From Patescibacteria group bacterium (GTDB taxonomy: Bacteria > Patescibacteriota > Microgenomatia > Curtissbacterales > GWA2-41-24): a DNA stretch of 64,000 bases. The notes beneath the pieces are model-generated. The model had not been told where the DNA came from and made no database searches. It was given only the letters and a program-made list of their open reading frames with translations. The DNA is taken from positions 953 through 64,952 of the forward strand of contig JBBTUN010000005.1 in the NCBI GenBank assembly GCA_038063735.1, read 5' to 3'. Within the stretch, counting starts at the first letter, position 1, and each line of letters starts with the position of its first letter. This document shows, piece by piece, positions 1-64,000 of the stretch. A program made the translations under genes and the position numbers.

Positions 1-1
1 T

Positions 2-973
2 TCAAAATATCACAACATAAGCCTAAGAGAATTTGCCCTTAAAAAAGGAATGTCTCTTTCTGAACACGGCATTAAATACAAAGGCAAACTATATAAGTTC
101 CCCAACGAAGTCTCCTTTTACAAGTTCCTGGGTCTTGATTATATAGAACCGGAGCTAAGAGAAGACAATGGAGAAATAGAAGCAGCTATGCACTCCGCAC
201 AGGGTAAAAGCGATGGCCTGCCCAAACTGGTAGAGCTAAAAGATATAAAAGGAGATTTGCATATTCATTCCGACTATCCAATAGAACCAAGTCACGATCT
301 GGGGACAAGCTCTCAGGAAGTGTTGGTTAAAAGAGGAAAACAACTTAAATATGAATATATTGGCCTGTCAGATCACTCACCGGGTGTTTCAAATCATACA
401 AAAACCCAAATTATCGAACTAATTAAGAAGAGAAAAGATAAAATAGAACACTTAAAATCCTCATTTAAAAATATAAGAATACTAAATTTACTCGAAATAG
501 ATATTTTAGCCAGCGGCGAGCTGTCCGTTCCACCGGAAGGGCTAAATTTGCTGGATGGGGCAATTGCCGGCATTCACTCAAACCACAATCAGGATAAGGC
601 CACCATTACTAAAAGATTATTAACGGCAATAAGCCACCCAAAAGTTAAAGTGATTTCTCACCCAACCGGTAGAATGTTGGGTCAGCGCGAGGGCAGTGAT
701 GCCGACTGGGAAATTATATTTAAAGCATGCTCCAAAACCAATACTTATTTAGAAATAAACGCTTGGCCAACCAGGCTGGATTTACCGGACACGCTTGTTT
801 TTAAAGCAAAAAAATTTGGCGTAAAGTTTGTTACAAGTACCGATTCTCACGACGTTAGGCATATGGACAACATGAATTTTGCACTGTCGGTGGCCCGACG
901 CGGTTGGGCGACAAAGAAAGATATAATCAATTCTCTAGCTTCTATTGAATTTGCGCGAGTTTTTGAGATATAA
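2..973 (+). CDS. DNA polymerase X family protein, C-terminal part with PHP phosphoesterase domain (5' end lies outside window; Met at 50 is internal)
   Basis: The frame is open from base 2 with no upstream stop. 'LGLDYIEPELRE' is the linker typical of bacterial PolX, followed by PHP motifs 'GDLHIHSDY', 'SDHSP' and 'ISHPTGR'. Confidence 0.7.
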   Translation, partial: SKYHNISLREFALKKGMSLSEHGIKYKGKLYKFPNEVSFYKFLGLDYIEPELREDNGEIEAAMHSAQGKSDGLPKLVELKDIKGDLHIHSDYPIEPSHDLGTSSQEVLVKRGKQLKYEYIGLSDHSPGVSNHTKTQIIELIKKRKDKIEHLKSSFKNIRILNLLEIDILASGELSVPPEGLNLLDGAIAGIHSNHNQDKATITKRLLTAISHPKVKVISHPTGRMLGQREGSDADWEIIFKACSKTNTYLEINAWPTRLDLPDTLVFKAKKFGVKFVTSTDSHDVRHMDNMNFALSVARRGWATKKDIINSLASIEFARVFEI

Positions 974-981
974 TCATTGCG

Positions 982-1533
982 ATGATACCTACATATGTTG
1001 TTTTAGGAATTATTGTTGTTGTTGGAATTTTCCTATGGAGCCTGTATAACGGTTTGGTTACAGCCCGCCTTAGGATAAAAGAAGCTTGGTCCCAAATAGA
1101 AGTCCAGCTTAAAAGAAGATCATCACTAATTCCGAACCTCATGGAAACCGTCAAGGGCTATGCCAAGCATGAGAAAGAAGTTTTCGAAAATGTTACCAAA
1201 GCCAGATCAGCAATGCTTGGTGCCAAAAACCCCAAAGAAGCTGCTACAGCGGATAATCAACTAACAGGTGCCTTAAAAACTCTTTTTGCAGTGGCCGAAG
1301 CTTATCCCAAATTAAATGCCTCCGACAATTTTAAAGAACTCCAGGAAGAACTTTCGGACACAGAAACAAAAATTGCTGCTTCCCGTCAGTTTTATAACGC
1401 CAATGTACTGGACTACAATACAAAGATAAAAGTTTTTCCAAACGTAATCTTAGCTGGCTTTCTGGGGTTTAAGGAAGAAGAATTTTTTGAAGCTGGCGAA
1501 GAAGCCCAAAAAGACATTAAAGTTAAATTTTAA
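982..1533 (+). CDS. lemA: LemA family membrane protein
   Basis: N-terminal TM helix followed by the LemA signature 'YNGLVTARLRIKEAWSQIEVQLKRRSSLIPNLMETVKGYAKHEKEVFENVTKAR'. Confidence 0.85.
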   Translation: MIPTYVVLGIIVVVGIFLWSLYNGLVTARLRIKEAWSQIEVQLKRRSSLIPNLMETVKGYAKHEKEVFENVTKARSAMLGAKNPKEAATADNQLTGALKTLFAVAEAYPKLNASDNFKELQEELSDTETKIAASRQFYNANVLDYNTKIKVFPNVILAGFLGFKEEEFFEAGEEAQKDIKVKF

Positions 1534-2438
1534 TGAACTCCCCAAAAATTTTTGCCGGTTCATCAAATGTAAGCCTCACAAAAAAAGTATCAGAGCTCTC
1601 GCGAATTCCACTGGGGAAGATAGATCTGGGTAAATTTTCCGACAGCGAAATAGATGTTTGGGTTGAGGATGACGTAAACAACACAAACGTATTTGTACTT
1701 CAGTCTAATTCCAATCCGGTTAACGATAACATCATAGAACTTGCCCTAATTGCAGATGCCCTAAAGCGCTCGGGCTCTCACTGGATTACGGCAATTATTC
1801 CTTACTTTGGCTATTCCAGAAAAGAAAAGCAATCCCGCCGCGGCGAGCCAATATCTGCCAAGGTGATTGCAGATTTAATAATAGAAAGCGGAGTTAATAA
1901 AGTAATTTGCCTAGATTTGCATGCAGATGCGATTGTCGGCTTTTTTAACGTGCCGGTAATATACTTATCCGCCCTGGAAGTTCTTGCAACAAAATTAAAA
2001 GAAGAAAACCCGACAAACCCAATTGTGGTTGCTCCGGACGTAGGTGGTGTAAAGCGTGCTCGCAACTTCGCATCCATTCTTTCCGCACCACTTGCTGTTA
2101 TAGAAAAGCACAGACAAGTAAACTCCCGGGACAAAATGGAAGTCTTGTCTATGTCAGGGGAAGTCTCTGGCGATACAGCAATAATTATTGACGACGTAAT
2201 CTCAACCGGCGGAACAATAGTACAAAGCGCAAAGGCTCTTTATGAAAAAGGCGTAAAAAAGATTATCGTTTGTGCAACCCACGGAGTTTTTGCGGGAGAC
2301 GCAGTTAAAAACCTCGAGAACAGTCCTGTTGATAAAATAATTGTCACAGATAGCATTCCCCAAAACCAAAAAAGCAAAAAAATAGAAGTCGTATCTGTTG
2401 CCCCGCTAATCGCAAGATGCTTGGCTGAGGAAATCTAG
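1533..2438 (+). CDS. prs: ribose-phosphate pyrophosphokinase (PRPP synthetase)
   Basis: Full-length Prs-like sequence ('IFAGSSN', 'DSEIDV', 'VAPDVGGVKRAR', 'AIIIDDVISTGGTI'). Start overlaps the lemA stop (ATGA). Confidence 0.9.
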   Translation: MNSPKIFAGSSNVSLTKKVSELSRIPLGKIDLGKFSDSEIDVWVEDDVNNTNVFVLQSNSNPVNDNIIELALIADALKRSGSHWITAIIPYFGYSRKEKQSRRGEPISAKVIADLIIESGVNKVICLDLHADAIVGFFNVPVIYLSALEVLATKLKEENPTNPIVVAPDVGGVKRARNFASILSAPLAVIEKHRQVNSRDKMEVLSMSGEVSGDTAIIIDDVISTGGTIVQSAKALYEKGVKKIIVCATHGVFAGDAVKNLENSPVDKIIVTDSIPQNQKSKKIEVVSVAPLIARCLAEEI

Positions 2439-3217
2439 TGAATTTCGCCGACAAACTTTCCCGAATCACAGGTAAAAACAATAGCCTTCTTTGCATAGGG
2501 CTCGATCCGGATATCGGGAAAATTTCCGAAAATCTCTCAATATTTGAGTTCAACAAATCAATAATCGATTCAACTTCAGACTTAGTTTGTGCCTATAAGC
2601 CAAACATCGCCTTTTACGAAGCATATGGTATAGACGGTTTAATCCAACTCAAGTCAACCATCGATTATTTAAAAAAAGAGCATCCCCAAATACCAATCGT
2701 ACTTGACGCCAAAAGAGCAGACATCCCAAATACTGCCAAGATGTACGCTAAAGCCTTCTTTGAATATTGGCAGGCAGACGCAGTCACTGTCTATCCGAAC
2801 CTGGGGCTGGATTCTATAAAACCGTTTTTAGAGTACGAAGACAAATTAACAATTTTACTTATTAAAACTTCAAATGCCGATTCGGGAATGTTTCAAAATA
2901 TTCAAACTAAAAATGGCCCGTATTACTTGGACCTTGCCAAAACCATTAGTCGCTGGCACTACGATAATCTCGGAATTTTCGTCGGAGCGACTTACCCTCA
3001 AGAGCTAAGGGTAGTGCGCGAAATATTTCCTGATAAAATTTTTCTATCCGCCGGTTTCGGCGCGCAAGAGGGAGAAGTAGGGCACGCGGTGAAAGCCGGG
3101 ATTGATAAAAACAGTGCAGGGATTATGTTTAACGCCAGTCGTAGTATAATCTACAGCCAGGGTCCAAAATCTGCCGCACAAAAATTAAGAGATGAAATCA
3201 ACAAATATCGAAAGTAA
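2438..3217 (+). CDS. pyrF: orotidine 5'-phosphate decarboxylase (type 2)
   Basis: 'LCIGLDPD' N-terminal motif and 'VLDAKRADIPNT' are typical of type-2 OMP decarboxylase. The gene sits in a pyrF-pyrE-pyrD row. Confidence 0.85.
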   Translation: MNFADKLSRITGKNNSLLCIGLDPDIGKISENLSIFEFNKSIIDSTSDLVCAYKPNIAFYEAYGIDGLIQLKSTIDYLKKEHPQIPIVLDAKRADIPNTAKMYAKAFFEYWQADAVTVYPNLGLDSIKPFLEYEDKLTILLIKTSNADSGMFQNIQTKNGPYYLDLAKTISRWHYDNLGIFVGATYPQELRVVREIFPDKIFLSAGFGAQEGEVGHAVKAGIDKNSAGIMFNASRSIIYSQGPKSAAQKLRDEINKYRK

Positions 3218-3830
3218 AAAAGTCGCAGAGATCCTTCTCGATATCGGAGCTGTTTTATTTTCCCGCAACAAACCTTTTAAATTCGATTCCGGAATCTTGA
3301 GTCCGGTATACACGGATAATCGTTTAATAATTTCGCATCCTAAGGAGCGCGAAAAAGTAGTCGCGCTTTTCGTAAACAAGATAAAAGAAATTGGCATCCC
3401 GGATGTCGTTGCCGGAACGGCAACTGCCGGCATCCCGCACGCTGCGTTTATCGCCCAAAAGTTAAAAATCCCAATGGTGTACGTACGGTCAAAACCAAAA
3501 GAGCATGGTCGCGGCAACCAGGTAGAAGGCCAATTGAAAAGAGGGCAAAAAATAATTGTTGTTGAAGATTTAATTTCTACAGCAGGTTCATCGATAAGGG
3601 TGGTGGAAGCTCTTCGAAAACAAGGTGCAATCGTTACCGACGCAATCGCCATTTTTACCTATAATTTAGATGCTGCGATCGATAATCTCAAAAAGGCTAA
3701 GATTAAATTACATGCCCTGACCAATCTGAGCGATGCCTGTGAAGTTGCCAGGAAAAAAGGGTTTCTGAAGGCAGGACAGATAAACGCAATACAAGCATGG
3801 GCAAAAGACCCAAAAAGTTGGAAACAGTGA
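3192..3830 (+). CDS. pyrE: orotate phosphoribosyltransferase
   Basis: 'FKFDSGILSPVYTDNR' and the PRPP-binding motif 'IIVVEDLISTAGS'. Confidence 0.85.
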   Translation: MKSTNIESKKVAEILLDIGAVLFSRNKPFKFDSGILSPVYTDNRLIISHPKEREKVVALFVNKIKEIGIPDVVAGTATAGIPHAAFIAQKLKIPMVYVRSKPKEHGRGNQVEGQLKRGQKIIVVEDLISTAGSSIRVVEALRKQGAIVTDAIAIFTYNLDAAIDNLKKAKIKLHALTNLSDACEVARKKGFLKAGQINAIQAWAKDPKSWKQ

Positions 3831-3837
3831 ATGAAGT

Positions 3838-4779
3838 TTGAATAAAATGACAGATATATCAACAAAAATTGCAGGTGTAAAACTCGAAACTTGCGTTATC
3901 AATACCTCAGGGCCCGCTGACGAAACGCTAAAGCAGCTAGAAATTATCGCCAAATCGGCTTCCTCCGCAATCACAATGAAATCTTGCACACTTGAAGCGC
4001 GGGAAGGAAATCCGCAACCTCGGTATGCAAATCTTGAATTTGGCTCAATAAACTCAATGGGTTTGCCTAATTTGGGATATAAGGCTTATGTTGAATTTTC
4101 CAAAATTCTAAAGAAGAAATATAAAAAACCGATAGTTGCCAGTATATCCGGGATGAGCCTGGAAGACAATATAAAAATATTTAAAGCTTTTAACAATTCA
4201 CCAGTTGATATTATAGAATTTAATCCAGGTTCGCCAAACACAATTGGCAAACCAATTGTGGGTTATGACCCAAAAGAAACTGAAAGGTTACTAAAAGGTG
4301 TATCAAGAGTAGCAAAAAAACCTTTTGGGGTTAAGCTGCCCCCATATTTCGACTTAAACCAGTATGAAGAAATTGCCAAAGTCATTAAAAAATATCCCGT
4401 AAAATTCGTAACTTGCATAAACTCAGTTGGCAATGGTCTTGCAATAGATCCAAAAACGGAAAGACCACTTATCAAACCAAAAGGTGGCTTTGGTGGCATA
4501 GGCGGTAGATATATAAAGTTTGCAGCTCTTGCAAACGTCCGCAGGTTCTATGAAATTTTTGAAGATAAAATCCAAGTGATTGGAGTCGGAGGGGTTTATT
4601 CTGGAACAGATGCTTTCGAATTTATCCTTGCTGGTGCATCGGCAATTCAAATCGGGACAGCTTTTTTACAAAATGGATCTGGGATTTTTGCCAAAGTCCA
4701 AAAAGAGTTAAAATTAATAATGGACAAAAAGGGATATAAGAAAATCTCTGATTTCCGAGGGAAACTTAAACCTCTTTAA
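3838..4779 (+). CDS. pyrD: dihydroorotate dehydrogenase (class 1)
   Basis: 'TSGPAD', 'NLGY' and 'GVGGVYSGTDAFEFILAGASAIQIGTA' are typical of class 1 DHODH catalytic subunits. Confidence 0.85.
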   Translation: MNKMTDISTKIAGVKLETCVINTSGPADETLKQLEIIAKSASSAITMKSCTLEAREGNPQPRYANLEFGSINSMGLPNLGYKAYVEFSKILKKKYKKPIVASISGMSLEDNIKIFKAFNNSPVDIIEFNPGSPNTIGKPIVGYDPKETERLLKGVSRVAKKPFGVKLPPYFDLNQYEEIAKVIKKYPVKFVTCINSVGNGLAIDPKTERPLIKPKGGFGGIGGRYIKFAALANVRRFYEIFEDKIQVIGVGGVYSGTDAFEFILAGASAIQIGTAFLQNGSGIFAKVQKELKLIMDKKGYKKISDFRGKLKPL

Positions 4780-5306
4780 ATCTTCGTAATCTTTTCCGCG
4801 GGACAGATCCAGACTTGAATAGTCCTTTGGCGAATGGGATTTTTGCCTTTTCCATCCCTGCCGTCAAATTCAAACGCAGCAACCTGCTGATATTTACCAA
4901 GCTCCAGTTTTCCGGATAAAACAGGTACCACAACACTTGGGTGCGAGTAAGTCAATGTCCGAATATGGGCAGCCGCATTGTAATCTTCGTCAATCTCATT
5001 GCAGTACGGATTATCCTGACACCTGTGTCTGTAATCTGTTGTAGGGTGGGCATATTCTTTGGAAACTCGGGTAGATCTTCTGTCTTCCGGAATTGTATGG
5101 AGTGTGTGATGCAAAATATCCTTTAGAAGGTTTGGTTCTGCGATTTCGTTAACAACAATCCCCAACGTCGTATGTTTGGTATTCACGAAGACAAAACCTT
5201 CGCGCACTTTGGCCCTTATAATTGCGGCATTGATTTTATCCGTTATATCCAAAAAATACGTAGATTCTGTTGAAGGAAACTTTATTTCGTGTAAAAAAGC
5301 TCTCAT
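4776..5306 (-). CDS. YjbQ/UPF0047 family protein (secondary thiamine-phosphate synthase-like)
   Basis: 'FVFVNTKHTTLGIVVNEIAE', 'AAAHIRTLTYSHPSVVVPV', 'GKLELGKYQQVAAFEFDG' match the YjbQ fold pattern, with an extra insert. Confidence 0.6.
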   Translation of the reverse strand: MRAFLHEIKFPSTESTYFLDITDKINAAIIRAKVREGFVFVNTKHTTLGIVVNEIAEPNLLKDILHHTLHTIPEDRRSTRVSKEYAHPTTDYRHRCQDNPYCNEIDEDYNAAAHIRTLTYSHPSVVVPVLSGKLELGKYQQVAAFEFDGRDGKGKNPIRQRTIQVWICPAEKITKI

Positions 5307-5393
5307 TAAAACTTAACAACAATTCTAACATGTCTCGCAAGTTTAAACTGCAGTTGATATTAAGGTATAATTCAACCTAAATCGGGAGCATTC

Positions 5394-6305
5394 ATGACGG
5401 CCTATACCCAAGTATCTGCAAACAAACTCAAAACGTGGTTAATTATGTTTTTCTTTGCCACATTTTTAACAGCAGTTATTTTTATCTTTGCCAGTGCGTG
5501 GGGGTTTGATTATCCTTCTGCGCTAAGCTTTTCGGGATTTGCACTAATTATCGCAGGCATTATGAATTTTTTTAGCTATTACAACAGTGACAAAATTGTT
5601 ATGGCAATATCCGGCGCCAAACAAATTCAAAAAAAAGATGACCCAACGCTGTTTAGAACAATAGAAAACTTAAGTATTGCCTCCGGTTTACCAATGCCGA
5701 AGGTTTACATAATAAACGACAGCGCGCCCAACGCGTTTGCAACAGGTCGTGATCCACAGCACGCAGCAATTGCTTTTACAACCGGAATTCTCGAGAAGCT
5801 CAATAAATTAGAATTAGAAGGGGTAGCGGCGCACGAACTTTCACACGTGGGCAATTACGACACTCGCCTTATGGCAATTGTATCGATTCTCGTTGGAACA
5901 ATAGCATTGGCAGCTGATTTTTTCCTGAGAATCTCCTTCTTTTCCCGAGGTGACAGAGACGACGACAGGCAAGGCAATGCAATTTTTATGGTGCTGGGGC
6001 TGGTAATGGCAATTCTTGCACCAATTGTGGCGACGCTAATTCAACTAGCTATCTCCCGCAAAAGAGAGTTTCTGGCAGACGCATCCAGTGCACTTTTAAC
6101 ACGCGATCCGGATTCTCTTGCCAACGCTCTACTTAAAATTTCAGCAGACAAAGAACCACTGGAAGTTGCCAATAAAGCAACAGCGCACTTGTATATTACA
6201 AACCCGCTAAAAAATAACAAAGACGCAAGGAGTATGTTTGCCAATCTCTTTAACACTCACCCACCGATTACCGATAGAGTAAAAGCCCTACGCGCAATGC
6301 AATAA
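5394..6305 (+). CDS. htpX: zinc metalloprotease HtpX (M48 family)
   Basis: TM helices, 'HELSHV' HEXXH zinc motif, and C-terminal 'NTHPPITDRVKAL'. Confidence 0.85.
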   Translation: MTAYTQVSANKLKTWLIMFFFATFLTAVIFIFASAWGFDYPSALSFSGFALIIAGIMNFFSYYNSDKIVMAISGAKQIQKKDDPTLFRTIENLSIASGLPMPKVYIINDSAPNAFATGRDPQHAAIAFTTGILEKLNKLELEGVAAHELSHVGNYDTRLMAIVSILVGTIALAADFFLRISFFSRGDRDDDRQGNAIFMVLGLVMAILAPIVATLIQLAISRKREFLADASSALLTRDPDSLANALLKISADKEPLEVANKATAHLYITNPLKNNKDARSMFANLFNTHPPITDRVKALRAMQ

Positions 6306-6310
6306 CAAAT

Positions 6311-6604
6311 ATGTCAAAAGTCAAAATAGATATTAATCATATTGCAAAGCTAGCAAATTTACCGCTGTCTGCGGAGGAAGAAAAAACTTACGACAAACAA
6401 TTAACCGCCATTTTAGAATATGTAAAGCATGTCGAGTCTGTCGACACAAAAGACGTAGAACCAACGTTTAACGTTACCCCGAACAAAAATATTACTCGCA
6501 AAGACACTGCGAGTAAATCTCTTACTCAAGACGAAGCATTAAATAACGTATCAAACAAAAAAAATGGTTTTGTGGTAACCGGAGGGGTCTTTGAAAATGA
6601 GTGA
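6311..6604 (+). CDS. gatC: Asp-tRNA(Asn)/Glu-tRNA(Gln) amidotransferase subunit C
   Basis: Small protein 'IDINHIAKLANLPLSAEEEKTY...' immediately upstream of and overlapping gatA. Confidence 0.8.
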   Translation: MSKVKIDINHIAKLANLPLSAEEEKTYDKQLTAILEYVKHVESVDTKDVEPTFNVTPNKNITRKDTASKSLTQDEALNNVSNKKNGFVVTGGVFENE

Positions 6605-7946
6605 TTTAACTCAACTTACTCTCACAGAAACAATCAGCGGTTTGGAGAAAAAAGATTTTTCTACAGAGGAACTAAACGGTGCATATTTAACAAGAATAAA
6701 AAAACTAAACCCAAAACTTAATTCATATTTATTTGTAAACGAAGAATCTAACAAAATTCCCGCTGCAATTAAAGACATTATTTCGGTAAAAGGGATGCCT
6801 TTGACCTGCGGCTCAAAAATCCTGGAAGGTTATATTCCTCCATATAATGCTACCGTTATCAAAAAGCTAATGGCAAACAGCGTTTCTGTTCTGGGCAAAA
6901 CAAATCTTGACGAATTTGCCATGGGTTCATCAGGTGAAAACTCAGCCTATGAGAAAGCGAGAAATCCTTGGGATGTTTCAAAAGTTCCGGGTGGATCATC
7001 ATCCGGATCCGCAGTCGCTGTTGCCGCGGATCTTTGCGCTTTTGCACTTGGAACAGATACTGGTGGTTCCATCCGTCAGCCTGCATCTTTATGCGGAGTT
7101 GTTGGTCTCAAACCTAGTTACGGAAGGGTTTCCAGATACGGCGCCCAGTCAATGGCGTCGTCGCTTGACCAGATTGGGCCAATCACGAAAACTGTAGCCG
7201 ACGCAAGATTAGTTCTCAATTGGATTGAAGGGGCAGACGGAAAAGACAACAACGCAGTCCCAAATCCCAAATCCCAAATCCCAAATCCCAAATCGATAAA
7301 AGGTACAAAAATCGGTGTGCCGATTGAGTACTTTGCAAAGGGGCTGGATCAAGACGTCGAAGAAGTAATCAACACTGCCCTAAACAAATTAAAAGACCTT
7401 GGCGCAGAAACGGTAGAAGTGTCTCTCCCCCACACGCAATATTCCGTGGCAACTTATTATCTACTTATGGCCTCTGAAGTATCTTCCAATTTGGCAAGGT
7501 ATGACGGCATTCGTTTTGGAAAAGACAGGAGTAAGTTTGGACCGGAGGCAAAAAGAAGAATAATTCTGGGAACATTTGCACTGTCTGCAGGGTACTTTGA
7601 AGATTATTTCATAAAAGCTGCAAAAGTGAGAACTCTTATCAAACAGGATTTTGAAAAAGCTTTCCAAAAGTGCGACGTTATCGCCGGCCCTGTCTCGCCA
7701 ACAGTTGCCTGGAACTTAGGCGAAAAAATCAGCGACCCCCTAACAATGTACCTTTCCGATATTTACACGCTCTCAGCCTCACTTGCCGGTATTCCGGGCC
7801 TTTCCGTCCCTTGCGGTTTTTCGGCTGGTCTTCCGGTCGGTCTCCAACTGCTTGGCGAATATATGGACGAAGAAACAATATTATCAGTTGGTGAAATCTA
7901 TCAATCTGCAACAGATTGGCACAAACAAAAACCGGGTTTGAATTAA
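6591..7946 (+). CDS. gatA: Glu-tRNA(Gln) amidotransferase subunit A
   Basis: Amidase signature 'GGSSSGSAVAVAADLCAFALGTDTGGSIRQPASLCGVVGLKPSYG'. Contains an in-frame heptanucleotide repeat (listed separately). Confidence 0.9.
   Translation: MKMSDLTQLTLTETISGLEKKDFSTEELNGAYLTRIKKLNPKLNSYLFVNEESNKIPAAIKDIISVKGMPLTCGSKILEGYIPPYNATVIKKLMANSVSVLGKTNLDEFAMGSSGENSAYEKARNPWDVSKVPGGSSSGSAVAVAADLCAFALGTDTGGSIRQPASLCGVVGLKPSYGRVSRYGAQSMASSLDQIGPITKTVADARLVLNWIEGADGKDNNAVPNPKSQIPNPKSIKGTKIGVPIEYFAKGLDQDVEEVINTALNKLKDLGAETVEVSLPHTQYSVATYYLLMASEVSSNLARYDGIRFGKDRSKFGPEAKRRIILGTFALSAGYFEDYFIKAAKVRTLIKQDFEKAFQKCDVIAGPVSPTVAWNLGEKISDPLTMYLSDIYTLSASLAGIPGLSVPCGFSAGLPVGLQLLGEYMDEETILSVGEIYQSATDWHKQKPGLN
7259..7293. 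repeat. tandem heptanucleotide repeat (CCCAAAT)x5 inside gatA, encoding 'PNPKSQIPNPKS'
   Basis: Directly visible: five perfect CCCAAAT units at 7259-7293 followed by a partial unit. Confidence 0.9.
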
Positions 7947-7974
7947 GATTTATGAACTAAGTATATAAAAGCCT

Positions 7975-9312
7975 ATGGACAATCAACAATCAACCACCAA
8001 CAAATCTTGGGAAACAGTCATAGGCGTTGAAATCCATATAGAAACAAACACAAAAACCAAAATGTTTTGTGGCTGCTCTGCCGATTATTTTGGTGCCAAA
8101 CCAAATACCCACACCTGCCCTGTCTGCCTGGGGCTGCCAGGGGCTTTACCATTTATAAACCAGGAGGCGATAGAAAAATGTATAAAAATTGGTCTGGCTC
8201 TTGGGTGCAGCATAAGTGAACACTCACTCTTTGAACGTAAAAACTATTTTTACCCTGATTTGCCAAAAGGATACCAGATTTCCCAATACCGCTGGCCGCT
8301 TTGCACCAATGGGACAATTGAAATAGACGGGGAATATGGTAAAAAAACTATTCGGATTAATCGTGCGCATCAGGAAGAAGACACCGGAAAATTAACACAC
8401 ATTGGCAGTGAAACATTTATAGATTTTAACAGGTCAGGTTTGCCACTAGTCGAGGTGGTAACGGAAGCGGATTTTAGAAACTCTGAGGAGGTCCGTGACT
8501 ACGCAAAGAAGCTTCAACAAATCATAAAATCAATTGGAGTCTCCGAAGCCAATATGGAGAAAGGGGATATGCGCCTTGAGGCTAATGTTTCTGTTAGGCC
8601 CCAAGGACAAGAAGATTTGGCCCCTTACCGGGTAGAGTTAAAAAATATTAACAGTTTTAAATTCATTGGGGATGCCATAGATTATGAAGTCGAAAGACAA
8701 ATAAAATTATTAGAAAAAGGAGAAAAGATTACCCAGCATACAAGAGGCTATAACGAGCGCAAAAAAGAAACATTTTTACAGAGGGAAAAAGAAGAGGCAA
8801 ACGACTATAGATACTTTCCAGAGCCGGATTTACCGCCATTATCCGTAGCAAAAGAAGAAGTTGAAAAAATAAGAGCTGGTCTCGCAGAACTACCCGGCAA
8901 AAAAATAGCAAATCTTGAAAAAATTGGCGTTAGTGAAAAAGTTGCTGTGATAATTACAGCCAGCGACCAAAAGTTTGATATTTTCCAAGAAGCGATAACA
9001 AAGATTGATTCGGCCGAAATTGCACCTCTAGCAACATTTTTTGTCAATCAAGGATCCAAGAGCCAATCAGCAGAAGAGCTATTGGAGCTGTTCAAGAGTG
9101 TAACTCAACAAAAATCAACCCAAATTCAAGATGAAGGAGAGCTGACTAAAATAGCAAAAGAGGTAATTGGCGAAAACGAAAAGGTTATTGCTGATTATAA
9201 AAGCGGCAAATTAAACGCTGTGCAAATTCTAATAGGCCAATTAATGAAAAAAACCCAAGGAAAAGCCGACCCTATCAAGGCAAAAAATATCTTAGTAAAA
9301 CTACTCAGCTAG
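7975..9312 (+). CDS. gatB: Asp-tRNA(Asn)/Glu-tRNA(Gln) amidotransferase subunit B
   Basis: 'VIGVEIHIE', Cys cluster 'CGCSADYFG...CPVCLGLPG', and a C-terminal GatB/YqeY-like tail. Confidence 0.9.
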   Translation: MDNQQSTTNKSWETVIGVEIHIETNTKTKMFCGCSADYFGAKPNTHTCPVCLGLPGALPFINQEAIEKCIKIGLALGCSISEHSLFERKNYFYPDLPKGYQISQYRWPLCTNGTIEIDGEYGKKTIRINRAHQEEDTGKLTHIGSETFIDFNRSGLPLVEVVTEADFRNSEEVRDYAKKLQQIIKSIGVSEANMEKGDMRLEANVSVRPQGQEDLAPYRVELKNINSFKFIGDAIDYEVERQIKLLEKGEKITQHTRGYNERKKETFLQREKEEANDYRYFPEPDLPPLSVAKEEVEKIRAGLAELPGKKIANLEKIGVSEKVAVIITASDQKFDIFQEAITKIDSAEIAPLATFFVNQGSKSQSAEELLELFKSVTQQKSTQIQDEGELTKIAKEVIGENEKVIADYKSGKLNAVQILIGQLMKKTQGKADPIKAKNILVKLLS

Positions 9313-9368
9313 CAAAAGACCTGGCCTTAACTAAATACCTTCAAATAGTGCTAAAATAAGCCTAGATT

Positions 9369-12300
9369 ATGGCCAACTTCACTCATCTTCATGTTCATAC
9401 GGAATTTTCTCTTCTAGACGGTTTATCAAAAATAAAAAAACTGGTAACACAAGCCAAAATAATGGGCATGAAAAGCATAGCAATGACAGACCACGGCGCA
9501 ATGTATGGAGCGATAAAATTCTACAACGAGTGCCAAGCAGAAGGCCTAAACCCAATAATAGGCTGTGAAATGTACATAGCCAAAAGATCTTTATCCGATA
9601 AAGAAGCAGGCAAGGACAACGAATACTCTCATTTAACAGTATTATCATGTGACGAAGAGGGCTACAGAAATTTAATGAAGTTGGTAACCATCTCCCACTT
9701 AGAGGGATTCTATTACCGGCCTAGGGTAGATAAAGAATTACTTGCAAAGTATTCCAAAGGTTTAATAGCTTTATCCGGTTGTAATTCTTCCGAAATTTCA
9801 AAAAGTTTTGTGCAAGGCAATTTACAGGAAGCAAAAAAACTGGCCAAAGTTTATACCGAAATATTTGGTCAAAGCAATTTTTATCTTGAAGTCCAAAGAC
9901 ATGAATTTGAAAAGTTTGCAACTGCCCACGAACCAGGCAGTGAAATTTATAACGAATTAACAAGAATGCACAGTGAAGAAATCAAAATAATAAGCGGCGC
10001 GAAAAAATTATCAAAAGATACTGGCCTAAAACTAATCGCAACGAACGATATTCACTATGTTAAGCAACAAGACGCAAATGCCCAAGACGCTATAGTTTGT
10101 ATTCAAACCGGTAAAAACATTTCCGACATTAAAAGGTTGAGAATGATAGACTCCCCTACTTTTTACCTCAAAAGCACGAGCGAAATGGAAGCACTTTTTG
10201 CAGATATGCCAGAAGCCCTGACAAATACCCAAGAGATCGCTAGTCGGGTGAATATCAATCTAAATTTAGGCAAGGTTGCCTTTCCGAATTTTGAAGTACC
10301 TGCAAATACAAATCCCGACGAGTATTTAAAAAAACTATGTTACGAAAGAATCAAAAGTAGGGTTAGTTTAGTTACCGTCGAGATGAAAAAAAGACTGGAC
10401 TACGAACTTTCTGTTATATCCAAAAAAGGCTACTCCACATATTTTTTGGTTGTTGCGGATTTCGTTAACTGGTCACGCGAAAAAGGAATAATCTCCACAA
10501 CCCGTGGCTCTGCTTCCGGAAGCCTTGTGTCTTTTGCGCTTGGCATAACCACAGTTAATCCGCTTTTTTTTAAATTACCATTCGAACGTTTCTTAAATTT
10601 ATACAGGCCAAGCCTGCCCGATATAGATGTAGATTTTGAAGACATAAGAAGGGATGAGGTCATCGCTTATGTGAGGGGAAAGTATGGTCACGACAAAGTA
10701 GCACAAATCGGTACTTTTGGCACAATGATGGCACGTGCCGCAGTTCGTGATGTAGCCCGGGTTCTTGGCTTGCCTTATTCAAAGGCAGATAGAATTGCCA
10801 AAATGATTCCAATCGGAGCGCAGGGTTTTCCAATGTCCATTGACACCGCCAAAAAACAAAATAAAGAATTAGGTTATCTCTACAATCAAGACTCAGAAGT
10901 AAAAGAACTTTTGGATCTCTCGGAAAAGGTGGAAGGCAATGCCAGACACGTTTCGGTGCATGCGGCCGGTGTAGTTATTGGCCCGTCGGAACTCACAAAA
11001 TTTACTCCGCTTCAAAAGGAAACAACCGGAGAAAAAATAATAACTCAATACGACATGCACGATGTTGAAGAAGCAGGTCTTGTGAAAATGGATTTTCTTG
11101 GTATTAGGAATTTATCCATTTTAGGTCAAGCAGTAAAAATAGTCGGCAAAACCAAGAAAATAGAAATTGATCTTTCCAAAATAGCACTAGACGATAAAAA
11201 ATCTTTCGAAATTCTTGCCAAAGGTGAAACCATGGGCCTGTTCCAACTTGGCGGAACCGGTATGACACGCTACTTAAAAGAACTACGCCCGTCATCAATT
11301 TTTGACATTATGGCAATGATCTCTTTGTTTAGGCCGGGGCCGATGAATTCTATCCCGGAGTTTATCGAAAGAAAACATAACTCAAAAAAAATCATTTATT
11401 TTGACCCGCGCATGAAAGATTATCTTGATCAGTCTTACGGTGTAATTGTTTACCAGGACGACGTTTTATTAACCGCCATAAATATTGCCGGATATAACTG
11501 GGAGGAAGCAGACAACTTTAGGAAAGCCATGGGTAAAAAAATTCCTGCAGAAATGGCTAAACAAAAAGAAAAGTTTATAGATGGAGCGATCAAAAACGGT
11601 ATGACTCCTAAAAAAGCCGACGAACTATTTAAGTTAATAGAGCCGTTCGCTGCCTACGGATTTAATAAAGCGCATGCTGCAAGCTACGCTATCATCGCTT
11701 ACGAAACTGCTTATATGAAAGCTAATTACCCGGTAGAATTTATGACTGCAGTCATGACGGCAGAAGCTGACGACCCTGACAAAATAGCTATGGCGGTTGA
11801 TGAGTGCGGGAAAATGGGTATTTTAGTTTTGCCACCAAACATTAACAAATCCGACACGGGTTTTAATATTGAGGCGATAACAGACGATGAATTTAAGGCC
11901 GAAGTTAAAAGAGGCATTATTTACCGCGACACAATACGTTTTGGCCTGTCTGCCATAAAAAATGTTGGCCGTGCTGCAATCGAGGCAATAATCACCGAAA
12001 GGGATGCAAAAGGTGAATTCACATCACTAGATAATTTCGCCAAAAGGATAAATCTGCGCGCCGTTAATAGAAAAACCATGGAAAGTTTAATAAAAGCGGG
12101 TGCCATGGATAAATTTGGAAACCGAAATGCCATGCTAAAAGTTTTAGACGAACTTAAATCAACCGGCACTTCACTGACTAAGGCAATCAGCGAAGGCCAG
12201 GGTTTATTATTCGATACGGCCGAACTTGCAGAAGCGTCAGTTCCTTCTTCTATTGATCACATGCTGCAAACAACCCAAGAGGCGCCAAGAGAAGAAATAT

Positions 12301-12914
12301 TGTCTTGGGAAAGAGAGCTGCTAGGATTTTATTTAACAGAACACCCCTTGGCCAAATTAAAAGACAAACTGGAAAAGATTGTCAGCCTTAAAATAGGAGA
12401 AATAGACCCGGCAGCACACTCCGGCAAAATGATAAGGCTTGCAGGCATTATAGCCTCCATAAGAAAAACGGTTACCAAGGTTAAAAAAGAAGAGATGTGT
12501 TTTATTAGGCTTCAAGATATGTCTGGTACAGTGGAAGTTCTTGTGTTCCCCAGAACTTATGAGGTTGCCAAAAATGTCATAGAGCCTGATCAAATAGTAG
12601 TAATTAGTGGCAAGCTGGAAGCGGGGGAAGACACCCCGGTTTTAATTGCTAGCGACATAACTACTCTTGCTTCACATGATATAGATGACAAGCTTTCAGG
12701 CGAAGAAGTAAATATCACCTTGCCCCCTCAGGCTGACCGCATTCTGCTCTCTAAAATTTACGAAGTCCTAAAAGAAAGCCCTGGAAACATAGCCACCTAT
12801 TTGCTTTTGCCCGGTAGTGATAGTGAAAGTAGGAAAATCCCTGTGCCCTTTACCATATCCCGTTCATTTCACCTCGACACAGAGCTGGAATCCCTCGGTT
12901 GTAAAATAATGTAA
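9369..12914 (+). CDS. dnaE: DNA polymerase III alpha subunit
   Basis: N-terminal PHP 'FTHLHVHTEFSLLDG', polymerase core motifs and an OB-fold tail, 1181 aa. Confidence 0.95.
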   Translation: MANFTHLHVHTEFSLLDGLSKIKKLVTQAKIMGMKSIAMTDHGAMYGAIKFYNECQAEGLNPIIGCEMYIAKRSLSDKEAGKDNEYSHLTVLSCDEEGYRNLMKLVTISHLEGFYYRPRVDKELLAKYSKGLIALSGCNSSEISKSFVQGNLQEAKKLAKVYTEIFGQSNFYLEVQRHEFEKFATAHEPGSEIYNELTRMHSEEIKIISGAKKLSKDTGLKLIATNDIHYVKQQDANAQDAIVCIQTGKNISDIKRLRMIDSPTFYLKSTSEMEALFADMPEALTNTQEIASRVNINLNLGKVAFPNFEVPANTNPDEYLKKLCYERIKSRVSLVTVEMKKRLDYELSVISKKGYSTYFLVVADFVNWSREKGIISTTRGSASGSLVSFALGITTVNPLFFKLPFERFLNLYRPSLPDIDVDFEDIRRDEVIAYVRGKYGHDKVAQIGTFGTMMARAAVRDVARVLGLPYSKADRIAKMIPIGAQGFPMSIDTAKKQNKELGYLYNQDSEVKELLDLSEKVEGNARHVSVHAAGVVIGPSELTKFTPLQKETTGEKIITQYDMHDVEEAGLVKMDFLGIRNLSILGQAVKIVGKTKKIEIDLSKIALDDKKSFEILAKGETMGLFQLGGTGMTRYLKELRPSSIFDIMAMISLFRPGPMNSIPEFIERKHNSKKIIYFDPRMKDYLDQSYGVIVYQDDVLLTAINIAGYNWEEADNFRKAMGKKIPAEMAKQKEKFIDGAIKNGMTPKKADELFKLIEPFAAYGFNKAHAASYAIIAYETAYMKANYPVEFMTAVMTAEADDPDKIAMAVDECGKMGILVLPPNINKSDTGFNIEAITDDEFKAEVKRGIIYRDTIRFGLSAIKNVGRAAIEAIITERDAKGEFTSLDNFAKRINLRAVNRKTMESLIKAGAMDKFGNRNAMLKVLDELKSTGTSLTKAISEGQGLLFDTAELAEASVPSSIDHMLQTTQEAPREEILSWERELLGFYLTEHPLAKLKDKLEKIVSLKIGEIDPAAHSGKMIRLAGIIASIRKTVTKVKKEEMCFIRLQDMSGTVEVLVFPRTYEVAKNVIEPDQIVVISGKLEAGEDTPVLIASDITTLASHDIDDKLSGEEVNITLPPQADRILLSKIYEVLKESPGNIATYLLLPGSDSESRKIPVPFTISRSFHLDTELESLGCKIM

Positions 12915-12957
12915 ATAATTTACAAAAAACCCGAAATTCGCTATACTTACAATTCGT

Positions 12958-13239
12958 ATGGATATAGCAAGTTTCAAAGTTGGCGATATTATTAAGGTTC
13001 TAACAAAAGACAGCCAGGAGAAAAAGGTGCATGCATCCGCTTTCGAAGGTGTTGTCATGGCATTTCGTGGCCAGGTTGGTGAGCAGACCTTTACAGTCAG
13101 AAAAAGAGGGGCAGACGGCGTGTTTGTAGAAAGAATCTTTCCGCTGGCCAGTCCATCTATCGAAAAAATAGTGGTGGTTAAGACTAACTCTGTTAGACGC
13201 GCCAAGCTCTACTATCTCCGCAATAAACAAAAAAAGTAA
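12958..13239 (+). CDS. rplS: 50S ribosomal protein L19
   Basis: 'FKVGDIIKV', 'FEGVVMAFRG', 'TFTVRK', 'GVFVERIFPLASPSIEKI', 'RRAKLYYLR'. Confidence 0.85.
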   Translation: MDIASFKVGDIIKVLTKDSQEKKVHASAFEGVVMAFRGQVGEQTFTVRKRGADGVFVERIFPLASPSIEKIVVVKTNSVRRAKLYYLRNKQKK

Positions 13240-13243
13240 GTCA

Positions 13244-13858
13244 ATGGTCCTGCCAACACTAAAGGTTGAAAAGAGTCTTTGGAAAAAAGGCCTTGCAAAT
13301 GTCGTTGGAATAGATGAAGTCGGTCGCGGTTCCTGGGCAGGGCCACTCGTGGCAGCAGGAGTAATCCTGCCAAAAAACTTCATAGCCCCAAAAAATTTTG
13401 CTGATTCAAAACAAATCTCACTAACACTGCGCACACAGTTTGATAAATTTATTAGACAACAAGCTAAATGTGTCGCTGTCGCCGAAATTTCACACACTAC
13501 AATAAACAAAATTGGCGTTGGTATTGCCAATCAAATGGCCTTTCGTAAAGTGTTAAAATTACTAGCAATTCCTGCAGATTTTGTGCTCGTGGATGCCTTT
13601 CATATCAAATACTTGGCAAAGTCCGCACAAAACCCGATTAAGCACGGAGACCAGCTTGTAACAAGTATTGCTGCAGCCTCCATTGTCGCTAAGGTTTATC
13701 GGGATAACCTTATGCAGGGTCTAGCCCAAAGTTTCCCCAAATACGGTTTTGAAAAGCATAAAGGTTATGGCACAAAAATACACCAGGAGGCCATACAAAA
13801 ATACGGTTTCTGCCGAATACACCGCGTCAACTACAATCTCAACTTTCTCTTTACGTGA
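13244..13858 (+). CDS. rnhB: ribonuclease HII
   Basis: 'GIDEVGRGSWAGPLVAAGVIL' catalytic N-terminus. Confidence 0.85.
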   Translation: MVLPTLKVEKSLWKKGLANVVGIDEVGRGSWAGPLVAAGVILPKNFIAPKNFADSKQISLTLRTQFDKFIRQQAKCVAVAEISHTTINKIGVGIANQMAFRKVLKLLAIPADFVLVDAFHIKYLAKSAQNPIKHGDQLVTSIAAASIVAKVYRDNLMQGLAQSFPKYGFEKHKGYGTKIHQEAIQKYGFCRIHRVNYNLNFLFT

Positions 13859-14208
13859 ACAAAACTGCGCTTGGTAAGTACGGAGAAGACTTAGCCGGCG
13901 CTTATCTTACAAAGCTCGGCTACAAAATAATCGAACGTAATTTCCGAATTAGGGGCGGAGAAATAGACATTATAGCCACAGATGTCAACACGCTTGTGTA
14001 CGTTGAAGTTAAAACGAGGTCAACTCACCAGTTCGGGCTCCCGGAGGAATCGGTTAACTATTACAAACTAAAATTTATGGAACGTGCTTCAAAATTTTAC
14101 AGGCTGCAAAGGAAAAACCTTCCAGAGCTGGAAAGAATTGATGTAGTATCAGTCGACCTTTCAGGCAGTGAAGCAAAAATCAAGCTTATCAAAAACGCCT
14201 CACTTTGA
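13855..14208 (+). CDS. YraN family (UPF0102) endonuclease-like protein
   Basis: 'GKYGEDLAGAYLTKLGYKIIERNFRIRGGEIDIIA'. Conserved rplS-rnhB-yraN neighbourhood. Confidence 0.8.
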   Translation: MNKTALGKYGEDLAGAYLTKLGYKIIERNFRIRGGEIDIIATDVNTLVYVEVKTRSTHQFGLPEESVNYYKLKFMERASKFYRLQRKNLPELERIDVVSVDLSGSEAKIKLIKNASL

Positions 14209-14240
14209 ACTTATAGTAAACGAGGTGTATAATCACCCAT

Positions 14241-14729
14241 ATGCCAAACGAAAGACAACAAACATTGCCAGATCAGCCTTCTTTAGCTAGAAGAGGGTCA
14301 CTTTCAAAGGCTATGGAACAAAGAAGAAGGTACCATCACGAGCAGGGCAAGTGGGGAACTAAAGCCTCGATTATGTTTTTAACGTTGGCCGAATTGTGGA
14401 GGACATCCGTGGGTTCAAACATCGCCCAACAATCTGGGCAATCCGTAGAAGATATTGCTGCTGAAATGGGTTACAACACGCAAGAAAAAGAATTTCGAAC
14501 AGTATTAAGGAAAATGAAAAGAGCAAATACATCGGCAAAAAGAGTTGCAGGGTTAATGGCTTGGGAAACAGAAATAATAGCAAGAAAGACTAACGACCAA
14601 ATAGGATGGACTGCAAGTTTCTTGGACAGTAGTCTAGATATTTTAGGTCAAGAATTTCGCTTAAAACCATCTTATGTTCAAAAGTTAAAAATTCAAGCCT
14701 TCCAGCGGCCTTTAAGTTTGGCAAGTTAA
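14241..14729 (+). CDS. hypothetical protein (possibly leaderless)
   Basis: Long ORF with protein-like composition. An extended -10-like 'TGTATAAT' sits 7 nt upstream of the ATG, and there is no Shine-Dalgarno sequence. No family recognised. Confidence 0.4.
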   Translation: MPNERQQTLPDQPSLARRGSLSKAMEQRRRYHHEQGKWGTKASIMFLTLAELWRTSVGSNIAQQSGQSVEDIAAEMGYNTQEKEFRTVLRKMKRANTSAKRVAGLMAWETEIIARKTNDQIGWTASFLDSSLDILGQEFRLKPSYVQKLKIQAFQRPLSLAS

Positions 14730-15691
14730 ACCTTCACTAGCCCAAACGGTTCTTTTCCTTCCAAAACATCAATAATATTTTGCGCCGCGATCCTGCTCAT
14801 CTCATTCCTCGTCTCAAAAGTTGCAGACGCTGTGTGCGGGGAAAATATTACATTTTCCATCCCAAGTAGTTCTTTAGAGATCTCCGGCTCATGCTCATAA
14901 ACATCAAGACCCGCTCCCGCAATTTCTTTTTTCTTTATTGCCCAAACTAATGCTTCTTCGTCTACAATTGGCCCGCGGGCGGTATTTATCAAAATTGCCG
15001 AATTTTTCATAAGGCGCAACTCCTCTTTGCCGATTAAATGCTTTGTTTGCTCTGTCAGTGGAACATGCAAACTAACAATATCCGAATCTTTTAAAATTTT
15101 GTGCACTGGCGCAAATTGTGCATCTGTTAAAAGTTCAAAATCTTCAGCTCGCCTAATATCAAAATACAGAATTTTCATCCTGAAACCGCCATTTGCTATT
15201 TGCCCGACAAAAGTGCCTATCCTGCCAAGGCCAATTATGCCGATGGTTTGCCCCCATACTTGGTGAGACAAAAATAAATTAGGATCCCATTTTTTGTATT
15301 TTCCGTCCCGTACAAACCGATCCTGTTGTGTGATCATTTTATTAAGTGCCAGAATCATTGCAAAAGTGTGTTCCGCAACCGATTCACTTGCAACCCCGGG
15401 AGTGTTGCACACCGCGATTCCCCTTGCGTTTGCTGCCCTAGCATCAATGTTGTCAAATCCTACGGCAAAATTAGCAATAACCTTTAAGTGCTTGGAAGCA
15501 AAATCTATGACGCCTGCATCTATTTTATTTGTTAAAAAAGAAAGCACAGCATCATAGTCTCCGACAATTTTTTTTAATCCTTCAACAGTCAAATCCCGGC
15601 TTGATTTATTAATTTCGACCTTATAGCCTTTTTTTAAGAGAAGATTAACCCCAATTTCTGGTATAGGGTTTGTAATATAAACACTGGGCAT
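14726..15691 (-). CDS. D-isomer specific 2-hydroxyacid dehydrogenase (glyoxylate/hydroxypyruvate reductase-like)
   Basis: NAD-binding 'IGIIGLGRIGTFVGQ', catalytic region 'LINTARGPIVDEEAL', and 'FSPHTASAT'. Confidence 0.85.
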   Translation of the reverse strand: MPSVYITNPIPEIGVNLLLKKGYKVEINKSSRDLTVEGLKKIVGDYDAVLSFLTNKIDAGVIDFASKHLKVIANFAVGFDNIDARAANARGIAVCNTPGVASESVAEHTFAMILALNKMITQQDRFVRDGKYKKWDPNLFLSHQVWGQTIGIIGLGRIGTFVGQIANGGFRMKILYFDIRRAEDFELLTDAQFAPVHKILKDSDIVSLHVPLTEQTKHLIGKEELRLMKNSAILINTARGPIVDEEALVWAIKKKEIAGAGLDVYEHEPEISKELLGMENVIFSPHTASATFETRNEMSRIAAQNIIDVLEGKEPFGLVKV

Positions 15692-15711
15692 TAAATATTA
15701 TTTTAGTCTAT

Positions 15712-16713
15712 CTAGAAGTTTCTGACTACCATCTCCGGTACAGATTTACGATAACGCAGTAAATCTTCCTTTTTCATCTGCCCCGTTTGCGGGCCTAAAT
15801 GTCTAAGCACATGTGACGCATTAATTGTTCCCCAAATCATTGCTTCACCGATTGTTTCGCCATTTATAAGTGCGCTAATAAAAGAAGCACAATAAGCATC
15901 GCCCACACCGGTTTTTTCTACAATTTGGGCGGGGAAAACACCTGCCTTTAATATTTTATTGCCATCACTAGTGTAGGAACCTTCCTCACCATCTGTTATC
16001 AAAATAATTTTAGGTCCCAAAAGATGCAGTTTTGCGAGTAGGTCATGAATATCAACTCTTTGCACAGGGTCAATTTCCAGTATTTTTTTAGCCTCCTCCA
16101 CATTACAAGCCAAAAGCTCACAGCGTTCAAGCGTTTTGGGGTACCTTTTAATGTTTGCCTTAATTTGAAATGTTCCGGGTGCAAAAGCCAGCTTTGCTCC
16201 TGTTTTATCTATATAATGCGCAACCTCGTCCACGATGTTGGAGTCGATAAAAGATTGAGACACGGAAGTAAAATAAACCCATTTTGTCCTCGCCAGGTCC
16301 GGCAAATGATAAAACCAGGGCTGATGATAAACAAAAGCCGTACGCTCACCCTGAAAAGTGATAATAGCGGAAGTATTAGAGGCTTTAGAGGCATCGACCA
16401 CTATATAGTCGCTACCGACGCCGGCCTTCTCAAGGGTGGTTTTGATTAATTTTCCCTCGGTGTCTCCCCCCACATTAGTATAAATTGCTGTCCCGATACC
16501 AAGCTTTGCAGCAGCCGTAGCAACGTTTGCAGCGTTACCGGCAACAGCCCGAAAGATGCCCTCCACGGGAATTTTGTCTCCATACGAAACACAGAGGCGA
16601 CACGCTTCGTGGTTAATATCGCACTCAACAGTCGCATCGTGAATCTTAATAAAAGTGTCGATAGTGCTGTCACCAATTGTAATAAGGTCATATGCAGTAT
16701 TATCAGCCGTCAT
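15712..16713 (-). CDS. PfkB family carbohydrate/nucleoside kinase
   Basis: N-terminal 'LITIGDSTID' and C-terminal 'GVGDAYCASF' anion-hole motif. Confidence 0.8.
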   Translation of the reverse strand: MTADNTAYDLITIGDSTIDTFIKIHDATVECDINHEACRLCVSYGDKIPVEGIFRAVAGNAANVATAAAKLGIGTAIYTNVGGDTEGKLIKTTLEKAGVGSDYIVVDASKASNTSAIITFQGERTAFVYHQPWFYHLPDLARTKWVYFTSVSQSFIDSNIVDEVAHYIDKTGAKLAFAPGTFQIKANIKRYPKTLERCELLACNVEEAKKILEIDPVQRVDIHDLLAKLHLLGPKIILITDGEEGSYTSDGNKILKAGVFPAQIVEKTGVGDAYCASFISALINGETIGEAMIWGTINASHVLRHLGPQTGQMKKEDLLRYRKSVPEMVVRNF

Positions 16714-17336
16714 ATTTGAAAATCAGGATGGTTGTGTTTATGCATGATCGCCGGCAACGTCAATTTAAAGGCATCAATAGCAGCTATAACTTGTTCCGGC
16801 TTATTTACAATTTTAAAAACCTGCCTCTCCTCCGAGCGGATATACATGCCTCGTGTAAAAGCAAAAATTATTTCCTGCCAAAAGTCACCGTATAAAATGA
16901 GAGGCTTATGGTGGCCAAAATAAAGCCTTGCAAGGCCCCAAGCCATTCCAAACTCACTAATTGTGCCGGTGCCGCCGTTGAAAATAATAAATATTTGCCC
17001 CTCTTCCAAAAGTTTCAGGGTTCTTTGCAGATAGTTTTTTTCAACGATTAACTCATCAACTTTATTTGTTTTATCCCGTCCTTCAAACATCGGGATATCA
17101 TCAGGATAAAAAGTAATACCAATCGCCTTACCGCCGCCTTTATGGGCACCCATCGTCGCCGCTTTCATAATACCCGGCCCGGCACCGTTAACTACCGTAT
17201 ACCCTTCGCGGGCGCACAACCTTGCAACTTCGAAAGCCGCCTTAAACGGATCATCTGCTTCCTTAGCATCTGCATAACCCAAAAATGTTATTTTCTCAAC
17301 AACAGGAACAATTTTTCGGGCAGTGGAAGTCATCAA
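16710..17336 (-). CDS. LOG family protein (TIGR00730-type Rossmann nucleotide-binding)
   Basis: 'VVNGAGPGIMKAA', 'IIFNGGTGTISEF'. Confidence 0.7.
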   Translation of the reverse strand: MMTSTARKIVPVVEKITFLGYADAKEADDPFKAAFEVARLCAREGYTVVNGAGPGIMKAATMGAHKGGGKAIGITFYPDDIPMFEGRDKTNKVDELIVEKNYLQRTLKLLEEGQIFIIFNGGTGTISEFGMAWGLARLYFGHHKPLILYGDFWQEIIFAFTRGMYIRSEERQVFKIVNKPEQVIAAIDAFKLTLPAIMHKHNHPDFQI

Positions 17337-17345
17337 ACTTAATTA

Positions 17346-17987
17346 TCAGCCCAACGCAGCAAGCTTCGCAAGTTTAGCGTAAGCTACGTTAAAATCTTCC
17401 GCTCCAAATAAAGCGGAGGAGGCAACCAGATAATCGGCGCCGTTCTCGCTTAACCTGCGCACATTACTTGCATTCACTCCAATGTCAACTTCAATTGGCA
17501 GTTGTCTATCCAGCCTTTTAACTTTTTGTATCCGTTCATATGTATCAATACCCAACTTTTGTCCGGAAAAACCAGGTTTCCCTGTCATCAATAGCAATAA
17601 ATCCAAGTTACCAAAGTGTTTAACAGCAGATTCAATAGGAGTTTCGGGGTTCAAAGAAAGCCCCACATTCTTACCAGCCTTTCTAATTAAATATATACAC
17701 TCGTTAATATCATGGCTAATTTCCAACGGAAAAATAATACGGGATACAAAGTCTACTTCTTTAAGTTGGCTGATATAATTTGCCGGACCAACAACCATTA
17801 GCTGAACCTCTAAAGGGACCTTCGGCCGGTATTTCTTTATAACATCACAGCCAACAGTCCTGCTTTTGGCGAAATTACCGTCAACAACATCTATCTGGAT
17901 AAGTTCCGCAGCCTCCTCTGCTATCTTTAGCTTGTTACTGTATTCACTTTCATCATTTGTTAAAATCCCCGGTACTATAATAGCCAT
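17346..17987 (-). CDS. rpe: ribulose-phosphate 3-epimerase
   Basis: 'IQIDVVDGNF', 'LMTGKPGFSGQK', 'IEVDIGVN'. Confidence 0.85.
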   Translation of the reverse strand: MAIIVPGILTNDESEYSNKLKIAEEAAELIQIDVVDGNFAKSRTVGCDVIKKYRPKVPLEVQLMVVGPANYISQLKEVDFVSRIIFPLEISHDINECIYLIRKAGKNVGLSLNPETPIESAVKHFGNLDLLLLMTGKPGFSGQKLGIDTYERIQKVKRLDRQLPIEVDIGVNASNVRRLSENGADYLVASSALFGAEDFNVAYAKLAKLAALG

Positions 17988-18022
17988 ATAATTAAAAATT
18001 CTAAATTCTAAATTCTAAATTT

Positions 18023-19381
18023 CTATAGCACATAATCTTCACCCTCTTGCGGCATATTTACTTTTATCTTTAGCTTTGTTTCAATCTCCTTCGCCAAAAT
18101 CTCTGCTTGCTCACTTTCTCCATGAACCAAAAATACCTGCTTTAAAGAACCAACACGGGACACCCAGTTAACAAGTTGAGGCATATCGGCGTGGGCAGAA
18201 TAAGACCCTATGGATTTAATATTCGCCCGAACCGTAACCTTCTTACCAAAAATCTTCACTTCGCTCTCGCCCTCAAAAAGTCTTCTGCCTAAAGTGCCGT
18301 TTGCCTGATATCCGATAAAAAGCAAAGTACAGCTAGAATCTTCCAGGTAGCGAATGGCATGGTGCAAAATTCTTCCCCCGTTCATCATCCCACTCCCTGC
18401 AATAATAATTTTTGGATTCGCTTGTTTTTCAATGGCCTTAGATTCTTCACTCGTTGGTGTAATGTGCACAAGTCCATAACCAAAATAATCGCCGTTGTCG
18501 TGGCCTTCTTTAACTTCATTATTCAAATATGTGGGGTATTTTCTAAAAACCTCCGTTACTTTTAAAGCCAAAGGGCTGTCTAAATAAAAAGTTGGTTTGG
18601 CGCATCCCTGTACCGAGCAAAAATCTTCAATGTCATGTAAAACCTCCTGCGTTCTTTCAATTGCAAAACTGGGAATTAAAAGCACGGTATTATTAACAAT
18701 AGTGCTATTAATAACAGCAGCAAGTTTTTCTTTTCGCATGTTAAGATCCTCATGAACACGCCCTCCGTAAGTGCTTTCACATATAACATAGTCGGCTTCA
18801 TCAACAAACTGTGGAGGGTTTAAAAGTAGAGAAGGAGTGTTTCCTAAATCGCTTGTGTAGGCAAGTTTCTTATCCTCGGTTTCCAAGACACAAATAGCAG
18901 AACCGAGTATGTGCCCCGCATTTTTAAAACGCAGCTTTATGTTGGGAGCTATCTCAAGTGCTTGCTCGTATTCTATTGTTTCAAATAAGTTCATTACGCC
19001 TGTTACATGATCGGCTGTATACAATGGTTGGTGCTTATCACGCCTCGATTCCTCACGCATCAATTTTTCCGTATCGTCAAGTACTAAGCGCGCAAGTTCT
19101 TTCGTAGGACCTGTAGAAAAAATTTTGCCCCTGAATCCTTCTTTATACAACTTTGGAAACCTGCCGACATGGTCCAGGTGTGCATGGCAAAGAATTGCAA
19201 AGTCGACAGTACCCGCATTAAAAGGGAATGGGGCATAATTTCTCTCTTCGGCAAGCCTGAAGCCCTGAAACATTCCACACTCAAGCAGGATTTTTTTCCC
19301 GGCCGCCTCAACCAATATATTAGATCCGGTTACCTCGCGGCACGCTCCATAAAAAGAAAGACGCATTAACTCTAGTATCAA
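18023..19381 (-). CDS. MBL-fold beta-CASP ribonuclease (RNase J / CPSF-like)
   Basis: 'ILCHAHLDHVGRFP' metallo-beta-lactamase motif, beta-CASP middle region, C-terminal 'HGE' motif. Confidence 0.8.
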   Translation of the reverse strand: MILELMRLSFYGACREVTGSNILVEAAGKKILLECGMFQGFRLAEERNYAPFPFNAGTVDFAILCHAHLDHVGRFPKLYKEGFRGKIFSTGPTKELARLVLDDTEKLMREESRRDKHQPLYTADHVTGVMNLFETIEYEQALEIAPNIKLRFKNAGHILGSAICVLETEDKKLAYTSDLGNTPSLLLNPPQFVDEADYVICESTYGGRVHEDLNMRKEKLAAVINSTIVNNTVLLIPSFAIERTQEVLHDIEDFCSVQGCAKPTFYLDSPLALKVTEVFRKYPTYLNNEVKEGHDNGDYFGYGLVHITPTSEESKAIEKQANPKIIIAGSGMMNGGRILHHAIRYLEDSSCTLLFIGYQANGTLGRRLFEGESEVKIFGKKVTVRANIKSIGSYSAHADMPQLVNWVSRVGSLKQVFLVHGESEQAEILAKEIETKLKIKVNMPQEGEDYVL

Positions 19382-19424
19382 GAATTACGAATTATGAATC
19401 AAGGATTAAAAATTTACTAAGAAG

Positions 19425-20024
19425 TTATTTGTCCGCTGAAAGAAACTTGAGTTTTAAATATTTACCGAAATCTTGCAGTTCACCCCTATAGGCAAGTAAG
19501 TTAGTTGCCGTCAAGTTCTCGCCTGATGGATCCAATGATGTTTCCTGTATTTCCATTCTAACGGTCCCATCTCCATATGGTTTTAAAACTATTCTTTTCT
19601 CGTAGGGTGTATTTCGTCCGCTATAAAAATGGTCTAAGTGACCCATCACCTTTCTACCTTCAGCAAGATTACTTTTTCTTAACGCTTCAAGTGACTCATC
19701 AGATTGGTCTTCGTCAAAGCGTTTTGACAACGAATCAGCTTCTAGAGATTGCAGATCAATCCAAGGGGTTAAACGCTGTTTATCATCTAAATGACCCTCG
19801 CAAGAGGCGGCAGTATTAACATCCAATAAATTTAACGCTACGACAGCTTCAAATATACCTGGGTCGATGGGTTGAGATAATTTGTCAGCCACATGAGAAA
19901 ATTCTTCAACTTTAGCATCCCATTCTGCCTGTTTGGGCGAAGAGGCAGAAATTTCTACGTGATTTTCGTCCTTACCCTCACCCTGATCTGGTGTATCCAT
20001 AGATCGATTATAACAACTTAGCAA
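19425..20024 (-). CDS. hypothetical protein
   Basis: ORF only; acidic; no recognisable family. Confidence 0.4.
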   Translation of the reverse strand: MLSCYNRSMDTPDQGEGKDENHVEISASSPKQAEWDAKVEEFSHVADKLSQPIDPGIFEAVVALNLLDVNTAASCEGHLDDKQRLTPWIDLQSLEADSLSKRFDEDQSDESLEALRKSNLAEGRKVMGHLDHFYSGRNTPYEKRIVLKPYGDGTVRMEIQETSLDPSGENLTATNLLAYRGELQDFGKYLKLKFLSADK

Positions 20025-20095
20025 AAAGCCAGGCTTTTAACAAAGGTGACAGATCTCCTTAAAGCCTGGCTTTGACTTGGCGCTGACAGTGTAAA

Positions 20096-20752
20096 ATGAC
20101 CCTAATGAAACTTTTTGTCTGGGACTTTCACGGCGTTTTGGAAAAAGACAACGAGCGTTCCGTCATTGATATATCTAATCGTGTGCTCAGGAAACTTGGA
20201 TTTAGACAGCGCTTGTCCAAAAAAGACAATTTAAAGCTTTACGGCAAGAAGTGGTACGAATATTTCGAATATTTACTGCCAAACCAAACACACCAAAAGC
20301 ATTTGGAAATTCAACAGGCTTGTATCTCCTACGAAGAAGCAAACCCTAATATCGTGCGCAGTAATATTAAACCCAACAACTACGCTATAGATGTTTTAGA
20401 AAAAATCCAAAAAAGTGGTCATGACCAAATTCTTATCTCCAATATGTCAGACGTCGCGCTACTTATGTTCACAAACTCAATCGGCATTACAAAATACTTT
20501 CCCAAAAAAGCTTTTGCCTGCAACAGTCGAATCGGTAATAAAATTTACACCAAACACGAAAGATTAAAAGATTATCTTAAAGATAAAAAATTTGATGAAT
20601 TAATAATTATCGGAGATACCCCCAACGATATTAGCCTCTCAGAAGTTGCAGGCGGAACAACTTACCTCTACACCCATCCTTACCTTAAGTTTCGGGACTG
20701 CAACCCAACCTACAGAATTAACAACCTTCGCGAAGTTTTAAATGAAATCTAA
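20096..20752 (+). CDS. HAD superfamily hydrolase-like protein
   Basis: 'VWDFHGVL' resembles HAD motif I with the second Asp replaced by His. 'IIIGDTPNDI' resembles motif IV. Confidence 0.45.
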   Translation: MTLMKLFVWDFHGVLEKDNERSVIDISNRVLRKLGFRQRLSKKDNLKLYGKKWYEYFEYLLPNQTHQKHLEIQQACISYEEANPNIVRSNIKPNNYAIDVLEKIQKSGHDQILISNMSDVALLMFTNSIGITKYFPKKAFACNSRIGNKIYTKHERLKDYLKDKKFDELIIIGDTPNDISLSEVAGGTTYLYTHPYLKFRDCNPTYRINNLREVLNEI

Positions 20753-20764
20753 AATTGACTAAAG

Positions 20765-21013
20765 TCAGCCCTTAAGCGCTTCTTCAATCTTAAGCCTGTC
20801 AAAACCCAAGATGTTTACCTGGGTACCGTCATCCTTTGTTATCACGGTAAACGGAACACCCATCTGTCCGGAAATCTCAATCATTTTTTGAGCCTCCTGG
20901 GGGTTTTCATCAACAAGTATCTCACTAAACACAATGTTTTTAGAATTTAAGTAATCCTTTTCCATTTTGCAAAAAGGACAAGTTGTCGTTGTATACATGA
21001 CTACTTTTGCCAT
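20765..21013 (-). CDS. glutaredoxin-like protein (NrdH/YruB type)
   Basis: 'TCPFC' active site, 82 aa, thioredoxin-fold pattern. Confidence 0.75.
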   Translation of the reverse strand: MAKVVMYTTTTCPFCKMEKDYLNSKNIVFSEILVDENPQEAQKMIEISGQMGVPFTVITKDDGTQVNILGFDRLKIEEALKG

Positions 21014-21037
21014 GCTCTAATTATATACTATTACCTT

Positions 21038-22447
21038 TTATTTTTTTATGTATATCAACTGGTTAGAATTATACCCACTAAGTGTATAATCAGGCCTTAA
21101 AGATAGCATCGTGGCCAAAGACTTAGCGTCATCATACGTTGCTGGGAAAAAGTTATTGGCGTTTTGTCCCTGTCGTAAATCAATAGCCACAACACTTGGA
21201 TTTATTTCATCAAAACGAACTAAATCCAAAAGAACGACCTTTTTGGCACCCAAATGCGCAGCAATATTGTTTTGGGTCATAACCAAACCCCTGTCCTTTG
21301 GAATTGCTGCAAAAAAATCACCCATAAACTTGGCACGCTCTGTTTGCTGGTAAAAAACGGGATGGTGTGCCAGAAGCAGCGGTCCGTGCAAATAAAACCG
21401 ATGTAAAAAAATTACCATAAGTATTGTCGCAATTGCCCACGCCCTTGCAGCATATATATTTTTTTTAATTAAAAACAAACAAAAGGGGATTGAGCCCAAG
21501 GATAAAATTGGAGAAAGCGTGGCGTTGTAATGGAATCCTAAATCCCAGCGGGTGGCAGCCTGGCTCATAACGAAGCGCTCGGTGTAGTGTTCAACTAAAA
21601 TCGGCCAGATTGCCCATGAGAAAAAGGGGGCGAAACCGAATGTTAAAAAGCTCAAAAAAATTGTTCTGGTCTTTAAACTAATTGGAACAAAAAAGCTGGA
21701 AACGACATCTACGGGGTTGTTAGACACAAAAACCGGGTTGTAATTAAAGCTACCTCCCGAAAAGTAAGGAATAAATAAACGGGTAACAACCAAATAATAT
21801 AAAGCCGAAACAGCAATAGTTATTAAGCCAAACTTAACTTGCCTTTCTTTTTTAAGTATCAAAAATGCCCCAACACCGGCCCCCAAGCCGGCCATGTTTT
21901 CCTTAAAGCCAAGCGTGACGATAAGGAAAAGAAAATAAAGATTCCACTTTTTGTTAAAAATTGCCCAAAATGTTAAGGCGACAAATAGTGTTGCCACAGT
22001 CGTGTCGTGAAAGTCGGTGTAAAGGGCATTTTGCATACCAACAAACCCCAAGTACGAAAAAATTAAGGAAAAGACAACAATAGGTTCTTTAATCATTTTT
22101 TTACCTACAAGATGGATAACCCAGGCGCCAAGTCCAACAGCTATCGCCTGAACAATAAGAATAGCTTCGGTTTTATCTGTAAACCAGTAGACAGGGGAAA
22201 ACAAAAATAAACTGGGATTAAAGTGATCGGCAAAAATTAGATGGTTTCCAAACTGCTCAATAATAGGCGCTTGAAAGTGGGAGACTTTAAATATTGCCGT
22301 ATTGTAAAGGCCAAGCTCATACCAGAATGCATCAAACTGCCAGTACCTGTTTAAAGAAACCAAAATGGCAGCGACTACATAAACAACAATAAAAGCAATT
22401 GTTAAAATGTCCCAATAACTGGGAAAATATTTCTTAAGCTGCGTCAA
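21038..22447 (-). CDS. polytopic membrane protein (DUF2079-like, putative glycosyltransferase/arabinosyltransferase-like)
   Basis: About 12 predicted TM helices and a large hydrophobic N-terminal region. The family call is by pattern only. Confidence 0.5.
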   Translation of the reverse strand: MTQLKKYFPSYWDILTIAFIVVYVVAAILVSLNRYWQFDAFWYELGLYNTAIFKVSHFQAPIIEQFGNHLIFADHFNPSLFLFSPVYWFTDKTEAILIVQAIAVGLGAWVIHLVGKKMIKEPIVVFSLIFSYLGFVGMQNALYTDFHDTTVATLFVALTFWAIFNKKWNLYFLFLIVTLGFKENMAGLGAGVGAFLILKKERQVKFGLITIAVSALYYLVVTRLFIPYFSGGSFNYNPVFVSNNPVDVVSSFFVPISLKTRTIFLSFLTFGFAPFFSWAIWPILVEHYTERFVMSQAATRWDLGFHYNATLSPILSLGSIPFCLFLIKKNIYAARAWAIATILMVIFLHRFYLHGPLLLAHHPVFYQQTERAKFMGDFFAAIPKDRGLVMTQNNIAAHLGAKKVVLLDLVRFDEINPSVVAIDLRQGQNANNFFPATYDDAKSLATMLSLRPDYTLSGYNSNQLIYIKK

Positions 22448-22505
22448 TTTTTTAGTCCTGACCTAATTTAAAGCCATTTGCAGTTATATTGCTATAATTT
22501 ACTAA

Positions 22506-24785
22506 GTGGGTGAAGTTGAAACGGAAATTCATGCAGGTAGGCTTGACAAAATCCAAGAACAGGATTCCTCTTTGTATCCGCCTGTAAACCCACCACCCGA
22601 AATTGCTGATAAATCCCGTTTTCGCCACTTCAAATTTAGTCGTTTGAAAAAACTTATCAATCGCCGAAACGTAAAATTACTGACCATCACAGCAGCACTT
22701 GTCTTAATTATAATCCCAGTATTTACTTACATTTTCTTCGCTCGTGATTTGGCAGACAAGGCAAGTATCATGAACAGAAACAACGCTGGGGTTAAGCTTC
22801 TGGACGACAAAGGTGAGTTGTTTTTTAGTTTTTACAGCCCCAAAAATATAGACGCAATTCCGCTTTCCCAAATTCCCAAAGATCTGCAAAAAGCAGCTAT
22901 TGCCGCGGAGGATAAAGACTTCTACAAAAATCCCGGTTTTTCAATTCGAGGTATAGCCCGTGCCTTTTTCGTTAACGTAAAAAGTGCGTCCATCGATCAG
23001 GGCGGTTCTACAATTACTCAGCAGCTTGTAAAAAACGCGCTTTTGTCCTCCAGCAGAAACGTACTTAGAAAATACCAGGAAATTATATTGGCTCTGGAAA
23101 TAGAAAGAAGATACTCAAAGGAAGATATTTTAGAAATGTACCTTAACTCCGTTTACTTTGGCGATGGGGCATTTGGCATAGAAAATGCGGCACAAGTTTA
23201 TTTTGACAAAAGTGCAAAAGATTTAAATTTAGCCCAAGGCGCGCTTTTAGTTGCAATTCTTCCGGCCCCATCCGCCCTGTCCCCGGTTACCGGGGACCTG
23301 GAAGCTGCCAAAAAAAGGCAAGAAATAGTCCTTTCAAAGATGGTGGATCAAAATTTGATTACAGATGCCCAAAGAAACGCAGCTATAAAAACTCAACTTA
23401 CGTTTGCTCCACCCAAAAAAGATGACGTTAATACAATAGCTCCTCACTTTGCACTCATGGTTAAAGACTATTTGATAAACACATACGGTGAAGAAAAAAT
23501 AACCAGAAATGGGTATGTGGTTAAAACTACCTTAAACAAAAAATGGCAGGAAGCCGCGCAAAGTACTGTGCGCTCGCGTGTGGACGCCCTTGCCAAAAAC
23601 AAAGCCACGAACGGCGCAGCTGTAGCAATAGACCCTAAAACCGGAGATATAAAAATGCTTGTCGGTTCCAAGGATTGGAGCAACAAAGATTTTGGGAAAC
23701 TCAATATGGTTCTTGCCAAAAGGCAGCCCGGCTCATCTTTTAAACCTATTATTTACGAACGTGCACTGGAACAAAAATTAATAACAACTGCCTCCACAAT
23801 AGACGATGCTCAAACAAGCTTCGGCAGTTACAAACCAAAAAATTATGATGGAAAATTTAGAGGGCAGGTGACAGTAAGACGTGCGCTTGCTAACTCCCTG
23901 AATATTCCGGCAATTAAAGTTATGGAGAAAGTGGGTGTAAGAGAAGGCCTGGATAACGCAAAAAAACTGGGAATTACCTCACTGAACGACAAAACAGATT
24001 ATGGCCTGCCCCTGGTTCTTGGGGCGGGGGAGGTACCGCTACTGGAAATGACGGACGCCTACGCAACTTTCGCCAACGATGGCAAATACAATAAACCAAA
24101 TTTTATTTTAGAGATTAAGGATAAGAAGAATAAAGAAATTAAAGTGGAAAGGGAAAAAGAAAAAAGCGCAGTGGGGGAGGGACCTTCTTTCTTAATTTCA
24201 TCCATTCTCTCAGACACAAGCGCAAGAGCAGAAGTCTTTGGCGCGTCACTTAACACATCAAGAAACACAGCCGTTAAAACAGGCACCACAGAAGACTACA
24301 GGGACGCGCTTACACTGGGCTATACCCCTAGTATTGCCATCGGCGTTTGGGTTGGAAATAACGACAATAAGCCAATGGACAGGGTAGCAGGTTCTCTTGG
24401 CGCTGCGCCTATTTTCGTAACACTAATGAACACTTTTTCTGCTGATCTTCCCAAAGATGAGTTCAGAATTCCTTCATCTGTAGTCGAAAGAAAACCTTGT
24501 GAAGCTGGCCCTTCACCTACGCTCGGGGCCTCCCCTAGCCCCACGCCGGCAAGCTCACTTAGTGGTAAAGAATACTACCTTAAAGGAACAGAACCGCCGG
24601 CGTGTCCGTCACCGTCTCCAACGCCAACTCCACAGGACAGCCCGCAGCCCACACCCACAAGTCAGCCGACTCAAGAACCCAGCCCTACTCCGGTGCCCGC
24701 ATCGCCGTCACCTTCTCCAACTCCAAGCCCCTCTCCATTGTTGTCGCCACTCGTATCCCCAATACTTAGCCCCCTACCGACTTAA
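22506..24785 (+). CDS. penicillin-binding protein 1A (GT51 transglycosylase + transpeptidase) with Pro/Ser/Thr-rich C-terminal tail
   Basis: GT51 motifs 'EDKDFYKNPGF' and 'GGSTITQQL'. Transpeptidase 'GSSFKP' and 'KTGTT'. Tail 'PSPSPTPTPQDSPQPTPTSQPTQEPSPTPVPASPSPSPTPSPSP'. GTG start. Confidence 0.85.
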   Translation: MGEVETEIHAGRLDKIQEQDSSLYPPVNPPPEIADKSRFRHFKFSRLKKLINRRNVKLLTITAALVLIIIPVFTYIFFARDLADKASIMNRNNAGVKLLDDKGELFFSFYSPKNIDAIPLSQIPKDLQKAAIAAEDKDFYKNPGFSIRGIARAFFVNVKSASIDQGGSTITQQLVKNALLSSSRNVLRKYQEIILALEIERRYSKEDILEMYLNSVYFGDGAFGIENAAQVYFDKSAKDLNLAQGALLVAILPAPSALSPVTGDLEAAKKRQEIVLSKMVDQNLITDAQRNAAIKTQLTFAPPKKDDVNTIAPHFALMVKDYLINTYGEEKITRNGYVVKTTLNKKWQEAAQSTVRSRVDALAKNKATNGAAVAIDPKTGDIKMLVGSKDWSNKDFGKLNMVLAKRQPGSSFKPIIYERALEQKLITTASTIDDAQTSFGSYKPKNYDGKFRGQVTVRRALANSLNIPAIKVMEKVGVREGLDNAKKLGITSLNDKTDYGLPLVLGAGEVPLLEMTDAYATFANDGKYNKPNFILEIKDKKNKEIKVEREKEKSAVGEGPSFLISSILSDTSARAEVFGASLNTSRNTAVKTGTTEDYRDALTLGYTPSIAIGVWVGNNDNKPMDRVAGSLGAAPIFVTLMNTFSADLPKDEFRIPSSVVERKPCEAGPSPTLGASPSPTPASSLSGKEYYLKGTEPPACPSPSPTPTPQDSPQPTPTSQPTQEPSPTPVPASPSPSPTPSPSPLLSPLVSPILSPLPT

Positions 24786-24821
24786 CAAATCGCAGCACTT
24801 TAAGGTATACTGACTACTCCC

Positions 24822-26201
24822 ATGAAACACGCCCTACTCGCCCTCGTGTGCCTGTTCTTATTTACCGCCAACACTTTCGCCAGCTCCGACCCTCGGCTTT
24901 TTCCTAACAATAAATTTGGAATAAACACCTTGGCCCCGTCAGCCGAACTGGCAGAGGCTGCAAGCCTTGTTAACACAAATGGGGATTGGGGTTGGGTGGT
25001 AATCGTAATTAACAAAAACGAAAGAAATTTAGACCATTGGCAGCAGGTATTTAATCAGTTAAATGAGCATCACCTTACGCCGATAGTTCGCATAGCGACA
25101 AATGTTAACGAAAACGGGAATTGGCAAAAACCAACCGATTCGGATGCCCAAGATTGGGCACAGTTTTTAAATAGTCTTTACTGGCCGACAAAAAATCGTT
25201 ATGTACAAATTTATAACGAAGTCAACCGCGCATCCGAATGGGGAGATAATGTAGACCCAACAGATTACGCACGGGAACTGGATAAAACCATCAATAGTCT
25301 TAAAGCCGCAAGTGAAGACTTTTTTATATTAAATGCGCCACTTGATCTTGCTCTAAATACCTCCCAAAATTCCCAGGATGCGGCCGTATTTTTCCAAACT
25401 ATGGAGCAAGCCGTTCCGGGTATATTTAATAAATTAGACGGCTGGGCGTCGCACTCGTACCCTAACCCGGATTTCTCGGCGTCTCCCCTAAAATCTGGTA
25501 GGACGGGTATTGATGGATATAAGTGGGAATTACAGCAAATAAGTGCCTACACCAAAAAAGACCTTCCGATTTTTATCACCGAGACAGGCTGGAAACGCGC
25601 GCCAAACGGAGAACGTGGCCTGTCACAAGACGATATCGCAAACTTTTACAGGATTGCATTTAATAATATATGGATAGACAACAAAGTAGCAGCTGTGGCC
25701 CCGTTTCTTCTGGACTATCCGGAAAAATTGTTTCAAAGCTTTTCTTTTAAAGAAAACGGGATTTGCCTCAAATATTGTGACACCCTGCGCGATTTGCAAA
25801 AAGTGAAGGGAGCTCCTCTGAGGGAAAACAAAGCACAGTTCACAAAACTAACGCATTCTCAAATTGTCATCAGTAGAAGCCTAAATAAAGCAGAGATGGA
25901 GATTAAAAACGAAGGCAACTTTATTTGGGATACTCAAAATTTCACCATAAATATCAACTCTCCGGACATATTAGTAAGCAATGTACTGTGGAAAGACCAA
26001 AAAGTTTACCCTGGCCAAATTGCTCACGCAACACTCGAACTGCAGGTGCAAAAAGTAGAAGCCGTGTCTTTTTCAACCCAGATTAAAGAAAACGGGAACA
26101 TACTGTCTCAAAAAAATTCATCAATAGAAAGCAAAACCTACCCGGATTTTATTATTAGCAGCATAAGAACAATTGTCACAAATCTTAGCAACATGACCTG
26201 A
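24822..26201 (+). CDS. secreted glycoside hydrolase, clan GH-A (GH5-like TIM barrel)
   Basis: Signal peptide 'MKHALLALVCLFLFTANTFASS'. Acid/base-like 'IYNEVN' and nucleophile-like 'IFITETGW' motifs. Confidence 0.5.
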   Translation: MKHALLALVCLFLFTANTFASSDPRLFPNNKFGINTLAPSAELAEAASLVNTNGDWGWVVIVINKNERNLDHWQQVFNQLNEHHLTPIVRIATNVNENGNWQKPTDSDAQDWAQFLNSLYWPTKNRYVQIYNEVNRASEWGDNVDPTDYARELDKTINSLKAASEDFFILNAPLDLALNTSQNSQDAAVFFQTMEQAVPGIFNKLDGWASHSYPNPDFSASPLKSGRTGIDGYKWELQQISAYTKKDLPIFITETGWKRAPNGERGLSQDDIANFYRIAFNNIWIDNKVAAVAPFLLDYPEKLFQSFSFKENGICLKYCDTLRDLQKVKGAPLRENKAQFTKLTHSQIVISRSLNKAEMEIKNEGNFIWDTQNFTININSPDILVSNVLWKDQKVYPGQIAHATLELQVQKVEAVSFSTQIKENGNILSQKNSSIESKTYPDFIISSIRTIVTNLSNMT

Positions 26202-26234
26202 TACCCAAAGCATATTTTTCGGTAAAATCCATAC

Positions 26235-26840
26235 ATGGACCCAAGAATCCTCAGACATTTTAAAAAAGCCGACCCTATTCTTTACAAAGTAGCCATCAAT
26301 ATAAGCAAACTGGAAGATCTGCCAAATAGGCGTGGTGAAGATTACTTTATAGATCTAATCGATGCCATTGTTTCACAGCAACTATCCGGAAAAGCTGCTG
26401 CCACAATCCTTGCCCGCTTTAAGGCCTTATTTAAAAATGGACAAATTACTCCGCAGGCCCTTCTTAAATTGAGAGACGTTGATATTCGGGCGGCCGGCAT
26501 GTCCTATTCCAAAATAAAATATGTTAAAGATTTGGCCGCTAAAGTACATAAAAAAGAGATAGATCTAAAAAAACTGGATGCCTTGCCGGACGAAGAGGTA
26601 ATAGAACAACTCATAATGGTAAAGGGGATTGGCAGGTGGACGGCGGAAATGTTTTTAATTTTTACGCTCGCGCGGCCGGATGTTTTTTCTCACGGCGACC
26701 TTGGTCTGAATAACGCAATTAAAAAGATATATAAATTAAAAAATCACACAACCCGCGAAGTCGAAAAAATTGTTTCCAAGTGGTCGCCCTACAAAAGCAC
26801 AGCCTCCCGCATTCTCTGGCACAGCTTGGATAATAGATAA
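26235..26840 (+). CDS. alkA: DNA-3-methyladenine glycosylase II (HhH-GPD family)
   Basis: 'LIMVKGIGRWTAEMFLIFTL...PDVFSHGDLGL' helix-hairpin-helix GPD motif. Confidence 0.75.
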   Translation: MDPRILRHFKKADPILYKVAINISKLEDLPNRRGEDYFIDLIDAIVSQQLSGKAAATILARFKALFKNGQITPQALLKLRDVDIRAAGMSYSKIKYVKDLAAKVHKKEIDLKKLDALPDEEVIEQLIMVKGIGRWTAEMFLIFTLARPDVFSHGDLGLNNAIKKIYKLKNHTTREVEKIVSKWSPYKSTASRILWHSLDNR

Positions 26841-26843
26841 AAT

Positions 26844-27260
26844 TTATTTAAATTTTGCTTGCGCGTCCTGCATGCCCCTTTCAACGGCCTGCTCGGGTGA
26901 CGAGGCTACAGTTCTTCCAAAAATAGGGTGCTCTAAACCCTCGACAGCATCAAACCACGCTTGCTTGGTTTCCGAACCCGCATAACCTAAGATATAGCCT
27001 ATCTCTTGGCCCGCAGTTTGCATAGGATTTCTTCTTGCGCTCTCATCGTCAAAATTATCCGCAACATATTGCGCGAATTCAAACATAAATCTTCGCATTT
27101 CCCCTGGATCTTTAAGTTCTCGAATAGCAGTGAAGACGACGTGGCCTTCGGGGTTATGCGCTATTAATTGTTCGACAAGTGACTGGCCTTTAGCCTCGAT
27201 CATAAGCAAAATTTTACCATCATCATGGACAGAAATCAAACTATAGGGTGTGAACTTCAC
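26844..27260 (-). CDS. hypothetical protein
   Basis: ORF only. Confidence 0.4.
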   Translation of the reverse strand: MKFTPYSLISVHDDGKILLMIEAKGQSLVEQLIAHNPEGHVVFTAIRELKDPGEMRRFMFEFAQYVADNFDDESARRNPMQTAGQEIGYILGYAGSETKQAWFDAVEGLEHPIFGRTVASSPEQAVERGMQDAQAKFK

Positions 27261-27288
27261 AGTGCAACAAATTTGTTAAAATTAACGC

Positions 27289-28164
27289 ATGGATAATAAG
27301 CTGCAGGTTTGTAAGGAAACAAAACAAATCGCCCTGGACGCACTGGCAAATACCTTAAAAGTTATCCTTAAAAAAGACAAAATCGCTGAAAGCGAATTTC
27401 GCAACCTTTGGCTTGCCCAACTTAGGAAAAGCACTAAAATATTTCCAAACGGTTGGTACATGCCACCCCCAAACGGAATTATCGTTTTGTTTGCGACAGA
27501 CAAAGACCCAAAAAGAGTTTTATATCCCAACATGAGGCTGGAAGAAACATGGCCAAGAGACGATGTTTATTTAGATAAAACTAATGGAATCATTGCACTA
27601 TATGCATCTCCTATGGATAGGAAGACAGGCATAATAGGCGATACGGAAGTAATGATTTACCTTAGCAAGAATAAAGAAGTCATGAATACTTTTAAAACTT
27701 GCTACAGGATAAATAGAGAAATCTTTGAATTTGCGCAAGTTGGCCAACAATTTTCTCAAGTCGCTAAATTTGCAAACAAACTCATTGCCAAAAACGGCTT
27801 GACAAATAACGTAGTTAGTACAAGCGATCCTGCCAGCGTGAACCTTGGCCATACAATACCGGTATCTTATGAAGATTGGACTAGTCAGGAAAAAGCAATT
27901 TTTAAAAACGGCGAGAGTCAGTGGGAAAATGTTTGCCAAATAATTGCAAAAAAGAGAAAATTCGTAAACGAAGTAGACGATTTTCAAATAAAAGCGTCTA
28001 TGGCCTTCACTATCGAACCACGACTAAGGCCTAAGGACCGCCCGAATCTTCCAAGCACCTGGACTCATTCAATTGTTTTAATCAAAGAAGATGGTTCAAA
28101 AGAATTATTTTTTGGTTACGAGGAAATTTTCAAAATCTGCGGAATGGACTGGGCGCTAAATTAG
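27289..28164 (+). CDS. M24 (creatinase/prolidase) fold peptidase-like protein
   Basis: 'NLGHTIP' and 'AFTIEPRL' resemble M24 metal-ligand motifs. This is a weak call. Confidence 0.4.
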   Translation: MDNKLQVCKETKQIALDALANTLKVILKKDKIAESEFRNLWLAQLRKSTKIFPNGWYMPPPNGIIVLFATDKDPKRVLYPNMRLEETWPRDDVYLDKTNGIIALYASPMDRKTGIIGDTEVMIYLSKNKEVMNTFKTCYRINREIFEFAQVGQQFSQVAKFANKLIAKNGLTNNVVSTSDPASVNLGHTIPVSYEDWTSQEKAIFKNGESQWENVCQIIAKKRKFVNEVDDFQIKASMAFTIEPRLRPKDRPNLPSTWTHSIVLIKEDGSKELFFGYEEIFKICGMDWALN

Positions 28165-28602
28165 TTAGTTATTTACAGGTTTAGAAAGTTTCTTGTGCAA
28201 GAAGAGGCTGCCATTTGTTAATGTCATTAGTTGGTTTGGAAATTTTATAAGATCCAGTTCTATCCACGAGTTAAGCTTGTTGTGTTTTTTGAGGGCATTT
28301 TTCTCAGAATCAAAAAGCTCCGATTCAAGCCAAAAAAAGTCTTTACTAAAGTCTATCGCTTCCGTTTTATCCAAATTAAAAGTAGTCGGTTTAACCTTTT
28401 TCATTAAATTTATTGTGTCCTCAGTTAGAAATTGGGAAAGATAATTAACTGTTTCTTCACTATTTCCCTTGCACCTGGTGCTAAGCCACGACACGGAGAA
28501 CTTAGACAAAATGTATTTTAAAAACTCGTCTAAGTGAAGAGCAGGCACGACTCCTTTCGTTATGATTACTCCGTCAATTCCTATGTACATATTGCGCTTC
28601 AT
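28165..28602 (-). CDS. hypothetical protein
   Basis: ORF only. N-terminal 'MYIGIDGVI' is weakly HAD-like. Confidence 0.4.
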   Translation of the reverse strand: MKRNMYIGIDGVIITKGVVPALHLDEFLKYILSKFSVSWLSTRCKGNSEETVNYLSQFLTEDTINLMKKVKPTTFNLDKTEAIDFSKDFFWLESELFDSEKNALKKHNKLNSWIELDLIKFPNQLMTLTNGSLFLHKKLSKPVNN

Positions 28603-28716
28603 AAATTTTATGTGCTAACCAAAAGTCGTATCAGTGAAAAGAGATACTTTAATCTTACTTATCGGGCCATAAGTATAGCACAGCAAGCATTACAGCCAAA
28701 TTCACATTTAAATAGT

Positions 28717-28859
28717 TGTCTGCCCACGATTCTGCCCTTCAAATATCTCAGGATAAACGCTGTTTACCCTGAGCAATGGTGAGTGAAATCGAACCAGAGT
28801 CGAAGGAGAATCAAGTATTTACCTAACTCAAATCATTATACTCAGCTTTAGCTATCTCG
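28717..28859. repeat. cassette-boundary repeat X1 (long form)
   Basis: Shares 'TGTNTGCCCACGATT...GCC', '...CCTGAGCAATGGTGAGTGAAATCGAACCAGAGTCGAAGGAGAAYCAAGTATT' with X2 and the 5' and 3' blocks with X3/X4 ('CAAATCATTATACTCAGC'). Confidence 0.7.
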
Positions 28860-29880
28860 TTTTAATGGCGACAACACAACCAACTATACCTGGGTCTGTT
28901 CTCGTCCTTTGTGCTTCAAAGGCACTACCTTCATACAAATTAGGCATATCGGAATTAATTTCAACGTTGAAATTCTGAAGTAAACCATTAATGCGCTCCA
29001 GCGCCCTCACTCGTTTTGTGTACTCTTGAAGGGAATTTCCTGTTCCCACAGTTATCAGCAAACAACCGTTTGGTTTTAATTTTCCCAAAAACGTTTTCAA
29101 AAGCTTATCAACTTTTCTGTCTTGCTCTCTTCTCTCTTTCCTTTTTACTACTGCGTTTGGGCCTTGAGGATAAATTATTTCTGGATCCATTCTGTTCCAA
29201 AAAATAGTCTGCAAATCGCCCGGGATCAATTCTTTTGTTAGAGCCTCTCCCAGGGATGTGCCAATAAAGAATACTTTATCCTCAGGAACTCCAAAATTTT
29301 TATTAGCTTCATCAAACGCGGAAAGATTTCTTAAGTTTGGCTCAACAGCCACTGCTTGACCACCTACAACAGCGGGTTTTTTATCAAGCCCTGCAAAGGT
29401 ATTAGCAATGGCAACAAAAGCTGCATCTGCTCTGCTAAGAATAGCTACTATGGACTCCTTGCTGGGTGCCTCAATGTAACAGGCAAGGACCTCCGGAGTA
29501 GTTTTTCCTGATCCTATAAAAGCTTTGTCTCCACCTCTTGGGCTGCCAGTAGCAAGCTCAACAGTTCTTACAAATAAGTAAAAGTTAGCAAAATGCGGAA
29601 AGGATGCAGCAATTAGAGGATATTCAACTTCGATGGCAGAGATTTCCAGCTCTGAACGTTTTTTCGCTTCTGCAGCACTTAATTTTTCTCGTTCAAATAA
29701 GTAGTCATATTGGTGAGGGTTTTTTACGAGAGCTCGGTTTATTGAAGCCAGTCTGTGTATACTCTCTGCTGATACTGCTGCCCGAACATTATCTACATTA
29801 GTATTATCAACGCCTAAAAAACTCTCGTGAGGTACAAATAACCCATGCGATGAAAGCTCGCTCCGTTTCCTGTCAGACAT
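28852..29880 (-). CDS. hypothetical cassette protein with P-loop-like 'AFIGSGKTT' motif
   Basis: 342-aa ORF flanked by repeats X1 and X2. The Walker-A-like motif is the only recognisable feature. Confidence 0.5.
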   Translation of the reverse strand: MSDRKRSELSSHGLFVPHESFLGVDNTNVDNVRAAVSAESIHRLASINRALVKNPHQYDYLFEREKLSAAEAKKRSELEISAIEVEYPLIAASFPHFANFYLFVRTVELATGSPRGGDKAFIGSGKTTPEVLACYIEAPSKESIVAILSRADAAFVAIANTFAGLDKKPAVVGGQAVAVEPNLRNLSAFDEANKNFGVPEDKVFFIGTSLGEALTKELIPGDLQTIFWNRMDPEIIYPQGPNAVVKRKERREQDRKVDKLLKTFLGKLKPNGCLLITVGTGNSLQEYTKRVRALERINGLLQNFNVEINSDMPNLYEGSAFEAQRTRTDPGIVGCVVAIKTR

Positions 29881-29920
29881 AAGCGCAGATTATACAACAA
29901 GTCTCCGGAAAGATTAATGT

Positions 29921-30056
29921 GGCCCCACCATTTTCGCCCTCCTCCACTCTTCGAGCTTCGGATGGTTAAACAGTGTTTATCCTGAGCGATGGTGAGTGAA
30001 ATCGAACCAGAGTCGAAGGAGAACCAAGTATTCTCCGAACGAATTTAATATTCAGG
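29921..30056. repeat. cassette-boundary repeat X2 (long form)
   Basis: About 60 nt nearly identical to X1 (4 mismatches in 'TGTTTAYCCTGAGCRATGGTGAGTGAAATCGAACCAGAGTCGAAGGAGAAYCAAGTATT'), plus the shared 5' 'CCCACSATTTTCGCCC' block. Confidence 0.7.
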
Positions 30057-30063
30057 TTCCTCA

Positions 30064-30357
30064 TTGTCTACAGTGATTGGAACAATTCTTGAAAAGTTGA
30101 TGTATAATATTCGTATGAAAACATATATAACATCTAGTCCTGAAATAATGTCGGGTGCACCTGTTATTGTCGGCACTCGTGTCCCTGTCGCCCGAATTGT
30201 TTATCTTTTGAAGGATGGTTTTACGATGGAGCAAATAAGCAAACAATTTCCGCATGTCGGTCTAAAAAGATTGCGGGGTGCCGTGAATGACTTGGCTAAA
30301 AAAGTAGAAACTATTCCTTATGGTACGCAAATTTCACAAACACAAGCTACTGCTTGA
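30064..30357 (+). CDS. DUF433 domain protein (antitoxin-like)
   Basis: 'ITSSPEIMSGAPVIVGTRVPVARIVYLLKDGFTMEQISKQFP' matches the DUF433 pattern. The true start is probably the internal 'MKTYITSS'. Confidence 0.7.
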   Translation: MSTVIGTILEKLMYNIRMKTYITSSPEIMSGAPVIVGTRVPVARIVYLLKDGFTMEQISKQFPHVGLKRLRGAVNDLAKKVETIPYGTQISQTQATA

Positions 30358-30682
30358 TGAAGGGTTCCCTGTCCGTTCTTATTGCCCTATTTTGAATAGA
30401 CGCTTTGATGTTAAGCATATTACCCAAGATTTTAAACAAGTAAGTTTATCAGACAAACAAGTACACGAATTTGCGGCAGAACACAACAGGATTGTCGTGA
30501 CATTAAATATTAAAGACTTTAAACCGCTTTCCCCAACAAACAAAAATACGGGAATAATCGGTGTTTCAGCAGGATTACAGTTTAAACAAGTTGATAGAAA
30601 ACTTACTGCGCTTTTGAATAAATCTACTAAAAAACAGCTGTTGGGCAAACTTACCATTATAAGTGGCGAATCACAAAAGTAA
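30320..30682 (+). CDS. DUF5615 (PIN-like / Mut7-C-like) domain protein (toxin-like)
   Basis: 'KLLLDEGFP...HITQD...NRIVVTLNIKDF' matches the DUF5615 pattern. Overlaps the DUF433 gene, the usual two-gene arrangement. Confidence 0.7.
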   Translation: MVRKFHKHKLLLDEGFPVRSYCPILNRRFDVKHITQDFKQVSLSDKQVHEFAAEHNRIVVTLNIKDFKPLSPTNKNTGIIGVSAGLQFKQVDRKLTALLNKSTKKQLLGKLTIISGESQK

Positions 30683-30776
30683 GTTTCGACAAGCTTAACC
30701 TTCATATTTTAGGAAAGACATTAAACCCTAATTGGGTTACGTCACGCACGATAAGTGGTACTTCGACAACGACCTC

Positions 30777-30898
30777 TGTGACCCCACGATTTTCGCAATG
30801 GAACCAGGCATTTGTCGAACTGAAGTCGTTGTATTCAGCTTTGAGCCAGCCTCAAGAGCCGAACTTAAGCTATCTCCAATTGGGAAGTTGAACTACGG
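30777..30898. repeat. cassette-boundary repeat X3 (short form)
   Basis: 'TGTGACCCCACGATTTTCGCAATGGAAC...CTATCTCCAATTGGGAAGTTGAACTACGG' is collinear with X4. The 3' end overlaps the HDAC-like stop codon. Confidence 0.7.
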
Positions 30899-31837
30899 TA
30901 GCCCAGAAAAGAAGCTCTCAGCTAATTTTCCAATACTCTTTGTATCATATCCTCCTTCTTGAACAAATAAAGTAGGGAGGTTTAATGCTGCAATTTTATT
31001 GGCCATTTTTTTATAGAATGGTCTTGTGAGTGAAAATTTACAAATAGGGTCACCAATGTAGGTGTCAAAGCCCAAAGATACTACTAAGTACTCAGGGCTG
31101 AAATTACTTACTTTTTCCAGAGCTTTTATCAAAGTTTGTTGGTATTTTCTCTCTCCAGTATTTAGTGGAAGCGGGAAATTAAAATTGTATCTCTTTCCAT
31201 CGCCTTCACCTTTCTCTCTAGAGTAGCCAGATTTATGAGGAAAAGCAGCTCTTGGTTCTGCATGGATAGAAACAAACAAAATATCTGATCTTTTATAAAA
31301 CATTTCTTGGGTACCGTTGCCGTGATGATAATCGACGTCTAAAACAGCCACCCTGCCCCTTTTCGATAAGTAGTTTGCCGCAATCGCAGCATTGTTGAAA
31401 AAACAATATCCTCCCATCATCGATTTTCTTGCATGATGTCCTGGGGGGCGACAAAGGCTATAAACAAACATTTCTCCCAGTACTAATCTTTTTGCTCCCG
31501 ACAGCGCAACATTCACCGAAGATTTAGCAGCATCGAATGCCCCATGGGTAATGGGTGTATAAGAATCAAAAGAATAACTGTTTAGAAAAAACTCATCATG
31601 TGTTTTTATTGAACTCGACTTAAGGAAATTCAAGTAACGTTTCGTGTGAAGAGATAGTATCCAAGATTCTCTAAAGCTCCATGCTTTGGCAATCATAACG
31701 CCTTGATTTCTCAATTGTCGCAAAATATTTTCAACTCTATCGGGAACTTCTGGGTTATTTATCAACTCACCATTGAATAATTCCTTTTTCGGTGAATGTT
31801 TTTTGTGTAGCGGAGAATAAACAACTCTAATGCTCAT
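30893..31837 (-). CDS. histone deacetylase / acetoin utilisation (AcuC) family amidohydrolase
   Basis: 'CRPPGHHA', 'VLDVDYHHGNGTQ', 'VSLGFD', 'QEGGYD' (HDAC/arginase-deacetylase fold). Confidence 0.85.
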   Translation of the reverse strand: MSIRVVYSPLHKKHSPKKELFNGELINNPEVPDRVENILRQLRNQGVMIAKAWSFRESWILSLHTKRYLNFLKSSSIKTHDEFFLNSYSFDSYTPITHGAFDAAKSSVNVALSGAKRLVLGEMFVYSLCRPPGHHARKSMMGGYCFFNNAAIAANYLSKRGRVAVLDVDYHHGNGTQEMFYKRSDILFVSIHAEPRAAFPHKSGYSREKGEGDGKRYNFNFPLPLNTGERKYQQTLIKALEKVSNFSPEYLVVSLGFDTYIGDPICKFSLTRPFYKKMANKIAALNLPTLFVQEGGYDTKSIGKLAESFFSGLP

Positions 31838-32835
31838 CTTAGTACCTCCTTCGTGTCTGGTCTTGAGTAGTATTTTTCAATATTTTCAGGAGGTAGGTGC
31901 ATAAAGGTGAAGTCCCTGAGGCCTTTGGGATCAATGCCGTCATTTACTTCAACGTTTTGACAAAGTATTTGCGGAAAGCTATTCTGGTCGTACCTTCTTT
32001 CTGGGACAACAAAGCCTGCTCCATTTGCCGCTCTATCTGAGCGTGACATAAAATTACACTCGGCAAAAATCAGGAATTCTTTTCCTCGTAAATCCCTGAT
32101 GACCTGCGAATTTAGGTGAGCTATGGTTGCAGTTATAAATCCTTGATTTTCATAGCCCTCCAGAGTCTTCCATTCTGTATTTTCAATTAAGTCGACATAC
32201 CCACTACTTGTTCTTAATCTCAATTTTTCTGCCATAGCAGCAGCTACTATCACTCCATCTTTTGTCGCTGAGCTAAACCAAAGCGACCTTCCAATACCAC
32301 GTTCTATATCGCCGTTTAGTCTTCTCCTTAAAGCAGTGATTTCTTCGCCAGACCATCCAAATGTTCGTGACCACAGATTAAGTAGTTGAGCTTCTTGCTC
32401 AGCTGTAAAGGTTGAATTGAAACTGACACCCAAATCCTCAAGCAACCTAACTCTTTCGAATGCACGTCTTGGCTTGTTAACGTAACTGCTAGTTTCTTTC
32501 ACCATTTGAGCTACAGGCACGATAGGTTTTCGACTAACACCATTGTGGGCAGCTAAAATTATCCAGTCATTACCAAATGGCACTATAACTTCAATTTCAG
32601 AAGCAACCTCGGCTGGCATTTTTTGAAAGACATCGTTTGTGACCAGTGATCTAAAAACGACTCGAGAAATCCCGGCTAGTGAGCCTAAATTTCTCAAACG
32701 TCCATAAGCTCGCGACAAAATATCAGGGTTATCTATTGGTGCGCCTTTCCAGTTCCAATAAAGCCTGTCAAAGCCTCTCCGTTTTAAACCAGCCTCTCCT
32801 GTGCTTGAAAAAATTTGTTCTTGTTCTTTTGTCAT
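31834..32835 (-). CDS. hypothetical protein co-transcribed with the HDAC-like gene (weak GNAT-like 'RGIGRSL' motif)
   Basis: Its stop overlaps the downstream HDAC-like gene's start codon by 4 nt (ATGA). No firm family. 'DIERGIGRSLWF' is reminiscent of the acyl-CoA-binding motif A of GNAT acetyltransferases. Confidence 0.5.
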   Translation of the reverse strand: MTKEQEQIFSSTGEAGLKRRGFDRLYWNWKGAPIDNPDILSRAYGRLRNLGSLAGISRVVFRSLVTNDVFQKMPAEVASEIEVIVPFGNDWIILAAHNGVSRKPIVPVAQMVKETSSYVNKPRRAFERVRLLEDLGVSFNSTFTAEQEAQLLNLWSRTFGWSGEEITALRRRLNGDIERGIGRSLWFSSATKDGVIVAAAMAEKLRLRTSSGYVDLIENTEWKTLEGYENQGFITATIAHLNSQVIRDLRGKEFLIFAECNFMSRSDRAANGAGFVVPERRYDQNSFPQILCQNVEVNDGIDPKGLRDFTFMHLPPENIEKYYSRPDTKEVLR

Positions 32836-32842
32836 TTTTTAC

Positions 32843-32880
32843 CACTAAAAAACCCCTCATGTGAGGGGCTATCCTTTTTG
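32843..32880 (-). terminator. hairpin CCCCTC-atgt-GAGGGG followed by a T-run on both strands (intrinsic-terminator-like), 10 nt upstream of the 32835 start codon
   Basis: 6-bp GC stem with a 4-nt loop at 32853-32868. The minus strand has TTTTTT immediately 3' and the plus strand has TTTTT 5 nt 3'. Confidence 0.5.
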
Positions 32881-33096
32881 TGAAATTTAGTCTAAAACTA
32901 GTCCACAACCAAGACGCCCCTGTTGGGGTTTTTCTTGGTTTTGTTTTTAGAAACTAAATAAATAGCCATTTAATGTTTGAATAGTAACAAATACTAATGA
33001 ACATAGTCAAATCTTTTGAGGCTAAAGTCTATTAAACCAAAGAGCTACTCGAACATTTTAGCTTCAAAAAATGTTAAATGGTTTTTAATTTGAGGC

Positions 33097-33219
33097 TGTG
33101 TGCCCACGATTTTCGCAATGGAACTTGGTATTCTCTGAACCCAAATCATTATACTCAAGCCTAAACGTGCCTACCAAAAAATGAACTTGGCTACCTCCCA
33201 CTGGGAAGTTGAACTATAG
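33097..33219. repeat. cassette-boundary repeat X4 (short form)
   Basis: 'TGTGTGCCCACGATTTTCGCAATGGAACTTGGTATTCTCTGAACCCAAATCATTATACTCAAGC...TCCCACTGGGAAGTTGAACTATAG'. Internal direct repeat 'AATGGAACTTGGTATTCTC' / 'AATGAACTTGGCTACCTC'. Confidence 0.7.
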
Positions 33220-33226
33220 TTTTAAT

Positions 33227-33481
33227 TTACCTTGAAAGAGAAAAGACCCAAGGCTTTAATTTATCCTTAGTTTCTTCTACCTCAATTACCTTTTTACCTG
33301 ATTTCAAAAGTGATTTGATCAAGTTCTGATTTTCTTCATTAAGTTCCTCATCATCAGCTGAAAATACCACATAAGAAGTATCTTTTTTTAAGTTCTTTAC
33401 CTCATCTGGATTTTTTTGCAGATAGTCTGCTAACCTGGCAGAAAGATTAATATTTTTTTGTATTTGTGTATTCTTACTCAT
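33227..33481 (-). CDS. small acidic hypothetical protein (antitoxin-like partner)
   Basis: 84-aa ORF located 70 nt 3' of the next gene and abutting X4. Confidence 0.4.
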   Translation of the reverse strand: MSKNTQIQKNINLSARLADYLQKNPDEVKNLKKDTSYVVFSADDEELNEENQNLIKSLLKSGKKVIEVEETKDKLKPWVFSLSR

Positions 33482-33551
33482 TTGACTTCAGGGGAGGAAT
33501 TATACAACATTTTAAATAGTAAACTATGAGTAATAAAATTATAATAACACA

Positions 33552-34034
33552 TTATTTTCTCTTTTTGTTACTTTTCTTGAGGCTATTTAAATAGCCATTT
33601 TTATAATTTAAATACCTATTACTAATATCTTTCACGGCCCAAGTTAACCAATCATTAGAACCACCTTTTTTGATTACACCCACTGTGTTAGTAATTGGTT
33701 CACCGGATCTGAGTCTACTGTGACGGTGAAGAAAACCATGTTCACTATCATATCTACAAAGAGTTTTCCACTTACCTTTGATTAATGTTTCGTACGAGAC
33801 ATTAATAACTTCGCTTACTTCGTTATTGACATCTAGCTGATAAATATATGTAACTCTGTCTGTTCTATCAGAGCTCAACATAAATTGTTGACCTTTCTGG
33901 CTCTTAGGTAATTTAGACAGATCAGGGGTTGCGAGTTCTAGATTTTTCTGTCGTTTAACTAAATGTTTTACAGTCTCTTGCTTTGAAAGTACGACAAACG
34001 ATTTTCTCGGATTCCGATGTGTTCTTCTCCCCAC
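33552..34034 (-). CDS. basic hypothetical protein with C/H cluster 'CRYDSEHGFLHRH'
   Basis: 160-aa ORF 52 nt from tRNA-Glu. No family recognised. Confidence 0.45.
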   Translation of the reverse strand: MGRRTHRNPRKSFVVLSKQETVKHLVKRQKNLELATPDLSKLPKSQKGQQFMLSSDRTDRVTYIYQLDVNNEVSEVINVSYETLIKGKWKTLCRYDSEHGFLHRHSRLRSGEPITNTVGVIKKGGSNDWLTWAVKDISNRYLNYKNGYLNSLKKSNKKRK

Positions 34035-34085
34035 AATATTTAAGATTATAAAGTATTTTACGTGGTATAAACAAAATAAGTTCTG

Positions 34086-34157
34086 TGGCCCTACGGGGAG
34101 TCGAACCCCGCTTTGGACCTTGAAAGGGTCCCGTCCTAACCGATAGACGATAGGGCC
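34086..34157 (-). tRNA. tRNA-Glu (anticodon UUC)
   Basis: Minus-strand sequence GGCCCTA-T-CGTC...GACG-G-GGACC-CTTTCAA-GGTCC-AAAG-CGGGG-TTCGACT-CCCCG-TAGGGCC-A folds as a cloverleaf with a 7-bp acceptor stem. CCA is not encoded. Confidence 0.85.
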
Positions 34158-34288
34158 TCACTACGTTCAGCCCTGATTCTCGCTTTGCTCAAAATAGGGC
34201 CAAAACATCAAAACAAAGCTAGGAAATTTTACCACAAAACGCACTCCAACGTTTACCACCGATCTATCAGGACCACCCATCTACCCGA

Positions 34289-34969
34289 CTACTTCTTAAA
34301 CTTTTCCCAAGCCATTTCTAAAATGTTTTTAGCCGTACTTTGGCCACCGAGTCCAAAGGCAAGGCCACCCGCAACCGCAAACATAGCAACAACTCCCGCA
34401 AACAGAATTCTCAAAAGCTCCGGCGCAACACCAAGCTGATGAAGAACCAAAAATGCAACAAAAATCATAATAGACCATTGTGCAATCAAACCAACCGTGT
34501 GCGAAAGGTTTTTACCCATATTCTGGCTTGCTCCATGAGCCAAGCGATAACCCAGTTTTGCCATCATCAGGCCGACCATTGCCAAAATTACGGCTACAAT
34601 TACGTTTGGTATATAAAGGATTACGCGGTTTAAGACTGTATTTACAGCATCCAGCTTCCAAACCTGCAACGTTGGAACCAAAAAGACAAGGATTACAGCC
34701 CACCTTGCAAGTTCTGCAAGAATCTCGCTCCACTCAACGTCGTGCCCTTCAAATTCCACAATACCGTAACGCGCCAGGAGCTTTTCCAGTTGAATTACTT
34801 TTAAAATACCAAAAATTACGCGATAAACAACTGCAGCAACAATTAAACTAACGAGCAAAATAATTAAACCCCCGACCAAATTTGGAATAAAAGTAATAAA
34901 AGATGCTAGAGAACTTATAACAGCAGTAGAAACTGCTGTCGATAATTCTTCGACTATCAAATTAATCAC
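34289..34969 (-). CDS. membrane protein with conserved TM helix repeats (MscS-N-terminal-like)
   Basis: Repeated 'LxxLxIxxxxG' helices and a fully hydrophobic profile. Confidence 0.5.
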   Translation of the reverse strand: MINLIVEELSTAVSTAVISSLASFITFIPNLVGGLIILLVSLIVAAVVYRVIFGILKVIQLEKLLARYGIVEFEGHDVEWSEILAELARWAVILVFLVPTLQVWKLDAVNTVLNRVILYIPNVIVAVILAMVGLMMAKLGYRLAHGASQNMGKNLSHTVGLIAQWSIMIFVAFLVLHQLGVAPELLRILFAGVVAMFAVAGGLAFGLGGQSTAKNILEMAWEKFKK

Positions 34970-35093
34970 CCCCTTTCACAAAATATCTCACCTAACCTTA
35001 TTAAAGGTAAACAATCGGAATAAATCAAATTACATTGAACAAACAGGCGAAATTATATATAATTTAGTGTCTTAATCCAGCAAGCACAATAAA

Positions 35094-35169
35094 CGGGTCT
35101 GTAGCTCAACAGGTAGAGCAGTTGCCTTTTAAGCAATTGGTTGAGGGTTCGAGTCCCTCCGGACCCACC
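35094..35169 (+). tRNA. tRNA-Lys (anticodon UUU), CCA encoded
   Basis: GGGTCTG-TA-GCTC-AACAGGTA-GAGC-A-GTTGC-CTTTTAA-GCAAT-TGGTT-GAGGG-TTCGAGT-CCCTC-CGGACCC-A-CCA cloverleaf. Confidence 0.85.
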
Positions 35170-35192
35170 AAGGTACAAATTACTTTCCCTCT

Positions 35193-36149
35193 ATGAATTG
35201 GGTCGATTTAATAATAATTCTTGCAATTGGGGTTTTTGCAGCCGATGGTATTAAGCGTGGGTTTTTGATACAAGCCTTTAACATTGTTGGGTTTTTGTTT
35301 TCGCTGCTTTTTGCTCTGGCCCTGTATGCGCAACTGGCAAGCGTGCTGTTAAAGATATTTAATATTCCAGAAATAGCGGCAAACCCTATCAGTTTTTTAA
35401 TCATCTGGATTGTCGCCGAAAGCGCATTTTTTGGGGTTTTAACCGGCATTTATGCTAAGTTTATTGCCCGCTATCACCACATAAAAATAAACAAGTACTT
35501 GGGTATTTTGCCATCCATCGCCAACGCCCTTTTATTTTTGGCGTTTGTCCTGCTCCTTGTGGTCTCTCTGCCAATTCGCCCAGGCATTAAGCAGGATATA
35601 TTTAATTCAAAGTTCGGCGCCGAACTTGTAAACAAGGCAACTTTACTGGAAAAACCTTTTAATGACATATTTGGGCCGATCACCAAGCAGACTTTAACCT
35701 TTTTAACAGTTAAGCCGGAAGACAAGGGCTCGGTAGATTTAAAATTTACCCAAAAAACCGTAAGTGTAGATTATGACGCCGAAAAGCAAATGTTTGCTCT
35801 TGTAAACGAAGAGAGAATGAAAGCTGGCGCCAGGCCGCTCGTTTTGCGGGATAATCTGGCGGAAGTTGCAAGGGCGCACTCGCGGGATATGTTTGCCCGG
35901 GGTTACTTTTCCCATTTTTCGCCGGAAAGTAAAGATATTGGTGACAGGCTCGGGGCAGCAGACATATCCTACACATATGCCGGTGAGAATTTAGCGCTGG
36001 CGCCAAGCGTACAAAGGGCGCACACAGGCCTGGTGAACAGCGAAGGCCACAAAAGAAATATCCTGGACCCCGCTTTCACAAAAATTGGCATAGGCGGCAT
36101 AGACGGTGGAATTTACGGCAAAATGTTTACACAAATATTCACGGAGTAA
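35193..36149 (+). CDS. CvpA-family membrane domain fused to CAP/SCP (PR-1-like, YkwD-type) extracellular domain
   Basis: N-terminal CvpA-like 4-TM region. C-terminal 'HSRDMFARGYFSH...GENLA...GHKRNILDPAFTKIGIG' CAP motifs. Confidence 0.7.
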   Translation: MNWVDLIIILAIGVFAADGIKRGFLIQAFNIVGFLFSLLFALALYAQLASVLLKIFNIPEIAANPISFLIIWIVAESAFFGVLTGIYAKFIARYHHIKINKYLGILPSIANALLFLAFVLLLVVSLPIRPGIKQDIFNSKFGAELVNKATLLEKPFNDIFGPITKQTLTFLTVKPEDKGSVDLKFTQKTVSVDYDAEKQMFALVNEERMKAGARPLVLRDNLAEVARAHSRDMFARGYFSHFSPESKDIGDRLGAADISYTYAGENLALAPSVQRAHTGLVNSEGHKRNILDPAFTKIGIGGIDGGIYGKMFTQIFTE

Positions 36150-36181
36150 ATATCGAGAGAAAGCTAAAATAATCCCAAGAT

Positions 36182-37579
36182 TTAAGCGGCAACTGGTAAC
36201 GGCCAGCTTTCGTCGGTAAAGACACGGTCGGCTTCCATCACCCATGTTTGAGGTTGCTGTGTGTATTTGTAGGGCCTGAGGCTTCCATCAACACCTACTA
36301 TAAATAGTTCCGACTGCCTCGCACCATATTCGTTCAGCAATATCATTTCAGCCTCCAAAATTCTATCCCGTACAATATTTGCCTCATTAAGATATCCTAA
36401 TTTAATAAATCCGAGTGCAATGATGCAGTTGTCGTGTGGCCAGATACTCCCATTATGGTACGAATCAGTGTCATTTTCAGAATAATTTGGCGATAGTAAA
36501 GATAACGTTCTAATGCCGTACGCAGTTAACATATCAGGCTGCATCAGTCGATTAACAACAAAGGGTTCTTTTTCGCTATCAATTATTCCAGTTACAAGTA
36601 AATGGCCGACATTTGATGTGATGTCCCTAATTTGAGTATCGTCTCCATCTAATGCCTGAGCGAAGAATTTTTCATCACTCATCCAAAAATCTTTATTAAA
36701 ACGCGTTTTTAAGTTTTGCGCTCTTTCGTTTAACTTTTTGGCATATTCTGTGTCGAGGGACTCGTATAGCTTAGCAGCTCTCATTAAAGCCAAATACTGG
36801 TAACCTTGAACTTCAACTAATGCAACTGGCTCTTTGACCTTTTCATGCCCATCGGGATAATTTATAGAATTACCCGAATCTTTCCATCCCTGGTTTATTA
36901 ACGCATTCCTATTTTTAGCTTGGTATCGTATGTAACCGTCGTCCTTTATATTGCCATAAATGTCCATCCATTCAATTGCCGCCCGTATTGACTGATCAAA
37001 ATCAACAAGAAAGTCCATATCCTCAGTGAGCCTTAAATATTCACATGCCACCATAACAAATAGTGGGGTCGAATCAATTGAGCCGTAATATCTTAAACCT
37101 TCTTCATCAACACACCAGTTACCCGATGCAAGTTTTTCAAGAACGCGGTTGTTAGCCGTATCGGCGAGAATTTGTCCGTCATAGTCCCAAAATCTCAGCT
37201 CATGTGATATCTTTCCCGGTTCTTCGTCTCTTGCCTTGTCAACCACCTTGCCTTGGAATTTGGCCATAGTCCGTAGACTATTTCTTACAGGCAAAAGTGT
37301 ATTAATAATAGCCTCCTTTTCTTCATCGGTAAATTCATCTATCTTTTTATAGCGGTCTGGATGAATTATTACAGGAATTTCTCTAAGAATTTGCGGGGGT
37401 AAATTTTTTCTTGAAAGTCTGAAAAATCTTTCTTCTGAAGCAAGGCATGCGTCCCTTGGAAAAAATCCGCTGAATGCTTGCGTTTCGCCTGAAGCCCTAT
37501 AACCCTGTTCGTTTACAACCCCCAGGCAACTTATCTGAGCAGTACTAGAAATTCGTTCGACTACCTCCGGTGAGACCAT
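36182..37579 (-). CDS. amylo-alpha-1,6-glucosidase / glycogen-debranching-enzyme-like (alpha/alpha)6-barrel glycosidase
   Basis: 'YHNGSIWPHDN' and 'GYQYLALMRAAKLY' are typical of GDE_C/GH15/GH63-like six-hairpin enzymes. Confidence 0.65.
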   Translation of the reverse strand: MVSPEVVERISSTAQISCLGVVNEQGYRASGETQAFSGFFPRDACLASEERFFRLSRKNLPPQILREIPVIIHPDRYKKIDEFTDEEKEAIINTLLPVRNSLRTMAKFQGKVVDKARDEEPGKISHELRFWDYDGQILADTANNRVLEKLASGNWCVDEEGLRYYGSIDSTPLFVMVACEYLRLTEDMDFLVDFDQSIRAAIEWMDIYGNIKDDGYIRYQAKNRNALINQGWKDSGNSINYPDGHEKVKEPVALVEVQGYQYLALMRAAKLYESLDTEYAKKLNERAQNLKTRFNKDFWMSDEKFFAQALDGDDTQIRDITSNVGHLLVTGIIDSEKEPFVVNRLMQPDMLTAYGIRTLSLLSPNYSENDTDSYHNGSIWPHDNCIIALGFIKLGYLNEANIVRDRILEAEMILLNEYGARQSELFIVGVDGSLRPYKYTQQPQTWVMEADRVFTDESWPLPVAA

Positions 37580-37722
37580 TTATTATAGGTTAATTATATC
37601 ATATTTATGTCTCTATTAAAAACATTATAGGCCAACTACCCTAATTCAATAAATTAGTTCGTTGACCTCAACTCATTATCTGATTAATATTGTGAAAATG
37701 TCAAATTGGTTAAGTTATGCAA

Positions 37723-38967
37723 TTAAAATTTATCAAACTTTGCCAACTGGTACTTGCGGTCTCCAAAATAGCCGGTTACCTCGGGCATAACAATGGGCAT
37801 GCCAAGTAGTTGCGCCGGAAAAACCGTGTATTCACCATATTTATCATTTATAGAGTCGGTACTTTTTATAAGTTTTGCCCATTTGACCTCGTCGCTAAAA
37901 AGGGGAGTGGTAATATAGCCGTTTCTCGTAAGCATCCCCAGGCTCACTCCGCAAAAAATTATATTCTTAAAATCCCAGTCGCTGGAAATCAATTTGCAAA
38001 TGTCAAAAAGCTTTTTGCCATCATTTATGTAGGTTTTTAAGGTTCTGTGTCCCCAAAAACTATGGCCGCCATGCCCTTCACGCAAGGAAAAACCCACATA
38101 ACGCCCCGCAAGATTCATACGCCTTGCTTTAAAAGCGGCCTCTTCACAAAGATTCCTGGCAACCTTAAAAATGTCTGCCTTTTTTGTTAAAAGTCTATGC
38201 GTTGTGTAAGTGCGGCCCACGCTTTTCTGCTCCGGCAAAGATTTAAAAGAGTTAACGGGTGCAGTGTCTACCCCTCGGCAGATATTCCACAGATAGGGTC
38301 CCCAAAAAGGACCAAAGTTAGCATTTAAAAATTGTGCAGGGCAATTACGCAGTTTTGGAAAGTTGTTTACCCCAAGCTTTGTTAAATGCCCGTAAAGTCC
38401 CCAACCCAGGCCGCAAACGTCCGTCAGTTTAGATTTGTCCAAAACCTCAATCACATTATCCTCTGTTATCCAAAAAAGACCATCGGGTTTTATTTGGTTG
38501 GAGGCAAGTTTGGCCAAAAATTTGTTATGGGAAACGCCAACGGAGCAGGTTAAATAATCACCAATCTCTCTTAACCTTTTTTTTAAATCAAAGGCAATAC
38601 TAAAAACATTACCCCAGAAATGCTCTGTTTCGGTAACATCGATAAAACACTCATCAAGTGAAAAAACTTCGCAATGTGGGGAGTAGAGAGAACAAATTTT
38701 TATAAACTCATGGCTTATGTATTCATATTTACTAAAATCCGCAGGAACCAAAATAATCTCAGGACAAAGTTTTTTGGCGTCATACACGCGGCTTCCTGTG
38801 CCTACTCCGTATTTTTTAGCCTCTACAGAGGCAGCAATAATACAACTTCGGCCCTTTGCCTTTACAACGCCAACGGGTTTGCCCCGAAAAGCTGGATTTG
38901 CCTGTTGTTCGGCAGTTGCAAAAAAACTGTTCAGGTCGACATGAATAATAACACGTTGATCGTTCAT
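37723..38967 (-). CDS. dinB: Y-family DNA polymerase (DinB/Pol IV-like)
   Basis: 'IIHVDLNSFFATAEQ', 'GKPVGV', 'SLDECFIDVT' catalytic motifs. Confidence 0.85.
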   Translation of the reverse strand: MNDQRVIIHVDLNSFFATAEQQANPAFRGKPVGVVKAKGRSCIIAASVEAKKYGVGTGSRVYDAKKLCPEIILVPADFSKYEYISHEFIKICSLYSPHCEVFSLDECFIDVTETEHFWGNVFSIAFDLKKRLREIGDYLTCSVGVSHNKFLAKLASNQIKPDGLFWITEDNVIEVLDKSKLTDVCGLGWGLYGHLTKLGVNNFPKLRNCPAQFLNANFGPFWGPYLWNICRGVDTAPVNSFKSLPEQKSVGRTYTTHRLLTKKADIFKVARNLCEEAAFKARRMNLAGRYVGFSLREGHGGHSFWGHRTLKTYINDGKKLFDICKLISSDWDFKNIIFCGVSLGMLTRNGYITTPLFSDEVKWAKLIKSTDSINDKYGEYTVFPAQLLGMPIVMPEVTGYFGDRKYQLAKFDKF

Positions 38968-39035
38968 AGTTCATTGTTAATAGAAGGTATAAAGCTCTTA
39001 TCCTCGTCCACGAACCATTAACCACGAACCATCAA

Positions 39036-39275
39036 CTATTCCAGTTCCATTACCTTCTTGACTCTCCAGCTATAGCTGCTGGTGTTGTATTCCAGTTCAA
39101 AGTTAGAAGTATCCGAGGCGCAAACCAAATCTACCAATTTCGTGTCGCCCACCCTTTTGGAGGAAGAAAAAATTAGCTTCTCAAACTTCACAAAACGTCT
39201 GTTCCAATTCATAGCAATAGGAAATATCCCACGATCAAAAAAAGCCCAAACTTTAACCTCATCATCAACTTCCAC
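39036..39275 (-). CDS. small hypothetical protein upstream of dinB (possible YolD-like accessory)
   Basis: 79-aa ORF ending 68 nt before the dinB start on the same strand. No motif support. Confidence 0.35.
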   Translation of the reverse strand: MEVDDEVKVWAFFDRGIFPIAMNWNRRFVKFEKLIFSSSKRVGDTKLVDLVCASDTSNFELEYNTSSYSWRVKKVMELE

Positions 39276-39376
39276 TCTCTTATATTACCCAAAGAAAACC
39301 CGAAATGTCAAGATCTTAAACGTTTACAATTTGGCAAAGGGTACAAAATCTGCTTACAATAGATATAAGCCTGCCA

Positions 39377-40450
39377 ATGTCGACCTTATCTTATAGGGAG
39401 TACTTGGACTTTGTCGAAAAGTACAACAAGAATAGTATTCCGTTTGTAAAAGTAATTTCCTCTTTACTTGTGGTTGCGCTTGTGGCCTTTGTGTTTTCCA
39501 CTTCGATCTCCAACTACAACAACAAAAAAATAGAACCTGCTGTTTTGCAATCCAAATATTTCGAAAATGTGAACGCAGGATACTTTAAAAGTAAGCAGGC
39601 TATGGCAGATCTTTTCGACAGTTTTCAGATAGCAGGCGTAAAAACAGAAAAACTGGATTCTCTTAAAGAATCCTCCCAATCCGTCCAGGCACCCGGCTTC
39701 TTTCTAACGCTGGGTGAAACACAAAAAGTTTTGTCCCAAATTAAACTGGCCGAAGAAAGTATTCTTACCGAGCGGGAGGAGCTTAAAAAACAGGTTGTTC
39801 CGCAAGTATACGAAACACTCAATAACCAGGTGGTTGAATATTTAAACCAGTCCGAAACGTTTTTGACCAGTCTCCAGTCAACCCAGGAACAGTTAAAAGA
39901 TCTGACACTTGCCGCCGGACCTAATCTGTACCTGCCCACGCTTTCGGATGAAACTATCTGGCAAACTCAGGATTTAGAAAAAATAAAAGCTTATTACGAG
40001 AACCAAAAAAAGGAAGCCGAGGCGGCAACCCTCTCATACACTAAGATCCAGACAAAAGATCAGCTAAAAACTTACAAAGATCACGAGCTTACTTATTTTC
40101 AGCTGGTTATAAACGTCTCGGACAATATTATTAAAGTCTTAGGAAAAACTACAAATGAAGACCCTCAATCAGCCACCAACATAGAAGAAGCTTACCAGGT
40201 TTTAGTCGGGGCTAAGCGTGAAAACGAACAGCTGGCTCAACAGCTTCTGGATGCGAGAGTTAACCTAACATCTTCCCAGGTTTACTTTGAAAATATCTCC
40301 TCTCTTAAAAATCGACAAAGAGTGATAGAAAGCGGACTGGTTGAAGGGAATAAAGTACAATTAAAAAACGTAACGAAAGTAACCCAATCAAACTTACTAA
40401 ACAAAATACCTATAGTTGGTAATTATTTTACTCCCTTACAAAGTAATTAA
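39377..40450 (+). CDS. membrane-anchored coiled-coil hypothetical protein
   Basis: N-terminal TM helix 'VISSLLVVALVAFVF' followed by a long Q/E/K-rich, helix-prone region. Confidence 0.5.
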   Translation: MSTLSYREYLDFVEKYNKNSIPFVKVISSLLVVALVAFVFSTSISNYNNKKIEPAVLQSKYFENVNAGYFKSKQAMADLFDSFQIAGVKTEKLDSLKESSQSVQAPGFFLTLGETQKVLSQIKLAEESILTEREELKKQVVPQVYETLNNQVVEYLNQSETFLTSLQSTQEQLKDLTLAAGPNLYLPTLSDETIWQTQDLEKIKAYYENQKKEAEAATLSYTKIQTKDQLKTYKDHELTYFQLVINVSDNIIKVLGKTTNEDPQSATNIEEAYQVLVGAKRENEQLAQQLLDARVNLTSSQVYFENISSLKNRQRVIESGLVEGNKVQLKNVTKVTQSNLLNKIPIVGNYFTPLQSN

Positions 40451-40524
40451 TGCTTTTGCTAAACTATTAAAGAAGCTTGTTTCAAAGAAATTAGCTATTT
40501 AAACTAAGAAAGGAGGCAAAAATT

Positions 40525-40767
40525 ATGGATCCAAATCAAGACGACCAAGGTCAAAACCCGGGTATGCCAGCTGATGACGGAATGGGAGGACAAACTCCGG
40601 CACCGGATACGGACACAAACCCAGCTCCGGTTGGGGGAGACTCACCTGCTGGTGGAATGGATGAACTTCCTCCTTCCCCGCCGGTAGTAGAAGAACAACA
40701 ACCAGCAGATACACCTGCAGATTCAGGTTCCGAGGAACCTGCCGGGGACACAAACCCAGCAGCTTAA
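40525..40767 (+). CDS. small acidic Pro/Gly/Asp-rich hypothetical protein
   Basis: Strong Shine-Dalgarno 'AAGGAGG' 8 nt upstream of the ATG. Low-complexity sequence. Confidence 0.45.
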   Translation: MDPNQDDQGQNPGMPADDGMGGQTPAPDTDTNPAPVGGDSPAGGMDELPPSPPVVEEQQPADTPADSGSEEPAGDTNPAA

Positions 40768-40824
40768 GGTTAGGCAAGGGCAGCTAAAGTTTCTTTCCAA
40801 AGCTTTGCAGTAAGGAAAAGAAAT

Positions 40825-41493
40825 TTGACGTTAACAAAACTTAAATCTAGTTTTAGATTAACAGCAGTTTTAGTGTTGTTCGTGGCTTACTCGGTAAGTT
40901 TGTATTATTTTGGGCAAGTTTCCGTGCCAAAAATAACCTTATCCGCGCAAGACACCGATAAAAACCAAGGCGTTGCCGACAAAATACAAAAACCTCTTCC
41001 CCAAAACGAAACAGTATCTGCAAGAGTACTTGCTCAATCAGTAAAACTTTGCGCCAGTACCGTTAATTCGTTTGAACTTGCCTACCCTAAAGATTGGTTC
41101 ACAACATACAATCAAAAAGACCAAGAGTGTGCATTTTTTGCACCGTATTCTTTTGTGATACCGACTAGTCTCGAAAGCGATTTTACCCAAGTCACCATTA
41201 AAGTGATAAATAAAGACCAGTGGGAAGAGGTGGTCAAATCTTTTGAAAACCCGAACGAGCTTTACAACATTGACGAAACAAAAAACATAGACGTAAACGG
41301 TAAACTTGTAAAGTTCATTAAATCCCAATCGACAGGTAGTCTTAAACCAAGGGGTTTTAAAAAGGTTACGTACCTTGTTTTTGATACAAATCATCCGCTG
41401 GAGATTACGTACACTCAGCTGGACGAAAAAGAAGATACAAAAAATTACGAGGTCGTTTTAGAAAATATGGTGCAGTCCTTAAAGTTTTACTAA
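40825..41493 (+). CDS. hypothetical secreted/membrane-anchored protein
   Basis: N-terminal signal-anchor 'LTAVLVLFVAYSVSLYYF'. Confidence 0.5.
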   Translation: MTLTKLKSSFRLTAVLVLFVAYSVSLYYFGQVSVPKITLSAQDTDKNQGVADKIQKPLPQNETVSARVLAQSVKLCASTVNSFELAYPKDWFTTYNQKDQECAFFAPYSFVIPTSLESDFTQVTIKVINKDQWEEVVKSFENPNELYNIDETKNIDVNGKLVKFIKSQSTGSLKPRGFKKVTYLVFDTNHPLEITYTQLDEKEDTKNYEVVLENMVQSLKFY

Positions 41494-41633
41494 AAGAAAA
41501 GGCCCCTCTTGCGAGAAGCCCTTTCGAGTTTGCCTATCTTGCGATAAGCACAAACTTTATACTGCGGGAAAATATAACTGTCAATACCCCAAAACAAGGC
41601 CAAAAAACAAGTGTTATACTTTTACCAAAATCC

Positions 41634-42896
41634 ATGAAAATAATTAAGAACCACGAAGTCCACACAGTCTCCGAAATTAATCATTTTGCAAAACTAACAC
41701 TTGAGCAGGTTATTGTGTGGGTAGAGGGTGAGGTCTCCGCTCTAAAAAAAATAGGGGACTACGATTTTTACCTGTTCGACTTAAAAGACGGCAAAAATGT
41801 TCTTCCCTGCTCGGCAAATGGCAGCATAGTAGAAGCACTCGGATCCGATATATCAAACCAAACAGTTATTGCTTTTGGCAACCTTACACTTTATGAGCCA
41901 AGCGGAAAGTATCAATTAAGGGTTCAGCACTTAGAGCTCTCGGGCGAAGGCCAAATTTATAAAAAGCTGGAAGAGCTAATAAAAAAATTAAGGGAAGAAG
42001 GTTTATTTGATTCCAGAAATAAAAAAGAGATCCCGCTCTACCCTAGAAAAATTTGTATTGTTTCCTCAATTGGCTCCGACGGTTGGAATGATTTTAAAAC
42101 ACACACTGTTGAAAAATTCCCGATAACCCAACTTTTTACAACTGATATTAGGGTCCAGGGGCCAAAATCAATAAATGATTTGCTAAGAGTTCTGCCTCAA
42201 GTTGACCAAAAAGGTTTCGATGTTGTCGTTATTACCCGCGGAGGTGGCGGTCTCGACGATTTGGCTGCTTTCAACAACGAAGACGTAGCCCGGACCATTT
42301 TTAAAATGAAAACTCCTACAGTTGTTGCCATAGGCCACGAAGCCAACGAATCATTGGCTGAATGGGTGGCAGACGCCCATGCATCGACCCCGACAGACGC
42401 AGCCAACATAGTAACTCGTGGGTGGCAAAGTATTTTAGACAAACTCAACCTGATTGACGCCAGGTTAGAATCAAAATTTCAGCGGTTTAGGGAAAATAAT
42501 TTACAAAAATTAGATTACTTCTATGCAAAACTCAGCCAGGAAAAAATGAGAATCAACCAATACCCGCACCAATTAAAGAGACTGGAAGACAGTTTAAAAA
42601 ACCGTCAAAAAATAATAATTACCGACGCTCAGCAGGAAGAAAAAAGACTCTACGAAGACCTGTCAAAAAACGCGAAATCTCTTATCCAAAGTTCAAGCAC
42701 TACGCTTATAAGATATGCGCAGGCTCTAAACTTACTATCTCCCCAAAACACCCTAAAGCGCGGATATTCACTAACCACTGACGAAAATGGTCGGGTTATA
42801 AGGTCTGTTGCAAGTGTTGTAGTCGGACAAAAAATAGGAGTAAAATTGTCAGACGGCAGCTTAACATCCGTAGTAAAATCAAAGAGTAAAAAATGA
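41634..42896 (+). CDS. xseA: exodeoxyribonuclease VII large subunit
   Basis: OB-fold N-terminus, 'ITRGGGGLDDL', and a coiled-coil C-terminus. Confidence 0.85.
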   Translation: MKIIKNHEVHTVSEINHFAKLTLEQVIVWVEGEVSALKKIGDYDFYLFDLKDGKNVLPCSANGSIVEALGSDISNQTVIAFGNLTLYEPSGKYQLRVQHLELSGEGQIYKKLEELIKKLREEGLFDSRNKKEIPLYPRKICIVSSIGSDGWNDFKTHTVEKFPITQLFTTDIRVQGPKSINDLLRVLPQVDQKGFDVVVITRGGGGLDDLAAFNNEDVARTIFKMKTPTVVAIGHEANESLAEWVADAHASTPTDAANIVTRGWQSILDKLNLIDARLESKFQRFRENNLQKLDYFYAKLSQEKMRINQYPHQLKRLEDSLKNRQKIIITDAQQEEKRLYEDLSKNAKSLIQSSSTTLIRYAQALNLLSPQNTLKRGYSLTTDENGRVIRSVASVVVGQKIGVKLSDGSLTSVVKSKSKK

Positions 42897-43102
42897 AGCA
42901 AACAGAAGACCTAACGTTTTCAAAGGCACTTGCCAGACTTGAAGAAATTGTCGCTAAACTTGAAGAACCGGATTTAGACCTGGAAGAAGGTTTACAACTT
43001 CTGGAAGAAGGAGTTAGATTACACAAAGTGTGCAAAATTAAGTTAACTTCAGCAAGCGCTAAAATTACTACCATCCTAAAAGAAGAAAATGGCGGAAGCT
43101 AA
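42893..43102 (+). CDS. xseB: exodeoxyribonuclease VII small subunit
   Basis: 'FSKALARLEEIVAKLEEPDLDLEEGLQLLEEGVRLHKVCKIKL'. Confidence 0.8.
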   Translation: MKQTEDLTFSKALARLEEIVAKLEEPDLDLEEGLQLLEEGVRLHKVCKIKLTSASAKITTILKEENGGS

Positions 43103-43346
43103 CATTGGGGTCGTAATTCATTGCTTTCCTAAGCTGTTTGTGGCTGTCATAAAACTTTCCAAAAAAAATTTAAAAATAGGAGACAGGATAAAACTTGTTA
43201 ATAAACAAGGGGAAAACTTTACTCAAACGGTAGAATCTATGCAAATTAAGCATGCTCAAATTGACATTGCCAGGGCTGGGGACGAGTTTGGCCTTAAAAC
43301 TACAAATGCTGTCAAATTAAAATCACCCGTTATAAAAATATTATGA
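43089..43346 (+). CDS. hypothetical small beta-barrel protein (EF-Tu domain-2-like pattern)
   Basis: 'IGDRIKLVNKQGENFTQTVESMQIKHAQIDIARAGDEFGLK'. Overlaps xseB and the holA-like gene, so it is operon-embedded. Confidence 0.35.
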   Translation: MAEANIGVVIHCFPKLFVAVIKLSKKNLKIGDRIKLVNKQGENFTQTVESMQIKHAQIDIARAGDEFGLKTTNAVKLKSPVIKIL

Positions 43347-44032
43347 TTTACGTGCTTCACGGGGCAAATTCTGATGACTCCTCACAAAAAATTAAAAGCC
43401 TTGTAACCAAATATCCGGGATATGAAAAAATATACGTACAAGCGCAAGACTCGGATCTTCTGTATCAAAGCTTGTTTGCCCGAGACATAACCGGAAGCAA
43501 AAAACTTATTATTGTTGAAGGGTTCGTAGAAAGAAAAAGTCTCAAAAACATAGACCTTAAAAATGTCCAAGAAGATAATATACTCATTATTTGGGAGAAG
43601 AAAGAGATTACGGCCGCGCAAATCGCGAAGCTGGCAAAAGTGGCAAACGTTGAGAATTTTAAATTGCCATCCACCCTTTTTTATTTTTTAGATTCAATTT
43701 CGACCAGTCCAGGGCAGACTCTCAAATATCTTAAAGAACTCCAAAGCGAAAAAGCAACCGGCCTGGCCTGGCACATAGCAAACCGACTTTTTTTGATGAT
43801 CCTTTTAAAATTAGAGCTAAAAGAGGCCGAAATTCAACAAATCGCTGGCAGAAGACTCGCTCCTTGGCAGCTTGATAAAATTAAATCTCAAGCCTTTGCT
43901 TTCCCTTTACCAAAACTAAAGCAAATGTTTTCTGCCGTTCTCAAGGTTGATACCCTAATTAAAACCGGCAGCACCCAAATGCCGGAGGCAACGCTGCTGT
44001 CCCTTATGTTTGCAAAGTACCTAAAAGCTTAA
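43343..44032 (+). CDS. holA: DNA polymerase III delta subunit-like
   Basis: N-terminal 'MIYVLHGANSDD...' plus a C-terminal helical domain. Short, as in reduced genomes. Confidence 0.5.
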   Translation: MIYVLHGANSDDSSQKIKSLVTKYPGYEKIYVQAQDSDLLYQSLFARDITGSKKLIIVEGFVERKSLKNIDLKNVQEDNILIIWEKKEITAAQIAKLAKVANVENFKLPSTLFYFLDSISTSPGQTLKYLKELQSEKATGLAWHIANRLFLMILLKLELKEAEIQQIAGRRLAPWQLDKIKSQAFAFPLPKLKQMFSAVLKVDTLIKTGSTQMPEATLLSLMFAKYLKA

Positions 44033-44124
44033 AGTTTGTTACAATTAATACAAGATAAAAACTGCCCGCTGCCCGCCCTCAAAACGGGCAAGTCGGCATT
44101 GTTTTTTAAAAAATCTTAAAAACA

Positions 44125-46398
44125 ATGCGAAGCATAGTTTGGTTTAAAGAAGTAGATAAGAATGATATAGCTCACGTTGGTGGGAAGGGCGCAAACCTAG
44201 GCGAACTCACAAAAATTGGTGCACCGGTTCCGGATGGTTTTATCGTTACCTCGCAAGCATATTTTGATAATTTAAAGGTCTCCGGTGCGCTCGATAGGAT
44301 ACGAGGCATACTCTACAATGTGGATGTTGACAATCCGACGGCCCTTGAGACAAAAGCCCAGGCTTGTCAGGACGAAATTAAAAAGATAACCCTGGACAAA
44401 AAACTCGAAGAAAATCTCTACGAATATTATGAAAAACTTTCCAATAAAAAAAATGTCTTAGTCGCAGTAAGATCCTCCGCAACCGCAGAAGATCTTCCGG
44501 AAGCATCATTTGCAGGACAACAATCAACATTTTTAAATATTAAAGGCAAAGACAACCTCAAAGAAGCCTTGTTGGCAGCCTGGGCTTCCTTGTTTGAAGC
44601 AAGAGCAATTTTTTACCGCGTCCAGAAAAATTTCGACCACTTTAAAGTTGGTATCGCAATCCCTATCCAAAGGATGGTCCAATCACAAACATCCGGAATT
44701 ATGTTTACTATGGATCCCGTAACAAACAATAAAAACACAATAATAATAGAAGCAATTTTTGGCCTCGGGGAACTCATTGTCGGCGGCCAGGAAACGCCGG
44801 ATCATTACGAAGTTTCAAAAAAAGGCTTTACCATAAGCGCCAAAAAAATCGTCGCTCAAAACAAACAAATGATTCTTTCCGCGCATGGTAATAAAACACT
44901 GAGCGTTGCCCCCGCTTACAAAGAAGAGCAGAAACTTCCCGACAAATACATAGTAGAACTTGCCAAAATCGGTCATAGCGTAGAAGAACATTATTTTTTC
45001 CCGCAAGACATAGAATGGGCATTTGAAGACAACAAATTATACATAGTGCAAACAAGGCCGATTACAACTATAAAAAGTACAGGCAAAGACCTGGACGATA
45101 AAAGCACTCAGAAGTTTGACCAAAAAGATGTTCTCGTTCAAGGCGCCCCTGCCTCCCCCATTATAGGTACAGGGAAAGTAGTCATTGTAAAAGATATAAA
45201 AGAACTGGGTAAAGTAGAAAAAGGAGACGTTTTAGTAACAGAAATGACCAATCCGGACTTTGTGCCCGCAATGAAAAAAGCAATAGCAATTGTCACGGAC
45301 CGTGGTGGGAGAACATCACATGCTGCAATTGTGTCCCGCGAGCTTGGAATTGCCTGCGTTGTTGGCACAGGTAATGCCACCCACAAATTAAAAGAGGGCA
45401 TGATTGTAACTGTAGACGGCTCAACAGGCGTCGTTTATAAAGGGCAAAACTTAAAAGGCTCCAAATATATTGAAGCTACTTTTAAAAAAGAGCACGCAAA
45501 ACACAGTAAAACTGCAACTCACATTTACACAAACCTGGCAGAACCGGATCTTGCCGACAAAGTCGCCCGCCAGAATGTAGATGGTGTTGGTCTCCTGCGT
45601 GCAGAATTTTTGCTCGCCCAAATTGGTACCCATCCAAAAGAATTAATTGCTGAGAAAAAACAGGAAAACTATATAGGCCAGTTGGTTAGTGGTTTATCTA
45701 TTTTTACAAAGGCATTTGGAGAAAGACCTGTCATTTACAGGGCCACTGATTTTAAATCAAACGAATACAAAAATTTACGAGGTGGCGAAAAATTCGAACC
45801 ACAAGAATCCAACCCTATGCTTGGCTATCGCGGCGCATACAGGTATATAAAAGATCCGGATGTTTTTAAACTGGAGCTTGAAGCCATTAAACGTGTGCGA
45901 GAACATCATAATAATTTGCACCTGATGATTCCATTTGTAAGAACTGTGCAGGAACTTGTAACTGTAAAACAGATGGTAACAGATTGCGGACTCTTTCTGG
46001 ACCCTAAATTCAAGTTTTATATGATGGTAGAGATTCCTTCCAACGTAATTCTTCTTGAGGAATTTATTAAAGTCGGCATAGACGGGGTATCTATTGGATC
46101 CAACGATTTAACTATGCTTATTTTAGGTACCGACAGGGACAACGAAGAGGTAGCTGGTGAATTCTACGAATTAAATCCGGCTGTCCTTTGGGCCTTAAAA
46201 AAGATTATTGAAACTTCAAATAAATATAATGTTACTTCATCAATTTGCGGCCAGGCCCCGTCTGTTTACCCCCAGCTTACTCAAATGCTTGTTAACTGGG
46301 GAATAACCTCAATTTCCGTTAACCCGGATGTTATTGACTCAACACGCAAACTTGTCTATGAAGCAGAACATCATTTACTAAGCAGAGAAAAGGACTAA
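44125..46398 (+). CDS. ppsA: phosphoenolpyruvate synthase (pyruvate, water dikinase)
   Basis: 'VGGKGANLGEL', phospho-His domain 'GGRTSHAAIVSRELGIACVVG', and a C-terminal PEP-utilising TIM barrel. Confidence 0.85.
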   Translation: MRSIVWFKEVDKNDIAHVGGKGANLGELTKIGAPVPDGFIVTSQAYFDNLKVSGALDRIRGILYNVDVDNPTALETKAQACQDEIKKITLDKKLEENLYEYYEKLSNKKNVLVAVRSSATAEDLPEASFAGQQSTFLNIKGKDNLKEALLAAWASLFEARAIFYRVQKNFDHFKVGIAIPIQRMVQSQTSGIMFTMDPVTNNKNTIIIEAIFGLGELIVGGQETPDHYEVSKKGFTISAKKIVAQNKQMILSAHGNKTLSVAPAYKEEQKLPDKYIVELAKIGHSVEEHYFFPQDIEWAFEDNKLYIVQTRPITTIKSTGKDLDDKSTQKFDQKDVLVQGAPASPIIGTGKVVIVKDIKELGKVEKGDVLVTEMTNPDFVPAMKKAIAIVTDRGGRTSHAAIVSRELGIACVVGTGNATHKLKEGMIVTVDGSTGVVYKGQNLKGSKYIEATFKKEHAKHSKTATHIYTNLAEPDLADKVARQNVDGVGLLRAEFLLAQIGTHPKELIAEKKQENYIGQLVSGLSIFTKAFGERPVIYRATDFKSNEYKNLRGGEKFEPQESNPMLGYRGAYRYIKDPDVFKLELEAIKRVREHHNNLHLMIPFVRTVQELVTVKQMVTDCGLFLDPKFKFYMMVEIPSNVILLEEFIKVGIDGVSIGSNDLTMLILGTDRDNEEVAGEFYELNPAVLWALKKIIETSNKYNVTSSICGQAPSVYPQLTQMLVNWGITSISVNPDVIDSTRKLVYEAEHHLLSREKD

Positions 46399-46408
46399 AA
46401 GCAAAAAA

Positions 46409-47665
46409 ATGGCAAAAATTAAAAAAATAATTGGCCGCGAAGTATTAGATAGCCGTGGTTACCCGACAGTTGAAGCTATAGTTCAATTAGACGACGGGGC
46501 AGTCGGTAGTTTTGCGGCCCCATCAGGTTCCTCAATCGGCAGACACGAAGCAGTTGAACTTCGGGACGGCGACATAAAAAGGTACGGCGGTAAGGGAGTC
46601 TTGAAATGCTTGCACAACATTTTATATGTACTTGCCCCAAGAATAATCGGCAAAGATGCAGCTAACCAGGTAGAAATAGATAAAGAGATGATTCAGGCAG
46701 ACGGTACCAGTGATAAATCCAGGTTAGGTGCAAATACAATTCTTGCTATTTCGGCAGCTGTTGCCAAAGCCCAAAGTGCCTCGGAGCACAGCACTGTTTA
46801 CAAGTATATCTCAAAACTCTTAAGCGGCACCGCCTCCGAAAAATTCGAAATTCCGACCATCATGTTCAACATTTTAAATGGAGGTAAACATGGTGGCGGG
46901 AATACGGATTTCCAGGAATTTATGATCGTACCTCCACAGGCCACTTCGTACTCGTCAAACCTTCGCGTAGGCAGTGAAATTTATTACGCGCTGAAAGAAG
47001 TCATCGCGAACCATAGCGGTATTACTTTAATTGGTGACGAGGGTGGTTATGCACCAGTCTTATACACTAACGCAGATGCATTAAAAATTATAGAGGAATC
47101 TATTCAAAAGGCCGGATATAGTTTAGGCATGGATGTCTTTTTTTCGCTCGACATTGCCGCTTCTTACTTTATGGAGGGTAACAGTTACAAAATTAAAGAC
47201 AGGCCGGTTGCTCTTTCTACAAACGATTTTATCGATTACTTCGCTACTCTAAACGAGCAGTACCACATTCTATCACTTGAAGACCCGCTCTCCGAAGACG
47301 ACTGGGACGGATGGGCACTTATTACCCAGAAGTTGGGTTCAAAAACACTAATAGTCGGTGACGATCTAATAACAACAAACTTGGCACGCCTGAATAAAGC
47401 TATAGAAAAAAAATCTTGTAACGCAATTGTTGTAAAACCAAACCAGGTGGGAACCATAACGGAGACACTGGAAGTTGTAAAAAGAGCCAAAGAAGCCAAC
47501 TTTAAAATCGTTGTATCACACAGATCCGGTGAAACAAATGAGGATTTTATTGCCGATTTTGCTGTTGGCATCAACGCGGACTATGCAAAATTTGGCGCCC
47601 CGGCAAGAGGAGAGCGTGTCGCCAAATATAATAGACTTTTGGAAATAGAATACGAATTGTCCTAA
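46409..47665 (+). CDS. eno: enolase
   Basis: 'EVLDSRGYPTVEA' and 'SHRSGETED'-like motif 'VSHRSGETNEDFIADFAVG'. Confidence 0.9.
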   Translation: MAKIKKIIGREVLDSRGYPTVEAIVQLDDGAVGSFAAPSGSSIGRHEAVELRDGDIKRYGGKGVLKCLHNILYVLAPRIIGKDAANQVEIDKEMIQADGTSDKSRLGANTILAISAAVAKAQSASEHSTVYKYISKLLSGTASEKFEIPTIMFNILNGGKHGGGNTDFQEFMIVPPQATSYSSNLRVGSEIYYALKEVIANHSGITLIGDEGGYAPVLYTNADALKIIEESIQKAGYSLGMDVFFSLDIAASYFMEGNSYKIKDRPVALSTNDFIDYFATLNEQYHILSLEDPLSEDDWDGWALITQKLGSKTLIVGDDLITTNLARLNKAIEKKSCNAIVVKPNQVGTITETLEVVKRAKEANFKIVVSHRSGETNEDFIADFAVGINADYAKFGAPARGERVAKYNRLLEIEYELS

Positions 47666-49264
47666 ATGCTCCGGATTACAACTAAACCTCGACCGCTCGT
47701 CCTTTGTATTTTAGACGGCTGGGGTGTTGCAGATGCGGGTCAGGGTAACGCCATAACTCTGGCCAACCCCCAAAATTTTAACGACTTTTGGTTTTCATAC
47801 CCCCACACTTTATTAGTTGCCTCCGGCCAGGCGGTTGGTTTACCGGACGGTATTTTTGGCAATTCCGAAGTAGGACACATCAACTTAGGGGCGGGTCGCG
47901 TAGTCTTTCAGGATCTCCTGCGTCTTAACAATGCCATAGCAGATGGCACTTTTTTTGAGAACGAAGCATTTCTACAAGTACTGGATCATGTCAACAAAAA
48001 CGGCACGAACATTCATTTAATGGGGCTTGTGGGCCTGGGTGCAGTACACAGCGATATTAGCCACCTTTACTCCCTCCTGTCTTTTCTTCAAAGGAACAAA
48101 GTTTCCCCTTCTCGAATAAAACTACATTTGTTTACTGATGGTCGTGACAGCCCCCCAAATGCCTCCAAAGCTGTGATAGCCGGCCTTGAAGAAAAATTAG
48201 CTCGCGAGAATACCGGCCAAATAGCCTCAATAGGTGGCAGATACTACGGAATGGACCGTGATAACAGATGGGATAGAACAGAAAAAGCCTACATTGCAAT
48301 AACGGGCAAGGGTACAGAAAAAGAAAAAAGCGCGCAACTTGTAATTGATAAGTCCTATGCCGCCGGCGTTACCGATGAATTTATCATTCCGCACACTATT
48401 GTCGACGAATCCGGCGTGCCGATTGGACCTATCACCGAAAATGATGGTGTCATATTTTTTAACTACCGGCCGGACAGGGCAAGACAAATTAGTAAGGCTT
48501 TTGTCCTGGACAATCTATCCAACTTAAAAACTTCATCCGGTGAAAAAGTTCAGGGTTTTAACCGGGGCGCCAAAATCAAAAACCTATGCTTTGTTTCTCT
48601 GACAAGATATGAGCGTGATTTGCCAGTAAGCAAGGTTGCCTTTAGTCCGGAAGAGGTAACAATGCCAATTGCACGGATATTTTCAGAACGCAGCATGAAT
48701 CAATTGCATATCGCCGAAACAGAAAAATACGCGCACGTTACTTACTTTTTTAACGGCGGCCTGGAGCAGCCGTTCCCGGCAGAAGATAGAGTACTTATTA
48801 ATTCACAAAAAGTAGATTCATACACCCAGGCGCCGGAAATGTCAGCGCCTACAATAACAGAAAAATTAATTGCAAAAATTTATACTCAAAATTATGACTT
48901 TATAATCGTAAATTACGCAAACGCGGACATGGTTAGCCACAGTGGCAACATAGAAGCTACTGTCAGGGGAGTTCAAACTATAGATAAATGCTTAGGAATG
49001 CTTGCCAAAGCAGTTTTAAATGCCGGGGGAGGCATGATAATAACGGCCGATCATGGAAATGCCGAAGTTATGCTAAGGGTTGGTACAAACGAACCCGACA
49101 CCGAGCACAACATCAGCCCGGTACCTGTGCTATTTATATTTAACGACCTTAAAGGTCAAAACCTGCAATTACCTCAGGGGCTCTTGGCAGATATTGCCCC
49201 AACGATACTCAGCATTCTGCAAATTCCCAAGCCTTCGCAAATGACCGGCCGCAGCCTGCTTTAA
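47666..49264 (+). CDS. gpmI: 2,3-bisphosphoglycerate-independent phosphoglycerate mutase
   Basis: 'LCILDGWG', 'SEVGHINLGAGR', 'TADHGNAE'. Confidence 0.9.
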   Translation: MLRITTKPRPLVLCILDGWGVADAGQGNAITLANPQNFNDFWFSYPHTLLVASGQAVGLPDGIFGNSEVGHINLGAGRVVFQDLLRLNNAIADGTFFENEAFLQVLDHVNKNGTNIHLMGLVGLGAVHSDISHLYSLLSFLQRNKVSPSRIKLHLFTDGRDSPPNASKAVIAGLEEKLARENTGQIASIGGRYYGMDRDNRWDRTEKAYIAITGKGTEKEKSAQLVIDKSYAAGVTDEFIIPHTIVDESGVPIGPITENDGVIFFNYRPDRARQISKAFVLDNLSNLKTSSGEKVQGFNRGAKIKNLCFVSLTRYERDLPVSKVAFSPEEVTMPIARIFSERSMNQLHIAETEKYAHVTYFFNGGLEQPFPAEDRVLINSQKVDSYTQAPEMSAPTITEKLIAKIYTQNYDFIIVNYANADMVSHSGNIEATVRGVQTIDKCLGMLAKAVLNAGGGMIITADHGNAEVMLRVGTNEPDTEHNISPVPVLFIFNDLKGQNLQLPQGLLADIAPTILSILQIPKPSQMTGRSLL

Positions 49265-49295
49265 ATTTCCAGGTTAAAATGTTTATAATCACTCA

Positions 49296-50008
49296 ATGGT
49301 TATTGAACATGCCGCCAGGACAGTGGATACAGCAGAAGGAATCACGCCAAGACAGCCACTCCTTTCGATGGTCGTGCTGGAACCTTTATTTTTAGGTCGT
49401 ACAATTTCAGAAGCAAACATACCCTTAATATTTCAAGGAAGAGAAACCAGCACCGAAAGGGAAGTCGTTTTAGAAGCAAAAGCCGGGGAAGACCAAGCGC
49501 AAGCATGTATTTATGTTGCTTACCATGACAGAGTCGCCCTTTATGTTCTTGCCAGAACAGGGCGCATAGAAACAGCTGAAGACCTAGCAGGGGATACCAT
49601 GGGCAAAGTGCTAAGTAGCGTTGGTGGCTTTGAATTTCGAGAAGGTATTGAGTTTTCATCTTGGGTTTTTAGAATTGCGCATAATCTCGTAGCAAGCTTC
49701 TACAGGAAAATGGGCAGACAAGGACAAGAATTACTCGTTCGCTTGCAGATGACGTGGATCACGAACATCTTACCGCCATGCACAAAGACGATATTGAACT
49801 GCAAGCTATCGGGAAATTACTATATGAATCTGCTGTCAGCAAAATAAAAGAGCTGCCGGAAAGGCAACGCCAGGCAGTACACTTAAGATTTGTGAAGGGC
49901 CTATCTGTAGCAAGAACAGCGGAAGAAATGGTAACAAACAAAGGAAATGTGAGAGCTCTTCAGCATAAAGGCATGGCTAGATTAAAAAAGTTTCTGATAG
50001 AACAGTAA
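49296..50008 (+). pseudogene. sigma-70 family (ECF-like) RNA polymerase sigma factor interrupted by a frameshift near 49745
   Basis: Region 2 ('AEDLAGDTMGKVL...FSSWVFRIAHNLVASFYRK') is in frame 0 and ends at 49847. Region 4 ('ELPERQRQAVHLRFVKGLSVARTAEEM...ALQHKGMARLKK') is in frame 2 from about 49742. The two frames overlap by about 100 nt. Confidence 0.5.
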
Positions 50009-50009
50009 A

Positions 50010-50708
50010 CTACAGAACTATCACAAACTCGCCCTTTGGCGGGTGCTCTGCGAAGTGCTGGATAACAACAGTTACTTTTTGTCGCAAAACCTCTTCGTGC
50101 AATTTAGTAAGCTCCCGGCAAACGACAATATCAATGTCCCCGAAAATCTCATTTATCGCTTCTAAAGTTTTTAAAACCCTAAAAGGGGACTCATAAATAA
50201 TAAACGTGGTCTTTATGATCTCACCAACCTTTTTAATGTCTGCAAGTTGATTCCTGCGCTTGCCGTCTTTTTTAGATAAATAACCCACAAACATAAATTT
50301 ATCGGTGGGTTTGCCGGAAACCGTCAAAGCAGAGATTACAGCAGATGCTCCCGGTATTGCCGCAATCGTGATATTTTTAGAAGCCGCTTCTCTCACAAGC
50401 TTAAATCCCGGGTCCGAAATTAAGGGTGTTCCGGCATCGGAAACGAGTGCAATACACAGACCTTTTTCCAGGTCCCCCATCACAGAATTTATCACTCTCT
50501 CCTCGTTAAAATCATTAAAAACTACCATTTTTTTATGAATATCATATGCGCTAAGGAGTTTACCGGTAACTCTGGTGTCTTCGCACAAAATATAATCTAC
50601 ACTACCTAGCGTCTCAACGGCGCGATGTGTTATGTCCTTTAAATTACCAATGGGTGTGGATACAATGAAAAGAGGCATACTAACAGTGTATTGTATCTCG
50701 TTTATCAT
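50010..50708 (-). CDS. rsmI: 16S rRNA (cytidine1402-2'-O)-methyltransferase
   Basis: 'LFIVSTPIGNLKDIT...YILCEDTR' tetrapyrrole-methylase fold typical of RsmI. Confidence 0.85.
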   Translation of the reverse strand: MINEIQYTVSMPLFIVSTPIGNLKDITHRAVETLGSVDYILCEDTRVTGKLLSAYDIHKKMVVFNDFNEERVINSVMGDLEKGLCIALVSDAGTPLISDPGFKLVREAASKNITIAAIPGASAVISALTVSGKPTDKFMFVGYLSKKDGKRRNQLADIKKVGEIIKTTFIIYESPFRVLKTLEAINEIFGDIDIVVCRELTKLHEEVLRQKVTVVIQHFAEHPPKGEFVIVL

Positions 50709-50776
50709 TTAATGTCTTTCTATGAAGTATGAACAATGAACTATCAACCACTAACCATTAACCATCGACTAGTTTA

Positions 50777-51409
50777 ATGATCACAGAAGCACTTATTAAT
50801 TTCGCGACAAATATAATCCAGTCGATGGGCTACCCCGGTATCTTCCTCCTAATGACTGCCGAGTCCATGTTCATTCCCTTTCCTTCGGAAATAACCATGA
50901 CATTTTCCGGTTTTTTGGTCAGCAGCGGCCATTTCAACTTTTTCCTGGTCGTACTATCTGGTGGTCTGGGTAACGTACTAGGTTCGTCAGTCGCTTATTA
51001 TCTTGGTCACAGCCTAAAGCACAAAGTTATTAATAAAATAATAGAAAAATATGGCAAATTTCTTTTTGTTACCAAAGAAGAATTCACAAGCACCGAATCC
51101 CTTTTTAAAAAACACGGCTCGTGGATCATCGTGGCCTCAAGATTTATCCCTGGCGTCAGGGCTATTATTTCTGTACCTGCCGGTGCAGCGCACATACCTT
51201 ATCCGTCATTTATCCTGTATACGGCTCTGGGTTCTTTAGCCTGGAGTTTTATTCTAGTCTATGCCGGTACTATTTTAGGATCCAATTGGCAAGTTGTACG
51301 CACACTACTTCACAAATTTGACACAATCATTTTGGTTGTAACTCCAGTATTGATAGCTGCCTACATTTGGCATAAATTCAGAAAAAACCTAAGTGTTCAA
51401 AAAACTTAA
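50777..51409 (+). CDS. DedA/SNARE-associated family membrane protein
   Basis: 'YPGIFLLMTAESMFIPFPSE' and 'ASRFIPGVRAIISVPAG'. Confidence 0.8.
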   Translation: MITEALINFATNIIQSMGYPGIFLLMTAESMFIPFPSEITMTFSGFLVSSGHFNFFLVVLSGGLGNVLGSSVAYYLGHSLKHKVINKIIEKYGKFLFVTKEEFTSTESLFKKHGSWIIVASRFIPGVRAIISVPAGAAHIPYPSFILYTALGSLAWSFILVYAGTILGSNWQVVRTLLHKFDTIILVVTPVLIAAYIWHKFRKNLSVQKT

Positions 51410-51472
51410 CTTCCGGTCAAACAATCAAATCTTTAGAAATCTGATAAGATTAATCTAGAAACGTACTTCACC

Positions 51473-52819
51473 ATGGTTAAGTTGCCTGATGAACCAATTG
51501 CCAAAGCAGAAAGAACTGAAACCTCGCGTCCTCCATTAAAGAAAAAGAGGGCTGGACGGCTCTTGCGGATTCTTGGTCCCGGAATCGTAACCGGTGCAGC
51601 CGATGACGATCCATCAGGCATAGCAACATATTCCCAGGCTGGTGCCCAGTTTGGCTTCAATTTGCCATGGACCATGCTGTTTACCTACCCCTTGATGACG
51701 GCAGTCCAGGAAGCTTGTGCACGTGTAGGAGCGGTAACGGGCAAAGGACTTGCTGCAGCTGTTCGTGACCATTATCCTAAGAAGGTACTATATCCTGTGG
51801 TTGCGCTTGTAGTAACAGCCAATACATTTAATATTGGCTCCGATATTGGTGCCATGGCAGCAAGCACCCGCTTACTTTTGCCAAATGTACCATTCGGTCT
51901 ATTGGCACTTGGTTTCGCTGTAATCATCTTGCTGCTAGAGGTTTTTGTTACCTATAAAACGTATATACGCCTCCTGAAATGGCTGGCAATGGCCCTCTTT
52001 GCATACTTTATTACCGCATTTTTGATTTCTGTACCGTGGGTAGAAGTATTAAAAGCAACTTTAGTGCCCCATCTCGAATGGAATAAAGATTTTCTCTTCA
52101 TTATCGTTGGCATCTTCGGTACGACCATTTCTCCGTACCTATTTTTCTGGGAAACTAGCAATATAGTTGAAGATGAGATATCCGAACATCGACTGGCAGA
52201 AAGTGGAGGCGTGCCTAAACTAACTAAGCCTTACCTAAAAAGGCTTCGGATTGATAATGCTGTTGGTATGCTATTCTCCAACGTAAGCGCCTGGTTTATT
52301 ATTGTGGTGGGTGCAGTGGTGCTAAACCAGGCAGGAGTGACAAACATAACCAGTGCAGCGGACGCTGCCAGGGCTCTTGAGCCGCTTGTGCACAGTTTCC
52401 CGAATGCAGGCTTTTTGGCCAAGTTAATCTTCTCTATTGGTGTAATAGGAATCGGACTTCAGAGCATACCGGTCCTGGCAGGTTCCTCGTCTTATGCTAT
52501 CGCGGAAACATTTAATTGGCGGGAAGGTCTTTTCCGCAAGTTTAAGCAAGCCCGTGAGTTCTATTTTGTAATCATTATCGGAACATTGGTTGGGTTGATG
52601 TTTAACTTTATTGGCTTCGACCCTATTAAAGCCCTGGTTTTGACAGCCGTTTTCAATGGGATAGCGGCAGTTCCGCTCATATTCCTTATAGCACGAATAT
52701 CGAGCAGGGAAGACATCATGGGAGAACATAAAAGCGGCATATGGTCTAAGCTGGGGCTTTGGATTACGTTTTCTGTCATGGGGATTTTTGCCATAGCACT
52801 ACTTACATCGTTTCTTTGA
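51473..52819 (+). CDS. mntH: Nramp family divalent metal cation transporter
   Basis: 'GPGIVTGAADDDPSGIATYSQAGAQFG' and 11-12 TM helices. Confidence 0.85.
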   Translation: MVKLPDEPIAKAERTETSRPPLKKKRAGRLLRILGPGIVTGAADDDPSGIATYSQAGAQFGFNLPWTMLFTYPLMTAVQEACARVGAVTGKGLAAAVRDHYPKKVLYPVVALVVTANTFNIGSDIGAMAASTRLLLPNVPFGLLALGFAVIILLLEVFVTYKTYIRLLKWLAMALFAYFITAFLISVPWVEVLKATLVPHLEWNKDFLFIIVGIFGTTISPYLFFWETSNIVEDEISEHRLAESGGVPKLTKPYLKRLRIDNAVGMLFSNVSAWFIIVVGAVVLNQAGVTNITSAADAARALEPLVHSFPNAGFLAKLIFSIGVIGIGLQSIPVLAGSSSYAIAETFNWREGLFRKFKQAREFYFVIIIGTLVGLMFNFIGFDPIKALVLTAVFNGIAAVPLIFLIARISSREDIMGEHKSGIWSKLGLWITFSVMGIFAIALLTSFL

Positions 52820-52898
52820 AAACTTTTAATTTACAACTACAACAATATCAACTTTTCCTAAAAGTTAAATGTCAAAATATTAAAGGAAAAAAAAGAAA

Positions 52899-53519
52899 TT
52901 AGTTCTGGTATCGCCTGATGACTCCAACACACTTACCTTGGATAGTTACGTTTTTAGTAATGATAGGCTGCATTGCGGGGTTTGCAGGCATCAACCTTAC
53001 CTGGTCTTTGTCTCTATAAAACCTCTTTAGTGTAACAACCCCATTTTCCATCATAGCAACGACAATATCGCCATTTCTCGCCTGATTTGTTTCCTCAATG
53101 ACTACAAAATCACCGTCCAGTATTCCGTCGTCTATCATGCTTTCGCCTTTAACTTGCAATACATAAGATTTTTTATTGGCAGAAACCATGTTTCCGGCAA
53201 CGGCAAATGTTGCTGTCGGGTCTGTGTATGGTTCAATTGGTGCACCGGCTGCAATAAAACCGGCAAGAGGTAGTTCAATACCTTTTACAATATTACCGAT
53301 CTTTTTATCAATTAACTCAATACTTCGTGCAAGGCCGTTTGATTTTTTAATAAGGCCCTTTTTCTCAAGTGCGCCTAGGTGCTCATGGACTGTTGCTAAA
53401 GATTTAACGCCAAGATACTTTGCAATTTCCGATAAAGTTGGAGCATGGCCATACTGGTCTATATAGCCGTTTAAAAAATCCAGAATCTCTCTTTGTCTTT
53501 TATAAATTACAACTGTCAT
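52899..53519 (-). CDS. lexA: LexA repressor (start taken at the internal Met 'MTVVIYKRQREILDFL')
   Basis: wHTH N-terminus and an S24 peptidase C-terminus with 'VKGESMIDDGILDGDFVVI' (Ser) and 'VTLKRFY' (Lys). Confidence 0.85.
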   Translation of the reverse strand: MTVVIYKRQREILDFLNGYIDQYGHAPTLSEIAKYLGVKSLATVHEHLGALEKKGLIKKSNGLARSIELIDKKIGNIVKGIELPLAGFIAAGAPIEPYTDPTATFAVAGNMVSANKKSYVLQVKGESMIDDGILDGDFVVIEETNQARNGDIVVAMMENGVVTLKRFYRDKDQVRLMPANPAMQPIITKNVTIQGKCVGVIRRYQN

Positions 53520-53525
53520 GCGCTC

Positions 53526-53555
53526 AATATACCCCGAAGATAACCCGAATGTCAA
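53526..53555 (-). promoter_or_regulatory. sigma-70-like promoter for lexA
   Basis: Minus strand reads TTGACA, then an 18-nt spacer, then TATATT, then 6 nt to the ATG, which would give a near-leaderless transcript. Confidence 0.4.
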
Positions 53556-53595
53556 GAGTATATAATCATTAAAAATGGGTTATAATGCAGTTTCT

Positions 53596-55593
53596 ATGAA
53601 ATTTAATCTTAAGTCCACCTACAAACCAACCGGCGACCAGCCAACCGCAATAGAAAAACTCGTCGAAGGGCTCGAAGAAGGCTTCAAACATCAGACATTA
53701 CTCGGAGTAACGGGCTCCGGTAAGACGTTCACGGTTGCCAACGTTATCCAAAAAGTCCAAAAGCCAACATTGGTTATCAGCCACAATAAAACCCTGGCAG
53801 CGCAACTCTACCAGGAACTCCACGAATTTTTTCCCCAAAACGCCGTCAGTTATTTCGTCTCTTACTACGATTATTACCAACCGGAGGCATATTTACCGTC
53901 GACAGACACATACATAGAGAAGGAAACCGAGGTTAACGAAGAAATAGACCGGCTGCGCCTGGCGGCCACCACAAACTTATCAACCCGAAACGACGTTATA
54001 GTTGTCGCCTCAGTCTCAGCGATATACAACTTAGGCTCTCCAAAGGAGTATAAAGACGCACGAGTTGATTTTAAAATCGGGGATACTTGGCCCCGAATAG
54101 ACTTGCTAAAAGCTTTCGCCAAGCTTCAATACGAAAGAAACGAAGTAGATTTTGCCCGCGGCACATACAGAGTCCGTGGGGAAAATATCGAAATATTGCC
54201 GGCATACGAAAATAATGGTCTAAGGTTTGGATTCTTGGGAGATAAAATAAACTCCATAGAAATTATCCACACGATAACAGGGGCAAATGTTAAGTCGTTA
54301 ACTCAAATTGCCCTATATCCTGCAAAACATTACGTTCTCTCGGATATTGGTCAGGAAGAAGGCATAAATTCAATAAAAGCGGAGCTGGAAACAAGGCTTA
54401 AAGAACTCAAAACACAAGGAAAAGACCTTGAGGCTCACAGACTCAAACAACGCACGAGTTACGACCTTGAAATGATCAAAACATTTGGTTACTGCAAGGG
54501 CATCGAAAATTATTCCCGTCACTTTGACGGCAGAAAACCCGGAGAAAAACCATTTTCGCTTCTTGAACACTTTCCCAAAGACTATTTAATGGTTATCGAC
54601 GAATCGCACATGACCGTGCCTCAAATCAATGGTATGTACAACGGAGACAGGGCTCGCAAGCAAATGCTCGTCGATTTTGGCTTCCGTTTGCCCAGTGCTT
54701 TTGACAACCGGCCCCTAAAGTTTGAAGAATTTTCCCGCCTTATTAACCAAGTTATATACACTTCGGCAACACCGGCGCAGTACGAATTAAAACTTTCCGA
54801 TCAGGTAGTAGAACAATTAATCCGCCCGACAGGACTAATTGACCCGCAAATTACAATCAAACCTTCCAGGGGGCAAATCGAAGATTTAATAGGGGAAATC
54901 GAAAAACGAGTGGCCAAACACCAGCGTGTTTTGGTGACCACCTTAACCAAAAGGATGGCAGAAGAGTTGTCTAATTATCTGGACGAAAAAGGGGTAAAAG
55001 TTACCTACCTTCACAGCGAAATACAAACGCTTGACAGAACCGACGTATTGGACGACTTAAGATTGGGTAATTATGACGTTTTAGTCGGCATTAATTTGCT
55101 GCGGGAAGGCCTGGACTTGCCGGAAGTTACCCTTGTTGCCATACTGGACGCCGATAAAGAAGGTTTCCTGCGCTCCGAAACGTCTTTAGTACAAACCATG
55201 GGACGTGCAGCGCGGCACGTGGAAGGGTCTGTGATACTTTACGCTGATAATATTACCGGTTCTATGCAGAGAGCAATTAAAGAGGTTGACAGAAGACGCT
55301 GGGCGCAAAAAACTTACAACAAAAAACACGGCATAACTCCAAAATCCATTGAAAAACCCATACGCGAAAAACTTGCCCAGCGCGAAAAAGAGGAAGAAAG
55401 GACTCAAATTGTTAAAGACGCTGTTTTGGCCAAAGTGATGGAAAGGGCAAGAGAAGGCTCGATTTTGCCGGACGACAAGAAACGAATGGTTAAGCTTTTG
55501 AACACCGAAATGAAAGACGCCGCACGCGTACTGGATTTTGAAAAAGCAGCCTATCTCCGCGACCAAATAATCACCCTAAAATCATCATCTTGA
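53596..55593 (+). CDS. uvrB: excinuclease ABC subunit B (start taken at 'MKFNLKSTYKPTGDQP')
   Basis: The upstream in-frame Met at 53575 is also possible. Helicase motifs 'GVTGSGKT' and 'DESH', plus a C-terminal UVR domain. Confidence 0.9.
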   Translation: MKFNLKSTYKPTGDQPTAIEKLVEGLEEGFKHQTLLGVTGSGKTFTVANVIQKVQKPTLVISHNKTLAAQLYQELHEFFPQNAVSYFVSYYDYYQPEAYLPSTDTYIEKETEVNEEIDRLRLAATTNLSTRNDVIVVASVSAIYNLGSPKEYKDARVDFKIGDTWPRIDLLKAFAKLQYERNEVDFARGTYRVRGENIEILPAYENNGLRFGFLGDKINSIEIIHTITGANVKSLTQIALYPAKHYVLSDIGQEEGINSIKAELETRLKELKTQGKDLEAHRLKQRTSYDLEMIKTFGYCKGIENYSRHFDGRKPGEKPFSLLEHFPKDYLMVIDESHMTVPQINGMYNGDRARKQMLVDFGFRLPSAFDNRPLKFEEFSRLINQVIYTSATPAQYELKLSDQVVEQLIRPTGLIDPQITIKPSRGQIEDLIGEIEKRVAKHQRVLVTTLTKRMAEELSNYLDEKGVKVTYLHSEIQTLDRTDVLDDLRLGNYDVLVGINLLREGLDLPEVTLVAILDADKEGFLRSETSLVQTMGRAARHVEGSVILYADNITGSMQRAIKEVDRRRWAQKTYNKKHGITPKSIEKPIREKLAQREKEEERTQIVKDAVLAKVMERAREGSILPDDKKRMVKLLNTEMKDAARVLDFEKAAYLRDQIITLKSSS

Positions 55594-55624
55594 AATAAAA
55601 ATTTAATCAAAGTATATTATCTCC

Positions 55625-55864
55625 ATGCTTTCTAAATCAGATATTAAAAATTTAATCGAGGTATTTGCAACTAAAGCAGAATTTCATAGTGAAATTAGCC
55701 AAATCCGAGAAGACATGGTAACAAAGGGTCATGTTAATAAAGTTATGGACAAACTCGACTCAGTCTTAACAGAAGTTAAAGATATTCGTCAGGAACAGCA
55801 AGCGCACTACTCTCAACATGACAGAATCGATACGCGACTCGATTTTTTTAGAAACAAGAGTTGA
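55625..55864 (+). CDS. small hypothetical protein
   Basis: ORF only, between uvrB and uvrA. Confidence 0.35.
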   Translation: MLSKSDIKNLIEVFATKAEFHSEISQIREDMVTKGHVNKVMDKLDSVLTEVKDIRQEQQAHYSQHDRIDTRLDFFRNKS

Positions 55865-56019
55865 TACAATAGAACAACCCGCATAAGTCCTATAACAAAC
55901 AACGATCAATCCGCCTTTCCGCGACCAAATCATTCTACTCAAATCAAGCCAAGCTTAAGGCACTACCTTCCACAAACAAAACATTTTAACTTTAAAAGTA
56001 AATTAGTTATACTTAACAT

Positions 56020-56709
56020 ATGGGTGCAGATGAAGGCAAAGAAATTCTATCGAGTGATATTAAAACGGCCGACAAGGCCGAGCCCACAATAATTAGGCAC
56101 CCGGATTCTGAAGCCTCATTGTCATACGACGAAAAAGTTGAAAAGGCAAAAGCCAGCCTCGATACTAAACTTAAAGAAATAGGGGAAAAATTTAACCACC
56201 CGGAGCTGGAAGGAACCGGCAATATTCATGCCATGATGCACATCCCCGAGGGGGTACCCATGGGGCACCACCTGCAAAGTTTTATTGACACTGTCACCGA
56301 CGGTTCTAGCGGTGCTCGAATAGTAAATATCGCCTACATTAGGGAAGAAGATCAAAGCGACCCCGAAGCATGGAATACGGCAACACTGGAACTAACAGGT
56401 GGCGCAGGCAGCTTAAATCAAGGCGCTGGCGACTATGGCTCTGAACCTTTCGGTTTTATAGATCATTTTGCAGAAAGAGCTTACGAGTTAACATACGAAA
56501 AAGGTGCATTCTTTCGCACAGGGCGCAAAGTTATGAAAATGCCCGAAACAGACCTTGAACAGGCAGAGTGGAATTTAGAAGTTTCTGAGGCTGATGAAAC
56601 CAGTAAATTTGCAACCCCGCAAGAACTTGAAGATCTAGAGAAACTCCTTAGCTTTGCAACCGATCGGCCACCTGGACAAGATCCTGAATTGGGTAAAGTA
56701 CCCGTTTAA
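56020..56709 (+). CDS. acidic hypothetical protein
   Basis: 229-aa ORF, Glu/Asp-rich, no family recognised. Confidence 0.45.
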
Positions 56710-56765
56710 CACTCCCTATACTCTGGAATAATCTCCCCCAAAGTGATAAAATATTCGTTTCTTCC

Positions 56766-59699
56766 ATGGACAAAATCATCATCAAAGGCGCTCGCGAGCA
56801 TAATCTCAAAAATGTTAATGTCGAAATAGCTAAAAACAGTCTAATAGTCTTTACCGGTCTTTCCGGCTCCGGAAAATCATCACTGGCTTTTGACACAATT
56901 TACGCAGAAGGCCAACGCAGATATGTCGAATCTCTGGCATCCTACGCCCGCCAATTTTTGGGTGTTATGGATAAGCCAGACGTAGACTCAATCGAAGGTT
57001 TGTCTCCGGCAATTTCCATAGACCAAAAATCAACGTCTCACAATCCACGGTCAACTGTCGGTACGGTCACCGAGATATACGATTACATGCGCCTGTTGTT
57101 TGCCCGCGTCGGCCACCCACATTGCCCTGTTTGCGGCCGCGAAATTTCTCACCAATCGCCGCAACAAATAGTCGAAGAAATTCAAAAGCTAGGGTCTGTC
57201 AAAGGTCAAACGTCAAAAATTCTTCTGCTATCCCCTGTCGTTAGGGACAGAAAAGGAGAATTTAAAGATCTTTTTGCCGATCTTCTGAAAAAAGGCTACA
57301 GGCAAGCCAGAATCGATGGTGTAGTAAAAGATATTGATGAGGATTTCATCCTGATTAAAACAAACAAGCATACGGTAGACGTTGTCATCGACCGCCTAAA
57401 TTTACCGGCCGAAAAAACCCGATTAACTCAGTCGGTTGAACAGGGTTTAAAACTGGCAGAAGGAACAATAATTGCTGCCGAAATCCTGGATAAATCATTC
57501 GAAATACCAATCTATCCAAAAGAGTTAAAAGCCCACTTGTTTTCCGAAAAACTAACGTGCCCCATAGACAACATTTCCTTACCCGAAATTGAGCCAAGGT
57601 CTTTTTCTTTTAATTCTCCTCACGGTGCCTGTCCAACCTGCAACGGGCTCGGCACACTTAGAAAAGTGGACCCGAATATTGTTATTAATAAAAATTTGTC
57701 CATTGCCGAAGGCGCGATATTGCCATGGGCAAGAATGGTGGGGACAGATTCTTGGTCTTGGAGGGTTCTGGAAACTGTTTGCCGTGAAGAAAACATACCC
57801 TTAAACGAAGATTTCCGTGATCTGCCTGCCGACAAGCAGGAGCTTATTTTAGAAGGTTCATCAAACCAGTTTAAAGTTAAGGGCCCCAACAGATTTGGCA
57901 AGATAGTTACCTGGGAAACCCAATTTGAAGGCGTAGTGCCTTCATTGGAAAAAAAATACAACACCACAGAATCTGATTTTGTAAGACGCGAGGTAGAAAA
58001 ATTTATGCTTGTGGATATTTGCGAAACTTGTTTGGGTTCTCGCCTCAAACCGGAAACCCTATCAATTAGCATAGACAAAAAATCCATAGCAGACACAGCC
58101 GAGCTTTCTGTGCAAAAATTACACGATTGGTTACTGTCCGTAAATGCCGAAAAATCGCAAGTATTAACAGATCGCGAAAAAATCATTGCAAAGCCAATAT
58201 TAAAGGAGCTAACGGCCCGGGTACAGTTTCTCCTGGACGTTGGCCTGGAATACTTAACAATCGCCAGGAGTGCTACAACTCTGGCAGGAGGCGAGGCCCA
58301 GAGAATCAGGTTGGCGTCACAAATCGGGTCCGGTTTATCCGGAGTGCTGTATGTGCTGGACGAACCTTCAATTGGCCTGCATGCCAGGGACAACAACAGG
58401 CTAATAAGCACCTTAATCAAACTTAAAAATCTGCAAAACACAGTAATTGTAGTGGAGCACGATAGCGAAATGATGATGGCCGCAGACAATCTTTTGGATT
58501 TTGGTCCGGGGGCGGGGGAGCATGGAGGCAAAATAATTTCTCAAGGCACCCCAACCCACGTAATGAACGACATCAGATCCATAACAGGTAAGTATTTATC
58601 CGGCAAAAAGAAGATAAAAATTTCAAGTTCTCAATTTAAAGAAGAGGCGCTTGTTGCATTAAAAGGCCCCAACGCCTATCAGAATGAAGAAAATGGCAGC
58701 AAATACTTAAAACTACTTGGCGCAAGAGAACACAACCTGAAAAATATAGATGTTACTTTTCCGCTTGGAAAATTTATTACGATTACCGGAGTTTCCGGAT
58801 CAGGTAAGTCCACGCTGGTTCACGACGTACTTTACCGCGCACTTTCTCAAGAACTTTACTCCTCTAAGGAAAAACCCGGAGCGCATGACAAAGTCGAAGG
58901 AGTCGAAAACGTTGATAAAGTCATCCTTATAGACCAATCGCCAATCGGCAGGACTCCCCGCTCCAACCCGGCAACATACACGGGTGCATTCACCTACATC
59001 CGGGAATTATTTTCTAAATCCCTGGATGCAAGGGTAAGAGGTTACACACCTGGGAGATTTTCATTTAACGTTAAAGGCGGAAGGTGCGAAGCATGTGAGG
59101 GCGAGGGTCAGGTTAAAATAGAAATGCAATTTTTACCGGATGTTTATGTCGATTGCGAAGTTTGTGCGGGAAAGCGCTATAACGAGGAAGCGCTGGAAGT
59201 CCACTACAAGGGAAAAAATATATCGGATGTTCTGGAAATGACTGTAGAAACCGCCCTTGCGTTTTTTGAAAATGTTCCTCAAATCAAAACAAAACTGGAA
59301 ACGATCTATGATGTTGGCTTGGGCTACATACATCTTGGCCAGCCGGCCCCAACCCTCTCCGGCGGAGAAGCCCAGCGTGTTAAATTGGCAACAGAACTAT
59401 CAAAGAGGTCAACGGGCCGCACCGTTTATATACTGGACGAACCAACAACGGGCTTGCATTTTGCAGATATCGAAAGATTGCTGCTTATCTTAAAACGCCT
59501 GGTTGCCGTTGGTAATACGGTTGTTATTATCGAGCACAATATGGACGTTATAGCAAACGCAGACTGGATAATAGATCTTGGCCCAGAAGGCGGCGATGGC
59601 GGCGGGGAAATCATAGTCGAAGGAACACCAACTCAAGTCGCCCAGCACACAAAGTCTTATACAGCCAAATTTCTAAAAAAGCACCTGGAAAGAAAATAA
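56766..59699 (+). CDS. uvrA: excinuclease ABC subunit A
   Basis: Two ABC modules ('[14 protein letters not shown]', '[11 protein letters not shown]'), zinc fingers 'CPVCGR', 'CPTCNGLG', 'CEACEGEG'. Confidence 0.95.
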
Positions 59700-59747
59700 T
59701 ATAGAAACACTTGATACTAAATACGAGATACCGGATACTAGAAGTAG

Positions 59748-61628
59748 ATGCAAACTCTTGCCCGAATCATTATTCTTCCTATCCTGTTTTTTACATGTTA
59801 CCTATTACTTTTTACGTTTCCCGCCCGTGCGGAGGGCGAATTTAAAACCAGTTACAAAGTTCATTATCAAATAGAGAATACCGGCCAAACTACAGTTACC
59901 CAAACAGTTACCTTAGAAAATCAAACACCTAATTTTTACGCTGATAAATTTGAGTTAAAGATTGGCTCCACAAAAATAAACAATTTAAAAGCGCGAGACG
60001 AATCTGGGGACCTGGAAACGGGCGTTAAGTTTGAAAATAACGTCACAACCATAAACATTAAGTTTAACCAGCGTGTAATTGGACAGGGAAAAACGCTGAC
60101 ATTTAATTTAAGTTACACAACAGGAGAAATTGCCACAAAATCCGGTCAAATTTGGGAAATATCTGTTCCCAAGCTAGCCAAATCCCCCGATCTGGGCGCC
60201 TACGATGTAACTGTAGCTCTGCCCCGAGGATTTGGTCCAAATGCTTTCGCAATTCCCGAACCCCTAAGTGTTACGCAAGGAGCACAAACTCAAGAATTTA
60301 TTTTCAACCGGGACCAATTGCTAACTTCTGGTATTGCCATGTCTTTCGGCCAGAAGCAGGTTTTTTCCTTTAGCTTAAAGTACTTTTTAGAAAATACTAA
60401 CTTAACATCCCAAACGTACAGCATTACATTGCCTCCGGACAATAATTATCAAAAAATAGTCATAGGCAAAATTGAACCCGCGCCAATAGATGTGGTTGTA
60501 GACGACGATGGAAACTTTTTGGCAAAATATAAGCTTAGACCTAAGGAAAAACTTTCAATACTGGTTGACGGTGACGTTGAAGTGTTCTCCAGGCCATTCC
60601 GTAAAATTAATGTTAACCTGTCCCAGGCACAGCGGGAAACATATACACAACCGCAGAGGTATTGGGAAACAGACAACGCCTTTATAAAAGATAAAGCCAA
60701 AGAATTAAAAACTCCGGAAAAAATTTACGCCTTTGTCACCGACTTTTTAAGCTACAACAATGACAGGCTGAACTTACCCAAAATAGAAAGAAAAGGGGCC
60801 GTCGCCGCTTATTCTGCCCCCAAAGATTCTGTTTGCATGGAGTTTACAGATCTGTTTATAGCAATCGCCAGAGCTGCAAAAATACCTAGCAGAGAAGTAC
60901 AAGGTTATGCCTATACACAAAACGAAAGACTCAGGCCGCTCTCTCTAAACCTCTACCAGGGAGACGTGCTGCACGCATGGCCCGAATATTGGGATAACGA
61001 AATGGGTTGGGTGCAAATTGACCCGACTTGGGCTTCAACCTCCGGTGGGCTAGATTATTTTAACAAGCTGGATTTTAACCACATCACCTTTATCCAAAGA
61101 GGTACATCATCCACACTGCCATATCCCGCCGGAGCCTATAAAGGCGAAAACCAGCGGAGCGAAAAGACGGTATTTGTGCAATTTGCCCAGGATTTGCCTA
61201 CTCCCACAAGCATTGCCCAGATAGAAGCGGGTGGCCCCAAGCGTGCATTTGCCTCATTTCCATTCAAAGTAAAGGCAAACCTTATTAACACAGGCTCAAC
61301 ATCCATTATCGGAAAAAGTTTAGAAATAAATACAATTAACCTTAACAACAGGCAGGACCAAACAGTAGACATCCCCATTTTGCCTCCTTTTGCCCACAAA
61401 ACTTACGAATTAAATTTTCAAACAGATGGCCTCTTTAAAGCTACAAACGCGGCCGTTATTTTTGCCTTTGCCGATGTTCAAACAACAAAACCAATAGTAG
61501 TTGAACCCATTTATAAAGTGCTAATGGACCCGATGTTCATCGTAAGCATACTTACCCTAATTGTCATAACACTAAGCGGGTTATTTATTTACAAAAAAGT
61601 TCACAGCAGCCATAAACACAACTTTTAA
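59748..61628 (+). CDS. transglutaminase-like domain protein with signal peptide and C-terminal TM anchor
   Basis: 'DSVCMEFTDLFIAIARAAKIPSREVQGY' (Cys), 'HAWPEYW' (His), 'WVQIDPT' (Asp). Confidence 0.75.
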   Translation: MQTLARIIILPILFFTCYLLLFTFPARAEGEFKTSYKVHYQIENTGQTTVTQTVTLENQTPNFYADKFELKIGSTKINNLKARDESGDLETGVKFENNVTTINIKFNQRVIGQGKTLTFNLSYTTGEIATKSGQIWEISVPKLAKSPDLGAYDVTVALPRGFGPNAFAIPEPLSVTQGAQTQEFIFNRDQLLTSGIAMSFGQKQVFSFSLKYFLENTNLTSQTYSITLPPDNNYQKIVIGKIEPAPIDVVVDDDGNFLAKYKLRPKEKLSILVDGDVEVFSRPFRKINVNLSQAQRETYTQPQRYWETDNAFIKDKAKELKTPEKIYAFVTDFLSYNNDRLNLPKIERKGAVAAYSAPKDSVCMEFTDLFIAIARAAKIPSREVQGYAYTQNERLRPLSLNLYQGDVLHAWPEYWDNEMGWVQIDPTWASTSGGLDYFNKLDFNHITFIQRGTSSTLPYPAGAYKGENQRSEKTVFVQFAQDLPTPTSIAQIEAGGPKRAFASFPFKVKANLINTGSTSIIGKSLEINTINLNNRQDQTVDIPILPPFAHKTYELNFQTDGLFKATNAAVIFAFADVQTTKPIVVEPIYKVLMDPMFIVSILTLIVITLSGLFIYKKVHSSHKHNF

Positions 61629-61665
61629 AAATTCTTCTGGAAGAATAATGTAAAATTAGGGCGCT

Positions 61666-62922
61666 ATGACTAGTCTCGAACGAGAAATTGCAATTCTTCC
61701 CAAGAACCCCGGTATCTACAAATTTTATGATAATGCGGGAAAACTGCTGTATGTGGGGAAATCGGTCTCTATTAAAAAACGTGTCGCTTCGTACTTTGCA
61801 AAAGCAGACCTTGGCCCCAAAACAAATAAATTAGTCAAACAAATTGACCATGTAGAATATATAAAAGTATTTTCCGAATTCGAAGCGCTGCTTTTGGAAT
61901 CCGATTTAATAAGAACATACAAACCGTTTTACAATATCCAGGCCAAAGACGACAAAAGCCCCCTCTACATTAAAATTACCAAAGGAGAAATACCGCGCGT
62001 GGAAACAACTAGGAAACAAAATGCGCAAAGAGGCGATTATCTTAAAGGACCATTCCCGTCTGCACTCAACACCCGCGACGTCTTAAGAGTGATCAGAAGA
62101 ATTTTTCCCTATTGTCATCATAAAAATGCCAAAAATCCTTGCCTATATGTGCACCTGGGCCTTTGCCCCTATCCCTACAGTGACACGAACACGAGACAAA
62201 AATACCAAGTAACGATAGCGAAAATAAAAAAACTCCTAAGCGGCAAAAGCAAAGAACTCATGCGTCAGCTTAAAAAAGAAATGCAACAACTCTCCGGCGA
62301 GCAAAAATATGAAGAAGCTCAAAAAATAAAACGACAGATTGAAAAGTTAGATTATATTACCACAAGCTACCGCCCACCACGGGAATTTCTGGAAAGGCCA
62401 ACTCTCGTCGATGACCTGCAGGCCAAAAAGCTAGAAAGCCTTAAAAATGAACTTAACTTGCCAAAGGTTCCCAAAAGGATCGAGTGTTACGACATAAGCA
62501 ATATAAGTGGCAAACATTCAACCGGGTCTATGGTAGTTTTTACCAATGGCAAAAGCGAAAAAGGGGAGTATAGAAGATTTAAGATAAAATTTTTAAATAC
62601 TCCAAACGATTTTGAGATGATAAAACAGGTTCTCACACGTCGGTTTAAAAATAATTGGCCGGATGCTGACCTCATAATTATTGACGGAGGTCTCGGCCAA
62701 CTTTCCAGCGCAAACGAAGCTGCGGTAAAATTTAACAAAAGAATGCCAATTGTCGGCCTTGCCAAGAAACTTGAGGAAATATACACAACAGACTCAAAAA
62801 AACCAATTTCTCTTCCAAAAGAAAGTCCGGCCAGGCAATTAGCGCAAGCAATTAGGGATGAAGCGCACAGATTTGCCATCACTTACCACCGCAAACTTCG
62901 CTCAAAAGCATTCCTTACTTAA
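61666..62922 (+). CDS. uvrC: excinuclease ABC subunit C, short form lacking the C-terminal (HhH)2 domain
   Basis: GIY-YIG 'PGIYKFYDNAGKLLYVGKS', UvrB-interacting 'QKYEEAQKIKRQIEKL', and endonuclease domain 'YDISNISG...IIIDGGLGQL'. 418 aa. Confidence 0.85.
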   Translation: MTSLEREIAILPKNPGIYKFYDNAGKLLYVGKSVSIKKRVASYFAKADLGPKTNKLVKQIDHVEYIKVFSEFEALLLESDLIRTYKPFYNIQAKDDKSPLYIKITKGEIPRVETTRKQNAQRGDYLKGPFPSALNTRDVLRVIRRIFPYCHHKNAKNPCLYVHLGLCPYPYSDTNTRQKYQVTIAKIKKLLSGKSKELMRQLKKEMQQLSGEQKYEEAQKIKRQIEKLDYITTSYRPPREFLERPTLVDDLQAKKLESLKNELNLPKVPKRIECYDISNISGKHSTGSMVVFTNGKSEKGEYRRFKIKFLNTPNDFEMIKQVLTRRFKNNWPDADLIIIDGGLGQLSSANEAAVKFNKRMPIVGLAKKLEEIYTTDSKKPISLPKESPARQLAQAIRDEAHRFAITYHRKLRSKAFLT

Positions 62923-62983
62923 AACAAATCTATATTGAAACTGTGAACTATTAACGATAAACTATTAACTAACCAATCTGTCC

Positions 62984-63385
62984 ATGCGTCACTATTTAAA
63001 ATCGGTTCTTATAACAATTGCGGCCTTTTACATAACATATACTATGGTTCCCGCGATTAATGTTGGACCAGATCCCAAAAACTGGCTTCTAGTTCTAGGT
63101 GGCCTCTGGATTATTTCTCAGGTGGTTAGCCCCATATTCTCGTTGGTTTTACTGCCTGTCAATATCCTTACATTTGGCCTCGTCTCCTTCCTTTTAAATA
63201 TCGCCTTTGTATTTGCACTTCTAAATTTTCTGCCGGGGTTTAATGTTGGTGCCTATAATTTTGCGGGGACCCAGGTCCAGGGTGTTATTTTTCCGCCTGT
63301 TTTTCTGAATCAAATTGCAACTATTGCGCTTGTCGCCACACTAATTACCATTCTTCAAAAACTTTTCCATATTATTTTTGAGTAA
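62984..63385 (+). CDS. small 4-TM membrane protein
   Basis: Four hydrophobic helices. No family recognised. Confidence 0.5.
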   Translation: MRHYLKSVLITIAAFYITYTMVPAINVGPDPKNWLLVLGGLWIISQVVSPIFSLVLLPVNILTFGLVSFLLNIAFVFALLNFLPGFNVGAYNFAGTQVQGVIFPPVFLNQIATIALVATLITILQKLFHIIFE

Positions 63386-63442
63386 TATGGCGCCAATTCG
63401 ACTTTTTATATCGCGTTAAGTTAATATACGCTAAAGTTTATT

Positions 63443-64000
63443 ATGCTTGGTACATTTTTAAGGCATTATTTAGAATTGCCGCAGGAAAATAAAAAAATAG
63501 TTTGCCTGGGCGGCGGTGTTGGAACCTCCCAAATTTTAGCGGGCCTGAGAAAATACGAGCACGAGATTACGGCCATAGTATCTATGGCAGACGATGGGGG
63601 CTCGGCTGGCCGGTTAAGACGGGCATTTCAAGTACCGCCCCCGGGAGACCTTATAAACTGTTTAGCCGCGCTTTCCGACGAAGAATCAATAGTCAGGAAT
63701 CTTTTCTTATACAGGTTTGAGGGGAAAAGACAAGGCAAAGACACAGATTTGGGCGGCCAAAAACTGGGGAACCTTATATTCGTTGCCCTAACCGAAATTT
63801 GCAAAGGTGACACTAATAAAGCTCTCGAAGAACTCTCAAAAATTATTTCCTCGCGGGGTCGCGTACTTCCGGCAACAATGGGTGACGTTAATATATGGGC
63901 AAAAGCTAAAAACGGCAAAAAAATATATGGCGAAAAAAACATCGACCTTGGAAAATATAATGGCACCCGGACACTGGACCAGGTTTATCTGGACCCCCCG
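63443..64000 (+). CDS. YvcK/CofD-like (UPF0052, gluconeogenesis factor family) protein, 3' end outside window
   Basis: 'IVCLGGGVGTSQILAGLRKY', 'AIVSMADDGGSAGRLR', 'PPPGDLINCLAAL' in frame 2. The frame stays open to the window end. Not in the supplied ORF track. Confidence 0.7.
   Translation, partial: MLGTFLRHYLELPQENKKIVCLGGGVGTSQILAGLRKYEHEITAIVSMADDGGSAGRLRRAFQVPPPGDLINCLAALSDEESIVRNLFLYRFEGKRQGKDTDLGGQKLGNLIFVALTEICKGDTNKALEELSKIISSRGRVLPATMGDVNIWAKAKNGKKIYGEKNIDLGKYNGTRTLDQVYLDPP

Follow-up and report, generated by a model that had tools for sequence, protein, structure and literature searches.

In the 64-kb window (the whole stretch of DNA analysed) of this tiny-genome groundwater bacterium (Curtissbacteria) we found a variable array of one- or two-gene units lying directly after a tRNA-Glu gene. 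The tRNA-Glu (UUC; 34085–34157, minus strand), already recognized as the end of the array in a preliminary description of this DNA, was detected by both ARAGORN and Rfam (58 bits), and just upstream of it lies a conserved proximal flank, a gene for an MscS-like membrane protein (34289–34969, minus; Pfam). The conserved distal flank, at the right edge of the variable region, is a 145-aa gene (28165–28602, minus) with no Pfam match, whose product has, judged by eye, a putative HAD-phosphatase-like N-terminus. Cassette 1 (33097–34084, minus) contains a DUF7718 gene (33552–34034) and a DUF5647 gene (33227–33481; both Pfam) followed by the repeat X4, and shows the lowest G+C content in the window (0.33). 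Cassette 2 (30777–33096, minus) starts with a ~60-nt module (33040–33096) and carries a conserved leader with a terminator-like hairpin (32836–32970) upstream of a 333-aa gene (31834–32835), then an HDAC-like gene (30893–31837; Pfam) and X3. The hairpin terminator reported earlier is real (32851–32870) but belongs to this operon leader. Leader and operon, a complete transcription unit, are conserved in other Patescibacteria without X; the same genes standing without the repeats in syntenic genomes had been named beforehand as evidence against a cassette array, and the operon does occur in this form among housekeeping genes, but only in distant genomes. Cassette 3 (29918–30776, minus) consists of an inverted DUF433 (30064–30357, plus)/DUF5615 (30320–30682, plus) pair (Pfam), a putative toxin–antitoxin, followed by X2. 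Cassette 4 (28717–29917, minus) consists of a 342-aa gene (28852–29880), which has a TATAAT of its own 10 nt upstream of the ATG, and of X1 after it; the P-loop motif formerly ascribed to this protein found no database support. Cassette genes run in both directions and most appear, on reading of the sequence, to have their own promoter. The ~20 cassettes seen in this study are uniformly tiny (0.5–2.3 kb) and intact.

The four repeats are present on the minus strand at essentially the positions first described. They do not form one uniform family, as had been proposed, but two distinct pairs, X1 and X2 (88% over 77 nt; blastn E 2e-23) and X3 and X4 (72% over 122 nt; E 4e-12), linked by the shared collinear blocks B (TGAGTATAATGATTTGAGTTC..AATAC..GGTTC) and C (GCGAAAATCGTGGGGCCACA). 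When eight full copies from five contigs were made into a profile, it recovered X4 (E 3e-34), X3 (3e-29), X1 (1e-8) and X2 (2e-3), with no further significant copy in the 64-kb window (next match E 1.7). Overall, X consists of an arm of ~110 nt, which holds blocks A and B, a promoter-like TTGnnA-18-TATAAT and four direct GTTY motifs, and of the core CGTGGGGCCACA after it; TATAAT is exact at the same alignment position in six of the eight full copies, five of which also have a TTGnnA-type -35. The short-form att-like repeat X4 (33097–33216, minus) comprises block A (GTTCAAC, a CCC/GGG hairpin and GAGGTAG), the promoter-like element (TTGGTA-18-TATAAT), block B and block C, and ends CGTGGGCACACA. 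X3 (30777–30895, minus), also of the short form, has a degenerate -10 (TACAAC) and ends CGTGGGGTCACA. Block A is mostly missing from X1 and X2, which both carry extra insertions: X2 (29918–30042, with weaker similarity to ~30057; minus) is an extra-long, 5'-truncated variant without block A and the promoter part and ends GGTGGGGCCACA, while the extra-long X1 (28717–28858, minus), the last and tRNA-distal copy, ends CGTGGGCAGACA. The reported placement of the repeat at cassette stop codons was borne out, X1 overlapping the stop of the 342-aa ORF, X3 beginning on the TAG of the HDAC-like gene and X4 following the DUF5647 stop by 11 nt; X2 adjoins the start of the inverted DUF433/DUF5615 pair. 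Folded as single-stranded DNA or RNA, on either strand, X behaves like shuffled sequence (z -1.9 to +0.5), so the hairpin expected of an attC site is no better than chance, and its consensus structure is worth only -3.2 kcal/mol. Neither structural covariation in the X alignment nor an imperfect-palindrome architecture, an end-to-end hairpin or inverted core sites in X were found.

The fixed left edge of the variable region is the 3' end of the tRNA-Glu, and it is this end that X mimics: every X ends CGTGGGGCCACA-like, while the tRNA-Glu ends CGTAGGGCCACA. The 13 boundary sequences compared (ten X copies, three tRNA-Glu genes and one partial tRNA copy) all end in a CGTGGGGCCACA variant, individual copies match the tRNA CGTAGGGCCACA at 8–11 of 12 positions (hand count), and the likeness among copies ends exactly after CACA. 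The chance of 11 of 12 matches at one fixed register is ~2e-6 (hand arithmetic); the identity between tRNA and X is short (8–12 nt) and imperfect, and unanchored local alignments are mostly not better than shuffles. An attC identity of X was rejected at this junction, ...GGGCCACA, which is tRNA-like and not GTTRRRY. The tRNA-Glu is identical in three further contigs (L026, L027 and L031), whose downstream flanks differ from right after CACA. Sister arrays also contain partial copies of the gene itself: in L031, 27 nt of the tRNA-Glu 3' end are repeated without mismatch 35 nt past the gene, and L016 has a 39-nt 3' copy (87%) that agrees, at its variant bases, with the tRNA-Glu of a different lineage (L032). 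We propose the tRNA-Glu 3' end ...CCCCGTAGGGCCA plus CA (to 34084) as the attachment point, attB- or attI-like.

Outside the window, X was searched for by a metagenome scan with profile search, which yielded L016, L026 and L027, and by a synteny look-up anchored on the MscS-like gene (its homologues and their contexts), which yielded L031; only these four contigs carried further copies. The copies on L026, L027 and L031 immediately follow the same tRNA-Glu, oriented as in the window and with different genes around them. Since every placeable copy sits at this tRNA-Glu hotspot, X is not a dispersed repeat, and the genome-wide scatter that would have argued against a cassette array did not appear. 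The tRNA-Glu and the 145-aa gene bound the hotspot in five lineages (by tblastn, 145-aa homologues with 61–63% identity close off the variable stretch distally in L031, L032, L033 and L041), and its content ranges from a reversed bipA alone in the nearly empty L033 up to seven or eight genes. The locus varies in relatives without X as well, in whose sequences no copy was found.

Variation between strains and lineages is cassette-wise, as an array of mobile units would lead one to expect, and its breakpoints fall at the 3' end of X. In the window the 342-aa cassette has X2 in front of it, in a close strain (contig L027) another copy, L027a; the two versions share 99% nucleotide identity right of GCGAAAATGG and are unalignable to the left, while the last 20 nt of X2 and its flank are identical to L027a. 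X2 is also 97% identical to the copy L016b, each being followed by a different cassette, and an NYN cassette stands behind L016a on one contig but behind L026a on another. The crossover markers are single bases only, from which the crossover point cannot be mapped. That cassettes and X copies so nearly identical (99%, 97%) occur in differently composed arrays, in wells of the same aquifer, indicates recent exchange. Moreover, the ~110-nt arm of X has stayed conserved between contigs even though the nucleotide identity of their flanking MscS genes is just ~67%, which argues for selection on X.

We consider it probable that the array is a series of tRNA-anchored mini-cassettes that lack integrases, carry att-type sites and depend for their movement on an unlinked recombinase, and that the stretch from tRNA-Glu to the 145-aa gene is best explained as a site-specific integration hotspot. 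The earlier suggestion of a tRNA-proximal cassette-capture mechanism distinct from integrons is supported by the confinement of X to the hotspot and the cassette-wise variation. Each cassette would be a small self-contained unit that carries one or two genes facing either way and, as a rule, a promoter; at its tRNA-distal end X would serve as an att-type recombination site, with the core CGTGGGGCCACA standing in for the last bases of the tRNA-Glu (CGTAGGGCCACA). Through this core a circular cassette would recombine either with the 3' end of the tRNA or with the core of an X already in place, and land immediately past ...CACA, pushing older cassettes outward, so that the tRNA would stay intact; cassettes would be lost or exchanged when this reaction runs backwards or when X copies recombine with one another. 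The ~60-nt module at the start of cassette 2 may be a P' arm: homologous modules lie right after CACA in three cassettes (cassette 2 and cassettes in L026 and L031), consistent with a second att arm. Neither the cassette ORFs nor those window ORFs of 110 aa or more that were judged to be genes contain a Pfam domain of a recombinase or transposase, in agreement with the absence of an IntI-like or other recombinase gene from the 64 kb noted previously. The ~20 cassettes seen and the 10 kb around the L031 arrays likewise yielded no integrase or other recombinase. As no cassette encodes one, the enzyme would have to act in trans, encoded at another place in the genome or on a helper element. The circular intermediate, a crossover placed in the terminal ~20 nt, the class of recombinase and any present-day activity of the array are inferred rather than observed; neither excision products nor empty-site reads nor circular junctions were seen.

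For a mere att scar X is remarkably long and well conserved, and its promoter-like element is itself well conserved, so it could be regulatory instead. Under this explanation, which we regard as unlikely though the most serious competitor, X would be a lineage-specific intergenic regulatory module (terminator-like hairpin plus outward promoter) copied between transcription units, and the locus would vary by ordinary homologous recombination without any site-specific recombinase, the homology being provided by the MscS/tRNA-Glu and 145-aa flanks and by the X copies themselves. Homologous recombination in the conserved flanks could indeed give the same replacement pattern, and the lack of a recombinase in the window and cassette ORFs, the variation of the locus in relatives without X and the breaking of short assemblies at the locus would all fit, as would the conserved -10 and -35 elements and the short CCC/GGG hairpin after upstream stop codons. 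The resemblance to the tRNA end would, however, have to be coincidental, whereas the right edge of X copies the terminal bases of the tRNA to the base and true partial tRNA-Glu copies occur in sister arrays. Nor would a regulatory module be expected at one locus only and always in one orientation relative to the tRNA, beside reverse-oriented genes for which an outward promoter is useless, and next to cassettes that seem to carry promoters of their own.

It is more doubtful still that the array is a fossil, in which successive integrase-bearing islands at tRNA-Glu lost their integrases and most of their cargo, leaving X as immobile scars between leftover genes. Decay to cis-mobilizable elements (CIMEs) is the standard route (PMC5704250), some X copies are truncated or fragmentary (X2, and in L031 copies reduced to C, to A, or to B and C), L031 has a tRNA 3' duplicate with almost nothing between, and the same array recurs in four assemblies. 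Against decay stand the absence of any integrase fragment from the ~20 cassettes, the uniformly small size and intactness of these, the conservation of the X arm over a diverged MscS background and the signs of recent exchange. We hold it very improbable that each X is a lone end of a DDE transposon (Tn7-like/CAST or Mu-like) homing to the tRNA: X does have a TGTG/CACA terminus, its reverse strand beginning TGTGG..., its four direct GTTY motifs (GAAC on the reverse strand) keep their positions and recall transposase-binding sites, and an HTH transposase-like ORF lies at the end of L026, but both-strand profile searches gave one orientation only with no inverted partner, no tns-like or transposase genes were found, and insertion is flush with the tRNA terminus and shares its bases instead of lying at a fixed downstream offset. 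Least credible of all is the original reading of X as attC sites of a true integron array without integrase (CALIN), for although 120–140-nt repeats stand in one orientation at cassette 3' ends, an inverted toxin–antitoxin cassette is present and several copies begin GTTCAAC or GTTTAAC in keeping with the RYYYAAC consensus, X has neither a complementary GTTRRRY at the opposite end nor palindromic arms, folds no better than its shuffles, lacks covariation, ends in a tRNA-like junction and is accompanied by no IntI.

The array is not an integron, although its logic is integron-like. Like integrons, sedentary chromosomal integrons and CALINs, it has ordered, co-oriented small cassettes at a fixed chromosomal site, each ending in a recombination site of ~60–140 nt, with inverted toxin–antitoxin cassettes, and arrays without integrase are known there too. 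Unlike them, X has no folded single-strand hairpin and no R''/R' core sites, insertion occurs at a tRNA 3' end and not at attI, cassettes have their own promoters and either orientation, and there is no IntI. The closest known relatives are tycheposons, CIMEs and the Dehalococcoides ssrA islands. The tycheposons of Prochlorococcus are likewise cargo elements of a streamlined genome that integrate at tRNA genes and seed hypervariable islands, in tandem and separated by partial tRNA copies (bioRxiv 10.1101/2020.12.28.424599); they carry tyrosine or serine recombinases, replication modules and ~40-nt partial tRNA repeats, whereas the present array has no such genes and its att arm is long and not tRNA-derived. 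CIMEs, att-flanked elements without integration genes of their own, also accumulate in tandem at the 3' end of a target gene (ICESt1/ICESt3 family) and can be mobilized only by the integrase of another element (PMC5704250), but they are viewed as decayed ICEs or IMEs beside a functional element, whereas here no functional partner was seen and the units are minimal gene cassettes, many in a row. In Dehalococcoides the tandem islands are bounded by repeats of the ssrA 3' end, and some lack an integration module (PMC3146451; McMurdie et al., 2011). Theirs is a 20-bp true ssrA copy bounding islands of many kb, 16 of them with a serine-recombinase module, as against a tRNA match of 8–12 nt in a site of 120–190 nt, units of 0.5–2.3 kb and none of ~20 with a recombinase here. 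In both cases, however, tandem units of strain-variable content lie directly downstream of a single tRNA-like gene in a reduced-genome lineage, each bounded by a direct repeat of the gene's 3' end with an adjacent conserved motif, some or all in CIME-like fashion without an integration module, and one base consistently differs between gene and repeats.

The comparative evidence points to site-specific, trans-mobilised cassette integration at the 3' end of a tRNA-Glu gene as the best-supported and, in our judgement, probable explanation of this locus, a tRNA-proximal capture mechanism of the kind that the preliminary description had kept as its fallback. In minus-strand order the region opens with an MscS-like gene (34969-34289, minus strand), followed by the tRNA-Glu gene (34157-34085, minus strand), which is intact and at whose 3' end the array begins flush. 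Four gene units, here called cassettes, then follow, each ending in one of the repeats X4 to X1: the DUF7718 and DUF5647 genes with X4; a leader, a 333-aa gene and an HDAC-like gene with X3; an inverted DUF433/DUF5615 pair with X2; and a 342-aa gene with X1. A 145-aa gene and a convergent M24 peptidase gene complete the series. The rest of the 64 kb is of a housekeeping nature (pyrimidine synthesis, GatAB, DnaE, glycolysis, UvrABC and LexA). Contigs identical to the window stem from Hainich groundwater, and close homologues of its proteins are labelled 'Candidatus Curtissbacteria'. A Pfam search that took in the cassette ORFs and those window ORFs of 110 aa or more that were accepted as genes detected no recombinase or transposase domain; there was no Phage_integrase match and so no IntI, in agreement with the earlier statement that the window lacks an integrase.

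All four repeats were confirmed at the positions assigned to them from the sequence alone (X1, 28717-28859; X2, 29921-30056; X3, 30777-30898; X4, 33097-33219). They form two pairs, X1 and X2 sharing 77 nt at 88% identity and X3 and X4 sharing 122 nt at 72%, and the pairs are linked through the collinear blocks B and C, the latter ending in CACA. The 5' block A is found in X3 and X4, with X1 retaining just its final 8 nt. A profile built from eight full copies on five contigs recovered X4 (E = 3e-34), X3 (3e-29), X1 (1e-8) and X2 (2e-3) and no further significant copy in the 64-kb window; a candidate fifth copy near 55.9 kb, beside a small coiled-coil ORF, was not significant (E = 8.4), and this ORF had no demonstrable relation to a cassette ORF of the related contig L027 (E = 0.08). 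X1 overlaps the stop codon upstream of it, X3 begins on its own and X4 begins 11 nt past its own. Three forms of X were distinguished, namely short, long (with an additional CCCTTTCAA..TTCAGGGTAAACA segment) and extra-long, and in X four direct GTTY motifs occupy fixed positions alongside an AT-rich TATAAT region.

Several identities for X were considered and rejected. Coding sequence is one, the short peptides common to the copies (e.g. PTIFAME) being interrupted by stop codons and by a 1-nt indel between copies. Nor does X behave as a structured non-coding RNA or tRNA-like element: RNA folds of X1-X4 gave z-scores of -1.9 to +0.5 against shuffles, the consensus structure of the eight-copy alignment reached a weak -3.18 kcal/mol (covariation term, -0.11), no X matched any Rfam model (gathering cut-offs and E up to 10, tRNA model included; only real tRNAs matched in the window and sister loci) and ARAGORN called no tRNA on X copies. 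Some copies contain CCCTTTCAA, which equals the anticodon loop, and GGTTCGA-like pieces; as the tRNA model and ARAGORN were silent and unanchored alignments of tRNA with X were not significant and mostly no better than shuffles, a pseudo-tRNA origin was discarded and tRNA likeness is claimed for the terminal 12 nt only. X also has no similarity to the promoter region of the tRNA gene.

Species-representative genomes scanned with a 19-mer gave two chance matches only. A degenerate 20-mer from block C found 16 stretches in metagenome contigs, three of which were real by profile search (the related contigs L026, L027 and L016), and a fourth contig (L031, 261 kb) was added through synteny of the MscS-like protein. 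In L026, L027 and L031 the same tRNA-Glu is followed by differing genes split by X copies that always share the tRNA's orientation, and L016, which has no tRNA gene, contains a partial tRNA-Glu and one cassette in common with L026. X was not found outside the tRNA-Glu hotspot in about 150 kb of related loci, nor was any significant copy present elsewhere in the 64 kb; dispersal as a REP- or MITE-like repeat was rejected on the same ground, the copies not being scattered beyond one locus in the sequence compared, where the refuting outcome of a dispersed repeat, named in the preliminary description, did not arise. DNA motifs, the tRNA 3' half and three cassette proteins gave no real match in a viral collection, and BLAST of X against phages and plasmids gave none.

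Past the NYN nuclease cassette of L026 (5072-5391 and 4660-4960) lie degenerate X-like fragments (AGTTCGACAAGACGCCTGG; CTCTCACCATTGC), and after them an ORF, truncated by the contig end, whose HTH domains (HTH_28/HTH_29) are of transposase type. The three Logan contigs L002, L003 and L004, assembled independently from the same strain, end inside X2 (29989-29994), in a 33-nt stretch identical between X2 and X1. Many contigs with MscS homologues are just 1-2 kb long, and assemblies break systematically at this locus; the short contigs and the Logan breaks fit a repeat-rich, polymorphic region.

The boundary of X coincides with that of the tRNA. In a 3'-anchored alignment every X ends in a variant of CGTGGGGCCACA, the tRNA-Glu 3' end being CGTAGGGCCACA, and similarity between copies stops directly after CACA in 13 of 13 cases. 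By our own count the last 12 nt of the window copies agree with the tRNA end at 8-11 of 12 positions, a stretch too short for BLAST significance. The tRNA-Glu is identical in the window, L026, L027 and L031, with flanks that differ directly after ...GGGCCACA, and three identical tRNA genes from three strains are followed by unrelated sequence from the base after CACA onward. L031 bears a 27-nt duplicate of the T-arm and acceptor end of tRNA-Glu (100% identity) 35 nt past the gene, and L016 a 39-nt copy of tRNA-Glu (87%) whose variant bases agree with the tRNA-Glu of another lineage, represented by the X-less locus L032. This partial gene (L016 1900-1938, minus strand, against L032 11546-11613) carries the variant GTTCG[T/A]TTCCCCGTGGAGCCACA of that different Curtissbacteria lineage, which suggests that it came from another host. 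A homologous module of about 60 nt opens three cassettes (in the window after X4, in L026 after the tRNA and in L031 after the duplicate), and the conserved site may therefore extend either side of the core. On sequence comparison, the tRNA link of X appears supported by exact positional coincidence together with the unambiguous tRNA fragments in the sister arrays.

Variation between strains was cassette-wise, as the preliminary description had anticipated, with breakpoints at the 3' end of X. The 342-aa cassette is 99% identical between the window and L027, preceded by the extra-long X2 in the former and by the short copy L027a in the latter; this pair is identical rightward from GCGAAAATGG and unalignable leftward. 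X2 is also 97% identical over 101 nt to L016b, a copy in L016, yet past CACA the window has the 342-aa cassette and L016 a different one. The NYN cassette lies behind copy L016a in L016 and behind copy L026a in L026. It follows from these swaps that X moves with the tRNA-proximal (upstream) cassette and that exchange points lie at or within the last ~20 nt of X. Crossovers are resolved at finest to those last ~20 nt, the recombinant copies differing by single-base markers only. Swapping of cassettes by homologous recombination, with X acting as a regulatory spacer, would be another account of such exchanges, one that we regard as unlikely.

The variable stretch of L031, and of the X-less related loci L032, L033 and L041, ends at a gene homologous to the 145-aa gene at 61-63% identity. 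Between tRNA-Glu and this gene, L033 is near-empty (reversed bipA only), L041 contains three genes and L032 five, all without X, while L031 contains about eight genes with at least five X copies or fragments and the window seven genes with four copies. Curtissbacteria thus vary at this locus, which one sublineage fills in a way marked by X. Synteny through the M24 peptidase gene gave little information, because relatives have a rearranged neighbourhood around it; L010, the closest M24 relative, has the M24, CvpA/CAP and tRNA-Lys genes in another arrangement. The neighbouring tRNA-Lys likewise has differing downstream content (L026 1-1728 against window 35171-36149), with a LOG-like gene and a DUF4258/MqsA-like pair in L026 and CvpA/CAP in the window, a difference that may reflect either a second variable site or an inversion.

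The DUF7718/DUF5647 pair forms the most AT-rich kilobase of the window, and further cargo comprises the DUF433/DUF5615 pair, an NYN nuclease (L026; the sole match of the cargo to defence-system models), a PsbP-like secreted protein and unknowns. PDB sequence searches with the 342-, 333- and 160-aa proteins were uninformative. In other Patescibacteria the 333-aa/HDAC-like operon (window 30893-32835) occurs without X among tRNA-synthetase and GreA genes, and its leader of about 130 nt is conserved there too, so a complete transcription unit moved into the array. The 333-aa protein matches no Pfam family and no PDB sequence, and its gene always shares an operon with that of an HDAC-family enzyme (also in the loci L011-L014); the small family of the 333-aa protein comprises 16 clusters, and the three sources naming a member are Patescibacteria or Saccharibacteria. 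The leader (window 32836-32970, minus strand; L011 3690-3800, L012 9880-10000, L014 9850-10000) is conserved in four distant Patescibacteria and comprises a first hairpin, AACCAAGAAAAA-CCCC-AACA-GGGG-CGTCTTGGTT, whose inner stem covaries (CCCC/GGGG to CCTCT/AGAGG), then an invariant terminator-like GCCCCT-N6-AGGGGTTTTTTAGTGG directly ahead of the ATG. Alternative pairing between the two elements is possible, which makes the leader a candidate for an undescribed riboswitch or attenuator; Rfam gave only a weak PreQ1 match (E = 5).

The array genes point both ways and, on our reading, most have their own TATAAT 6-13 nt ahead of the ATG. Exact instances are found in the window (29881-29905) and in L031 (12247-12268, 12930-12946, 14125-14147 and 15308-15325), with no obvious ribosome-binding site, and the cassette mRNAs would therefore be leaderless or nearly so. 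The NYN gene is reverse-oriented in both L026 and L016, and a strong TTGACA-17-TATACT/TACAAT promoter directed into its 3' end (L026 3866-3936; L016 1-70, minus strand) could drive an antisense or small RNA.

Under trans-mobilised integration, small integrase-less cassettes would bear X as their att site, and the X core would recombine with the tRNA end or with another X core, so that a cassette would land after CACA and leave the tRNA intact. The recombinase would be coded elsewhere and act in trans, and the GTTY motifs and TATAAT region could act as arm-type binding sites, or as a genuine promoter directed outward. A bolder version, which we offer tentatively, is a working capture platform that parallels an integron in function from other parts: the tRNA-Glu 3' end would be the fixed acceptor, X together with a short arm past the core, double-stranded and ~120-190 bp in all, would be the cassette site, and a single recombinase, unlinked and perhaps from a family not yet recognised, would serve many integrase-less, self-expressed cassettes of one or two genes. 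No integrase recognising X was found in the DNA examined (the window and the L026 and L031 arrays). A fossil array of decayed classical islands would likewise contain no integrase; with cassettes swapped between close strains, we consider it distinctly improbable. One-ended transposon remnants are very improbable, as X occurs only ever in one orientation with no inverted partner end, and Tn7-like or Mu-like elements are opposed by arrays devoid of transposase domains except for the HTH-only ORF at the L026 end.

The integron or CALIN label of the preliminary description proved wrong, and a true CALIN is barely conceivable. attC sites are imperfect inverted repeats (R''-L''...L'-R') that form a bottom-strand hairpin with extrahelical bases, and integron cassettes join at the conserved core GTTRRRY, whose complement, RYYYAAC, lies at the opposite end of the site; an integron has the IntI tyrosine recombinase, attI and Pc beside its array, which in a CALIN are absent by definition. 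Single-strand DNA folds of both strands of four copies gave z-scores of -1.05 to +0.43 against shuffles with no end-to-end stem, so that neither these nor the RNA folds support the proposed hairpin. All X junctions read ...GGGGCCACA, which is tRNA-like and not GTTRRRY; the 5' ends of some copies match RYYYAAC (GTTCAAC), but the complementary 3' core is absent and the two ends of X do not form inverted repeats.

How candidate-phyla-radiation bacteria, with their tiny genomes, gain accessory genes is poorly understood. Here, at one bounded site, single genes and small operons are exchanged among close strains, each unit with a recognisable sequence tag. Among the exchanged genes are toxin-antitoxin pairs and nucleases, as well as a polyamine-type deacetylase operon that brings its own leader. 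If X is a recombination site served in trans, the locus would be a minimal integron-like capture system anchored on a tRNA, its recombinase would be traceable through genes co-occurring with X, and X would be a handy marker for following gene flow among strains in groundwater communities. Even with X as no more than a fossil scar or regulatory spacer, the locus would be a clean example, from a reduced genome, of a hypervariable region anchored on a tRNA.

The proposed model has its gene-capture logic in common with integrons, and the same logic underlies CIMEs and tandem accretion (PMC5704250). Closest among described cases are the Dehalococcoides ssrA islands, tandem units with a 20-bp copy of the ssrA end and an adjacent conserved motif, 15 of which are without an integration module (PMC3146451), and tycheposons are a further parallel from a streamlined genome (bioRxiv 10.1101/2020.12.28.424599). 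The X array is distinct in four respects: it contains no recombinase in about 20 units, has a very short true tRNA identity, is built of very small units and has a long conserved arm.

Follow-up and report, generated by a model that had tools for sequence, protein, structure and literature searches.

Organization of the locus downstream of tRNA-Glu

The stretch of DNA analysed here (64,000 nucleotides, hereafter the window) belongs to a groundwater Curtissbacteria-like lineage of the Patescibacteria (CPR). Downstream of its tRNA-Glu (UUC) gene, and up to a gene encoding a protein of 145 aa, it contains an array of small gene units, or cassettes, and several copies of a junction repeat designated X. 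The same locus was compared with that of L014, a second strain from the same aquifer, and with that of L022, a different species whose MscS-like protein is 76% identical to that of the window. The features of the array, listed from the tRNA outwards, are the following:

34084-34157 (start also given as 34085), minus strand: tRNA-Glu (UUC), proximal anchor of the array; 3' end CGTAGGGCCACA
33227-34034, minus strand: tRNA-proximal cassette with the DUF7718 (160 aa) and DUF5647 (84 aa) genes; absent from L014
33097-33221, minus strand: X4 junction repeat, full-length; family profile E 2.7e-33
32990-33096, minus strand: P' flank, conserved, following the X4 end; GCCTCAAATTAAAAACC...TTTTTTGAAGCTA...
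30893-32835, minus strand: cassette with a 333-aa gene of unknown function and a 314-aa Hist_deacetyl-family gene; absent from L014
30777-30899, minus strand: X3 junction repeat, full-length; family profile E 5.9e-29
30064-30682, plus strand: reversed cassette with the DUF433 / DUF5615 gene pair; absent from L014
29918-30058, minus strand: X2 junction repeat, truncated variant; family profile E 7e-04
28852-29880, minus strand: cassette with a 342-aa ORFan; 5' part also in L014
28717-28858, minus strand: X1 junction repeat, truncated variant; family profile E 6.4e-06
28165-28602, minus strand: 145-aa gene, distal anchor of the array; N-terminal DxDGV motif

The four X copies were found where the initial annotation had placed them and all of them in the same orientation, and each full-length X lies at the boundary between one- or two-gene units. 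Judging by the Pfam families, the DUF433 / DUF5615 pair is a putative toxin-antitoxin system, and the DxDGV motif of the 145-aa product allows reading it as HAD-like. The cassette genes have their own TATAAT boxes, located 6-12 nt upstream of the ATG (8 nt in the case of the 342-aa ORFan).

The X repeat family

The four copies formed two clear pairs. X1 and X2 had in common a block of 69 nt with 91% identity (nhmmer E ~1e-16), and X3 and X4 were 74% identical across 123 nt (nhmmer E ~1e-12), including the 3' block previously noticed in both, of 27 nt and 89% identity. The likeness between X1/X2 and X3/X4 was weak in single-sequence searches (E 0.02-0.14); all four were united by a family profile of six copies, which recovered X1 (E 6e-06) and X2 (E 7e-04). 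Neither this profile nor single-sequence searches of the 64-kb window revealed any X beyond the four. In addition, the shared 5' motif was confirmed by four occurrences in the window with 0-1 mismatch; when up to two mismatches were allowed, seven matches were obtained versus 1.2 expected, a number reached by none of 100 shuffles. X1 and X2 did not prove to be complete units, both being truncated variants that carry insertions. The full-length copies are X3 and X4 in the window, L14a and L14b in L014, and L22a and L22b in L022.

All the X copies of the 64 kb cluster within 4.5 kb and their ends are unrelated (TGTGG...CCCAC versus ...GTTGAAC), by which a dispersed repeat of the MITE or REP type was discarded. 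The possibility that the shared blocks were remnants of a duplicated gene end was also rejected, since no real ORF of the window was similar to X in translation.

Read in the tRNA-Glu orientation, a full X begins with block A, which contains GTTYAAC followed by a short inverted repeat (CTCCCA-nn-TGGGAG) and starts, at most forward-gene junctions, 0-15 nt past the stop of the cassette gene before it. Next come blocks B and C, both conserved, in which a TTGCTA-18-TATAAT-like box is found; some copies have an optional palindromic insert after them, and X is terminated by block E (ATTGCGAAAATCGTGGGGCCACA), the last 12 nt of which resemble the tRNA-Glu 3' end. In X4 the order on the minus strand is A-B-C-E and the end is ...ATTGCGAAAATCGTGGGCACACA; its GTTCAAC heptamer begins 12 nt past the DUF5647 stop codon, and that of X3 shares one base with the TAG stop of the deacetylase-family gene. 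Blocks A and B are missing from X2, in which the D insert is accompanied by a palindromic hairpin; 37 nt separate its end (GCGAAAATGGTGGGGCCACA) from the downstream start codon of the 342-aa gene. X1 has lost the interior of B and has, besides the D insert, a 12-bp hairpin; a remnant of its A block (GAGATAGCT) sits 3 nt past the stop codon of the 342-aa gene and its end is CAGAATCGTGGGCAGACA. A short version of the P' flank (YAAATTMAAAAC) follows three other X ends, those of L14b, L22b, and L22c. Finally, the internal direct repeat attributed to X4 was marginal (35 of 1000 shuffles reached it) and was not significant in the other five full copies.

Resemblance between the X end and the tRNA-Glu end

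The X-end consensus (CGTGGGGCCACA) and the tRNA-Glu end coincide in 11 of 12 bases, and they do so at the repeat terminus. In single X ends, 9-10 of the last 12 nt are those of the tRNA, about 2.7 chance matches being expected per window for a 12-mer with up to two mismatches when position is ignored, and the local alignment of the whole X to the tRNA was not significant by shuffling. As this likeness is short, the argument rests on position, orientation and a duplicate present in L022. First of all, in three independent assemblies (window, L014, and L022) all X copies lie immediately 3' of the tRNA-Glu and in its orientation, as in a tandem island. Secondly, the position of the X4 end is taken in L022 by 26 nt (11006-11031) that duplicate the tRNA-Glu 3' end perfectly. 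The ~110 nt following this duplicate are homologous to P', the DNA that follows the X4 end, and therefore both ends are positionally equivalent. The E blocks are mutually conserved in a form unlike the tRNA T-arm, and they are not simply displaced tRNA ends.

Comparison of the array among strains and species

L014 keeps the tRNA-Glu and the 5' part of the 342-aa gene, with entirely different genes between them that are again separated by X. Positions 1-207 of L014 correspond to positions 29731-29937 of the window with 99% identity (207 nt, including the adjacent X end), this identity stopping at the inner edge of the 20-nt end block of X2; at the other side, L014 1313-1367 is exactly window 34084-34138, from the tRNA 3' end. 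The intervening genes of L014 encode proteins of 92 and 139 aa and have X copies between them, versus the putative toxin-antitoxin pair, the deacetylase-family and 333-aa pair, and the DUF5647 and DUF7718 genes in the window.

In L022, two full X copies and four remnants were identified downstream of tRNA-Glu, between the same two anchors as in the window, the orthologue of the 145-aa gene (61% identity; L022 16178-16585) being at the far end. This array has seven other small ORFs, six of which adjoin X or an X remnant. The content between conserved flanks varies from the window to L014 and, with shared anchors, from the window to L022. The 139-aa product of L014 and a 164-aa product of L022 are encoded by homologous cassette genes (42.5% identity) that occupy different array positions, are reversed in both arrays and start beside X in both; L22e, the copy beside the 164-aa gene, was closest to L14b, its counterpart in L014, among the four full copies compared. 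X was absent from L023, L024, and L026. L024, a relative with the same tRNA-Glu except for one mismatch in the 26-nt 3' end, has no array, typA being located 32 nt after the tRNA, as would be expected of an unoccupied site. The arrays compared were three, from one small clade.

Promoter, RNA and hairpin analysis of X

The initial annotation offered three options for X: a recombination site, a structured ncRNA, or a terminator or insulator module. Regarding the last one, no U-tract terminator was predicted within any X and promoter-like sites were not more frequent in X than in shuffles. It was retained as a rival in the form of a conserved intergenic expression module, consisting of a unit-end hairpin and an outward promoter, that would be inherited with each gene; the genes would be shuffled by homologous recombination without a dedicated recombinase, for instance after DNA uptake from related strains, the homology being provided by the tRNA, by the genes at the flanks and by X itself. 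The beginning of X just past stop codons agrees with this, as do the inverted repeat of block A, kept in most copies (helix 2, with 87% of cells paired), the TTGGTA/TTGCTA-18-TATAAT box (detected in X4 and L14b, and visible in L14a, L22a, and L22b), the presence of a same-orientation gene after five of the six X copies of the window and L014, and the lack of a recombinase nearby. The breakpoints between strains are the ends of the shared sequence, which could also be produced by flank-mediated replacement; they are equally compatible with this and with a site-specific event. However, the box in X is not needed, as the cassette genes have their own, and X3 faces a convergent operon. In addition, such a module leaves unexplained why the X end resembles the tRNA-Glu terminus, why a perfect tRNA-end duplicate stands in place of an X end in L022, and what restricts the array to the 3' side of one tRNA. 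We consider this explanation rather unlikely.

The structured ncRNA did not find support. X as a tRNA or as a member of an Rfam family was discarded because cmscan gave no match at gathering thresholds or with E up to 10, and ARAGORN recognized tRNA-Glu and tRNA-Lys only, with nothing on X. Single-sequence RNA folds of X were no better than those of shuffles (z from -0.04 to -1.9), the RNAalifold consensus was weak (-8.7 and -5.4 kcal/mol, with a covariation term near 0), and the covariation measures of the six-copy alignment, whose power is limited by its six sequences, were reached by 84-188 of 500 shuffles. The 5'/3' pairing TTCGCAATGG / CCAATTGGGAA noticed in X3 and X4 is visible in these two copies; it is absent from the six-copy consensus structures and, by inspection, is not kept in L14b, L22a, and L22b. 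A different helix would be the basis of a small structured minus-strand RNA, such as a tRNA-like minihelix (GGTTCCA...TGGGGCC-ACA) similar to the tRNA-Glu acceptor stem, either transcribed from the internal TATAAT box or processed from cassette transcripts. Indeed, the GGTTCC/GGGGCC helix appears, in full or partially, in the MFE folds of L14a, L14b, L22a, and L22c, could form in X3 too according to base-by-base inspection, was detected by the terminator scan in L14a (11 pairs) and has a promoter-like box just upstream; moreover, the 3' strand of L22a (GAACC) turns two G-U pairs into A-U. Nevertheless, X4 and L22b do not form the helix, L22c does so weakly at best, and its position coincides exactly with the region where large insertions or truncations are tolerated (X1, X2, L14b, L22a, and L22b). 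Together with the fold energies and covariation given above, this makes a small RNA very improbable.

Finally, the X copies could represent the attC sites of an integron, in which case the region would be a CALIN, a cassette array with no integrase close by. Same-orientation repeats of ~125 nt after mostly single ORFs, many of them ORFans, the reversed putative toxin-antitoxin cassette and the GTTYAAC sequence (fitting RYYYAAC) beside the stop codon in five of the six full copies are reminiscent of such arrays. Nonetheless, the GTTGAAC heptamer, which had been related to the integron core-site pair, is present at one X end only, and neither the opposite end nor the sequence beyond it contained GTTRRRY in X3, X4, L14a, L14b, L22a, or L22b. 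Since GTT-N-AAC is its own reverse complement, it fits trivially both the core and the inverse core patterns and this fit carries no information. ssDNA folds of four copies on both strands (z from -1.5 to +0.5 versus shuffles) gave local hairpins only and no end-to-end imperfect hairpin on either strand, and the conservation across copies is in sequence rather than in structure. Furthermore, the array has as its anchor a tRNA end to which X bears resemblance, neither attI nor intI was found, no IntI-like protein appeared in the window scans and the cassettes seem to have their own promoters. That X is an attC site is hardly credible.

Proposed nature of X

Among the three options, comparative evidence favours the recombination site, because of the position of X at cassette borders and its tRNA-like ends, although not in its integron attC form. 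X is probably an att-type junction element of a tandem array of small cassettes located immediately downstream of tRNA-Glu. Each cassette would have the form flank, own promoter, gene or genes, and X, and cassettes would be inserted, lost and exchanged by recombination between an X site and the tRNA-Glu 3' end, or between two X. Each event would leave an X between neighbouring cassettes and, as a consequence, the array would grow between the tRNA and the conserved 145-aa gene. The recombination would be site-specific rather than homologous, with a crossover close to the C/E boundary, and the gene of the recombinase would reside at another place in the genome or on a helper element. No integrase or recombinase domain was detected by Pfam scans in 50 ORFs of the 64-kb window, nor was a recombinase present in the precomputed Pfam listing of the 20-kb L022 locus or among the scanned cassette proteins, and for this reason we infer the mechanism. 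Apart from the strain breakpoints mentioned above, the location of P' does not favour the att-type junction, as this flank follows X4, the copy nearest to the tRNA, and not the most distal X, which is not predicted by a strict model of insertion always at the tRNA. Neither excised circles nor junctions between two repeats were observed.

Tentatively, this reading may be taken further, to a proposal about which we are doubtful: the Curtissbacteria lineage would have an integron-like gene-capture platform whose primary site is the tRNA-Glu 3' end, with a new class of composite site of ~125-230 bp (X plus the P' flank) borne by mini-cassettes that would have one or two genes and their own promoter, and a recombinase encoded elsewhere.

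Significance and comparison with known systems

The genomes of CPR/Patescibacteria are small and, to our knowledge, descriptions of classical mobile elements in them are few; as a result, strain-specific gene gain in this group is poorly understood. At the locus studied here, genes turn over one or two at a time beside a single tRNA, both between strains of one aquifer and between species, with a recognisable DNA element at each junction. If X is a recombination site, its sequence could be used to search metagenomes for such arrays and their cargo, and it would be a concrete substrate for identifying the recombinase. Should the capture platform be real, genomes considered poor in mobile elements would possess a cassette system distinct in its mechanism. 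Even if X turns out to have no role in recombination, it remains useful for marking a flexible micro-island.

The array resembles an integron or a tRNA-seeded genomic island, without being an exact fit to either. In Dehalococcoides, tandem islands are found downstream of ssrA, each one bounded by a 20-bp ssrA repeat (McMurdie et al. 2011, PMC3146451) that adjoins a conserved motif not belonging to ssrA; some units do not have integration genes, and the authors suggested that these may be cis-mobilizable (PMC3146451). In both systems, tandem units directly follow one small-RNA gene and their content varies among strains in a streamlined genome; the boundary formed at ssrA by a repeat of its 3' end plus the adjacent conserved non-gene motif may have its equivalent here in X. 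However, the target here is tRNA-Glu and not tmRNA, and the units are of 0.6-2.3 kb with one or two genes, whereas those at ssrA have several kb and a six-gene integration module. Moreover, the stretch shared with the tRNA is of ~12 nt and imperfect, the conserved non-tRNA part being of ~110 nt or more, and the available sequence contains neither a DsiB-like serine recombinase nor any other recombinase.

Tycheposon islands of Prochlorococcus are seeded at tRNAs and carry partial tRNAs (bioRxiv 10.1101/2020.12.28.424599). As in our array, they lie beside specific tRNA genes in streamlined genomes, and their successive integrations displace older elements outwards, with partial tRNAs and degenerate remnants left behind, which we count as a shared likeness. 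In contrast, tycheposons are equipped with tyrosine recombinases and with modules for replication or packaging, hallmark genes that are not present here, and their att sites are partial tRNAs of ~40 nt instead of a composite of ~125 nt that is tRNA-like at its end only.

Cis-mobilizable elements and site-specific accretion at att sites have been reviewed (PMC5704250), the term being also used for the Dehalococcoides units (PMC3146451). The likeness lies in att-type repeats flanking units without integrase or transfer genes, which would need a recombinase in trans and would accumulate in tandem. Those elements, however, derive from ICEs or IMEs and reside beside an integrase-bearing partner, while here no partner is visible and the units are far smaller.

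Integron cassettes are small and mostly have a single ORF, with repeats of ~60-140 nt directly past the stop codon in one orientation. The array studied here is similar to integrons and CALINs in these features as well as in its many ORFans, its reversed putative toxin-antitoxin cassette and a growth that would start at a fixed primary site. It differs in that X does not have the R''/R' core pair, the L''/L' pairing with extrahelical bases or the ssDNA hairpin, no IntI accompanies it, its cassettes seem to have their own promoters, and X is conserved by sequence, with the tRNA 3' end and not attI as the would-be primary site. If X is a recombination site, the array would therefore allow comparing integrons, in which attC is defined by structure, with tRNA-targeted islands, in which att is defined by sequence.

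Characterization of Repeat X

Comparison of the four copies of repeat X in the window with each other showed two similar pairs. X1 and X2 were 91% identical across 69 nt (nhmmer E ~1e-16), and X3 and X4 aligned over 123 nt with 74% identity (nhmmer E ~1e-12). The similarity between both pairs was weak when single sequences were compared; a profile of six full copies retrieved X1 (E 6e-06) and X2 (E 7e-04) in the 64-kb window, where it gave no further X beyond the known four. The 5' motif common to the copies was also commoner in the window than in shuffled sequences. Because of the pairwise E-values, the recovery by the profile and the excess of this motif, the X repeat family is real. Its four same-orientation copies lie at 28.7-33.2 kb, and the initial annotation was largely right.

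Copies of X in the window, all in the same orientation
28717-28858: X1, truncated unit with insertion
29918-30058: X2, truncated unit with insertion
30777-30899: X3, complete unit
33097-33221: X4, complete unit

In the orientation of the tRNA, X1 and X4 start 3 and 12 nt past a stop codon, respectively, and X3 overlaps a stop codon by one base. In this same orientation, X has the following parts.

Parts of X and its flank
Block A: GTTYAAC, then CTCCCA-nn-TGGGAGATAGCYAAGTTC
Block B: TTTTGCTAGGCAC..CTAGGCTTG
Block C: TGTATAATGATTTGAGTTCRGAGAAYACTTGGTTCC
Optional insert between C and E: palindrome-derived, CCCTTTCAATATTTCAGGGTAAAC and its complement
Block E: ATTGCGAAAATCGTGGGGCCACA
X terminus: GGGCCACA
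P' flank, after the end of X: GCYTYAAATTAAAAAC...TTTTTGAAGCT, conserved continuation at five junctions

The palindromic insert, with the form CCCTTCAAATAT-CTCAGGRTAAAC-loop-GTTTAYCCTGAG-ATATTTGAAGGG, was present in differing partial forms, as if arms had been lost through slippage, in five copies: X1 and X2 (window 28747-28775 and 29964-29986), L14b of the second-strain contig L014 (about 745-775), and L22a and L22b of L022, a locus of a different species (about 12170-12195 and 12843-12868). X1 retains a 12-bp hairpin of this element, and both X1 and X2 carry the block previously named 'D'. The X1/X2 insert (window 28738-28808 and 29938-30020; minus-strand reading CTCCTTCGACTCTGGTTCGATTTCAC) includes TTCGACTC, identical to the T-loop 8-mer of tRNA-Glu, and a second T-loop-like stretch, GGTTCGATTTC. 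Block A GTTCAACTTCCC and GTTCGACTCCCC have 10 of 12 bases alike, which is not significant. These likenesses could be further decayed scars of the tRNA end, or chance. The internal direct repeat of X4, considered as arm-type binding sites, was rejected as a feature of the family.

The structured ncRNA suggested initially was not supported. ARAGORN detected no tRNA or tmRNA on X, yielding in the window only tRNA-Glu (34085-34157, minus strand) and tRNA-Lys. No Rfam family matched X at gathering thresholds nor at E up to 10, and the weak matches nearby (snoR103, PreQ1, sR46) were outside X and below threshold. Folding gave z-scores of -0.04 to -1.9 for the minus strand as RNA and of -1.5 to +0.5 for either strand as ssDNA. 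The consensus structures that RNAalifold produced from six copies were weak (-8.7 and -5.4 kcal/mol), with a covariation term near 0, and the covariation among X copies did not exceed that of shuffles, 84-188 of 500 of which reached the same measures. A tRNA-like minihelix RNA (GGTTCCA...TGGGGCC-ACA) was predicted by MFE folds in 4 of 7 copies, and inspection suggests that it could also form in X3; however, the helix was without statistical support and we regard this explanation as very improbable.

X was also rejected as the remnant of a window gene, as blastx against all 659 stop-to-stop ORFs gave X-to-X matches only; X has no translated similarity to any real window ORF, contrary to the duplicated gene end contemplated in the initial annotation. 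Small peptides encoded in X were discarded on inspection, since the reading frames differ between copies.

Genetic Context of the Repeats

The contig comes from Hainich groundwater and, from the names of the homologues, the genome is that of a member of the Patescibacteria near Candidatus Curtissbacteria. The repeats separate small gene cassettes lying between tRNA-Glu and a 145-aa gene, the proximal and distal anchors.

Order of elements on the minus strand of the window
tRNA side: MscS-like gene, tRNA-Glu, DUF7718 and DUF5647 genes, X4
After X4: 333-aa and Hist_deacetyl-family genes, X3, reversed DUF433/DUF5615 pair, X2
After X2: 342-aa ORFan, X1, 145-aa gene

The 145-aa gene converges with an M24-like gene. 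Its product (window 28165-28602; L022 16178-16585) had no match in Pfam, NCBIfam, PADLOC or PHROGs, and its N-terminus, MxxNxYIxIDGVIxTxG, is read as a putative HAD-type DxDGV motif I. The cassette genes did not match defence-system or phage protein families. Fifty window ORFs yielded no recombinase domain, and those with Pfam matches outside the array were largely housekeeping (pyrimidine synthesis, GatA/B, PBP, enolase, LexA, UvrC and others).

Two side observations concern the tRNA-proximal cassettes. One copy of a 37-nt repeat (73% identity) is located upstream of the 333-aa gene (32935-32971); the other (33564-33600) is between the DUF7718 and DUF5647 genes or overlaps them. The repeat, which holds the palindrome GGCTATTTAAATAGCC or a sequence related to it, may act as an operator or form a terminator-like hairpin. 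T-tract hairpins (32851-32870 and 32916-32962) are present in the leader of 260 nt that separates X4 from the 333-aa gene. A sub-threshold PreQ1-riboswitch match in this leader, scoring 17.8 bits where the gathering score is 39 (E 4.2), is most likely due to chance.

In the cassette genes, a TATAAT box precedes the ATG by only 6-12 nt (window 29881-29917; L022 12213-12266, 12893-12943, 14062-14144 and 15266-15322) and there is no obvious Shine-Dalgarno sequence, which suggests leaderless or near-leaderless mRNAs. X itself could be an expression module, a hairpin with an outward promoter spread by homologous recombination, and X4 and L14b reach a promoter score of 10/12. However, no terminator was predicted in X, the promoter and terminator counts from consensus scans were not above those of shuffles and the cassette genes have these boxes of their own, so that we judge this module unlikely.

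Relationship between X and tRNA-Glu

The end of tRNA-Glu, ...GGGGTTCGACTCCCCGTAGGGCCACA, and the consensus end of X, CGTGGGGCCACA, are identical at 11 of the 12 positions that close the repeat; single copies match at 9-10 of 12. About 2.7 chance occurrences of a 12-mer with up to two mismatches are expected in the window, and the local alignment of whole X with tRNA-Glu was not significant. Therefore, the link with the tRNA rests on position, orientation and a duplicate found in L022 together. This is a perfect 26-nt copy of the tRNA-Glu 3' end (L022 11006-11031), 35 nt past the tRNA (locus 10897-11031), that looks like a scar of integration followed by deletion. Because the ~110 nt that follow it are homologous to the sequence next to the end of X4, block E and this genuine tRNA-end duplicate appear, on sequence comparison, to hold equivalent positions. 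The duplicate also caused ARAGORN to call a spurious overlapping 'tRNA-Cys(aca)' at L022 10935-11030.

Comparison with a Second Strain

A single metagenome scan for a degenerate motif of 22 nt provided L014, a contig of 1367 nt from a different Hainich well. It was the only genuine match; L012, L013 and L015 were chance matches lacking extended similarity. Positions 1-207 of L014 correspond to window 29731-29937 with 99% identity. This stretch takes in the beginning of the 342-aa gene, the spacer and the 20-nt end block of X2, after which the similarity ends abruptly. Positions 1313-1367 are an exact match to window 34084-34138, beginning at the 3' end of tRNA-Glu. In the interior, genes of 92 and 139 aa replace the three cassettes of the window, and two X copies mark the borders.

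A scan of a genome collection with the 19-mer CCCACGATTTTCGCAATGG gave two unrelated matches (L001 and L002), at chance expectation, and X had no match in viral contigs (three patterns), phage records or plasmid records. Logan contigs of the window locus from three independent short-read assemblies (L004-L006) break off within X2, at the block that it has in common with X1, and a 1.2-kb contig (L018) holds the 342-aa gene only. Population heterogeneity was set aside as the reason of the former ends, which were attributed to an assembly-graph break at a 35-nt exact X1/X2 repeat; the fragmentation of all these contigs is read as repeat-induced, although alternative population joins would look alike.

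Comparison with Other Relatives

L022, a 261-kb contig, was anchored on the MscS-like protein (76% identity). On the 3' side of its tRNA-Glu there are two complete X copies (each with E 1e-29) and four partial ones, all in one orientation relative to it, and each complete copy begins no more than 15 nt from the stop codon of a small ORFan. As the array terminates at the orthologue of the 145-aa gene (61% identity), both arrays fill the interval between one pair of conserved anchors, and their contents are unrelated. One cassette gene is common to L014 (139 aa) and L022 (164 aa; 42.5% identity). Its array position differs, and in both it is reversed with its start beside X. Of the X copies beside this gene, the L022 remnant L22e is closest to L14b among four full copies compared.

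X was absent from three other MscS-anchored loci (L023, L024 and L026), L023 having no other junction repeat either, and from five relatives found via the M24-like gene (L007-L011). The tRNA-Glu of L024 has the same sequence apart from one mismatch in the 26 nt at its 3' end, and typA lies 32 nt further on. In L007, the closest of the latter relatives (70% identity; 1916-3812 compared with window 27289-28164 and 35193-36149), the M24-like gene is 47 nt from a divergent Colicin_V/CAP gene, whereas in the window these genes are co-oriented and 7 kb apart, with the array and both tRNAs in between. The neighbourhood seems to have been both rearranged and expanded.

Nature of X

The reading that we favour, and consider rather probable, is that X is an att-type junction of a tRNA-anchored cassette array. 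It is based on the fixed tRNA anchor with same-orientation repeats imitating the tRNA terminus, on the variation of cassettes between strains and species, on an unoccupied site in a relative and on one cassette gene that apparently moves together with its X. The recombination site proposed in the initial annotation is thereby supported, but in another form, as the defining features of an integron attC fail in X. A recombinase supplied in trans would act on X, and crossover would most likely take place near the C/E boundary because both the insertions and the point where strain identity breaks off are located there. Homologous replacement via shared flanks would yield identical strain breakpoints. 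Weak points of the att-type reading are the lack of a recombinase in the 50 window ORFs, the short and imperfect tRNA match, the conservation of E blocks in a tRNA-unlike form and the location of the P' flank after the copy nearest the tRNA.

By analogy, the observed pattern would be the product of site-specific accretion at a tRNA. Such accretion has been published for the Dehalococcoides ssrA islands (PMC3146451) and for tycheposon-seeded islands (bioRxiv 10.1101/2020.12.28.424599). The array resembles integron cassettes in unit size and in the location of X directly after stop codons. Additive islands and cassette arrays anchored at tRNAs are already known as a type, of which the X array is a variant, distinguished by the very small size of its promoter-bearing cassettes and by a junction repeat that is long and composite, and present in a CPR lineage.

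Follow-up and report, generated by a model that had tools for sequence, protein, structure and literature searches.

A Patescibacteria-specific operon pairing a GNAT-fold protein with an ApaH-clade deacetylase behind a predicted lysine attenuator

Introduction

Pairs of enzymes that protect and later deprotect an amine with an acetyl group include ArgA/ArgE and, in Bacillus subtilis, the tetrahydrodipicolinate N-acetyltransferase DapH together with N-acetyl-diaminopimelate deacetylase. The N-acyl steps of the diaminopimelate (DAP)/lysine branch are carried out elsewhere either by DapD and DapE or by DapH and the N-acetyl-DAP deacetylase. Patescibacteria (CPR), which represent a large share of bacterial diversity and in which little points to the function of most conserved "hypothetical" genes, are usually regarded as amino-acid auxotrophs, and to our knowledge regulatory RNAs are barely known in them.

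The ApaH deacetylases, which constitute cluster 4, are characterized by RPP, xGGY and PIS motifs and by an extended L2 loop that confers polyamine specificity (PMC11532494). This loop drives the assembly of a head-to-head dimer, with a salt bridge between R95 and D163 and a contribution of E/H106 (PMC11532494). Here, a 64,000-nucleotide stretch of Patescibacteria DNA, referred to as a whole as the window, was found to carry a two-gene operon encoding a protein designated the partner and a deacetylase; this operon is chromosomal, vertically inherited and Patescibacteria-specific.

Organization and conservation of the operon

The partner gene (31834..32835, minus strand) encodes a protein of 333 aa with two domains, whose family is unnamed and confined to Patescibacteria, and the deacetylase gene (30893..31837, minus strand) encodes a 314-aa Zn-dependent enzyme of PF00850, assigned to the acetylpolyamine-amidohydrolase clade and devoid of the L2 polyamine-specificity loop. 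Both open reading frames had been reported in a first-pass annotation, and its observation of two genes sharing an ATGA is real: the plus-strand letters at 31834-31837 are 'tcat', so that the coding strand reads ATGA there, and the partner TGA and the deacetylase ATG overlap by 4 nt. A strong Shine-Dalgarno sequence, AAGGAGGT (31844..31851, minus strand), was read 6 nt 5' of the deacetylase ATG, within the 3' end of the partner gene. The pair is probably translationally coupled, as had been proposed, and is strongly co-conserved.

The deacetylase gene lies directly downstream of the partner gene in 22/22 partner-seeded loci, L009 ending at a contig edge, and the partner precedes the deacetylase in all four of the long contigs that were seeded with the deacetylase. 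Co-occurrence analysis, to which the first-pass annotation had pointed, found the deacetylase beside the partner in all 26 related loci (in one of them beside a remnant), whereas no partner was detected near remote HDAC homologues within the flanking DNA examined at 80 loci (0/80). The gap between the two genes ranges from -23 to +53 nt in intact pairs, with the ATGA arrangement in five loci, and the distance matrices of the two proteins correlate (r=0.56, Mantel 0/2000). Partner and deacetylase are obligately linked in Patescibacteria, in a fixed order and often overlapping. Since the partner family comprises 415 representatives at 50% clustering and all the related loci examined contain the pair, the association is far beyond chance. 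In L022 only 72 aa of the partner remain, 95 nt away from an intact deacetylase, which suggests that the deacetylase may function alone.

The first-pass annotation also regarded the operon as a mobile cassette, analogous to DarT/DarG or to GNAT-toxin systems, in which a GNAT-type toxin would be accompanied by an enzymatic antidote. Some features of the window agree with this: the unit formed by promoter, leader and operon is bracketed by direct repeats of ~120 nt (upstream copy at 33096..33216; downstream copy at 30776..30895, overlapping the deacetylase stop codon), and it lies in a variable region next to a tRNA-Glu, with small toxin-antitoxin-like genes nearby. Moreover, the partner was never seen without the deacetylase, and the one decayed partner is accompanied by an intact deacetylase. 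Nevertheless, the repeat was not found in any other pair locus, and its copies revealed no attC-like fold, folding no better than shuffled sequences (z -2.2 to +0.3) and sharing no common structure. No integrase was present among the genes within ~8 kb nor among the 25 listed of the 76 families of the window, and PADLOC returned no defence-system match at E<=1. In other genomes the pair lies in a housekeeping context, among genes for GreA, aaRS, MurB and SecA; synteny is kept at the level of lineages, and the two genes of the pair co-diverge. Known GNAT toxins are also only half as large as the partner, and the operon appears to be controlled by a lysine attenuator that is common to aspartokinase-like genes, in a neighbourhood where LysRS genes recur (see below). 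The notion of mobility is not supported by these data and the toxin analogy is highly improbable.

Two specific candidates were considered and rejected: an integron gene cassette, as the repeats have no attC fold and no integrase occurs among the genes examined, and a toxin-antitoxin or anti-phage module, given the absence of PADLOC matches, the housekeeping synteny and the co-divergence of the genes.

The deacetylase is an ApaH-clade enzyme without the L2 loop

The deacetylase matches PF00850 with an E-value of 1e-73 (248.8 bits, cut-off 27.9) and contains the motifs RPPGHHA (130-136), DVDYHHGNG (167-175), SLGFD (254-258) and EGGY (294-297). These provide the complete catalytic set, namely the His-His dyad H134/H135 (RPPGHH), the Zn ligands D169/H171 (DVDYHH) and D258 (GFD), and the catalytic Tyr Y297 (EGGY), so that the full metal and active-site set attributed to this protein in the first-pass annotation is borne out motif by motif and, as judged from the sequence, the active site is intact and catalytically complete.

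The best relatives in the PDB, which are also the closest characterized ones, are acetylpolyamine amidohydrolases (E 4.5e-77 to 1.7e-60), and the enzyme is nearest to ApaH and HDAC6 and not of the AcuC (class I) type. The RPP and xGGY motifs are kept, the PIS motif of ApaH is replaced by PIC at 264-266, and the aromatic tunnel residues of polyamine deacetylases (equivalents of Y168 and F225) are retained. The L2 loop is where the proteins part: 8 residues of the deacetylase replace 33 of PsApaH (residues 75-107), a deletion of 25 residues located in the window protein at residues 76-83 (31589-31612). The same deletion is present in 15/15 Patescibacteria deacetylases and in none of the nine ApaH-like outgroup sequences. 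R95 and E/H106 are lost together with the loop, D163 is changed to Ser and F27 is not conserved. By these features the protein is an ApaH-clade enzyme without the loop that confers polyamine-specific dimers.

These observations bear on the possibility that the operon serves polyamine or diamine homeostasis, the GNAT acetylating putrescine, cadaverine or spermidine and the ApaH-like enzyme deacetylating them; control by lysine would then mirror the link from lysine to cadaverine. The kinship with acetylpolyamine amidohydrolases and the conservation of RPPGHH, EGGY, PI(S/C) and the two tunnel residues are what would be expected, but the specificity loop is deleted throughout the clade along with the residues listed above. 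In addition, the similarity of the partner to SpeG/SSAT does not go beyond the generic GNAT fold, the partner has many invariant arginines, and no polyamine genes were seen near the pair in the loci examined. This function is considered unlikely. The first-pass annotation had offered a polyamine or other small-molecule pathway as its second option; small-molecule acetylation and deacetylation is closer to the evidence, while the polyamine part is weakened by the loss of the loop.

The partner is a divergent two-domain protein with a GNAT fold

In agreement with the lack of a recognizable family noted earlier, the partner of the window has no direct match in Pfam, NCBIfam, PADLOC or the PDB sequences. 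Its AlphaFold (AF2) model is of high confidence (pLDDT 91.2, pTM 0.90) and comprises an N-terminal alpha/beta domain (residues 10-136; 32428..32808, minus strand) and a C-terminal domain (residues 137-314; 31894..32427, minus strand), the latter assigned to GNAT by fold and by the Pfam matches of the family. In the model the C-terminal domain runs beta1-alpha1-alpha2-beta2-beta3-beta4-alpha3-beta5-alpha4-beta6/7, an order of elements as in the GNAT topology. A Foldseek comparison against the PDB, of the kind suggested in the first-pass annotation, gave 266 matches at E<=0.001, the top ones with probability 1.0 and TM values of up to 0.73 on the target; the top 50 are all GNAT-fold enzymes or structural-genomics proteins that align to GNAT domains. 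Among 100 members of the partner family, 37 match Acetyltransf_9 (best 5.4e-9) and 13 match Acetyltransf_1 (best 6.6e-6), over residues ~155-255, the individual matches that were inspected lying below the gathering scores. The model and these matches uphold the acyltransferase-like character previously attributed to the protein, and the C-terminal half is, as modelled, a canonical although very divergent GNAT acyl-CoA N-acyltransferase domain with a predicted activity.

The pyrophosphate loop of motif A, for which the GNAT pattern is Q/R-x-x-G-x-G/A, is placed by the model at residues 229-236, between beta4 and alpha3. Its consensus in the family is R(39%)-G(53%)-x-G(84%)-L-M-T-A, and the window protein reads E-N-Q-G-F-I-T-A, in which G232, the position conserved at 84%, is kept. 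E218, on beta4 with T220 and E221, and E259, on beta5 with A258 and N261, are invariant in the family. A different segment, DIERGIGRSLWF, had been taken for the acyl-CoA-binding motif A; it is indeed present, at residues 176-187, and was rejected as such since the model positions it at the junction of alpha2 and beta2. In the N-terminal domain R24 and R58 are invariant, and S11, G13, G16, R20, Y26, R62, E82 and N98 nearly so; searched alone by fold, this domain gave no significant match (best E 0.0096), with weak and partial GNAT-like matches only.

The partner might instead be a transferase dependent on Lys-tRNA, of the Fem, MprF or L/F-transferase kind, rather than an acetyl-CoA enzyme, with the deacetylase preparing or reversing the acceptor amine. 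Whole-protein fold matches include the tandem-GNAT protein VipF, the aminoacyl-tRNA-dependent peptide synthase Sba18 and FemX, the invariant arginines of the N-terminal domain could bind RNA, and the pair recurrently adjoins LysRS genes of either class, which recalls the LysX fusion named in NCBIfam. Those matches are nonetheless weak (TM ~0.32, rmsd 9-14 A), and the N-terminal domain has no significant match of its own. Family members match GNAT models of the acetyl-CoA type and keep the pyrophosphate loop, and induction when Lys-tRNA is scarce would have the wrong sign for an enzyme that consumes it; this explanation is quite improbable.

A lysine-codon leader precedes the operon

A conserved promoter and leader element precede the operon in the window and at 17 further loci, the leader being missing before the pair in four (L015 and L103-L105). 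In the window, a consensus scan together with inspection of the sequence located a -35-like hexamer, TTGACT, of the operon's own promoter (33005..33010, minus strand), and the scan a -10-like hexamer, TACTAT (32981..32986, minus strand), which ends 11 nt before the ATG of a small open reading frame, so that the latter would be near-leaderless. Pairs of TTGACA and TAnnnT elements stand at an equivalent distance in most related leaders, ending ~10 nt before the ATG. Translation of the small frame (32898..32969, minus strand) gives the putative leader peptide MAIYLVSKNKTKKNPNRGVLVVD*, with four Lys residues in codons 8-13. Small ATG-started frames of 14-29 codons with an in-frame Lys-Lys are present in 22/22 leaders, Lys amounting to 17% of the residues and the KK codons lying within the 5' arm of hairpin P1 or directly ahead of it.

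The candidate regulatory codons, AAA AAC AAA ACC AAG AAA (32931..32948, minus strand), contribute their AAG AAA as the 5' arm of P1, the protector hairpin of regions 1:2 (32910..32938, minus strand; RNAfold -10.5 kcal/mol, z -3.8), in which the Lys-codon tract and CCCC pair with GGGG and CGUCUU. An antiterminator of regions 2:3 (32862..32922, minus strand; RNAfold -25.8 kcal/mol, z -5.4) is predicted from the pairing of the G-run at 32917-32920 and its flank with the 5' arm of the terminator. The intrinsic terminator of regions 3:4, CCCCUC-ACAU-GAGGGG followed by U6 (32847..32870, minus strand), was identified by a motif scan and ends 11 nt before the partner ATG. This motif occurs once in the 64-kb window against 0.01 expected; across the loci one copy was found in each of 11 and two in L017, adjoining the 5' side of the partner in 12 loci, and the second copy of L017 belongs to the leader of an aspartokinase-like gene. 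Protector, antiterminator and terminator helices were all predicted in 15/15 leaders folded, the antiterminator at -12 to -26 kcal/mol (z -2.8 to -7.3), with flanking arm sequences that differ between loci.

The element appears to be a ribosome-mediated transcription attenuator with mutually exclusive protector, antiterminator and terminator hairpins, predicted to sense lysine. A naive equilibrium simulation with ribosome masks reproduced the textbook switch in only 3/15 leaders, which means that the argument for attenuation needs co-transcriptional kinetics. The leader matched no family of Rfam 15, and no description of it was found in the literature searched.

Lysine regulon and proposed function

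A covariance model of the leader, searched against 681 kb, matched pair-bearing loci only, recovered five partner leaders on which it had not been trained, and gave no match in 52 unrelated loci. Further matches precede aspartokinase-like genes in L012, L017 and L103 and, in L105, a gene followed by a class I LysRS gene. LysRS genes recur beside the pair, of class II (TIGR00499 above cut-off) in L006, L012 and L017, and of class I in L001 (TIGR00467) and in L007 and L103-L105 (Pfam PF01921); in L001, L007 and L104 they lie directly 3' of the deacetylase. Both the recurrence of LysRS beside the pair and the occurrence of one attenuator before the pair and before aspartokinase-like genes point to lysine metabolism. 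In some lineages an M20 deacylase of the ArgE/DapE type and an acetate-CoA ligase are also close to the pair; no DAP-pathway genes beyond the aspartokinase-like kinases were seen in the locus DNA examined.

The ligase has to be considered in relation to a reversible switch of protein-lysine acetylation, with the GNAT as writer and the deacetylase as eraser in the manner of Bacillus AcuA/AcuC; acetate-CoA ligase, at its A10-motif lysine, could be a target, and LysRS or the translation apparatus could also carry the site. An operon that unites a GNAT with an HDAC-family enzyme beside acsA has a precedent (PMC13121692), and in L103-L105 an acetate-CoA ligase (NF003313, 821 bits, cut-off 729) that retains the PKTRSGKIMRR motif is encoded two genes upstream, CoA-biosynthesis genes being nearby in five loci. 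Without the L2 loop, the active site should become accessible to peptides; a cluster-4 ApaH can deacetylate AcsA K549ac (PMC11532494), and the best single-domain fold matches of the partner are protein N-acetyltransferases such as RimI, Ard1 and Naa60. The Acs adjacency, however, is confined to one narrow lineage (3/26 loci, with Acs proteins ~80% identical), no AcuB-like CBS protein is present, a 219-aa neighbour having weak ACT-domain matches only, and the deacetylase is not of the AcuC type. A lysine-specific attenuator common to aspartokinase would also be unexpected for a general switch, and this alternative is regarded as rather unlikely.

Based on the regulation and the gene neighbourhood, it is proposed, with confidence evenly divided for and against, that the operon constitutes a lysine-starvation-induced acetylating and deacetylating pair that serves lysine supply. 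When Lys-tRNA(Lys) is scarce, the ribosome would stall on the Lys codons of region 1, leaving region 2 free to form the antiterminator and allowing RNA polymerase to enter the operon; with an ample supply of Lys-tRNA, it would reach the stop codon and cover region 2, or hairpin 1:2 would reform, and the terminator would form and turn the operon off. The GNAT would use acetyl-CoA to N-acetylate an amine, either on lysine itself or on an intermediate of its pathway, and the deacetylase would remove the acetyl group from the same amine by Zn-dependent hydrolysis. These may be protect and deprotect steps, as in ArgA/ArgE or DapH and N-acetyl-DAP deacetylase, or lysine may be recovered from compounds of the N6-acetyl-lysine type; either version would increase lysine supply. 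Enzymes of the HDAC fold normally act on terminal acetamides of linear chains, a preference that N6-acetyl-lysine or acetyl-diamines fit better than N-acetyl-alpha-amino acids. Salvage of acetyl-lysine alone leaves the need for an acetyltransferase unexplained. A narrower proposal, advanced only tentatively, is that the pair is a non-orthologous replacement of the N-acyl protect/deprotect branch of DAP/lysine synthesis in Patescibacteria, which would be switched on by a hitherto undescribed lysine attenuator also controlling aspartokinase.

Taken together, these data provide an unnamed family, for which no Pfam or NCBIfam model exists, with a GNAT fold, an obligate enzymatic partner and a putative lysyl-tRNA-limitation signal. 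The leader would define a small lysine regulon composed of an aspartokinase-like kinase, LysRS and the partner/deacetylase pair, and ApaH-clade deacetylases would have been recruited outside polyamine metabolism. If the replacement of the DAP branch were true, the deacetylase would be the first HDAC-fold enzyme in amino-acid biosynthesis, and presumed auxotrophs would possess regulated de novo lysine/DAP synthesis.

Comparison with known systems

With the GNAT toxins TacT/AtaT/ItaT and with DarT/DarG, the pair shares only a modifying enzyme beside a possible reversing enzyme; it differs in size, architecture, gene order, genomic stability and regulation, and has no PADLOC match. The tandem GNATs VipF, MshD, FemX and Eis resemble the partner in their length of ~330 aa and in a C-terminal GNAT with an N-terminal alpha/beta domain, but the N-terminal domain of the partner alone has no significant match and none of these proteins is similar to the partner in sequence. 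The ApaH enzymes (Mycoplana ramosa 3Q9B, PDB 6PHR and PDB 9GKZ, presumably the Pseudomonas sp. ApaH described in PMC11532494) have the catalytic core (E 1e-69 to 1e-77) and the aromatic tunnel in common with the deacetylase. They are 341-348 aa long against ~315 aa for the Patescibacteria deacetylases, which, unlike ApaH, have no 25-residue L2 loop and are always preceded by a GNAT partner.

The acuABC operon of Bacillus subtilis is similar in that it, too, joins a GNAT to an HDAC-family deacetylase in one transcript, and an acetate-CoA ligase is close in one lineage here. The components are nonetheless no orthologues: the deacetylase resembles ApaH and HDAC6 rather than AcuC, the partner has two domains and no sequence link to known families, AcuB is absent and control is by a lysine leader peptide. 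Membership in the acuABC type of switch was rejected in the absence of an AcuC-type deacetylase and of a CBS domain, with acsA adjacent in 3/26 loci. In the ArgA/ArgE and DapH pairs, too, the amino acid that ends the pathway regulates an acetyltransferase together with a deacetylase, as the predicted lysine leader in common with aspartokinase-like genes would do here; compared with the DapH type, a GNAT stands here in place of a left-handed beta-helix protein and an HDAC fold in place of M20.

Among classical attenuators, the leader appears to represent a new type, based on lysine codons. As in trpL, hisL, leuL, thrL and pheL, a small open reading frame with regulatory codons overlaps region 1, alternative 1:2, 2:3 and 3:4 helices and a U-run terminator precede the genes, and several genes of one pathway are involved; it differs in its lysine codons, its near-leaderless small frame and its Patescibacteria hosts. 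Lysine riboswitches and T-box leaders would be its functional counterparts.

Organization and conservation of the gene pair

The operon lies on the minus strand and comprises the gene of the 333-aa partner (31834..32835) followed by that of the 314-aa deacetylase (30893..31837). The ATGA overlap between the two genes, described in the first-pass annotation, is confirmed from the sequence, all the motifs quoted there were found in the two proteins, and a strong Shine-Dalgarno sequence, AAGGAGGT, is positioned 6 nt 5' of the deacetylase ATG. The partner is identical to the NCBI entry 'MAG: hypothetical protein AAB512_02780 [Patescibacteria group bacterium]'.

In 22 of 22 partner-seeded loci, drawn from six protein look-ups and 14 GTDB species genomes, the deacetylase gene is found directly downstream on the same strand (one locus ends at the contig edge, and in another, L022, the partner is a remnant), and the partner is upstream of the deacetylase in the four long contigs picked via deacetylase homologues (4/4). 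A metagenome scan with the deacetylase, which returned mostly remote homologues of 30-40% identity, served as negative control for the partner; within the flanking DNA examined, no partner was found beside remote HDAC homologues (30-54% identical; 0/80 loci). Intact pairs are separated by -23 to +53 nt, with ATGA in five loci, and the pairwise identities of partner and deacetylase correlate over 21 loci (r=0.56; 0/2000 permutations as high); the pI of both proteins varies widely and is uninformative. In L022 (Levyibacteriota) the partner is cut to a 72-aa C-terminal remnant (MSRSDRAANGA...; 6025-6243), the deacetylase is intact (6339-7295) and no leader was detected. The obligate coupling of the two genes is well supported, and so is the restriction of the pair to Patescibacteria. 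Four loci carrying a Patescibacteria-type pair, L009, L010, L014 and L020 (CAZSXQ01, CAYRJZ01, CAZDTO01, CAZLSZ01), are titled 'uncultured Gammaproteobacteria bacterium', a taxon label that is apparently erroneous or a placeholder; L010 has SBP-GreA synteny in common with the Patescibacteria loci L001, L006, L007 and L011.

The partner as a two-domain GNAT protein

Pfam, NCBIfam, PADLOC and PDB searches, the last with single sequence and profile, were all empty for the partner, which bears out the earlier statement that it has no recognisable family. A word-indexed search returned 16 partner clusters only, all from Patescibacteria or Saccharibacteria, and an exhaustive profile search 415 family representatives, of which 173 had E<=1e-30. 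The AlphaFold model built from 16 sequences (pLDDT 91.2, pTM 0.90) matched almost exclusively GNAT acyltransferases when compared with the PDB by Foldseek: the tandem-GNAT proteins VipF, Sba18 and FemX over the whole protein, and RimI, Ard1, Naa60 and AAC(6') over a single domain (TM up to 0.73 on target). A Lys-tRNA-dependent Fem/MprF-like transferase, to which the FemX match would correspond, is third among the rival explanations.

Residues 137-314 of the model show the canonical GNAT element order, and the Pfam matches of the family, Acetyltransf_9 in 37 of 100 members (best 5.4e-9) and Acetyltransf_1 in 13 of 100, map to this C-terminal domain. The motif-A loop corresponds to residues 229-236 (family consensus R-G-x-G-L-M-T-A; G232 84% conserved), and E218 (beta4) and E259 (beta5) are invariant in the family. 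The GNAT-like assignment of the first-pass annotation thus holds for the fold but not for the motif on which it was based, since DIERGIGRSLWF (176-187) sits at the alpha2/beta2 junction and is not motif A. In the N-terminal domain (10-136), R24 and R58 are invariant and S11, G13, G16, R20, Y26, R62, E82 and N98 nearly so; modelled alone (pLDDT 83), this domain gave no fold match at E<=0.001, only weak partial GNAT-like ones. The many invariant arginines of the partner would fit an acidic (amino-acid/dicarboxylate) acceptor, or the phosphates of CoA or RNA.

A loop-less acetylpolyamine amidohydrolase clade

The deacetylase matches Pfam PF00850 at E=1e-73; its closest solved structures are acetylpolyamine amidohydrolases (ApaH; 6PHR 4.5e-77, 9GKZ 3e-76, 3Q9B 1.4e-68), followed in the PDB by HDAC6 catalytic domains. 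The polyamine-deacetylase cluster has been defined by RPPGHH, EGGY, the PIS motif and an extended L2 loop (Graf et al., PMC11532494). This 'polyamine-specificity loop' leads to a head-to-head dimer (R95-D163) and bears E/H106 (PMC11532494). The deacetylase retains RPPGHH, EGGY, PI(C) and the equivalents of Y168 and F225; however, eight residues replace positions 75-107 of the reference enzyme PsApaH, and a Ser occupies the position of D163. Aligning 15 Patescibacteria deacetylases with nine ApaH-like outgroup enzymes showed the resulting 25-residue deletion to be clade-wide. Because the core motifs are kept and the L2 loop is deleted throughout the clade, the sequence identifies an ApaH-clade enzyme without the feature responsible for polyamine specificity. 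Polyamine acetylation homeostasis, to which the clade membership would point and the missing loop would not, is placed second among the rivals. Substitutions specific to the clade are mainly aromatic and revealed no substrate-binding charges. The identity of the two enzymes, a GNAT-fold partner and an ApaH-clade deacetylase, is well supported.

A candidate lysine attenuator upstream of the pair

The first-pass annotation did not include the lysine leader, which emerged in this analysis. Folding of the 90 nt 5' of each partner gene revealed a common GC hairpin followed by a U-run (CCCCUC-loop-GAGGGG-UUUUUU-AGUGG). The motif CCCCTN{3,10}AGGGGYTTTT has a single copy in the 64-kb window (32848-32868; 0.01 expected). 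Eleven loci have one copy each and L017 has two; the second L017 copy belongs to an aspartokinase-like leader, and all the others lie just 5' of the partner gene. Each leader also contains, 5' of the terminator, a small ORF that begins with ATG, spans 14-29 codons and carries in-frame Lys-Lys (MAIYLVSKNKTKKNPNRGVLVVD* in the window; 32969-32898, minus strand). Lysine makes up 17% of the small-ORF residues, and the frame is kept at the Lys codons and not 3' of them, start and stop positions being variable. In L001, L007, L010 and L011 the small ORF, about 45-105 nt 5' of the partner ATG, stops (TAA/TAG) inside the loop of the protector hairpin P1, giving peptides of 14-15 aa with the Lys-Lys frame kept; in the other lineages it reads on through region 2. 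TTGACA and TAnnnT boxes in most leaders end about 10 nt 5' of the small-ORF ATG, which implies that the small ORFs are nearly leaderless.

Three mutually exclusive helices were predicted in 15 of the 15 leaders folded. P1 (regions 1:2) would pair the Lys-codon tract and C-run with the G-run and UCUU; the antiterminator (2:3; -12 to -26 kcal/mol, z -2.8 to -7.3) would pair the G-run and its flank with the 5' arm of the terminator (3:4). The arms beside the G-run and C-run differ among loci with complementarity kept (CGUCUU/AAGG..AG, CUUGGU/ACCAAA, CUAG/CUAG, UAGUUG/AACUA). RNAalifold on a MAFFT leader alignment recovered the terminator alone, because of register shifts in the alignment, and a crude simulation, equilibrium folding with ribosome masks, gave the expected switch in only three of 15 leaders, as expected if the decision is kinetic; the switch itself we infer. 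The conserved promoter, Lys-Lys small ORF and three hairpins, which in the window occupy 32847-33010 on the minus strand and recur upstream of partner genes among L001-L021, make up a candidate lysine leader-peptide attenuator. The leader had no match in Rfam, and nothing relevant came up in literature searches on lysine leader peptides or on the deacetylases and lysine biosynthesis of CPR bacteria.

Lysine-related genes around the pair

A covariance model from 13 leaders, run over 681 kb of locus sequence, matched only within pair-bearing loci and recovered all partner leaders, including five outside the training set. It also matched leaders before aspartokinase-like AA_kinase genes in L012 (8077-8167), L017 (5351-5439) and L103 (5940-6016), and in L105 (5942-6018) one before a 174-aa gene, after which comes class I LysRS; these extra leaders have their own Lys-rich small ORFs (MILNFIKLTKKQVKKLKKLLFRG*, MILNSIKLTKKTTKKALP*, MHLVIVTKKTKTTP* and MKFLTILKKIKKTP*). 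That a lysine-codon leader with terminator/antiterminator alternatives is conserved, and common to the aspartokinase-like genes, is well supported.

Class II LysRS (NCBIfam TIGR00499, above cut-off) neighbours the pair in L006, L012 and L017, and class I LysRS in L001 (TIGR00467), L007 and L103-L105 (Pfam PF01921); as two unrelated classes with one function are found beside the same pair, this is strong context evidence. The aspartokinase-like kinases (L103 6038-6991) have about 317-330 aa, no ACT domains and scores below the NCBIfam aspartokinase cut-offs; homologues of the kinase or of a nearby 219-aa protein (L103 2112-2771, minus strand) are found in L012, L017, L015, L018, L104 and L105, and the two proteins possibly form a split aspartokinase. 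The 219-aa protein was considered as an AcuB-like third gene and rejected, its matches being weak ACT ones only, resembling an aspartokinase regulatory subunit. Some lineages also have an ArgE/DapE-type M20 deacylase near the pair. In certain lineages two further genes are found close to the pair: acetate-CoA ligase, an equivalog-level match with the canonical PKTRSGKIMRR lysine motif, is encoded in L103 (343-2115), L104 (353-2107) and L105 (363-2120), and a fusion of pantetheine-phosphate adenylyltransferase (PPAT) and GTP-dependent dephospho-CoA kinase in L103 (4965-5897), with homologues in L001, L006, L009 and L105.

Genomic setting and mobility

The window is chromosomal, belongs to a CPR metagenome-assembled genome and is rich in housekeeping genes, e.g. 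GatA/GatB, DnaE, enolase and a PBP; in other loci the neighbours of the pair are likewise housekeeping genes (GreA, MurB, aaRS, SecA, FtsK) with lineage-level synteny, and when 80 flanking genes, taken from 13 loci, were tallied by Pfam, no family stood out besides aaRS, AA_kinase and MFS. The variable stretch that contains the operon is delimited by the genes of tRNA-Glu(UUC) (34085-34157, minus strand) and tRNA-Lys(UUU) (35095-35170, plus strand), and small DUF5647 (33227-33481) and DUF7718 (33552-34034) genes lie upstream of the operon. Just downstream of the deacetylase, and convergent with it, lies a DUF433/DUF5615 gene pair (30064-30357, 30320-30682, plus strand), probably a toxin-antitoxin-like module.

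Two families of direct repeats (about 80-120 nt) bracket the operon unit (about 120 nt; 30776-30895, 33096-33216) and a neighbouring 342-aa ORF (related repeats 28747-28851, 29964-30040). This ORF (28852-29880, minus strand) matched nothing in Pfam, NCBIfam or PADLOC; on either side of it is a 77-nt direct repeat, the two copies being 88% identical, each with a short palindrome. An integron/attC origin of the repeats was rejected: they show no conserved or significant hairpin and no attC-like fold, have no Rfam match and no copies in the other loci, and there is no integrase among the neighbouring genes examined. These results, together with the absence of a PADLOC match, leave mobility of the operon, as proposed in the 'mobile cassette' reading, unsupported. 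The toxin-antidote cassette suggested with it, which would suit an acyltransferase fold coupled to a deacetylase and sits poorly with the PADLOC result, comes last, well behind the other rivals.

Proposed function and relation to known systems

The operon would be switched on when Lys-tRNA is limiting; the partner would carry out an acetyl-CoA-dependent acetylation and the deacetylase a Zn-dependent deacetylation, the target being lysine or a lysine-pathway amine. In one version these would be protect/deprotect steps; in another, lysine would be recovered from N6-acetyl-lysine-type compounds, and acetate may be recycled by Acs where the acs gene is present. With its HDAC fold and the aromatic tunnel it has kept, the deacetylase would prefer linear chains with a terminal acetamide, for which reason N6-acetyl-lysine fits better than N-acetyl-DAP. 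The boldest reading, in which the GNAT- and HDAC-fold pair replaces the acyl branch of DAP/lysine biosynthesis, is viewed as fairly unlikely.

An operon of GNAT and HDAC genes has a precedent in acuABC, and an AcuA/AcuC-like protein acetylation switch, which would share that composition and leave the lysine leader aside, is first among the rivals. Acetyl protect/deprotect logic is that of ArgA/ArgE and of DapH/N-acetyl-DAP deacetylase, which the first version would follow. The superfamily of each gene was known already; what is new is an unnamed GNAT family of two-domain proteins, the ApaH clade without the L2 loop that goes with it and, as a candidate, the lysine leader-peptide attenuator linking the pair to aspartokinase and LysRS, which shares its architecture with the trp/his/leu-type attenuators and differs from them in that lysine is the proposed sensed amino acid.
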